Positions 1 through 32,000 are shown, numbered from the stretch's first letter. The stretch is DNA of 32,000 nt from Promethearchaeum syntrophicum (GCF_008000775.2 NZ_CP042905.2:3270001-3302000); one strand, 5' to 3'. Numbers and translations: made by a program. Notes: generated by a model from the letters alone, not told the origin.

Positions 1-65
1 GAGCTATTCTTCTATTCGTTACTGCAGGGATTATAGGAGCTGCTATCGGCAAAAATAGTAAATAA
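1..65 (+). CDS. 3' end of an unidentified gene entering from the left edge (hydrophobic C-terminus)
   Basis: Frame 3 is open from the window edge and reads AILLFVTAGIIGAAIGKNSK, then TAA at 63-65. The tail is hydrophobic and helix-like. Too short to name. Confidence 0.3.
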   Translation, partial: AILLFVTAGIIGAAIGKNSK

Positions 66-85
66 GCAAATAATTCAATCGTTAG

Positions 86-104
86 TTTTTTTTATTCTTT
101 TTTT
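86..104 (+). terminator. oligo-T tracts (T8 then T7) after the partial + strand gene; archaeal-type terminator candidate
   Basis: T8 at 86-93 and T7 at 98-104, about 20 nt after the TAA at 63-65. Oligo-T is the established archaeal termination signal. Confidence 0.35.
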
Positions 105-118
105 CTAATTTATTATGA

Positions 119-895
119 TTAAAGTAATAAACAAGCTTCAACTGCAAGCCAAAAAATTCTTTCCCTTAACGTCATACCAGCATATTTTTTTTCTAATTGG
201 AAGAAATTACTCCATTCATCCCCACTTACATCATCGCTTCCGTATAAAATTTGACCAATAATTACTCCCCGAAAATTTGCGACAGCAAAAAGAGCCGCCG
301 CCTCCATTTCAACAGTTGAACAACCTTCTTCTTTTCGTAGTGCAATTTTAGCTGGAGTTTCACGATAGAAGGCATCTGTGGTCCATGTTTTTGAAAGTAT
401 ATATTTTACGTTATGTTTCTTCAAAGTTTTTTCAATCGCTTCAATAGCTTTTGCGTTTGCTTCAACTTCCCTGGAAGGGGGGAGATAATGATATGACGTA
501 CCCTCATCTCTTACTGCGGAAACGGGAATAAGCAAAAAATCCTTTAAGCTTTTATCGAGTAAACCGGAGCTTCCACACACAATAAAATTCTTACAACCCA
601 AAGCAATTACATATTCGAAAAGAGCTGCAGATAATGGGGCACCCAGTCCACAATGAAACATTACAAACTTTCCTCCCTCGTTAATGACTTCATATATAGG
701 GTGTTCACCAATTTCACTATGTTCAATATCAATTACTCTTGCTTTTCCATCTTTTACTAATTTATCAATGATTTCTTGAAAGAAAGTTATAATACACGCC
801 TTGGGAATGTCAATCGGTTTAATTAATTCGCTAGGATTGAGTAAGGCTTTTTGGTTTGGATCGAATTCTAAAATAGGAAACTTTTTTTTTAACAT
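119..895 (-). CDS. nucleoside phosphorylase, PNP/UDP family (uridine or purine nucleoside phosphorylase-like)
   Basis: Family-like motifs GLGAPLSAALFEYVIALGCKNFIVCGSSG and STVEMEAAALFAVA. The track start at 922 is a TTG. The first ATG (MLKKKFPILEF) is at 895 and is used here. Confidence 0.7.
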   Translation of the reverse strand: MLKKKFPILEFDPNQKALLNPSELIKPIDIPKACIITFFQEIIDKLVKDGKARVIDIEHSEIGEHPIYEVINEGGKFVMFHCGLGAPLSAALFEYVIALGCKNFIVCGSSGLLDKSLKDFLLIPVSAVRDEGTSYHYLPPSREVEANAKAIEAIEKTLKKHNVKYILSKTWTTDAFYRETPAKIALRKEEGCSTVEMEAAALFAVANFRGVIIGQILYGSDDVSGDEWSNFFQLEKKYAGMTLRERIFWLAVEACLLL

Positions 896-958
896 TATGA
901 CCAATACATTAGAATTGAGCAAAAAAAATATAAATTTTACATTTTTCGATTTACAAAT

Positions 959-1654
959 TTAAGTTGTGGAATTAAGTGTCCAATTATATTGAAAGTATTT
1001 AATTTTTGCATGATCTAAGTTTTCAATTGGTCCTTTCCAATATTTTTTAATAAAAGGTACAATCCCGCCAGCCCATTTTTTAAAATCATTTTTATACCAT
1101 TTGAAAATCGGATTTAAACTAAGAATTTTTGAGGTCTCATCAAATTTAACTTGGGTGAGATTGTTCACAAAATTAAATGATACATTTTCTAATAATTCAT
1201 TTAAATTTTCTCCTTCAAATAAGCGTCCGTAAAGTACAGGACAACTTGAGGACCCACAATTAATTGCGAAATGAACACGGGGATCTTTAAACTTTCGTCT
1301 GATTATTTTCGTTTCTAGTGCTGATAAACTCATCGATTTTCCTGCAATTTTATATTTTCTTAGAACGAAAAATTTCATCCTACTAAATGTTGTTAAATTA
1401 CCTTTCCATTGTTTATTTTTCTTTAATACATCCATAACTGCTTTAATAGTGAAGAGATTATATGCATTTAACCAGAAAGCAAATTCATCATCATGAGAAA
1501 GCGCGCTCACATCCTTTGATTCAAACTCTTTGATTTTATCTAGAAACCAAGTATCATTTTTAATTCGATCATAGTCAACATTATGGTTTTCATCAAGATA
1601 ACGTCCCAATTGAGATAAATTAGAAACATCGTTCGTCGTTTTAGTTTTATTCAT
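959..1654 (-). CDS. DUF547-family protein (function unknown)
   Basis: FWLNAYNLFTIKAV and RVHFAINCGSSSCPVL resemble the DUF547 signature as I remember it. 231-aa ORF with an ATG start. Confidence 0.6.
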   Translation of the reverse strand: MNKTKTTNDVSNLSQLGRYLDENHNVDYDRIKNDTWFLDKIKEFESKDVSALSHDDEFAFWLNAYNLFTIKAVMDVLKKNKQWKGNLTTFSRMKFFVLRKYKIAGKSMSLSALETKIIRRKFKDPRVHFAINCGSSSCPVLYGRLFEGENLNELLENVSFNFVNNLTQVKFDETSKILSLNPIFKWYKNDFKKWAGGIVPFIKKYWKGPIENLDHAKIKYFQYNWTLNSTT

Positions 1655-1712
1655 ACTAATAAAGTAAAGTGAGATTTCAAAAATCCTTTGGCTAAATCAT
1701 ATAGGAGAATTA

Positions 1713-2924
1713 TCAAAAAAGAAGAATTTTAATAATTTTTGGCAAAATATACCAATTTCTAATAGTAAGACCCAAAGCAAATCGTATAAATTCACGATTA
1801 AAAAGTAATTTTCGAACTAATTTCAAGGGAAAATCCATATCGGCGTAATTTTCAACAATTTCCTGCAAATCTCTTGAATTCAAATACATACAAAAAATTT
1901 GATTAAAATCTTCGGATTTGAGTTCCATTAAAATTATCCTTATAAGAAAATGTAATCGCAACTCAGCCCCAATGCTACGTTTAACCAGTTTTTCATAGTT
2001 TTTCCTAAAAAAAAGTTTGGAAAAATCATTTTTCTTCAAAGATTTACTAATGGCAGGCGCCAAAATCTTTGCTGCGGAAATTAACATCACAATACCACCA
2101 CCTGTTGTACCTTTTACCATACATGCAGAATCACCTAATAAAACTGCATTTTTAAATGTAAAGGTTTTTGGATATCCGAAGGGTAGCGCGCCTCCTTGTC
2201 TAGATATTATTTGAGAGGGATCTGCACCAATTTTCTTGAGAAAAGAAGTAAACGCATTGTTAGGATGATCAAAAGTTGCCAGTCCAATTCGACATATCTC
2301 ATTTTCACCTTCTGGAACAATGTAACCGAATAATTCTTTCCATCTTTGATTAAAATACATAGCAGTCTTATCTAAATTATAATTAAATTTCACGCGCGCT
2401 TGGACAGCGGGAATCATTGTATTTTTTATTCCATAACGTTTTGCGACCTTTGAAAATGGACCATCTGCACCTACAATTATTTTTGCTACTATGCCGTGCT
2501 TTGAAGTTTTAATAAATATTTTATTTTTAGTTGTACTCCAATGTGAGAGATATTTCTCTCCTAAATAGTATTTCACGCCCATTTTTTGAGCTTTCTTTCC
2601 AAAAAACTTATCAAACTTTATTCGATCGATAATAACAGGATTTTCATTTCCGGATAATTCGATACTCTGATTATTTGGTGCAACTATCTTTGCAGTTTTA
2701 ACCCTGTTGAGAATTATTGATTTTGGAAATGTTGCTAAATTCAGAATTTTTTGGGAAATTATGCCTGCACATTGAAAAGGCAATCCGAGAATTTCATGTT
2801 CTTCAATTATACAGCATTTCACATTTTGTTCTGCTAAAAGACAAGCCAAATAGTTTCCCGCGATGCTACCACCAATAATACATACATCAATTTCAAAATC
2901 AACATTAAAATTTTGGCGCATCAT
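1713..2924 (-). CDS. FAD-dependent geranylgeranyl reductase family oxidoreductase
   Basis: N-terminal dinucleotide fold DVCIIGGSIAGNYLACLLAEQ, IVGADGPFSKVAKRYG, and LLGDSACMVKGTTGGGI. Length of 403 aa is typical of archaeal GGR-family enzymes. Confidence 0.75.
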   Translation of the reverse strand: MMRQNFNVDFEIDVCIIGGSIAGNYLACLLAEQNVKCCIIEEHEILGLPFQCAGIISQKILNLATFPKSIILNRVKTAKIVAPNNQSIELSGNENPVIIDRIKFDKFFGKKAQKMGVKYYLGEKYLSHWSTTKNKIFIKTSKHGIVAKIIVGADGPFSKVAKRYGIKNTMIPAVQARVKFNYNLDKTAMYFNQRWKELFGYIVPEGENEICRIGLATFDHPNNAFTSFLKKIGADPSQIISRQGGALPFGYPKTFTFKNAVLLGDSACMVKGTTGGGIVMLISAAKILAPAISKSLKKNDFSKLFFRKNYEKLVKRSIGAELRLHFLIRIILMELKSEDFNQIFCMYLNSRDLQEIVENYADMDFPLKLVRKLLFNREFIRFALGLTIRNWYILPKIIKILLF

Positions 2925-2960
2925 GATTATTAATGATTATTAACTAAATAAAATTAATCG

Positions 2961-3890
2961 ATGCTATTACTAGGCGAAGAACTTAATCAAAGGAAAAAAC
3001 CTTCTGAAAAACAAAAAAAAGTTGTTTCTCCATTTATTCCTCAATTTTCCATTCCTAAAGAGCCTGAAGAATCTTGTGATATTGAAGGTAGAGGAAAATA
3101 CTCTTCAAGAAATACTTTAAATAACCTAACTGGAACAGAATGGATAAAATTCACCCGATCATGGTTTGAACATCACCCCCCACCCCGTAATAAAAAGCAA
3201 AATGAACATCTTCATCCCGCCAAATTTCCCGAAGATTTGATTGCCAACTTCATTAATTTTTTTACAAAAGAAGGAATGTGGGTATTAGATCCTTTTGTTG
3301 GAACAGGTTCAACGCTAGTTGCTTGTGATCAGACTAAAAGAAATGGTATTGGAGTAGAACTGACAAAGAAATGGGCAGATATTGCTGCAAATCGAACAGA
3401 TCAATATGTAATATTAGGTGACTGCCGAGATTTAAAGGGTTATAATCTCCCGCTATTAGATTTTTCAATTTCCTCACCTCCTTATTGGGATATGTTAAGT
3501 CACTCACGAGGGGGTTCCAATAGTACTCAAAAAGATAGAATAAAAGCAGGATTTGATGCAAGTTTTTCAGATAATGATTTGGATTTAGCAAATATAGTAG
3601 GATATAAAGATTTTATGGAAGAACTACTTCAGATTTACAAAAATATCTTCGACCTACTCCGTCCTGGTAAATATTGCGCGGTCATCATGCAAAATACTCT
3701 AAAACAAAAACAACAATTCCATCCAGTAGCATGGGAATTTGCTCTAAAAATGAAGGGTTTTGGTTGGCAAATCTGTCAAGAATTTATTTGGTGCCAGCGA
3801 GATAAAAAATTAGGAATTTGGGGATACCCGAATACGTATATATCTAATGTACATCATCATTACATTCTAATTTTCAGAAAACCCAAATAA
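2961..3890 (+). CDS. N4/N6 DNA methyltransferase (PF01555-like motifs, circularly permuted order), orphan
   Basis: HLHPAKFPEDLIANFINFFTKEGMWVLDPFVGTGST (motif X plus AdoMet motif I) lies upstream of DFSISSPPYW (catalytic motif IV). The region after it, LLRPGKYCAVIM...IWCQRDK...HHHYILIFRK, resembles the family core. Confidence 0.75.
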   Translation: MLLLGEELNQRKKPSEKQKKVVSPFIPQFSIPKEPEESCDIEGRGKYSSRNTLNNLTGTEWIKFTRSWFEHHPPPRNKKQNEHLHPAKFPEDLIANFINFFTKEGMWVLDPFVGTGSTLVACDQTKRNGIGVELTKKWADIAANRTDQYVILGDCRDLKGYNLPLLDFSISSPPYWDMLSHSRGGSNSTQKDRIKAGFDASFSDNDLDLANIVGYKDFMEELLQIYKNIFDLLRPGKYCAVIMQNTLKQKQQFHPVAWEFALKMKGFGWQICQEFIWCQRDKKLGIWGYPNTYISNVHHHYILIFRKPK

Positions 3891-3936
3891 GGTATAAATA
3901 CCCAGATTTTTTAAATTCAATATCCTATTTTATTGC

Positions 3937-4149
3937 ATGGTTGAAATTTCGCTCTCAAGTACAATCACATGTCCTCATTGTGGATCAACAGAAGAAATTC
4001 CCTTAACAGATAATTCGTGAGATCTTCGATTAATCTGTCGAAATTGTAATAAAGTGATCGAAGGGGGAGAAAACATTCATGGATGATCATGAGTGTTCTG
4101 TACCTACGGAAATTATCCATGATTGGCAATACAACGAAAAAATTTATAA
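3937..4149 (+). pseudogene. zinc-ribbon ORF interrupted by four in-frame TGA codons (pseudogene or locally recoded gene)
   Basis: Reading from the ATG at 3937 gives MVEISLSSTITCPHCGSTEEIPLTDNS*DLRLICRNCNKVIEGGENIHG*S*VFCTYGNYP*LAIQRKNL, ending in TAA at 4147-4149. The TGAs are at 4018, 4084, 4090 and 4120. The CPHC...CRNC pair spans the first TGA. There is no TAA, TAG or frameshift in 70 codons. Confidence 0.5.
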
Positions 4150-4270
4150 CGTGTTCCCTGTTGCAATGATATTTTTTTGAAACCTCTGGGAAAAAAAAGG
4201 AGCAGTTTGCAAAAACTTGGGGATAGAGAATGAAAAAAAATAATAATATGAAAAAGGTGTAAGCTATATA

Positions 4271-4807
4271 ATGGTTTCAAGTCGAGAGTTATTTAAACAA
4301 GGATATAATGCATCTAATAACAAACAGTATGATAAAGCGAAGAAATTCTATAGAAATTGTTTGGAAATAGATCCTGATTACAGCATGGCCTGGAATAATT
4401 TAGGTTGGATCTTGTACGACCAAAATCAACAATTTAAAGAGGCAGAAAAATGCTACAACCAAGCCCTTAAAGCTGATAAGAAAAATTACTATGCATGGAA
4501 TAATCTCGGGATTCTTTTTTATCGGCATAAGAAAAAATTTAAGCAAGCTGAACGCTATTGGAAAAAATCGGTCAAATTATACCCGGATTTTAAAATGGCT
4601 TGGCAGAATTTAGGTGTTTTATATAAATTTCAATTGAGAAATCCAAAAAAATCAGATAATTGCTATCAACGGGTTACAGACCTAGATAAAAAAAATAAAT
4701 CTAATTCTGGAAATATTTCTGATATAATCCATTACAAATGTAAAGAATGTGGAAATCCTATGGAAAAAAATCAAATTATTTGTGAAAAATGTGGATTTTC
4801 TGAATAA
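4271..4807 (+). CDS. TPR-repeat protein with C-terminal zinc ribbon
   Basis: Repeated W-N-N-L-G...A...Y..AL TPR-like units (AWNNLGWILYDQ, AWNNLGILFYRH, AWQNLGVLYKFQ). C-terminal CKECGNPMEKNQIICEKCG. AGGTG lies 13 nt upstream of the ATG. Confidence 0.7.
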   Translation: MVSSRELFKQGYNASNNKQYDKAKKFYRNCLEIDPDYSMAWNNLGWILYDQNQQFKEAEKCYNQALKADKKNYYAWNNLGILFYRHKKKFKQAERYWKKSVKLYPDFKMAWQNLGVLYKFQLRNPKKSDNCYQRVTDLDKKNKSNSGNISDIIHYKCKECGNPMEKNQIICEKCGFSE

Positions 4808-4824
4808 TAGGAAAAAAAACCAAT

Positions 4825-7158
4825 TTAATTTTCTAAAACCGATTGAATTATCAGTAGAAGGTCTCCCATAGTATAAGGTTTTGGCAAGAAGGTATCGATT
4901 TTATTGATTTCACACTCTTCATTAAGCTTCTCAGAACCCATTCCGCTTGATAAGATATATTTTGTATTATAATCGAGTTTTTCTCTGATATTTCGGATAC
5001 ATTTAATACCACCTGTATGCGGCATTATATAGTCAACAATAAAAAGATCAATTCGTTTATTCCTTTTCAATATTTCATGGATATTTTTACATGAATTAGC
5101 TATTAATACATTATATCCAAATTTCTTTAGAATTTTTATAGTATATTCAAGAATTTCTTCGTTGTCGTCAATTACTAAAATGGTTTCATGAGCTTTAGAA
5201 TATATCAATTCTTCTTCTTTCGTTTTAGCAATTGGGCTCTCTGCTTTCTCATTAACAGGCAAAAATATCTTAAATCTGGTTCCACGATCGACTTCCGAGT
5301 AACATTGGATTGATCCATTATGTTGTTGAATAATATTATAAACAATAGAAAGCCCTAAACCGGTACCTTTACCATGGGGTTTTGTTGAATAATATGGTTC
5401 AAAAAGATGCTCTAATACTTCTTGAGACATACCTATTCCTGTATCTGTTATGGTTATACTTATATATTTTCCTGGAGTCAAATTTGCAAACATTTCACAA
5501 AATAAGTCATCAAGAATTACTTCATCTGTTTTAATTGATATTTTTCCACCATCTTGTAATGCATCTCGAGCATTTAAAACAAGGTTCATTATAACTTGTT
5601 GAATACTTGTGCTATTACCATAAATCGGATCCATATCTTCAGATAATTCAAGATTAATTTCAACCATTTTTGGAATTGAATGCTTCAAAATTGAATAAAT
5701 CTCTAATATCTCATCATTTATATTAATCGAAGAAAATTCTACATTATGTATCTTTGATAGTGTTAGTAATTGATGAGTTATCTCTGCTCCATGTTCTGCT
5801 GCAGATTTTATTTTAAATAGTGAATCCAATATCTCTTTATCTTTATCATTATTATTCTCAAATTCCAACAATATTAAATCAAGATGCCCGAAAACCGCTT
5901 GGAGTAAATTATTAAAATCATGGGCAATACCGCCAGCTAAATTTCCAATGGATTCCATTTTCTGAATTTTTAATAATTGTTTATTTTTCTCTTTAAGTCT
6001 TTTTTCAATTTCTTCCAGATTTGATATATCGCGAGATATAGCAATGAAACCAATGAGATTTTTTTTAGATGCATCATATTTTGGGGTAATGTTCACTAGA
6101 AAGGGAATCTGTTTACCATCTTTATTTTTTAAATGAATTTTAGCATTTCGTATTAGAACCCCTTTTTGATTTTTTTTCACCACTTTTTTTAAATCCTTAA
6201 GTTCTTTGAGATTAAACATATTTTGATATTTGTGATAGGATGGTTCGTTTACATGATATCCTAAAACTTTATAATGAGCTTCATTTGAATATGTACAGTT
6301 ACCTGATAGATCATATTCATAAATCCCTTCATCCATGGTTTCAACTAATTCTTGAAATCTCCCTTGACTCAGTTCAAGTTTTTCTTCAAGAGATTTTCTT
6401 AATCTTACTTTAGCATCATTAGAATTTTTAATAAGGGTTTCAATAATACGATTATCACGAGTAAAGGTGATTCCAGTTATCAGGGCTCCAACCGAAAATC
6501 CAATCATCATAGAACCCGGAAAAGTTTGTAGCAGTTTGAAGGCATAAATTATTGGTGAAATAATCCCAAAAATAATACCTCCAATTAATGTCCACATAGT
6601 TATTTTTTTTAATTCAGCGGGAGTTTTAAGAAAAATTTGAAGACAATAGTAAAAAAACAAAAAACATGTGAAAATACTTAAAATTATCATCCAAAAATCT
6701 AAAAATCCCGAAGTTAAAAAAGTTCCATGACCCGAAGGAAGAAAACGATCCAATACTGAACTTGGATTGAAAAGAGAAAGAATAGTTCCTCCAATAATCA
6801 CCCCCAATACAATCATTTTTTTTGCATCATAGAAATAATCAATATACAAATCCAAGCTGAGAGTAAAGAATACTGCGGTAATTAGAAGATAAATAAATGA
6901 AATTCTGAAAAGTATATGATCTAAAATTAAATATGCGATTCCAGCACTTAGACAATAAAATCCAAAAAAAATCCATGCAATCATTAGAAAAGAGATAATT
7001 TTATGCTTAAATTTTCTATTTTGAAAATAGAGAATAATAGAAGTGATTGTAAATAATAGAAATGAAAAGAAATGAGTAAAAATTTCAATATTCCAATTAA
7101 GTGAACTAATATCCATTAACAAATAATTTAAATTTTTGATGTTAATAAAACTAGACAT
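4825..7158 (-). CDS. hybrid sensor histidine kinase (about 7 TM N-terminal domain, PAS, HisKA, HATPase, C-terminal receiver)
   Basis: About seven hydrophobic helices in the first 235 aa. H-box GGIAHDFNNLLQAVFGH, N-box MNLVLNARDAL, and DTGIGM plus GTGLGLS G-boxes. Receiver segment ILVIDDNEEILEY...DLFIVDYIMPHTGG...LPKPY. GGAGGGA SD before the ATG. Confidence 0.85.
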   Translation of the reverse strand: MSSFINIKNLNYLLMDISSLNWNIEIFTHFFSFLLFTITSIILYFQNRKFKHKIISFLMIAWIFFGFYCLSAGIAYLILDHILFRISFIYLLITAVFFTLSLDLYIDYFYDAKKMIVLGVIIGGTILSLFNPSSVLDRFLPSGHGTFLTSGFLDFWMIILSIFTCFLFFYYCLQIFLKTPAELKKITMWTLIGGIIFGIISPIIYAFKLLQTFPGSMMIGFSVGALITGITFTRDNRIIETLIKNSNDAKVRLRKSLEEKLELSQGRFQELVETMDEGIYEYDLSGNCTYSNEAHYKVLGYHVNEPSYHKYQNMFNLKELKDLKKVVKKNQKGVLIRNAKIHLKNKDGKQIPFLVNITPKYDASKKNLIGFIAISRDISNLEEIEKRLKEKNKQLLKIQKMESIGNLAGGIAHDFNNLLQAVFGHLDLILLEFENNNDKDKEILDSLFKIKSAAEHGAEITHQLLTLSKIHNVEFSSININDEILEIYSILKHSIPKMVEINLELSEDMDPIYGNSTSIQQVIMNLVLNARDALQDGGKISIKTDEVILDDLFCEMFANLTPGKYISITITDTGIGMSQEVLEHLFEPYYSTKPHGKGTGLGLSIVYNIIQQHNGSIQCYSEVDRGTRFKIFLPVNEKAESPIAKTKEEELIYSKAHETILVIDDNEEILEYTIKILKKFGYNVLIANSCKNIHEILKRNKRIDLFIVDYIMPHTGGIKCIRNIREKLDYNTKYILSSGMGSEKLNEECEINKIDTFLPKPYTMGDLLLIIQSVLEN

Positions 7159-7252
7159 TTAAAACTCCCTCCAAAATTGTTTTTGGAAAGAACTTTAGAA
7201 AAAAACCATAGAAATAAGAGAATAACTACACATGAGTATTAAAATAAGACAT

Positions 7253-7624
7253 TTACTCTGTTTTTGGATTTCTAGTCTGTTCAATAAAATTTATGATAAT
7301 TTCATCGATGTTTGGATAAAAACCAACGATTCTATCTTCCTGTTTATTCTCGCTTTGGAAGACTACACGCTTTCCATCTACGAAAAACATCATTGTTGGG
7401 ATCGACATGATTTGTAACCCTTGGGCAAACTCTTGGTTTTTGTCAATGTCTATTTTCACTATTGCTACATCTTCATCCTTTTCAAATACGGGAACTACTT
7501 TCGATTCCAAGACCTTTGCTATACTTTTGCATGGTCCACACCAATCTGCAAAACAATCGACTATAACGATTTTTTTCTCTTGAATTATTTTTTCAAGTTC
7601 TACTTGAGTGACAACTTTTACCAT
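7253..7624 (-). CDS. thioredoxin
   Basis: WCGPCK active-site motif in a 123-aa ORF with a thioredoxin-like layout (IVIVDCFADWCGPCK...MSIPTMMFF). Confidence 0.85.
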   Translation of the reverse strand: MVKVVTQVELEKIIQEKKIVIVDCFADWCGPCKSIAKVLESKVVPVFEKDEDVAIVKIDIDKNQEFAQGLQIMSIPTMMFFVDGKRVVFQSENKQEDRIVGFYPNIDEIIINFIEQTRNPKTE

Positions 7625-7697
7625 TAAAATTCACTTGTAATTTTATTATTTTCTTTTTTCCTTTTAATTTTATTATTAAAATTAAAAACTCGATTGG

Positions 7698-7720
7698 AGT
7701 AAATAATGAAAAAATATAGG
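7698..7720 (-). repeat. copy 1 of a 23-bp exact repeat in a gene 3' flank (terminator-like; reads CCTATATTTTTTCATTATTTACT on the - strand)
   Basis: agtaaataatgaaaaaatatagg is identical to 18105-18127. It lies 31 nt after the stop of the ABC ATPase gene (stop at 7752-7754) and contains a T6 tract on the transcribed strand. Confidence 0.4.
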
Positions 7721-7751
7721 AAAAAGCAAAAAATTTCTTAAAAGAATGTAA

Positions 7752-8744
7752 CTATTTATAAGATTCAATCCCTTTTTTACGACACCAAACAATATGTCCC
7801 TCAGAAATATTTATTTCTTCAGGAATCTCTTCATTACAGACAGTTGTGATGCCTTGTTGGAAAAGAGGACAGCGCGGATGAAAAGTACAACCTTCCGGAG
7901 GATTCACTGGAGAAGGAATTTCACCTTCTAAAATCTGTTCTTCATGTTTTTCTTCTATATTTATAACAGGTCGAGAAGATAAAAGTGCTCTTGTGTATGG
8001 ATGAATGGGATTATCGAAAATATTTTTAACAGATCCTGTTTCCACAAATTTTCCAAGATACATGACCGCAATTCTATCTGCAATATATCTAACGACACTC
8101 AAATCATGAGTTATGAATATATAAGAAAAATTGAACTGTCGTTGCAATTTTTTCAAGAGATTTAAAATTTGGGCTTGAACAGAGACATCTAGCGCTGAGG
8201 TTGGTTCATCCAAAATAATAATTTCAGGATTAAGAGCTAATGCCCTAGCAATCACAATTCTTTGTTTCTGACCCCCAGAAAATTCATGAGGATATCTATC
8301 AAGATGTTCTTTTTTCATGGAAACTATTTGAAGTAATTTATAAGCTCTCGAACGTAATTCAACAGTGTTTGTAATCCCTTCTAAAATACGAATTGGTTCG
8401 GAAATTAGATCTACAATCTTCATTCGGGGATTTAAAGATGAATCAGGATCTTGAAATACTAATTGAATCTTTCTACGCAATCCTCTTGGAAGATCTTTTG
8501 ATATATCATTATCCTTATAAATTATTTCTCCTTCAGTAGGGGACACCAAATGTAAAATTGTTTTTCCTATTGTTGTTTTTCCACATCCACTCTCTCCCAC
8601 CAACCCTAATGTCTCACCATATTTGAGATTGAATGAAACATCATTAACTGCTTTTAGATCATTGACATGTCTTTTAAACAAGCCACCTAATACAGGATAA
8701 AAGGTTTTTAAATTTTTTACTTTTAATATAATATCTGAATTCAT
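7752..8744 (-). CDS. oligopeptide/dipeptide ABC transporter ATP-binding protein (OppF/DppF-like)
   Basis: Walker A GESGCGKT, signature FSGGQKQR, Walker B IIILDEPTSALD. Cys-containing Opp-type C-terminal domain (GCTFHPRCP...). GGAG SD before the ATG. Confidence 0.9.
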   Translation of the reverse strand: MNSDIILKVKNLKTFYPVLGGLFKRHVNDLKAVNDVSFNLKYGETLGLVGESGCGKTTIGKTILHLVSPTEGEIIYKDNDISKDLPRGLRRKIQLVFQDPDSSLNPRMKIVDLISEPIRILEGITNTVELRSRAYKLLQIVSMKKEHLDRYPHEFSGGQKQRIVIARALALNPEIIILDEPTSALDVSVQAQILNLLKKLQRQFNFSYIFITHDLSVVRYIADRIAVMYLGKFVETGSVKNIFDNPIHPYTRALLSSRPVINIEEKHEEQILEGEIPSPVNPPEGCTFHPRCPLFQQGITTVCNEEIPEEINISEGHIVWCRKKGIESYK

Positions 8745-8757
8745 TTTCTTATCTCCT

Positions 8758-10011
8758 TTACACTTGATTTGCTAAATCTTTTTCGTTTTCACTCCACTCA
8801 TATTTTGGGGAATTTTGGTATTCTGGATCAAACAAATGACATGAAACAAAATGATCTTCTTCAGAAAATAGCAACTTAGGAATGACTTTATCACAACATT
8901 CCATTCTATGATCACATCGAGGATGGAATCGGCAACCATCAGGGGGATAAATTAAGTTGGGTACCATTCCACGTATTGTAGTTAAATCCTTATCAAGGTT
9001 TTTTGATGAAGGGATTGCAGAAATAAGCCCATTCGTATAGGGATGTTTTGGATTTTCAAAAATTTTCCGAACTGGGCCATATTCAACAATTCTACCACTA
9101 TACATTACTGCAACTTTTTCACAAATTTCTGAAATTACTCCTAAATCATGGGTAATCATTAAAATTGATGTTGAAAATTCATCTTTTAACTTTTTCATTA
9201 ATCTGAGGATTTGTGCTTGAATTGTCACATCAAGTGCTGTCGTCGGTTCATCAGCGATCAACAATTTCGGATGACAAGAAAGACCCATTGCAATCATCAC
9301 ACGTTGTCTCATACCACCACTAAGTTCATGAGGATATCGTTTCGTAATTTCCCGAGAATCTGCAATACCAACTTTCTTCAGAATATCAGCAGATAAATCC
9401 AAAGCAATATCTTTGATATTTTTCTTTTTAATCTTTTTTCTTAAGATTCTTAGCTTTTTTCTATCCTTATGATTTTCTTCCAAACCTTTTTTCTTTTTCA
9501 GCTTCATTTCTTCTTTTAAAATTTTAATTTGTTCTTTAAAAGAGTCTTGTCCTTCCTTGTAGATAGCGCGAGATTCCTTTAGCTTTTGTTTTTGATGTAG
9601 AAGAATTGCTTCCGAAATTTGTTTTCCTACAGTAAAAACGGGATTTAAGGAATTTAAAGGATCTTGAAAAATCATGGTAATATCATCTCCGCGAATATCC
9701 CTCATTTCATTTTCAGTTAATTCCAAAATTTTTTTCCCTTCAAATTGAATTAAGCCACTTTTAATTTTTCCAGGATCCCGAACTAATCGAACTAAGGAAA
9801 GCGCAGTTACTGATTTCCCACAACCCGTTTCCCCAACTAATCCTAATGTTTCTTTATATCCAATATTAAAAGAAACGCCATCTACTGCTTTTACAACACC
9901 TTCTTCGGTATAGAAGTATGTATACAAATTTCTAACGCGTATTAGGCATTCTTCATTCTTGCTGTATTCTTCAAATGTGATTGATTCCATTTTTGTATTC
10001 ATTGTATTCAC
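8758..10011 (-). CDS. oligopeptide/dipeptide ABC transporter ATP-binding protein (OppD/DppD-like) with a Lys-rich insertion
   Basis: Walker A GETGCGKS, signature LSGGMRQR, Walker B LLIADEPTTALD, C-terminal GCRFHPRCDHRMECC. An extra K/E-rich segment of about 60 aa lies between the Q-loop region and the signature motif. Confidence 0.9.
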   Translation of the reverse strand: MNTMNTKMESITFEEYSKNEECLIRVRNLYTYFYTEEGVVKAVDGVSFNIGYKETLGLVGETGCGKSVTALSLVRLVRDPGKIKSGLIQFEGKKILELTENEMRDIRGDDITMIFQDPLNSLNPVFTVGKQISEAILLHQKQKLKESRAIYKEGQDSFKEQIKILKEEMKLKKKKGLEENHKDRKKLRILRKKIKKKNIKDIALDLSADILKKVGIADSREITKRYPHELSGGMRQRVMIAMGLSCHPKLLIADEPTTALDVTIQAQILRLMKKLKDEFSTSILMITHDLGVISEICEKVAVMYSGRIVEYGPVRKIFENPKHPYTNGLISAIPSSKNLDKDLTTIRGMVPNLIYPPDGCRFHPRCDHRMECCDKVIPKLLFSEEDHFVSCHLFDPEYQNSPKYEWSENEKDLANQV

Positions 10012-10021
10012 CCATTTTATT

Positions 10022-11092
10022 TTAAGTAACTTTCGTTTTTGGATCTAACGCGTCTCTTAATCCATCACCTACTAACATAAAGCCCAATACTGTAAAGAGT
10101 ACCATCATTCCAGGCCAAAATGATGCTTGAGGAGCATTATTTAAATAACTCCGACCTATATTAATGTCTAATCCCCATTCAATCAAAGTTTGATCTCCAA
10201 AACCTAAGAAACTTAATCCAGCGAGGGACAAAATTATCCCTCCTACATTAAATGTAAAAGTAATTAAAACCGGGGAAAAAACATTTGGAAGTATATGTTT
10301 AAACATAATACGACCATTTTTAGCGCCTATTACTTTAGCCGCTTCTACATAAGTTAACTCCTTTGCTTGTAGTACTTGACTCCTGGTTAGTCGGATGTAT
10401 ACCGGAATCCCAAGTATTCCAAAAGTAAGAGCGATAGCTGCTAATGGACCTATATCTAAGTTTTCCCTTAACCATCGATTATTTGTAAAAATATCAACTA
10501 CAATTAATGCTAAGATTAAACCTGGAAATGCTAGAAGCACATCTGTCATAAACATTATAATATTATCTACCCATCCACCAAAATAGGCCGCAATTATTCC
10601 AAAAATAACACCTAAGAAAACACTGACAAGAATAGAAGGAAGGGCAATAGTTAATGAGGTACGAGCTCCGAAAATGCAACGTCCTAAGATATCTCTGCCG
10701 AAATTTGTTGTCCCAAGAGGATGATCCGGAGAAGGGCCTTCCCAAGAACCCGTATTTATTCCTATTAAATCGTCAACATGGTAATCAGAGAGCCATGGAG
10801 CAAATACAGCAAAGCTAATTATAACAAATAAAATAAGAATTCCAAGTTTAGTCAATGGGTTGTTTAATCTTGCTAAAAATCTCCGTTGACTACGATCTTT
10901 TTCAAATTCGACAACACGAGCGGATAATTCTTCGTCCTTAAAACTCGGAATAAAAATAAATTTTAGGTTGTGAATTAACCAGACAAATAATTCTTTAAAT
11001 GTATATGCCATTCCAGAGAAAAACGAATATTCGACATTATCTTTTAATTTTAATTCTTTTTCAAATTCTGTTTCATTACTCATAATATTCAC
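10022..11092 (-). CDS. oligopeptide ABC transporter permease (OppC/DppC-like)
   Basis: Polytopic membrane protein with the binding-protein-dependent permease loop YVEAAKVIGAKNGRIMFKHILPN. Operon position after the OppB-like gene. Confidence 0.85.
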   Translation of the reverse strand: MNIMSNETEFEKELKLKDNVEYSFFSGMAYTFKELFVWLIHNLKFIFIPSFKDEELSARVVEFEKDRSQRRFLARLNNPLTKLGILILFVIISFAVFAPWLSDYHVDDLIGINTGSWEGPSPDHPLGTTNFGRDILGRCIFGARTSLTIALPSILVSVFLGVIFGIIAAYFGGWVDNIIMFMTDVLLAFPGLILALIVVDIFTNNRWLRENLDIGPLAAIALTFGILGIPVYIRLTRSQVLQAKELTYVEAAKVIGAKNGRIMFKHILPNVFSPVLITFTFNVGGIILSLAGLSFLGFGDQTLIEWGLDINIGRSYLNNAPQASFWPGMMVLFTVLGFMLVGDGLRDALDPKTKVT

Positions 11093-11115
11093 TTTTTTGT
11101 TCTTATTTTAAAAAA

Positions 11116-12141
11116 TTAATACCTAATCCTTGGATCTAGAAATGCATAAATTAAATCCGTTAATAAATTAATTACAACGAATAGAAGCGTTACAACGAAT
11201 ACAGATGCTTGTAATACCCAATAATCTCCCGTTCGTATTGCAGTAATTATTGTTTGACCCATTCCTACTAATTGAAAAGTAGTCTCTGTAAGAACTGCAC
11301 CAGAAATTAAAAAGGCAAAATTTAATCCAATTATCGTAACTGTTGGAATAAGAGCATTTCGTAAAGCATGTGAATTTATAACTACGAATTCTTTACAACC
11401 TTTTGCACGAGAAGTTCTAATATAATCTTGTTCTAATACCTCAAGCATGCTTGATCGAGTTTGACGAGTTACACTGGCAATTGTAATAAATGTTAGACAG
11501 AATACAGGCATAATAAGGTGAAGAGCGTAATCCCAAAATAAGTCCCAACGACCTTCAAGAATACTATCTAACCAAATAAAATTAGTTACTACTGTAGGAT
11601 TATCGAGTCCAGAAGATTTAAATCCTGTTCCTGGAAGTAGAGAAAACCCTGGAATCCCTCCAGCAAGTAAAAATCTGAGTAATAAACCCATCCAAAATAC
11701 TGGAATAGAAACGCCAACAAGTGCAATAAATCTCACAGTTGTATCTTTCCATTTATTCCGATTGGTGGAACTTATTATCCCTGATATGATACCAATGATT
11801 GATGATAAAATAACAGATGTAACTGTAATATCAAAGGTTCTGGGAAAACGCGTCCAAATTATCCCCCATACTGGTTGTCCTCTATCTACTCCCGATGAGG
11901 TACCCCAATTGCCTATGAAAAGATCTTTAATATACAATATATATTGTTGCCATAAAGGAAGATGTAAACCTAAAGATCGTTCAACAGAATCATATTGTGC
12001 TTGACTAAATTGTTGTGGTAAAAAAGCAATTACAGGATCATTAGGACCAAGTCTTGCTAAGAAAAACGTTAAAGTTAGAACAGCTAAAATCACCGGTATC
12101 ATTATTAGAAGTCTTTTCAATGTATATGAAAACATACTCAT
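11116..12141 (-). CDS. oligopeptide ABC transporter permease (OppB/DppB-like)
   Basis: Polytopic protein with YIRTSRAKGCKEFVVINSHALRNALIP permease loop and C-terminal LDPRIRY. GGAGGT SD sits inside the end of the upstream ORF. Confidence 0.85.
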   Translation of the reverse strand: MSMFSYTLKRLLIMIPVILAVLTLTFFLARLGPNDPVIAFLPQQFSQAQYDSVERSLGLHLPLWQQYILYIKDLFIGNWGTSSGVDRGQPVWGIIWTRFPRTFDITVTSVILSSIIGIISGIISSTNRNKWKDTTVRFIALVGVSIPVFWMGLLLRFLLAGGIPGFSLLPGTGFKSSGLDNPTVVTNFIWLDSILEGRWDLFWDYALHLIMPVFCLTFITIASVTRQTRSSMLEVLEQDYIRTSRAKGCKEFVVINSHALRNALIPTVTIIGLNFAFLISGAVLTETTFQLVGMGQTIITAIRTGDYWVLQASVFVVTLLFVVINLLTDLIYAFLDPRIRY

Positions 12142-12142
12142 A

Positions 12143-12727
12143 TTATTTTACCTCCTGTTTTGGTGGTTCATGTAAGTTATTATTAATGTGAATTTCATGC
12201 TTCTTCTTCAAATACTTCTGATATTCTTTCTTTACGGCACATCCCACAAAAGCACTAAAATAATAAAGAATAATTACTATAAGAATTGACAAATAACCCT
12301 CAAATCTACCTATTCCTTCCACTTTTATGAATCCAAAAAATATTGGGATTAAAGACAAATCAAATTCGACTGCCATCCAATGCCAGAAAAAAGATAAGAT
12401 AAAAGTGAATATAATTAAATAATGTGTATATCTAAGAGCATATTCATGAAAATTTTCACGAAATGCCATAAACGCGATTATTAAAAATACCAGTATTGTA
12501 GCAAGCCATGTTGATTTAGAGAAGAAAATTCGATTTAAAAATAATATTTCATAAGAGACAATTCCTTCTTCTGAGATGAATTCATTGTAAACAGAACATA
12601 TATACCCGAAGAATATGAAATAAATCCCCAGAAGACTTAAAATAAAATTACCTTGTTTAGTAATTTCCCTTTTTTCTCTATGTATGTTTTTTTTAATTTT
12701 TTTTTCTTCTTTTTCTTTTTTTTGCAT
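12143..12727 (-). CDS. unknown 4-TM membrane protein embedded in the opp operon
   Basis: The open frame runs to 12808, but the track start there is a TTG in low-complexity DNA. The first ATG (MQKKEKEEKK) is at 12727. It has a K/E-rich N-terminus followed by about four hydrophobic helices. Its stop is 1 nt from the OppB ATG and its last codons carry the OppB SD. I recognise no family. Confidence 0.55.
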   Translation of the reverse strand: MQKKEKEEKKIKKNIHREKREITKQGNFILSLLGIYFIFFGYICSVYNEFISEEGIVSYEILFLNRIFFSKSTWLATILVFLIIAFMAFRENFHEYALRYTHYLIIFTFILSFFWHWMAVEFDLSLIPIFFGFIKVEGIGRFEGYLSILIVIILYYFSAFVGCAVKKEYQKYLKKKHEIHINNNLHEPPKQEVK

Positions 12728-12892
12728 ATTGTTAGACTCCTGTTTTGATAAAAAATTCGATAATATTATTTCATTTTTTTTAGTTTTTGAGTTTTTTTTT
12801 TTGAGCAAATTTATAATGGATTTCTATGATATAGTTTTAAGACTTTTATTTTGGTTTATTCATAAATAATTGATATTATAATCATGATTAAT

Positions 12893-12903
12893 AAAAAAAA
12901 AAA
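12893..12903 (-). terminator. T11 tract on the transcribed strand 19 nt after the oppA stop (intra-operon terminator or attenuator candidate)
   Basis: A11 on the + strand at 12893-12903, which is T11 on the - strand. The oppA TAA is at 12923-12925. Confidence 0.4.
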
Positions 12904-12922
12904 TAAAGAAATTAAATTAAGA

Positions 12923-14731
12923 TTAATTTGATTTCTTCTTAATTGCTTTCACTAAGTATAAAGAAGCTGCCAATGAGAAGATTGCTATGAAAGTGACAGT
13001 ATATCCAGGAATTCCAATACCAGAACTAGGTTCGATAGGAATTGCCCATTGATCTTCTGGAACTGTACCAAATTCAACAGGTGCATAATATTCTTTACCC
13101 ATCGGATTGCTTGGATAACCTTTAACACCTCTGAAACAATCCCAGTTTTGAGTATTAACACCATATACCCATGGCATTTGTTCTTCAACTAGAATTCTTT
13201 GAATTTCAGCATACATTTCAGCTCGAACAGTTTGATTAATTTCAACCAATGCATCTGCTAACATTGCATCGATAGTTGCATTGCTAAATTGAGCTCCATT
13301 AGAACCACCACTTGTAGATAATAAAGGATCTAACCAGTTGCTAGGATCATTATAATCAGGAATCCATCCTACCCAGAATAATTCTAACATATCTCTCGTA
13401 TATCCCTCAATATCATATAATCGATAGAGGAAATCATCCCAAATCATACCAGCATCAGTCACAACAATACCGATTTCTTCAAGAGTGTCTTTTAATACGG
13501 GAAACAGATCGGCTCTAATTTGATTATCAGTATTATAGGTGTAATTGAATGTTAAGAAATCTCCTCTTCTCCAACTTGAATTATCATTGAGCTCTAAATC
13601 TTCACCATAACCAGCTGCTTGCATTTTCTCTCGAGCTTTAATAATATCTGTAGTTGCTTCTTGTGAGGAATAATCTGACATTAAAACACCTTTAGGTACT
13701 GGACTTTCTAATCTATCAGCATAACCATCATAAACTTCAGCAATAACATAGTCATAATCAAATGCATAGGAAATAGCCTGTCGAACATCTACTGGGATAA
13801 GTTTAGTATTCATTCCTAAATATGCGGTTCGTAAGTTGGAACCAGGATTAGTTACATTTATCCATGGATCTTCATAGAAATCCCATAAGTATTGAAATAA
13901 TGGATCAGGTTGAATGTGGTAATCACCAGCGGTTAAGCCTTGCATCAAAGTTGGACCATCAGAAACTAACTTATAAACTAGATTAGGAATCTTAGCAGCC
14001 CCTGCAGGGTTCCAATAATCTTCAAACGCAGTAAAAGTAACTTCTACATCAGCAGTAAATTCCCCATAGACATAAGGACCAGTCCCATAGATAGTTCCAT
14101 TTGCAGTTATTACATAGTCTTCGGCAGGAGTGCTGTGTGGAGATTGGATATAAGAAGATCCGAAGCACAATAAAGGTTGGAACGCAGCAAAAGGAGAATT
14201 TAAATGGAATGTTAGTGTTTTACCTACATCGTCGGCAACGGTATTATTAATGATCGGAGTTCCATCTGGAAATTCATATAGTGAACTAGTTTGGACTACA
14301 GCTAGGCCTTCAGTTAAGGTCCCGGTTATATTCATAAAGAAAGCTAACCGATCAAAGTTCCATTTGGCAGCACTTGCATTGAATGGCATCCCATCATGGA
14401 ATGTTACATTTTCTCTTATTGGAACTTCATAGGTTACATTATCTAACCATTCTCCATCAGCGCTTGCTAATACGGGTATAATTGCAAGATCAGGATCAGT
14501 CAAGTCGTATTGAAAAAGACCTTCGATACATTGATCGTAGGTAGCGGAAGAGGCACTATCCCAAGCAAAAACACAATCCAGATCGACGGGACCACGAGTT
14601 TGTCCTACGATTAATGTATCGTCTGTTTGTTGGGCTTTAGGTGCGGTAGCAGTAGCTTCTATAGAAAATAAAGATGGCGCTACTAATAAAACACCCAATA
14701 AAATAAAAATCATTGTTCTTTTTTTATTCAT
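12923..14731 (-). CDS. ABC transporter substrate-binding protein, family 5 (OppA/DppA-like), with N-terminal signal and C-terminal membrane anchor
   Basis: 602 aa. N-terminal MIFILLGVLLVAPSLFS. Family-5 SBP size and operon context. C-terminal hydrophobic helix plus basic tail GYTVTFIAIFSLAASLYLVKAIKKKSN. GGTGA SD before the ATG. Confidence 0.85.
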   Translation of the reverse strand: MNKKRTMIFILLGVLLVAPSLFSIEATATAPKAQQTDDTLIVGQTRGPVDLDCVFAWDSASSATYDQCIEGLFQYDLTDPDLAIIPVLASADGEWLDNVTYEVPIRENVTFHDGMPFNASAAKWNFDRLAFFMNITGTLTEGLAVVQTSSLYEFPDGTPIINNTVADDVGKTLTFHLNSPFAAFQPLLCFGSSYIQSPHSTPAEDYVITANGTIYGTGPYVYGEFTADVEVTFTAFEDYWNPAGAAKIPNLVYKLVSDGPTLMQGLTAGDYHIQPDPLFQYLWDFYEDPWINVTNPGSNLRTAYLGMNTKLIPVDVRQAISYAFDYDYVIAEVYDGYADRLESPVPKGVLMSDYSSQEATTDIIKAREKMQAAGYGEDLELNDNSSWRRGDFLTFNYTYNTDNQIRADLFPVLKDTLEEIGIVVTDAGMIWDDFLYRLYDIEGYTRDMLELFWVGWIPDYNDPSNWLDPLLSTSGGSNGAQFSNATIDAMLADALVEINQTVRAEMYAEIQRILVEEQMPWVYGVNTQNWDCFRGVKGYPSNPMGKEYYAPVEFGTVPEDQWAIPIEPSSGIGIPGYTVTFIAIFSLAASLYLVKAIKKKSN

Positions 14732-14910
14732 AATATATCACCAATTTTAAAAAAAAATTAATCTCTTTCTCGAACCAACTATTTTGATGAAATTTAAGAG
14801 TTGGCCCAATTTTGAAATTATTGATCATATTTAAATCTTTCGATCACATTTATGTTTTCTAATTTATTTTTAAATTTTTTGACCGATTGTGATTTCTTTT
14901 CATATTAATA

Positions 14911-14952
14911 TAAACGTTCGAAATTAAACGTTCGATTTTATACGTTAAATTA
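14911..14952. promoter_or_regulatory. three tandem 14-bp units (TAAACGTTCGAAAT / TAAACGTTCGATTT / TATACGTTAAATTA) in the divergent opp/hydrolase intergenic region; candidate operator
   Basis: Direct repeats read in the sequence. Each unit contains the palindromic cores AACGTT and/or TTCGAA. They lie about 180 bp from the oppA ATG and about 125 bp from the 15075 ATG. Confidence 0.3.
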
Positions 14953-15074
14953 ATATATTTAGATTAATAGAAAATATCATATTTAAAATTATTGATCAAA
15001 CATATATTTCATATCAATATTTTTATATCTGTCAGGTAAAAAAAGTAATTACATTGAAGGGATGATTATATAAT

Positions 15075-16964
15075 ATGCAAAAAATTGCAAGAAGTGATAA
15101 AATAAAGGTTGGAGCTTTTATAATTTGTTCAATAACTTTGTTTAGTTCTTTATTTTTCTCAAACCAAATATTAAACCAAAATCAAATTCAGGAAGAAGAG
15201 AATTTGGTTGCAATTTGGTCATTGTATGCAGTAACAGATGAAATTGAATCACCCTTTGATATTTGGGTTTCTAAACCGGCATTTTCAAATAAAACTAAAT
15301 TTCCTGTTTATATTCTCATTCATGGAGATATTTTAGGTCCAGAATCATTAAATGTTTTAACCCATGAATTAATTAGACAAGAATATATGGTTGTATCGAT
15401 AGGTATACAAGAATTTAGTGTGTATCCAACACTCATTCAGTTAAACGTAGCATTAAATTTTATTTTGGAACGAGATGATGTTAATACTGATCAAATCGGT
15501 ATTTTTGGGCATTCTAGAGGAAGTATTTTTGCTATACTTTTTGGAATTATGAGAGCCGATTACATTAAATCTGTTGTAAGTGGAAATTTTGCTAATTGGG
15601 ACTTGTATTACCAATATGCGAATTTTATGGCTTCGAAAACTAAAGATTTCAATTATATATTAGATTTTTCTATTCCTCACAATATATTATTCCTTCTTAA
15701 CTCAAAGGATAGAAAATTAGAACCGACGCCTACTCGATTTTTGGATGAAATGTTAAAGGAGAATTATACAGATGCTACGAAATTCTATGGTAATTTTTCG
15801 GAAGGAACGGCAAGACAATTCTTATATAGTAATTCATCTTTTGGTCATCTTTCATCATTATATGATGAAGAACAAATCAAAATTCTCATTAATTGGACAA
15901 ATAGTGCATTAAATTATGACTCCGGATTATCAGTTGGGGAAATTGATGTGTTAAGTATTAAAAATTATGTATCAATCAATTTCTTCTTTTTTGTCTTTGA
16001 TATTATACTCGTTTTTATAATCTCCTTTTTACTTATCAAAAGTATCATATTCCAAAATAAAAAAGTTTTACCTCTGCTAAGTAAACTAAAGAATAGTATT
16101 GTTCCTAGACCCGAACTGGAAAATGAAGGTATTATGTCAGAGAGAGATAAAGAAGATACTCTTAGATATTTGGATAGAATTCCTTTTGAAGTAAAATATG
16201 AAGAACATTCCCAAATTATTAAATCCTTCAATCAAAAGGACTTTAAAAAAAAAATTCTTATTTTCTTAGGTGTTATCTATTTGGCTTTTATTATAATAAA
16301 AATTCCAATAATTCCTATCCCTCAATCATTTTTAGTATCCAGTATAGTCCCATTATTCAGAATAAGATTATTCTCGAGATATATATATTACATTTTAGAT
16401 TTATTTTTTCCTTTTACTTATATTTGGTTTTGGTTGCTAATTTTTGCACTTTTAACTTGGAGTTTTTTAAGAAAGGAAAAATTAACCCGAATTGGTAAAT
16501 ATTCTGGTAATAATTATGTTTTGGGATTATTCAATGGACTTGAGATTTTTTTAATACTCGCTAGTCTGAATTTATTAATTTTGGATAGATTTTTTGGAGT
16601 TTCCTTTTCAGAATTCTTTCTTAGAAATGGGTTAAGCACATATTTGTTACTCTATCTAATTAATTTATTTGTTTTTGAATTTTTCTCAAGAATTATTAAG
16701 GAGGATAGTCTAAAATACTGGAAAATGGTCGGGATTCAATTTATTGTTTATTTCCCTATTATTTTTCCTGAAATCTTGAACCCCAGTCCAATTTTAGAGA
16801 TGTATTTTTGTATTATTCTTTTAATTTTTCTAAATCCTTGGCTTTATAAATTATTTAAAAATATAAAAGTAATCAGCTTATGCAATTATTTGTTGATGGT
16901 TTTTTTCTTTTCACTTTTCTATTTTGAAAATAGAGCAAGTTGGGAGGGAAAACTCTTCTATTAA
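15075..16964 (+). CDS. alpha/beta hydrolase domain (GHSRG nucleophile elbow) fused to a C-terminal polytopic membrane domain
   Basis: N-terminal signal-anchor VGAFIICSITLFSSLFFS. Hydrolase core FPVYILIHGD...IGIFGHSRGSIFAILFG. From about aa 300 there are eight or more hydrophobic helices. Confidence 0.75.
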   Translation: MQKIARSDKIKVGAFIICSITLFSSLFFSNQILNQNQIQEEENLVAIWSLYAVTDEIESPFDIWVSKPAFSNKTKFPVYILIHGDILGPESLNVLTHELIRQEYMVVSIGIQEFSVYPTLIQLNVALNFILERDDVNTDQIGIFGHSRGSIFAILFGIMRADYIKSVVSGNFANWDLYYQYANFMASKTKDFNYILDFSIPHNILFLLNSKDRKLEPTPTRFLDEMLKENYTDATKFYGNFSEGTARQFLYSNSSFGHLSSLYDEEQIKILINWTNSALNYDSGLSVGEIDVLSIKNYVSINFFFFVFDIILVFIISFLLIKSIIFQNKKVLPLLSKLKNSIVPRPELENEGIMSERDKEDTLRYLDRIPFEVKYEEHSQIIKSFNQKDFKKKILIFLGVIYLAFIIIKIPIIPIPQSFLVSSIVPLFRIRLFSRYIYYILDLFFPFTYIWFWLLIFALLTWSFLRKEKLTRIGKYSGNNYVLGLFNGLEIFLILASLNLLILDRFFGVSFSEFFLRNGLSTYLLLYLINLFVFEFFSRIIKEDSLKYWKMVGIQFIVYFPIIFPEILNPSPILEMYFCIILLIFLNPWLYKLFKNIKVISLCNYLLMVFFFSLFYFENRASWEGKLFY

Positions 16965-17072
16965 TTCACTTGAATCATAATATTAAACTAATTTTTTATT
17001 TTCCTATGGAGATTGTTGTTTCTAGTAATTGTTGAATAAAAGTTAAAATTTGAGGGAAGATGAATATTAAAC

Positions 17073-18032
17073 ATGTTCTTTGGAAGAAAATACGCAAAAA
17101 GTATGTCGAAAACAAGAATTATAAATAAGAAATCAGATGGTGGTCCAATGATATTTCTAATTGACATCTTCCAAAATGAAACCTTTCTTAATCCCATCTT
17201 ACCAATCCCTAGCAGAATAGATAAAATAATAAATGGGGATATTTCTGGTTTAATAACTCCATCCGAACCTATATCAATTAAGATCAATGAAATTGAATAT
17301 TCCTTTAATTATGAAAAACTTTACCAAAATATTGTTAAAAATTTGATTCATTATGCTCTTTCTAAGTTTAAAGAAGTTTCTTTTCAACCACTAAAAAAAA
17401 AAAAAATAGAGAATTGGTGGAACTTGCTAATCCAAAATGAGCATAAAATAAAGTCTTATGAGGAAGATTTATTCGTTATCCTACAATCTTATTTAGAAGC
17501 ATATAAATCATATAGATCTGGCTTGAAATTAGAAGAAGCATTATTACTATATTGTGATTCAATAATTACATATTGTAATAAAAAAATTGAGCAAAATGTG
17601 ATTAAATTTAATTCTCGAGGGAAAGAAAAACAATTCCCCATGTATAAAATGAATAGGGGTAAATTGTATCCAAATATTTGTGAATATGATATTCTTAATT
17701 ATCAAAAAAAACATATTTTTCAGAAAGCTTTCATTCCACTTCTTATTTATGATGATTTATTAGAATGTTTTTTATTCAATAAACAAATTTTGCAATTGAA
17801 ACTTAATCCTAATTTATCTTTTGAAGAAATTGGGTTTTCTAATCAAGCAGAATTAGAAGAACAATTAGATTTTCTAAATAATTCTAAGCTTATTAGTTTT
17901 GATTATCTAATAAATCAAGATTTATTAAAAAAAACAGAACAAAACCAAGATGACTCATCTAATAAAAAACAAATCTTCCTAAAAGATCTACTTGCAGACA
18001 TATCTGTCGATTCTATTATACAAAAAGAATAA
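17073..18032 (+). CDS. hypothetical protein (mostly helical; no family recognised)
   Basis: A 319-aa ORF in AT-rich DNA where long open frames are rare. The start is uncertain, with alternative ATGs at 17103 and 17148. Contains an A14 homopolymer at 17393-17406 encoding KKKK. Confidence 0.5.
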   Translation: MFFGRKYAKSMSKTRIINKKSDGGPMIFLIDIFQNETFLNPILPIPSRIDKIINGDISGLITPSEPISIKINEIEYSFNYEKLYQNIVKNLIHYALSKFKEVSFQPLKKKKIENWWNLLIQNEHKIKSYEEDLFVILQSYLEAYKSYRSGLKLEEALLLYCDSIITYCNKKIEQNVIKFNSRGKEKQFPMYKMNRGKLYPNICEYDILNYQKKHIFQKAFIPLLIYDDLLECFLFNKQILQLKLNPNLSFEEIGFSNQAELEEQLDFLNNSKLISFDYLINQDLLKKTEQNQDDSSNKKQIFLKDLLADISVDSIIQKE

Positions 18033-18104
18033 TTTATCAGTAATTTCTTCTTATTTGGAAATTCAATGAATTTATGAGTAGAAAATAGACTTTCAAATTT
18101 AAGA

Positions 18105-18127
18105 AGTAAATAATGAAAAAATATAGG
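18105..18127 (-). repeat. copy 2 of the 23-bp exact repeat in a gene 3' flank (terminator-like)
   Basis: Identical to 7698-7720. It lies 31 nt after the TAA (18159-18161) of the 244-aa gene, the same offset as copy 1. Confidence 0.4.
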
Positions 18128-18158
18128 GAAGGTATGAGAATTTCCTACTATGAAAAAA

Positions 18159-18893
18159 TTATTTCTTTTTATCAATTAAATTTCTTAACGATTTTAGTTC
18201 TTTTCTCAGTTCCATATTGTCGGTTTCTAAATCATTAACGGTATGCTCTAAGCGTTCCACACGCTTAAGAATTCCTTGTATTTCACTTGAAGATATACCT
18301 TGCTGTTTTCCGGTTTTTACTTCTGGTTTCTTAACTGCACGGACAAAATTATCTCCAGAAGGAATAACCTTTAAATTACCTCCACGATGATTTGTGGCCC
18401 CTTGCGATTTCCCTGTTGCAGAATAATTCGATGCAGCTAGAGCAGGAGACAGATCCGCCGTTGTAGATTCTCCTTGAGATGGTTGTTCGTCTTCTTTTAC
18501 CCACCCTGAAGCTTGTGGTCGTTTAATTTGAACATTATCTGGAACTTTATCTAATGAAACTAATTGACTCTCAGCTTTGCCCGCTGTTTTCCTCGCATTT
18601 TTTTGGTCTTCAATAGCCCTCATTGCTTTTTGGCGTATAAATCCGATTGTTTTTTGAATTTGATAAGGATTTATATTCGGAATTGCAATTACACTTAATG
18701 CCCAGCCTGTAAGATGATTGCCCAGCGGGATTTCATCTGGATTTTCTTTATAGACTTTACTGGCTAAAACTGTACTACCCTTAACTAGTCTTATTGCCCA
18801 GTAATTGTTTACTTTCCCCATTTGTAGTTGATAAGAACTACCCGCAATACCTAATTGTGGAGTTAATGGTTGGAAATCTTGATTTTCGCTCAT
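18159..18893 (-). CDS. hypothetical protein: N-terminal globular domain, low-complexity linker, C-terminal coiled coil
   Basis: 244-aa ORF. About 100 aa of mixed-structure N-terminus, a Q/S/G/K-rich middle, and C-terminal heptad-like ILKRVERLEHTVNDLETDNMELRKELKSLRNLI. Divergent from the JAMM gene. Confidence 0.6.
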   Translation of the reverse strand: MSENQDFQPLTPQLGIAGSSYQLQMGKVNNYWAIRLVKGSTVLASKVYKENPDEIPLGNHLTGWALSVIAIPNINPYQIQKTIGFIRQKAMRAIEDQKNARKTAGKAESQLVSLDKVPDNVQIKRPQASGWVKEDEQPSQGESTTADLSPALAASNYSATGKSQGATNHRGGNLKVIPSGDNFVRAVKKPEVKTGKQQGISSSEIQGILKRVERLEHTVNDLETDNMELRKELKSLRNLIDKKK

Positions 18894-19031
18894 TTTGGTC
18901 CTTTCGCTCTCGATTTATTTTTGAATAACTTAAATAATTCCCTTTTTATTCTATATGATTTGTTTTTCGTTTATAGCCTTAAATTTTTTTCTATCGTTAT
19001 TTATTTAACTTAGAAAAAACCTAAATAAAAT

Positions 19032-20006
19032 ATGGTCTCACCGAGAGGAAAAATAAAATTAAATCTTGAAATTTATAAAACTATCATAGCTACAACCGTG
19101 AGATATGCTAATGTAAAAATTCCTGAAGAGAAATGGGCTGAAGTGTATGGTCTTTTATATGGATACATTAATGGTGATGATGTGATTGTAACTGAAGCCA
19201 TTCCGTTCACACATACAAAAAAACAACGACATATTCTAAAAGTGGAATTTGACGAGGAAGATTACGCACTTGCAGCATCTATTGAAACTGAGGAATTTTA
19301 TATCAGAGATCCTCCACAATACATAGTAGGCTGGTATCACTCCCATCCGGGAATAAAATTAATGCTCAGTCAAGATGATGTTAAAAATCAATTAGCTTGG
19401 CAAACGAATAACCCTTTAGCAGTTGCTTTAGTTTTTAATCCTGTACGTCTTCTAAAACAGATCGAGGTTCCGGCAAGAAAAGGAGATCCTATTAAGCAAT
19501 TGCATTTGGATACGGGTTTTTTGAATTTTAGACTCGATGATCCTAATCGGGGTTTAGAAGCAGCGTTTCACATAGTTCCATTTGAGTTTACCGATTTAAA
19601 ATTGGATGAAACATTGATATCCAATGCTCAAGAATTTGTTAGATGGGTAACCCGTGCATTTCCCAAAGGTGATGATGTAATATCTGAATATCAAAGATAT
19701 ACTGAATCAAATTTACAGAAATTGGACGAAATTTACAACGGAACAAACAGTTATAAAAATACTCTTATAAGAAAAGGAGAAAACCACCGAATTCCACAAG
19801 TAGTGGAAAATCAATCACAAGAGGCACTCAAAGTATTAGAACAAGGGAATAATATGATAAATATCTTTAAAATTATGAAAAATTATTTAGAATATAAAGA
19901 ACGTGAGCGTTTGATCCCTCAGATTGATGATATTTTAAACAATTGGGATCAAAGAACTATGAACTATATGGAAAATTTCAAGAATTTAGCCAGTAAAGAA
20001 CAATGA
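19032..20006 (+). CDS. JAB1/MPN/JAMM metalloprotease with a long helical C-terminal extension
   Basis: Complete JAMM motif: upstream Glu in AEVYGLLYG, then HSHPGIKLMLSQDD (H-x-H-x7-S-x2-D). About 130 further residues are predicted helical. Ends with TGA at 20004-20006. Confidence 0.8.
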   Translation: MVSPRGKIKLNLEIYKTIIATTVRYANVKIPEEKWAEVYGLLYGYINGDDVIVTEAIPFTHTKKQRHILKVEFDEEDYALAASIETEEFYIRDPPQYIVGWYHSHPGIKLMLSQDDVKNQLAWQTNNPLAVALVFNPVRLLKQIEVPARKGDPIKQLHLDTGFLNFRLDDPNRGLEAAFHIVPFEFTDLKLDETLISNAQEFVRWVTRAFPKGDDVISEYQRYTESNLQKLDEIYNGTNSYKNTLIRKGENHRIPQVVENQSQEALKVLEQGNNMINIFKIMKNYLEYKERERLIPQIDDILNNWDQRTMNYMENFKNLASKEQ

Positions 20007-21818
20007 TTAATAATTTATAGTCATTTTTTTTACGCGATCTTCAATGGTCACCATTTTTTTATCCATTTTGGAGAGATATGTTTCAATTTTCTTACCGCGA
20101 TAATAGAAACTGAAATTTACTTCTTTATTTAAAACGGACCAGTCAGGAACAAAATTTATTGAATCATCGAGAATTTCGGCTCCAAGCAAACCTCTATAAA
20201 AGAGGGAATGTAAGGGGGATTGACCCAAATCATACCCATAACACCTATCGGACTTTGGAATTTTAATAGAATTTACATTATAACTTAAAGGGGGATAGAA
20301 TTTATAAATACCACCATAGAGATTGAAAGAATAATTTAAATAGCGAAAAATCTTATAGCATATCTCAGTTACAATGCGGTTTAAGTTGAATTTTTTAAGC
20401 CCACGTAGTAACCAATAATTTTGTGAGAGTAAAGCTGGACCGTGCCATATTTCATTTGAATAAAATGGTTCATCTAACGCAAGGGTTGGAACTGGAAATT
20501 CACTCCAAAATTCATCAGGGTTAATTAAATGATCCATAATAGGTTGAATATGAACTTTTGATACAATCCCACCGTACAATGCCCAAAATCCTGCGATAGT
20601 TTTCATAGGTTGAATTAATTGAGTTTCAAAATCAAAATCATAGTAAAATTGGGTTTTTGGATCCCAAAAATATTTCTGAGCATTCTCCTGAAGTGCTTCA
20701 GCTTTCTTAAAATAAGATGAACTATTCTCATCTCCCATAATTAAACCCAAAACACCCATATTTTGATAATATTCACACATTTGGGAATTTAAATCAATTA
20801 GTAGTAGAGAGCGATTTTCTGAGGGTTTCTTAAGGTTCCACAAATTTCCATCAAATTGCTGTGAGAAACGTGGGGAACTTTTCATCATTGTTTCTATTCC
20901 AAAATCGTTGACAGAATGGATAGCACCAAAAAGATTGTAAGGTTCAATAAATCTATTTTTTTCCCACCATTCCAAATTTTTTTTACATAAGGGATAAAGC
21001 TCTGAGATAATTTTTTTATCGCCTGATAATTTAGAATAATCTAACAAAACAGATGACCATATTGGGGGTATTGATAACGATTTTTCTGATATCATTCCGT
21101 TTTCCATCAATCCATCAGGTTTTAAATACTCGTTAAATAATTTTATCAATTGTTTTTTGGCTAAATGGGAATGGAACCACATTAAATCCTCGATTATATG
21201 AAGAGATTCCCAAGGAGTCAAAACTTTTGAATATGGCCAGCATGATGAAACAAGATTTGATTCATTAGTAAAATCATGGGGAAATCGATTCAATCTATGG
21301 AGGACCCAATGAAAATTCCAAATTTCTTTACTAATATATCTATTTGTATTGGGTATATCTTCAAGCCATTTTTGAATACTCTTCCGCCTATCCGAAATCG
21401 CGTTCAAAATATCTTCTGACTTAGGAATAACATCATTATTTTTCGAAAAAGAGAAAATATAAAAAAGTTTGTTTGTTTGGGAGACCTCACTAAAATTTTT
21501 GAAATTCTCGTCATGAATTTTTAAATATTGAGTTATTTCAGGCGAGATTTCTAATATGAGACAAGAAAACATACAATAGATTTTTATTTTAAAATCTATA
21601 TAAAATGGAGATTTTAATTTACACAATAAGCAATCTCCATACCATTCTATTGATTTTGGTGGATCCTTTATCAAGAAATCTATAATTATCAAGTTTTTAT
21701 ATCTCAATTGCAAATTTGGTTTTAAATAGCAATCAATCCAAAAATTATTGGGCTCTCTATTCTTTGAGCTCTGGTTAATGGAAAAGATCTTGTAATTAAA
21801 CTCCAGCTCAGAACTCAT
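20007..21818 (-). CDS. (alpha/alpha)6-barrel glycoside hydrolase, GH63 / MGH / trehalase-like
   Basis: C-terminal half has FWDPKTQFYYDFD, GFWALYGGI and IWHGPALLSQNYWLLRGL, which resemble GH63/GH37-type barrel motifs from memory. The N-terminal 200 aa or so are unassigned. No signal peptide. Confidence 0.55.
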   Translation of the reverse strand: MSSELEFNYKIFSINQSSKNREPNNFWIDCYLKPNLQLRYKNLIIIDFLIKDPPKSIEWYGDCLLCKLKSPFYIDFKIKIYCMFSCLILEISPEITQYLKIHDENFKNFSEVSQTNKLFYIFSFSKNNDVIPKSEDILNAISDRRKSIQKWLEDIPNTNRYISKEIWNFHWVLHRLNRFPHDFTNESNLVSSCWPYSKVLTPWESLHIIEDLMWFHSHLAKKQLIKLFNEYLKPDGLMENGMISEKSLSIPPIWSSVLLDYSKLSGDKKIISELYPLCKKNLEWWEKNRFIEPYNLFGAIHSVNDFGIETMMKSSPRFSQQFDGNLWNLKKPSENRSLLLIDLNSQMCEYYQNMGVLGLIMGDENSSSYFKKAEALQENAQKYFWDPKTQFYYDFDFETQLIQPMKTIAGFWALYGGIVSKVHIQPIMDHLINPDEFWSEFPVPTLALDEPFYSNEIWHGPALLSQNYWLLRGLKKFNLNRIVTEICYKIFRYLNYSFNLYGGIYKFYPPLSYNVNSIKIPKSDRCYGYDLGQSPLHSLFYRGLLGAEILDDSINFVPDWSVLNKEVNFSFYYRGKKIETYLSKMDKKMVTIEDRVKKMTINY

Positions 21819-21866
21819 TGTTCATTTTAAAAGTTCGAGATCATAAAAAGATTAGTTTCAGATATT

Positions 21867-22718
21867 TTAACTACATTTTTGATAAATCTCTCTCATCTTT
21901 CTTAAACGAGATCTTAATGTAATATCTGATACGTTAGCTGCTCTTGAAATTACTTTCTGGCTATAATTTTTATGTAAAATACAACAAGCTAAATAAATCG
22001 CTGCTGCATTTATTCCACAATTGTTTAGTCCGCTTATATTATTTTTTTCTATGTATTTTTCTCTGATTTGTTTAGCTTTCTGAACTACATCCTCAGACAT
22101 CCGTAATTTTGAACAAATTCCAGGTATATTGTCAGCTAAACTCAGATTTAATCTCTTCAACCTTAATTTTTGAATTAATATATAGTAATATCTTCCAAAA
22201 AGTTTTACAGAATAAATATTATCCTGGCATATTTCTTTAATTGATACTGAAAAACGATAAAATCTTGCTGAATAATAAAAGCAAACTCGGGAAATCAGAG
22301 TAACATATTTGAATTTAAAATCTTCTAAAAGAATTGATTTTTCAAATAAATATTGTGCACGTTTTAACACATTTTGTCCAAAATGATGCATAGAAGTTAG
22401 ACGATGTAATTCCCAAATGCCAATTTTTTTCTTTCGTTCTTTCCATTCTTTATTCATATTATATTTTAATGCTCGTTTTAAAGCTTGATTTTCAATATTG
22501 TGAATATTTCCTTTTACATTGGAACCTTCTTGATTATAAATCCGGGGGGTACTCCATTCTGGTATAATGACCGAAGTTTCAAAAACAAGACCACAATTTC
22601 GGCATACTATTGTTCCCCGTTCAACATCATGGAATATCTCATGATGTTCATCAGTTTTAGGTTGATGATTTAAAATTTTTGTAGATTTTGATTTTTGTTC
22701 TACAAATGTAATTGCCAT
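21867..22718 (-). CDS. tfb: transcription factor B (TFIIB-like) paralog with a degenerate N-terminal zinc ribbon
   Basis: GTIVCRNCGLVFETSVIIPEW (second half of the Zn ribbon plus B-reader-like PEW). Two cyclin-like helical repeats. C-terminal VISRAANVSDITLRSRLRKM, as in TFB. The first CxxC position reads HHEIFH. Confidence 0.7.
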   Translation of the reverse strand: MAITFVEQKSKSTKILNHQPKTDEHHEIFHDVERGTIVCRNCGLVFETSVIIPEWSTPRIYNQEGSNVKGNIHNIENQALKRALKYNMNKEWKERKKKIGIWELHRLTSMHHFGQNVLKRAQYLFEKSILLEDFKFKYVTLISRVCFYYSARFYRFSVSIKEICQDNIYSVKLFGRYYYILIQKLRLKRLNLSLADNIPGICSKLRMSEDVVQKAKQIREKYIEKNNISGLNNCGINAAAIYLACCILHKNYSQKVISRAANVSDITLRSRLRKMREIYQKCS

Positions 22719-22936
22719 AGGTACAAATAGGATTTTAAGTATATGGTTAGTTGGATGTTAGCATCAGAGCTACCGTGAAAATCGAATTTTTAGATTTAAA
22801 CTCACATAATTGGGAGAATTTTTTTAATATTTATAAAAGTTGAAAATTTTTTCCCAAGGTTTTAATACTAGATTTCTCTTAATATCATTGCAAACAAATT
22901 TAGAAAAATTCCAAAAACAACGGTGTTACTGAAAAA

Positions 22937-24874
22937 ATGGATAGAATAAAGCTCCTTGAATTTTTATTTGAAAAAAGCAGGTTTGGTGAGGGATTAACTA
23001 AAATAGAATTTTTCGAAAAACAGAAAAACCTAGAGTTTGAAGAGATCATTCCCATCCAGATAATGAAGATTAGGTTTTATGAAAAATTGGGTTTATATAA
23101 TGAAGGTATTATTCTTGCTAATAGATTGCTTCAAAATCGTGAATTATCTGCAAACCCATTATTTGAAATTGATATTTTCATAGAAATGAATAAAATTTTA
23201 TTTTCAATGGGGAAAAGTGAAAAAATCGTAAAGAATCTATTAATGGCTGAAAAGAAATTGTTAACCATTCAAAGTGCTACTGAATTAGAAATATTGGAGC
23301 GAATGGGAGATTTGGTTACATTACGAATGGGGTGTTTTTGGCAAGAAGGAGAATTAGACAATGCACTATTCTACGCTAAATTCAATTTAGATATTCGGGT
23401 AAAACTAAAAAAACAACTAGATATCGCTAATGCATACAATAATATTGGTGTTATGTATAATGCCAAGGGGAATCTCATTGAAGCTTTGAGTTATTTGAAT
23501 CAAGCATTTAAATTATATTCAGAAATTAATTCAACTCGTGGTTATTCAAAAACAGGAAATAATATTGGGGCAATTCTTATACAATTGGGGAGACTTAACG
23601 AGAGTTTAAAATATATGGAACAATCTCTCGAAATAGATTATTCTGATGGATATATGGAAGGAATTCGGGTAGCCTCTCAAAATATTGGTGAAGTATATTG
23701 GCATAAAGGAGAATATGAAAAAGCATTAAACCATTTATTTAAAGCACTAGACCTATGCTCAAAATCTGAAGATGGATTTCAATTTTCGGAGATATTGGTA
23801 CCCATAGTAGCTGTATTATTAGAAATGAATAATTTAAAACTAGCAAACTATTATTTACATCAACTAGAGCTAATAAAAAATCAAGAAGAAAATAAGATCA
23901 TTCAACAAAGATATTTTCTAACCAGTGCAATGGTGTTAAGGAAAAGTAAAAGTAAAGGATCCTTATCAAACGCTGAAGATTTATTAAAGATTATTATTGA
24001 AGATGATATTCGTTATCATGATATAACTGTGATGGCACTATTACTGATTTCTGAAATTTTAATAGATAAATTTGAGAAAACCAATAATCTCCTGATAATT
24101 GAGGATATACGCAAGAGTATAAAATTATTGGTTGCTATCACAAAGGATACAAAATCTTACTCCCTTATGGTTGAATCTTTACTTATGGAGGCAAAACTTG
24201 CACTATTAGATATCGATTTTCATTTTTCCCAAGCATGTTTAGATAAAGCACTAAAAATTGCAAACGATTTTGAATTAAATCGAATTAAAACTAAAGTGTT
24301 AAACGAATATGATGTTTTTCTCGAAAATTATTCCTTTTGGGATAAAATTTCTAAGAAAGATCAGGATAATTTCAAGCGAAAACAATTAAATATGATTAAA
24401 TCACAGATTCGAAATTTCTTTTCACCAAAACTTGAAGAATTTGAAAAAGGTGAAGCAGACACACCTCTCCTTTTAATTTTAATGCAAATTGATGGAACAA
24501 TCATAGTCTCCCAAGAATTTAATGAAGAGTGGAGAATTAATGGTATGAGATTTAACATCTTTCAAATGAATTTATATAAATATTTACGGAATTATATTAA
24601 TAATTCTGTCGATTTTGCACAATTTGAGGATAATAAGATATTTTTGATGAAAATTGGAGAATCTATTGCATGCTATGTTTATCAAGGGTCCTCTAATTCG
24701 GCTATTCAAAAACTAAGTAAATTTTCAGAAGTCCTGTTAGAAAATCAGCCATTTTTGAATAAAATTAAAGAATCAATAGAAGTTAATCATGAAATTGATC
24801 TTAACCGCCATAAAAGCTTTCAAAATTGGATAAAAAATATTTTTACCACTCCTATCGGAGTAGAAATTATTTAA
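22937..24874 (+). CDS. large TPR-repeat protein with a C-terminal alpha/beta domain (possible longin/roadblock-like fold)
   Basis: Multiple TPR units (AYNNIGVMYNAKGNLIEALSYLNQAFKLY, NIGAILIQLGRLNESLKYMEQSLEI, NIGEVYWHKGEYEKALNHLFKALDL). The last 140 aa or so (PLLLILMQIDGTIIVSQEF...IACYVYQGSSNSAIQKLSKFSEVL) show a strand-strand-helix-strand-strand-helix pattern. Confidence 0.7.
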   Translation: MDRIKLLEFLFEKSRFGEGLTKIEFFEKQKNLEFEEIIPIQIMKIRFYEKLGLYNEGIILANRLLQNRELSANPLFEIDIFIEMNKILFSMGKSEKIVKNLLMAEKKLLTIQSATELEILERMGDLVTLRMGCFWQEGELDNALFYAKFNLDIRVKLKKQLDIANAYNNIGVMYNAKGNLIEALSYLNQAFKLYSEINSTRGYSKTGNNIGAILIQLGRLNESLKYMEQSLEIDYSDGYMEGIRVASQNIGEVYWHKGEYEKALNHLFKALDLCSKSEDGFQFSEILVPIVAVLLEMNNLKLANYYLHQLELIKNQEENKIIQQRYFLTSAMVLRKSKSKGSLSNAEDLLKIIIEDDIRYHDITVMALLLISEILIDKFEKTNNLLIIEDIRKSIKLLVAITKDTKSYSLMVESLLMEAKLALLDIDFHFSQACLDKALKIANDFELNRIKTKVLNEYDVFLENYSFWDKISKKDQDNFKRKQLNMIKSQIRNFFSPKLEEFEKGEADTPLLLILMQIDGTIIVSQEFNEEWRINGMRFNIFQMNLYKYLRNYINNSVDFAQFEDNKIFLMKIGESIACYVYQGSSNSAIQKLSKFSEVLLENQPFLNKIKESIEVNHEIDLNRHKSFQNWIKNIFTTPIGVEII

Positions 24875-24889
24875 AATCGAAAAATTTTT

Positions 24890-24977
24890 TTAAACAAACT
24901 TCGCAATTTTATCGCAAGTTCGATTCGTATCCAGAAAAATTAATCCTAATTTTACATTTTTGAAATTGAAATTTCGT
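24890..24977 (-). pseudogene. Roadblock/LC7 3'-tail remnant R1 (frameshifted, no start codon)
   Basis: About 88 bp align with 27878-27965. It encodes ..KNVKLGLIFLDTNRTCDKIAKFV and TAA. A 1-nt deletion in the A-run shifts the upstream THEISISK segment out of frame. Confidence 0.7.
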
Positions 24978-24993
24978 GAGTATAGTGGTTTAA

Positions 24994-25182
24994 TTAGTTG
25001 CTATTGTTGAAATTTTTTTTGATATCTTGTTCATCTTCGTAAATGAGGGTGTCTAAAAAAATTAGGTCAGGAATTCTCACTTTATCTTTGATTAAATCCC
25101 ATACTTTCATCTCAGATCGAGGGTGAGTTCTATCCTTTTTTAGATCTTTTGCAGCTTCATCTTCCTTTATTTCTTCTAACAA
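24994..25182 (-). pseudogene. decayed Roadblock-tail paralog R1b (ORF-track 62-aa frame, TTG start only)
   Basis: The C-terminus KVRIPDLIFLDTLIYEDEQDIKKNF parallels NVKLGLIFLDTKRTCDKIAKFV. The DNA gtgtctaaaaaaatta matches gtgtctagaaaaatta of the intact gene. There is no ATG, and the frame is closed by a TGA just upstream. Confidence 0.4.
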
Positions 25183-25520
25183 AAATGGATTTTTAGGTGA
25201 AGTTTTTCAATTTGAAAAGCTTTATTCTTATTAGCACTAATTGTTCTTGTGTTAGAGTTAGAATCTAAATTGTTCTTGGCGGAAGAGTTAGATTCTAGCT
25301 CGTTTTCTTTCTTTTATTTTTTGTGTTTCTGTAGTTGAATTTACCATCTTAAGCAGTCACCGATATTTCTTTTACTGCGTGATATTCTAAATCCATTTGT
25401 TTGAGCCGAAGTGTTTCACATGTGTGTTTTATTCAATTTCTGATCGTTAAAAGTTGGATTTTCAGCATTGTCCCAGTGATTTTTTACTAAATTTTCCTTC
25501 CATTGCCAATCACTACAAGA

Positions 25521-25559
25521 TCATGTTTGCGTATCCAGACAAATCAATTGCTGAAGCCT
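25521..25559 (-). pseudogene. short degenerate Roadblock-tail fragment R1c
   Basis: cgtatccagacaaatcaa compares with cgtatccagaaaaattaa in R2. It reads RLQQLICLDTQT then TGA, against KLGLIFLDTKRT in the intact gene. Weakest of the five copies. Confidence 0.3.
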
Positions 25560-25591
25560 ATATCGGAAAAAAATAATTGATTATGGTTCTA

Positions 25592-25753
25592 CTAATGTAA
25601 TTTAACCAGGATTAAAAAAAGGGGAATAAAGCGAATGAATAGAAAATTTCCCTCTAATTCTTTAATAAATCTCTCAGTTTCTTCAGGATGTGATTTTATA
25701 TACTTAATTTTTTTGAGGAAACTCACCCTTTCGGAGCAAAATTCTTTTGACAT
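25592..25753 (-). CDS. possible small ORF or gene remnant (53 aa; the open frame extends to 25819)
   Basis: MSKEFCSERVSFLKKIKYIKSHPEETERFIKELEGNFLFIRFIPLFLILVKLH. A 75-codon stop-free stretch in AT-rich DNA, with no recognisable family or SD. Confidence 0.2.
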   Translation of the reverse strand: MSKEFCSERVSFLKKIKYIKSHPEETERFIKELEGNFLFIRFIPLFLILVKLH

Positions 25754-25901
25754 AACAATCCCAAAGAAATGGTGTAGATCTCGAGCAGAGAGAAAATGAG
25801 TTTTTAAGTTAATTACTACTTAATACGATGAAAATATTAAAGCTTAATATTATATATTTGGAAATTGAATCAATCGGAATAAAAACCTATAAAAAATAAC
25901 T

Positions 25902-26027
25902 CTAAACAAATTTAGCAATTTTATTGCAAGTTCGCTTCGTATCCAGAAAAATTAAACCTAATTTTACATTTTTTGATGTTGAAATCGTTAAAACTGCATT
26001 CTTAATCTTCTGAGTAATTTTTTCCAT
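25902..26027 (-). CDS. 41-codon mini-ORF encoding a Roadblock/LC7 C-terminal tail (R2); gene remnant or micro-protein
   Basis: ATG at 26027-26025, 2 nt after the LRR gene's TAG. It reads MEKITQKIKNAVLTISTSKNVKLGLIFLDTKRTCNKIAKFV and TAG. The last 33 residues differ from the tail of the intact gene at 27878 only at one position (N for D). Confidence 0.45.
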   Translation of the reverse strand: MEKITQKIKNAVLTISTSKNVKLGLIFLDTKRTCNKIAKFV

Positions 26028-26029
26028 TA

Positions 26030-27055
26030 CTATTTAAAAAGAGTCAAATTAGATGGTAGCTTAATCGATAACCGCTTGTTAATTTTTCTTAAAATGGAAT
26101 CAGTGTTTGGAAGGTTCGCTTCGAGGAATTTTCGGTCCTCAAAATCGGCTTCCCAAATCAGTCGGTCGAGTTCATCATCGGTGATAGTGTTTCGATGGTT
26201 TATATATTTTTCAGCGATCTCCGATATGGGTTTGCTGTAAAATTTCATTATTTTATTTTTTAGAACATTTGGATGTACCTCGAAAGCATCATTTCCAAAT
26301 TCGTCGATAAATGGAACCCGATATTCGTTTATTAATTGGATTCCCCGTGGACTAAGCGCAAATGTTTTTTGATACGTTGAATCTATAAATCTTTTTATTA
26401 GATCTTCGCTCACGTTGAAAAGGGTGCGGAGAGGATTATGTTCGATCCAGATGTTTTTTGTGGTCATCTTTGGGAGATATTTTAAGGATGTAAGGTTGTT
26501 GTGGTTGACATTAAAATCTTTTAATTTTGGCAGTTCTGGGGGCAATCCCTTTAAAGATGTGAGTTGGTTGTGATGAAAATTTAAACGTTCAAGGAGATTT
26601 GGGTTGATTTTAGGAAAATAATTTAAATTCGTAAGATTGCATGAAGTAATAGTGATTCCTCTTAAATTTGGGAGAGAATTTGGAATATATTTTAAATTTT
26701 CAAGGGGACAATTAGTTATTGTAATTCCTCTTAAAGAAGATAATTCAGAAGGTAATCCTTTTAGAGAATTTAAAGGAACATTTTGAATTATTAAACCTTT
26801 TAAATGATGTATGGAATTCGGAAGTAATTCTAGGTTTATCGAACCTTTTAATACGCGATTATACAAGTTGATTCTGATAGCATTTGGTTGATTGATTTTT
26901 GCTTCGTATTTTGGATTTTCGTGCGTAATTAAGATTACTTCAGTTGTTTTCAGAATCTTATCAAAGATACGATCAATATCTTCTTGATAATAAATTTTCG
27001 TTTCATTGTTCTCTTTTTTCATATTAAAATCATTCAGTTGTTCTAATTCTTTCAT
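26030..27055 (-). CDS. leucine-rich repeat protein with an unassigned C-terminal domain
   Basis: Six to seven LRR units of about 22 aa (LPSELSSLRGITITNCPLENLKYIP, LPNLRGITITSCNLTNLNYFP, LERLNFHHNQLTSLKGLPPELPKLKDFNVNHNNLTSLKYLP), followed by a non-repeat region of about 130 aa. AGGTG before the ATG. Confidence 0.8.
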   Translation of the reverse strand: MKELEQLNDFNMKKENNETKIYYQEDIDRIFDKILKTTEVILITHENPKYEAKINQPNAIRINLYNRVLKGSINLELLPNSIHHLKGLIIQNVPLNSLKGLPSELSSLRGITITNCPLENLKYIPNSLPNLRGITITSCNLTNLNYFPKINPNLLERLNFHHNQLTSLKGLPPELPKLKDFNVNHNNLTSLKYLPKMTTKNIWIEHNPLRTLFNVSEDLIKRFIDSTYQKTFALSPRGIQLINEYRVPFIDEFGNDAFEVHPNVLKNKIMKFYSKPISEIAEKYINHRNTITDDELDRLIWEADFEDRKFLEANLPNTDSILRKINKRLSIKLPSNLTLFK

Positions 27056-27161
27056 CTATAATACACCTAACACAACACTGGTTTAAATACATTACTCACT
27101 ATTGGTTTTCTAAAAAAAATTTGAATGAAAATAAAAAAAGAAAAGTGAAAAATGGCTTTTC

Positions 27162-27828
27162 CTAGGAAGATTGCGCATCGTCAAATAAAGACACAATTCT
27201 ATCGCAGTAATTACTCATAAATCCATCCGATAACCCAAGCCGAACCTCAAAAATATTTTTTAGGTCGTACCCATAACCATCTTTCATCTTGTGCCAGTAA
27301 TTAAACCATAACTCATTCTTGTCCAAATCTGTAAAGAAATTATAACTATAATACTGATATTCACCCAATTCTATTCTAGTATCCCCTGGATAATTCCAAT
27401 ATAATCTTTGGTTTGGGGCTACACCCTCATATCTGACTAAATTTCTATCAATAAAATCTTGTTTTTTGGGATACCATGGTTGATCTTCCTCAAAAATCTT
27501 GTTTGGATCAAACAATAAATGGATCATCCCCGAATGGTGGTAAATCTGATTAAATGCAGCCACAAATGACACCACAGATGCATGATCCAAGGTTTCTTTT
27601 GGTCTGCTTAAGTCGTTCCATAATTTCGCCGCTTGAGGAAATAGATACTCGTTAGCTATTTGAGATGGAGAACCATACCACCCACCAGTATCTTGTGTAA
27701 ACCAAGTTAATCCTTTTATTCCATATGTCGATCTGCAAAAATGGGAAAATTTGCATTAATTAAGGATTAGTAACCAGAAATAGCGGAATAATCATTCGCT
27801 TTGATTTTAGTTCAAAATTGCCTCGCAT
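27162..27828 (-). pseudogene. disrupted gene of unknown function (5' part separated by frame change and stops)
   Basis: The 142-aa track ORF starts at a TTG. The same frame is open upstream to 27755 (CKFSHFCRSTYGIKGLTWFTQDTGGWYGSPSQ...) with no ATG. A short ATG-started frame (27828-27760, MRGNFELKSKRMIIPLFLVTNP) sits just upstream in another frame. Confidence 0.45.
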
Positions 27829-27877
27829 AAGGGTTGAAATCACGCAAATGAAATAAAAATCTATACACAATTTCCTT

Positions 27878-28243
27878 TTAAACAAATTTAGCAATTTTAT
27901 CGCAAGTTCTTTTCGTGTCTAGAAAAATTAAGCCTAATTTTACGTTTTTTGATGTTGAAATGGTGAGCACAGCATTGGCGCCAGCTGCCATGGTAAGGAC
28001 GTAGCCGTTCTGGCCCCGTACAAACACCTGCTCGAACAACCCCTTCCCGAATTCCTGCGCGGCTCTTTCTGCAAGAGATAAGATTGCAGCAGTCATAGCA
28101 GCGATTCGTGTTTCATCTACATCTGGCGGTAAGGCACTAGCAATCGGGAGACCTTCGATACTTACTACGGCAGCGGATTGAACTTCAGGTATTGAAGCTA
28201 ACAAATTCTTAAGGATTTCTTCGAGTGATTCTTCTTCAGACAT
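27878..28243 (-). CDS. Roadblock/LC7 (MglB-like) domain protein
   Basis: 121 aa. LLASIPEVQSAAVVSIEGLPIASA...RIAAMTAAILSLAERAA...GYVLTMAAGANAVLTISTS is the classic Roadblock/LC7 pattern and size. Confidence 0.85.
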   Translation of the reverse strand: MSEEESLEEILKNLLASIPEVQSAAVVSIEGLPIASALPPDVDETRIAAMTAAILSLAERAAQEFGKGLFEQVFVRGQNGYVLTMAAGANAVLTISTSKNVKLGLIFLDTKRTCDKIAKFV

Positions 28244-28589
28244 TTTTAAGACAGTTCTCCCAAATTTTAAATAACACTAATATTCCAGCAATGAAGATTT
28301 AGAGGAATATTTAATAATTGTATTTTATAATTTAAAAATTTATGATTAGAGAATGATTTTTTTTTGAAAATCTTAATTAACACGTTATTAATAACATTCC
28401 TTTAAAAAACTATCTGCTTTCTATTCACTTCTTTAAATATAAAACTTTTTACTGAGCAGAAAGTTTAATTTAAGGGGAATTCAGAAATTTTATAAATTCT
28501 TAGGACATTATTATATTTGCGGGAGGAAAGTGCGTATTATCTTACATAATGCCTTTTGAACACGACATATTATGTATTGATTAAAGTAG

Positions 28590-28877
28590 ATGGCAGATTT
28601 TTTGCAACATTTAAAATATGGAAGATATTACGCTGTAATTTACAAAAATATATACCAGAGGCCTAAATCAAAAATGACTCATGGACGACAGAAAATGAAA
28701 AATATAACGATAGCGTTACCTGAAATATATGTTAGAAATCTAGAAAAAATTCAGGAGATTGGAATGGTTCCGTCACGCTCTGAGGCAATTAGATTGGCAA
28801 TACGAGAATTTTTAAAAAAAGAAATAAATAATTGCAAGTTACTAGGTTTTGATCCTGAACGCGTCGATGATGATTAA
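28590..28877 (+). CDS. ribbon-helix-helix (CopG/Arc/MetJ-like) DNA-binding protein
   Basis: KNITIALPEIYVRNLEKIQEIGMVPSRSEAIRLAIREFLKKE fits the RHH strand-helix-helix pattern. The true start may be the internal ATG at 28674 or 28695, giving a protein of about 60 aa. Confidence 0.6.
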   Translation: MADFLQHLKYGRYYAVIYKNIYQRPKSKMTHGRQKMKNITIALPEIYVRNLEKIQEIGMVPSRSEAIRLAIREFLKKEINNCKLLGFDPERVDDD

Positions 28878-28954
28878 GCGATTTAATTTTAAAAACTCTT
28901 AAATACTGGTTTTTTATTTATATAAAATTTCTATATTATAACATAGGGATAATT

Positions 28955-29968
28955 ATGGATGAATTTTTATTCGAAAAGATAAGATTAAGAGGTTCTAATT
29001 GTGAATCAATTAAATTTATTGAATTTCCTCATGGTGAGTGGTTTTTATCATACATAACGGAGAACAAAACTCAAATTAGATTTATGCAAAAAATATCGGA
29101 TAAATCTCCATGGACTGATGAGATTTCACAAAATTCAAATGAATTTGAGAGGACATTAACTAAATTCTCACAAATATCTAATATTTCCTTATTTTTCGAT
29201 AACAAAGGAGATTTAATTTTATTATTTAACAGCTTAAATTCGGAAAACCTTCTCGATTTATTCCTTTTATCTTCATATAATTATGGAAAAAGTTGGGAAA
29301 AAGAACCACAATTAATTTCTCATGAGTATACTTCATGGAAACTTCATTCAAATCCAATTATTCTTTCAAAAGGAATAAAAATGGGGAATATCTTAATACC
29401 AATTGAGAATGAACTTGTAAAGCGCTCTTTGGTTTTAATTTCTGAGGATAATAGAAAAAATTGGCATCTTTCGCTGTATGTAGAACCTGATGAAGAATTT
29501 GAAGATGGAAAAGATATACTAGGTTCAACTTCTCCAGTTATTATTGAAGAAAAAAATGATAATTTAAGATTATTATGTTGGATCTCAAATCAGAAATCAA
29601 TTGTAAGTTATGTTTCATCGGATTTTGGAGCAACTTGGTACGAATCTGATCAATTTTCACAATTGAATATAGAAAAAAACGGAGATTTTGATGCGATAAG
29701 ACTTAAAAACAACGATGGATCTTATTCTGAAAAAATATTTATTATTGGAGCACAACAAAAAAAAGGTAAATATCAGATTGTTGTTTGGGCCTTAGAAGAT
29801 AACTCACCAGATATTCAAGTTTTTTGGAAAAATGATGTTTATTATCCATCATCTCCCAAATTTTGTCAAATTTATCAGGATTCGTGCGGTCGAAATCATT
29901 TTCTTTACAAATTTGAAGATGAGATTGTTCATCATTATTGGCAAATTGAGAAAAATGCAGACAAATAG
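28955..29968 (+). CDS. BNR/Asp-box repeat (sialidase-like beta-propeller) protein
   Basis: One good Asp-box SSDFGATW (S-x-D-x-G-x-T-W) plus degenerate copies SYNYGKSW and SEDNRKNW. 337 aa with no obvious signal peptide. Confidence 0.5.
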   Translation: MDEFLFEKIRLRGSNCESIKFIEFPHGEWFLSYITENKTQIRFMQKISDKSPWTDEISQNSNEFERTLTKFSQISNISLFFDNKGDLILLFNSLNSENLLDLFLLSSYNYGKSWEKEPQLISHEYTSWKLHSNPIILSKGIKMGNILIPIENELVKRSLVLISEDNRKNWHLSLYVEPDEEFEDGKDILGSTSPVIIEEKNDNLRLLCWISNQKSIVSYVSSDFGATWYESDQFSQLNIEKNGDFDAIRLKNNDGSYSEKIFIIGAQQKKGKYQIVVWALEDNSPDIQVFWKNDVYYPSSPKFCQIYQDSCGRNHFLYKFEDEIVHHYWQIEKNADK

Positions 29969-30011
29969 TTATTTACGAATTAATTATTTACTTATTGTTA
30001 GAGAGAATTAA

Positions 30012-31013
30012 GTGATAACCGTGAAATCTACAATCAGCAGTCATTTTTTGGGCACAAAAGGATTAAGTGAAAAGGAAATTCGCAAGTATTATAAAAATCT
30101 TAAAAGTTTGCGCCAAATAATTCACAGTAGTAGTTCCAACGATCGAATGTCTTCAGAATTTTTTTTTGAATTAAATGGTGGACTTAGATTTTTCTACCAA
30201 GAGTGGCCTGCAATACTTAAAGGGACGGAAAAAACGCCAAAAGTTCTAATTTTCACATTTCACGATACATATAATTGTTCCGATACATTTTATCCGCTAG
30301 CAGACGCATTAACACCACTTGGTGCAACGATCATAGGTTTAGATTATCGTGGTCATGGAAGAACAGGAGGATATGCGGGAGGAAATACGGGAGATCTACG
30401 ATCGTTTCAAGATATTTATAATGATATCAAAAAATTAGTGATATTTTATAAACAGAAGTATCAAATACCAGTTTACTTCTTCGGATATGATATTGGGGCT
30501 CTTATTGCCATGCAAGTGGCATTAAAAAATAAAGATTTGGAAATCAATGGAATAATTTTAGCATCTCCGATATGGCGGCTTAAAAGTTCCCTAAAACATG
30601 TCTTTCTCTATCCTTTTATTACTATTGGGCAGATTTTCTCAAAGGGTAATCCTGTACATAGGGTTTTAGGAGAAAAATTGGAAGAAACATACTTTGAGGA
30701 ATATAAAAACTACGCAAATAATAATCCTTTTCGATTAAAAGAAATGTCTTTTAGAATGTTTAGGAAAATCTTAGATCTTATTAATAATTCTCATTTATTG
30801 GTGCCTCGAACAAAAATTCCATGTTTAATCTTACAAGGTACTTCAGATCCCATAGTAGACCATGTTGCAGTGCATAGATTGTATAAAAATTGGAGACATC
30901 AAAATAAATTTATCCGGTTTTATGAGAATGCAGGTCATAATTTATTTGTTGATAAGTTTACTCAAGAAATTTATGACGAAATCGTACTTTTTATAAAAAA
31001 TCTAAGAGAATAG
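30012..31013 (+). CDS. alpha/beta hydrolase (lysophospholipase/monoacylglycerol-lipase-like) with Asp at the nucleophile position
   Basis: VLIFTFHD...YRGHGRTGG, nucleophile elbow FFGYDIGALIA (G-x-D-x-G), LQGTSDPIVD, and GHNLFVD. The track start is a GTG. The first ATG, at 30147, would give about 288 aa. Confidence 0.7.
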   Translation: MITVKSTISSHFLGTKGLSEKEIRKYYKNLKSLRQIIHSSSSNDRMSSEFFFELNGGLRFFYQEWPAILKGTEKTPKVLIFTFHDTYNCSDTFYPLADALTPLGATIIGLDYRGHGRTGGYAGGNTGDLRSFQDIYNDIKKLVIFYKQKYQIPVYFFGYDIGALIAMQVALKNKDLEINGIILASPIWRLKSSLKHVFLYPFITIGQIFSKGNPVHRVLGEKLEETYFEEYKNYANNNPFRLKEMSFRMFRKILDLINNSHLLVPRTKIPCLILQGTSDPIVDHVAVHRLYKNWRHQNKFIRFYENAGHNLFVDKFTQEIYDEIVLFIKNLRE

Positions 31014-31043
31014 TAAAAAAGCTAAAAAATCGAAGGTTAACGC

Positions 31044-32000
31044 ATGGATAAAAAAACGAAGGAAAAACTGCAAGATCCAAAAATTCAAAAGATAAATAGC
31101 TCAAAATTGATGTGGAAATTTAGATTTTATGGATTTTTCAAAAATCTACGCTTTTTTGAACCTTTCTTATTAATTATGTTATTGGATCCGAGCATAGGGC
31201 TAAGTTTATTTGAAATCGGACTATTAATATCGATTAGAGAAATTTTTACCTACACCTTTGAAATTCCTTCAGGGGTAATTGCAGATAAATTTGGAAAAAA
31301 GAGAGAACTATTAATATGTTTTGTATTTTACATCATTTCTTTTGTTTTTTATTTTTTTGGATTAGATCCAGATATTGCGGTTTCAAACCTTATATTTTTA
31401 GTTAGTGCCTCGATTTTCTTTGGTTTAGGTGAATCTTTTAGATCGGGAACTCATAAAGCGATGGAATTACTTTGGATGGAAAATGAAGATTTAATGGATT
31501 ATAAAACTCATGTATATGGAAGTACCCGGGCTTATTCTCTACTTGGTTCAGCCCTTTCAGCAATTCTTGCAGTTTTTCTAAAAATATTTATTCCTGCAAA
31601 TAAATGGATATTTTTAATAACAATTATCCCATATATATTGGATTTCATCCTTATTGCTTCTTATCCAAGTTATATGAACGATCATCAACCAATAACAGGG
31701 GGTTATTGGAATCAGTTAAAAATTGGTTTTAAAGGCGTAGGTCCAACACTAAAGTCGAAAAAAATCCGCAAAGCTATATTTTCTTCTGCAATTTATGATG
31801 CTATCTATAAAACTCTTAAGGATTATATTCAGCCGATCATGGTCATTTTTATTTCTATTTTCCTGATTCAAATAGGTAAAGATGAAACAGATACTGAAAC
31901 AGCAAATATCTATATCTCGATAATTCTTGGAGGCATATATTGTATTTTCTATCTTATTTCTTCATTATCATCCCAGAATGCATTTAAACTAAAAAAATTA
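31044..32000 (+). CDS. MFS-type transporter, 5' part (runs off the right edge)
   Basis: From the ATG at 31044 the frame stays open for 319 codons to the window end, checked by hand. It has multiple hydrophobic helices and the loop EIPSGVIADKFGKKRELL, which resembles MFS motif A. It is absent from the ORF track because it has no stop in the window. Confidence 0.55.
   Translation, partial: MDKKTKEKLQDPKIQKINSSKLMWKFRFYGFFKNLRFFEPFLLIMLLDPSIGLSLFEIGLLISIREIFTYTFEIPSGVIADKFGKKRELLICFVFYIISFVFYFFGLDPDIAVSNLIFLVSASIFFGLGESFRSGTHKAMELLWMENEDLMDYKTHVYGSTRAYSLLGSALSAILAVFLKIFIPANKWIFLITIIPYILDFILIASYPSYMNDHQPITGGYWNQLKIGFKGVGPTLKSKKIRKAIFSSAIYDAIYKTLKDYIQPIMVIFISIFLIQIGKDETDTETANIYISIILGGIYCIFYLISSLSSQNAFKLKKL

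Follow-up and report, generated by a model that had tools for sequence, protein, structure and literature searches.

Archaeal iMGEs integrate in the 3'-distal parts of genes that encode proteins and build tandem arrays by reuse of the site, as described in Thaumarchaeota (PMC6563490), and tandem accretion at gene ends is known for decayed elements with att flanks (PMC5704250, PMC3146451). Such arrays have features in common with a locus of Promethearchaeum syntrophicum (MK-D1) at which the tail of a Roadblock/LC7 gene recurs on one strand. As at MK-D1, the elements of Thaumarchaeota target the 3' end of a conserved protein gene that keeps working, the insert lies between direct repeats of the target, reuse of the site gives tandem inserts, and relatives have empty sites (PMC6563490). 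However, iMGEs carry integrases or casposases and span several to tens of kb, whereas the MK-D1 inserts are of 0.9 kb and 1.9 kb with no recombinase, and the att/TSD repeats of iMGEs are short (13 bp in a worked example, 29–69 bp in crenarchaea) compared with the MK-D1 repeats of 93–125 nt, which take in 30+ codons and UTR (PMC6563490).

CIMEs such as the ICESt1/ICESt3-related islands resemble the MK-D1 locus in that the inserts are decayed, integration and transfer genes are lost while att-type repeats of the target-gene end are kept, and a newer insert is stacked beside an older one with an internal repeat in common, but they are bacterial, have short identical att cores and have a known cognate integrase in related ICEs (PMC5704250). 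In the ssrA islands of Dehalococcoides, an essential single-copy gene likewise has a string of same-strand direct repeats of its 3' end downstream, with strain-specific cargo between the repeats, and some islands are without integration modules, although there an RNA gene is targeted, with a repeat of 20 bp, the islands are 10–30 kb, and many carry the DsiB serine recombinase (PMC3146451). The first-pass annotation of this DNA had stated that no system with such a layout was described, but target-3'-end direct repeats bounding tandem inserts are the classical signature of gene-end integration (PMC6563490, PMC5704250, PMC3146451).

Judged by these likenesses, the best reading of the MK-D1 locus is that it would be a familiar kind of integration scar in an unusual host, without a recombinase gene in sight, with CIME accretion and ssrA island arrays as its closest analogues; we infer that the inserts derive from an intact integrative element, of which no parent turned up. 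In the laboratory 'pop-in/pop-out' procedure of archaeal genetics, circular DNA integrates via single-crossover homologous recombination. Its geometry is exactly that at MK-D1, with the insert lying between two homologous segment copies that are reciprocal chimeras, and it is reversible by recombination, but it is an experimental procedure, and no process in nature that assembles cassette arrays in this way is known to us.

Among cultured Asgard archaea MK-D1 serves as the reference, and the ways in which its genome acquires DNA are very little understood. The locus presented here is a precisely delimited case of DNA gain: the site is empty in relatives, the native tail can be told from the others, and the cargo goes back to a giant-gene/LRR unit. 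DNA has here been added behind a highly conserved eukaryote-like signalling gene without damage to the gene.

Three copies of the Roadblock gene tail

The window, by which we mean the whole 32-kb stretch of the P. syntrophicum MK-D1 chromosome that was analysed, contains three Roadblock tail copies and two inserts in the order gene-A-cargo 1-B-cargo 2-C. The features of the locus, other than the cargo, are as follows.

27878–28243, minus strand: Roadblock/LC7 gene, intact, 121 aa; conserved single-copy Asgard ortholog (Pfam Robl_LC7, E = 9e-22)
27878–27976, minus strand: tail copy A, codons 90 to stop, comprising strand beta5 and helix alpha3; the working gene end (profile E = 1.1e-27)
27852–27877, minus strand: 3' UTR common to copies A and B, about 25 nt (BLASTN and flank alignment)
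25902–26027, minus strand: 41-codon ORF made of 9 novel codons and tail copy B (25902–26002), stop codon TAG (profile E = 1.4e-27 for copy B)
24890–24982, minus strand: tail copy C, the native tail, displaced and frameshifted (profile E = 4.7e-21)
24732–24889, unstranded: sequence that ancestrally flanked the Roadblock gene downstream; overlaps the convergent TPR gene at its 3' end
22937–24874, plus strand: convergent TPR gene, 645 aa, giving context; found in related contigs L001, L020 and L028
21867–22718, minus strand: TFIIB gene, giving context; conserved right-hand neighbour of the variable spot

The Roadblock protein is 100% identical to a P. syntrophicum protein and 70–98% identical to orthologs across Loki-, Hod- and Thorarchaeia, and the boundaries of beta5 and alpha3 in copy A are taken from its AF2 structure model (pLDDT 89). 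The TPR gene is a 143-nt stub in L014/L015.

Five same-strand tail copies had been reported in the first-pass annotation, and three of these hold up. A repeat search of the window gives three copies, all on the minus strand (24891–24988, 25903–26000 and 27879–27976). A 29-nt degenerate pattern matches exactly these three sites and has 0 matches in 100 shuffles. An nhmmer profile built from orthologous tails places copy A at 27879–27978, copy B at 25903–26001 and copy C at 24891–24982, with the E values listed above.

The other two, described as more degenerate, score at chance level and are not supported. Within the one designated 'LICLDTQT' (25521–25559, minus strand) the profile gives E = 1.4 at 25527–25547, and within 'DLIFLDT...' (24994–25078, minus strand), a 62-aa ORF with no Pfam match, it gives E = 5.1 at 25048–25068; chance matches elsewhere in the window do equally well. 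Global alignment of their surroundings with the tail and flank is no better than that of shuffles (6.5 versus 7.95 ± 2.7, and 6.0 versus 6.1 ± 2.4), and there is no match to Robl_LC7 or any other Pfam family in the six frames of 24978–25901. Both putative copies are same-strand within an insert, which is mildly suggestive but no more.

The clear copies were said to begin at the stop codon and to end within a few codons of the same upstream point. The upstream part of this stands, the limit of homology being at codon 89/90 in B and at about codon 92–93 in C, but the stop codon is not the exact edge. Copies A and B have about 25 nt of 3' UTR in common (27852–27877 versus 25878–25901; by BLASTN, 26000–25878 and 27976–27852 are 84% identical over 125 nt), and the repeat unit thus extends beyond the stop codon; B and C, and A and C, have about 8–10 nt past the stop in common. 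The repeats, 93–125 nt in length, are 84–87% identical, with the copies 13–16% diverged, and the longest block common to all three tails is about 11 nt, or about 22 nt for A and B, as in old, diverged repeats. Copy C has the 1-nt deletion previously noted and also a 2-nt insertion, and its frame is broken upstream of codon 99.

Empty sites in related lineages and the native tail

The synteny RHH-Roadblock-(TPR)-TFIIB is kept in related lineages, with exactly one tail in each (n = 13), and a profile scan of these relatives finds one tail per locus in 31 loci (13 lineages, 290 kb). In contigs that reach far enough, from 10 related lineages, the Roadblock gene is followed within 50–230 bp by TFIIB, GH63 or a convergent TPR gene. 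Because one tail and the synteny are kept in 13 related lineages, the 2.9 kb of DNA that separates copy C from the stop codon of the Roadblock gene is an insertion specific to MK-D1. Copy C and its downstream flank align unbroken to the tail and flank of three related contigs, L014 (85.8% over 247 nt), L013 and L020, the ancestral flank at 24732–24889 aligning to positions 575–736 of L014 and 1104–1200 of L013, and the tail of L020 can be aligned at each of the two ends of the inserted DNA. As copy C passes without interruption into the flank that lay downstream ancestrally, it is the tail that the Roadblock gene had originally; the gene's working end is now copy A, and copy B stands between two pieces of cargo that are unrelated.

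Asgard genomes have many Roadblock paralogs, and the orphan tails keep near-perfect protein sequence, both of which are in keeping with the earlier proposal of a decayed tandem array of Roadblock paralogs whose heads were repeatedly deleted while the tails survived. However, there is a single gene and a single tail at every related locus, C adjoins the ancestral flank, and B and C are not paralogs, since they carry the markers that this Roadblock ortholog has in the lineage (ACG at codon 110 and KFV at the C-terminus). Independent head deletions would moreover need ends within about 4 codons of one another, and there is no trace of a head, as the LRR gene abuts B and the six frames upstream of C have no Robl_LC7 signal. 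We regard a paralog array as extremely unlikely.

The DNA between the tails

The inserted DNA comprises inserts of 1.9 kb (cargo 1) and 0.9 kb (cargo 2), with the following features.

27714–27851, unstranded: 138-nt stretch between the UTR of copy A and cargo 1, without a homolog in any fetched locus
27162–27735, minus strand: cargo 1a, 5'-truncated fragment of a giant-protein gene (last ~190 codons), annotated DSAG12_04540 (tblastn)
26030–27055, minus strand: cargo 1b, intact LRR gene, 341 aa, DSAG12_04535 (Pfam LRR_4)
24983–25877, unstranded: cargo 2, 0.9 kb, with no recognisable gene; contains segment X

Cargo 1 is foreign to the Roadblock site, and the giant-gene/LRR unit is seen in other contexts. 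In tblastn, window positions 27713–27165 match the C-terminus of a >3318-aa ORF in L023 with 64% identity over 190 aa, and the nucleotide identity of cargo 1a is 74% to L023/L024 and 78% to L022. Homologs of the LRR gene (71–73% identity) come immediately behind the giant gene in L023/L024, and in L022 they are found immediately upstream of TFIIB. The giant-gene 3' end and LRR gene together, window positions 27713–26031, are contiguous in L023/L024, where the unit sits within a ParE/RmuC/DUF4062 variable region and the Roadblock-TFIIB site of the same genome is empty. The giant-protein family is rare, with 6 matches among 1.84 billion representatives and the self match only in another search, and a domain search of the giant protein detected none. 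Annotated mini-ORFs such as 25902–26027 and DSAG12_04540 are fragments and not genes. Cargo 2 has no Pfam match in a six-frame scan, and segment X (25289–25457) within it is also present in L013, being 83% identical to L013 positions 1201–1362, which lie downstream of the tail and flank there.

We found no integrase, transposase, other mobile-element hallmark or viral gene in the inserts or the 32-kb window (Pfam and PHROGs on insert ORFs, Pfam on 29 window ORFs, and the six-frame scan of cargo 2), and no tail- or cargo-bearing viral contig, phage or plasmid among IMG/VR contigs, phage records and plasmid records. Two kinds of element were considered and do not fit: a transposon with target-site duplication, as there is no transposase, none of the inverted repeats reported pairs the insert ends and the duplication is about 100–125 nt, and an integron, as the window has no integrase and the repeat is a coding gene end.

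Aloposons are giant-gene transposons of Heimdallarchaeia that target tRNA genes and have tandem giant genes and a four-gene module with a ParA-like ATPase (PMC8813620). They have giant genes next to the attachment site, and the MK-D1 cargo that abuts the downstream repeat similarly terminates in the 3' portion of a giant gene of >3,300 aa. Aloposons, however, have a tRNA target (PMC8813620), and there is no tRNA in the window or in L022–L024; the giant gene, a single one here, is represented by no more than its final 190 codons.

Synonymous divergence of the tails

The differences between the tails, in comparisons that cover 69–99 nt each, are largely at synonymous sites. Copies A and B differ at 13 nt, with 12 synonymous to 1 non-synonymous (P < 0.0002); the ratio is 7:1 for A and C (P = 0.0002) and 4:2 for B and C (P = 0.02). 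Copies A, B and C and the tails of L013 and L014 are roughly equidistant from one another (7–12 differences in 84 nt). Because the differences are almost only synonymous, the tails would have diverged under selection on the protein, as working gene ends, and later been brought together, whereas a copy left in place to drift should show mostly non-synonymous, and more, changes. On the substitution pattern, therefore, they look like alleles of diverged lineages united at one locus.

A rather unlikely alternative is an accident of repair or replication within the genome, in which the gene broke near its 3' end, or a fork stalled there, and the repair switched template or took up filler DNA from another part of the chromosome, with about 100–125 nt of the target duplicated on both sides and with neither a tail-bearing donor nor a recombinase. 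Cargo 1 is indeed truncated, ordinary-looking chromosomal DNA (a giant-gene 3' end and an LRR gene), there is no mobile-element gene anywhere in the window, and a GC3-rich, palindrome-rich unusual stretch just upstream of the repeat boundary might be fragile, although a folding signal was looked for in this stretch and none was found. However, copies made in place begin identical and the orphan drifts, yet we see differences that are 12:1 and 7:1 synonymous and tails as distant as orthologs of different lineages. Such an accident would also be needed twice at nearly the same codon, and the nearest relatives of the cargo are in other genomes (71–78% identity), with a same-species paralog at only 57%.

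It is improbable, too, that tail B was kept because the 41-codon ORF that follows the LRR gene yields a working small protein of its own, or because frameshifting fuses it to the LRR protein; either would explain why its frame is intact. The ORF is intact, begins 2 nt past the LRR stop codon, in agreement with the first description of this copy as directly behind the LRR gene, and retains its stop as TAG, and only one of the 13 differences from A changes an amino acid. On the other hand, beta5 and alpha3 alone cannot form the Roadblock fold, the LRR-bearing relatives (L022–L025) have no such ORF, and C has the same synonymous bias despite its broken frame, which makes in-place selection unnecessary. 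For B, in-place selection on this ORF may nonetheless have acted, which counts against drawing its pattern from integration alone.

Probable serial insertion at the 3' end of the Roadblock gene

The explanation that we consider probable is that the three tails are direct repeats from two serial insertions by which, in the MK-D1 lineage, DNA entered the conserved single-copy Roadblock gene at its 3' end, and that these were Campbell-type integrations of tail-bearing DNA that is now decayed. Each incoming DNA would have brought its own version of the last ~30 codons together with about 25–40 nt of 3' UTR, and a single crossover in the ~100–125-nt homology (Campbell-type integration) would have inserted the cargo, rebuilt the gene end and pushed the older tail downstream. 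A second event would have reused the working tail to give the order gene-A-cargo 1-B-cargo 2-C, in which the oldest tail is the most distant from the gene and the most decayed. The upstream limits of B and C are nearly equal, at codons ~90 and ~93, which argues that one site was reused. Candidate agents are homologous recombination by the host and a site-specific recombinase, which would have acted in trans or been lost afterwards.

The locus has the attributes of an integrated element, namely an empty site in relatives, target-3'-end direct repeats that bound the insert, and an intact target gene, and also the layout of CIME or tandem accretion, in that att-type flanking repeats are kept, recombination genes are absent and inserts are stacked at one site. 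As the inserts have no recombination genes they appear to be remnants that are fixed and decaying, much as cis-mobilizable elements are in bacteria. Through the direct repeats a precise deletion back to the single-tail state would still be possible, and they thus predict that the locus can revert.

Several observations are at odds with integration, besides the lack of mobile-element genes in the window. No donor molecule or circular form was seen, nor any tail- or cargo-bearing sequence among viral, phage and plasmid records; the repeats are not identical, so the crossover core cannot be placed; at 93–125 nt they exceed the 29–69 bp att sites of crenarchaeal elements (PMC6563490); and cargo 1 starts within a truncated chromosomal-type gene, more like a captured fragment than a self-contained element.

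The first-pass annotation had also suggested that the tail acts as a recombination anchor for the exchange of upstream sequence, which is half right. The tail does appear to be the spot at which DNA recombined into the chromosome, twice, but it is downstream cargo that was exchanged and not upstream heads. An exchange that is currently active, either with the tail as a recombination site for module swapping or as an integron-like platform that still captures cassettes, is very unlikely. Same-strand repeats separate short gene-sized inserts here and in the related contig L007 described below (2–3 cassettes each), and orphan tails remain in frame with stop codons, which would suit such a platform. 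However, no recombinase adjoins either array (MK-D1 Roadblock or L007), the head-swapped variants expected at syntenic loci are not seen, the head being one conserved sequence in all relatives, and the tail copies give no sign of ongoing activity, being 13–16% diverged with C frameshifted.

Similar arrays in a related metagenome contig

Contig L007, from a related metagenome, has a DUF2804 gene followed by three further same-strand copies of its last ~115–130 nt. Each copy keeps the stop codon and differs mainly at synonymous sites, and 1–2 small genes lie between each pair. Together with a second array in L007, at a Fer4 gene, this makes two more arrays of the same design, so that insertion with duplication of a tail may be a way in which the lineage gains genes time and again.

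A wider proposal, which we put forward as unlikely, is that Promethearchaeum-type Lokiarchaeia may, with no dedicated integrase, assemble small arrays of gene cassettes on conserved genes at their 3' ends. Circles of cargo and one tail would pop out and in by host homologous recombination and move between related lineages, with tails cycling between working and orphan positions, so that host gene ends would form an integron-like platform. Such cycling would explain tails that are in frame and differ at synonymous sites. If this is true, the MK-D1 Roadblock array and the DUF2804 and Fer4 arrays of L007 would be three examples; at the Fer4 gene there is one displaced, decayed tail copy past a 1-kb insert.

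The Roadblock gene and its tail

The genes of the window, which averages ~30% G+C, are ordinary chromosomal ones (TFIIB, a GH63-like hydrolase, a JAB protease, ABC transporters and thioredoxin, among others), and neither an integrase nor a transposase is found among them over the 32 kb. The Roadblock protein belongs to a strongly conserved Asgard ortholog group, with 70–98% identity over Loki-, Hod- and Thorarchaeia and a C-terminal KLGLIFLDTKRTCDKIAK that is nearly invariant within the group. In its AlphaFold model (pLDDT 89), strand beta5 spans residues 91–98 and helix alpha3 residues 103–118, with the upstream limit of the repeated tail in the beta4–beta5 turn; the tail therefore comprises beta5 and alpha3, and belongs natively to the Roadblock domain rather than being an appended motif. 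To simplify the presentation below, we refer to the three tail copies, all on the minus strand, as A (27878–27976), B (25902–26000) and C (24890–24982).

The Roadblock array, in order along the gene strand
27878–28243, minus strand: Roadblock gene, protein 100% identical to the annotated P. syntrophicum protein, ending in copy A
138 nt after copy A and its UTR, before cargo 1: spacer, unassigned
27713–26031: cargo 1, 74% identical to a stretch of the related loci L023/L024 and 78% to one of L022
27735–27162: open frame for the last 190 residues of a giant protein, 64% protein identity
28 nt after the LRR gene of cargo 1: copy B
0.9 kb between B and C: cargo 2, without recognisable coding capacity
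24890–24982, minus strand: copy C, followed by the ancestral downstream flank

Three copies of the tail

A repeat search of the window returns direct repeats at 24891–24988, 25903–26000 and 27879–27976, and no further long direct repeats in the 32 kb. A 29-nt pattern has no match in the window beyond these three sites and 0 matches in 100 shuffles, and an nhmmer search with a profile of the orthologous tails finds C, B and A with E = 4.7e-21, 1.4e-27 and 1.1e-27 respectively. The first-pass annotation had counted five copies, of which these three are beyond doubt; the other two, described as degenerate, are at chance level, as they score E = 1.4 and 5.1 with the same profile, equal to unrelated chance matches, and the stretch that holds both has no Roadblock signal in six frames. 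Decayed tail-plus-flank units around these two were also considered, and their surroundings align no better than shuffled sequence.

The rest of that description largely holds: the frame of C is broken by indels, B lies in an ORF right behind the LRR gene (41 codons, starting 2 nt past the LRR stop codon), and the upstream limits of homology to the gene lie only a few codons apart, at ~codon 90 for B and ~codon 93 for C. The other boundary had been placed at the stop codon and has to be moved, since A and B match ~25 nt further 3' and the repeat unit therefore takes in the start of the 3' UTR. Elsewhere, a codon-degenerate tail pattern matches 3 Promethearchaeum MAGs (genome contigs) and 4 metagenome contigs, each in single copy.

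Copy C is the original tail

The orthologous locus was fetched from 13 related lineages (31 loci, 290 kb in all), and by profile search every one of these loci has exactly one tail. The gene order RHH-Roadblock-TFIIB-GH63-JAB is conserved, and the space directly downstream of Roadblock varies among the relatives.

Arrangement downstream of Roadblock in related loci
L010, L014, L016, L026, L029, L030: Roadblock, 50–230 bp, TFIIB
L033: GH63 directly after Roadblock
L001, L020, L028: Roadblock, convergent TPR gene, TFIIB

Only in MK-D1 are the gene's stop codon and the corresponding position in copy C 2,988 bp apart. C and window 24889–24732 together match, without interruption, the tail and the spacer behind it in L014 (85.8% over 247 nt), L013 and L020. 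This makes C the gene's original tail, which has stayed where it was, and the inserted DNA parts the head and copy A from it. The single tail of L020 aligns with both ends of the MK-D1 insertion.

The TPR gene makes a second presence/absence difference at the same spot (22783–24731, compared with L014 575–801): it is whole in L001, L020 and L028, L014/L015 retain only its last ~143 nt as the Roadblock–TFIIB 'spacer', and L013 retains ~77 nt. A junction ~45–65 nt upstream of TFIIB (window 22764–22783) recurs in L014, L022 and MK-D1. The C-terminal ~170 aa of the TPR protein (24470–24720) form an unannotated domain with no Pfam match, as does the C-terminal domain of a response-regulator protein on the metagenome contig L007 (10378–11271), and by eye both resemble small alpha/beta regulatory domains. 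A kinship of this TPR gene with the one after the LRR gene of L023 came down to generic TPR similarity only.

The inserted DNA

In L022–L024, the stretch matching 27713–26031 combines a giant ORF (>3,318 aa), of which it covers the 3' end, with the LRR gene behind it; the locus tags in MK-D1 are DSAG12_04535 for the LRR gene and DSAG12_04540 for a 133-aa ORF. The giant-protein family is rare, with only six matches among 1.84 billion representatives, several of them short fragments. In L023/L024 the giant-gene/LRR unit sits among ParE, RmuC and DUF4062 genes, and the Roadblock–TFIIB site of the same genome (L010/L011) is empty. In L022 (4985–6437; GCA_018238505.1) TFIIB-GH63-JAB is immediately preceded by a shorter giant-gene fragment and the LRR gene, and the neighbour on their other side is an Mrr-type nuclease gene instead of Roadblock. 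The cargo may be old at the locus and repeatedly lost, or may have moved between lineages. From these settings the cargo is thus movable accessory DNA.

Cargo 2 contains a non-coding segment of 169 nt (segment X, 25289–25457) that is 83% identical to positions 1201–1362 of L013 (ERZ27237543 k141_2340473), where the tail and flank come first and the segment after them, instead of the segment preceding a tail. As far as the L013 contig reaches, which ends within the segment, the order in MK-D1 and in L013, the closest relative, differs in the manner of a circular permutation. A tblastx comparison of cargo 2 and the 138-nt spacer with all fetched loci gave nothing beyond segment X in L013, IMG/VR has no match for the degenerate tail, segment X or the LRR protein, and phage and plasmid records have none for the whole insert. 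An RNA gene as target, or a non-coding RNA as explanation, is rejected because there is no Rfam match in 24500–28600 and no tRNA in the window. A promoter and terminator scan gave fewer matches than shuffles, the models being of bacterial type and uninformative for an archaeon.

Divergence among the tails

All three copies carry markers of the ortholog and of the lineage (ACG at codon 110, and a C-terminal KFV found elsewhere only in L013), and none of them derives from a distant paralog. Over codons 95–122, all pairwise distances among A, B, C, L013 and L014 are similar, at 7–12 differences per 84 nt. Between A and B there are 12 synonymous differences to 1 non-synonymous (P < 0.0002 under random placement), between A and C 7 to 1 (P = 0.0002), and between the two orphans, B and C, 4 to 2 (P = 0.02). 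A duplicate arising in place would at first be identical; the orphan would then drift everywhere and the working copy change at silent sites only, which predicts few differences, mostly non-synonymous ones in the orphan; the opposite is observed. An in-genome repair or template-switch accident, which we set against these counts, is in our judgement unlikely. The pattern is as expected of tails that diverged as working Roadblock ends, in separate lineages or periods, and would have been juxtaposed later.

Copy B is intact save for one D-to-N change, and C, the farthest copy, is frameshifted; such a sequence of decay agrees with insertions made one after another at the working tail. Compared with L014, tail B differs at 1/41 nt in its 5' part (codons 90–103) and at 8/58 in its 3' part, and tail A at 5/41 and 6/58 respectively. 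This hints that A and B may be reciprocal chimeras with a crossover near codons 100–104, a contrast that is statistically not significant.

A model for the array

We propose that a circular or circularisable DNA would have carried the cargo and one copy of the gene's last ~100–125 nt. One recombination with the chromosomal tail would give head-tail-cargo-tail-flank, in which the gene stays complete, and a second event at the working tail would give gene-A-cargo 1-B-cargo 2-C. The comparisons establish how the array is laid out, that relatives have empty sites, that C is native and that the cargo is foreign; from the substitution pattern we infer tail-carrying donors. Insertion into 3'-distal gene regions, and the use of one site again in tandem, are classically the work of a site-specific recombinase (PMC6563490, PMC5704250, PMC3146451). 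Against such an enzyme stand its absence here, the unusual length of the repeats and the lack of a surviving identical core; host homologous recombination acting on ~100 nt of near-identical sequence would lead to an identical outcome. We hold it probable that tail-bearing DNA was integrated in Campbell fashion, through one agent or the other.

The first-pass annotation had offered two readings, the remains of a paralog array and a tail acting as an anchor for exchanging upstream sequence, and taken literally both now carry little weight. The tail as a point of recombination is supported, with the difference that it serves the insertion of downstream cargo. Nor is the layout without a described system, as had been thought, for it is the known one of decayed att-flanked elements that have accreted in tandem at the end of a gene. 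The locus works likewise, with counterparts in streptococcal CIMEs, Dehalococcoides ssrA island arrays, and tandem iMGEs and casposons in thaumarchaeal protein genes. By analogy it may be described as a CIME (att-type repeats kept, recombination genes lost, tandem stacking); a recombinase of its own, as in the class of integrated mobile elements, was looked for at the locus and not found. A transposon target-site duplication is ruled out by the length of the duplication (~100 nt) and by the absence of a transposase and of terminal inverted repeats, and an integron by the absence of intI. Aloposons come to mind because of the giant-gene fragment, but the tRNA target that defines them is absent here. 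What is unusual at the locus is the combination of long coding repeats kept in frame, no recombinase, tiny cargo and an Asgard host.

Gene-tail arrays on a metagenome contig

Contig L007 (131 kb; JGI 3300037245, Ga0392328_0000041) came up through the Roadblock search and carries further instances of the layout, which lend it independent support from a second genome.

Gene-tail arrays on L007
8791–16248, all copies on one strand: DUF2804 tail array, same design as the MK-D1 locus
18966–20291, minus strand: Fer4 gene, its last ~125 nt repeated at 17985–18108

The DUF2804 array consists of an intact gene, a near-full-length pseudogene copy (82% identity) and two tail-only copies of the last ~115–130 nt, which are 92–95% identical to the pseudogene's tail. 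Stop codons are kept throughout (TAG, TAA, TGA, TAG), the copies differ mainly at synonymous sites, and 1–2 small genes lie between each pair. The third instance of the layout (17985–19103), a few kb past this array, has the Fer4 tail copy beyond a 1-kb insert with a 227-aa gene; this orphan tail has decayed and contains an in-frame stop. In the L007 cassettes, too, a recombinase is neither annotated nor detectable. Accretion of cassettes on host gene ends without any integrase is to our minds quite doubtful. Since the remaining ~250 kb of related sequence has no gene-tail arrays, the layout is recurrent and not universal.

One cassette of the DUF2804 array also holds a Roadblock head (P0028, 126 aa, 10001–10381), with 88% nucleotide identity to MK-D1 codons 6–103. 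It is cut off past codon 103, just after the start point of the MK-D1 orphan tails, overlaps the convergent response-regulator gene and has an internal 59-nt tandem duplication (10017–10135). This head could be a captured attL-like junction, and its overlap with the MK-D1 tails (codons 90–103, ~40 nt) might mark a recombination core.

A GC3-rich patch beside the tail

Roadblock codons 61–94 (27962–28063, especially 27977–27993) have a GC3 of 0.76, compared with 0.17–0.36 in all other ORFs of the window, and the protein sequence is unchanged by it. The patch as an RNA structure is ruled out by the lack of a folding signal (z = +1.4), and a uniquely imported tract is not supported, because the bias, though weaker, occurs in 11 orthologs (0.21–0.59) and is partly common to the L007 Roadblock copy. 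The patch contains three abutting 6-nt palindromes (CCATGGCAGCTGGCGCC) and its end coincides exactly with the upstream edge of the tail repeat; one idea is biased gene conversion near a recombination site.
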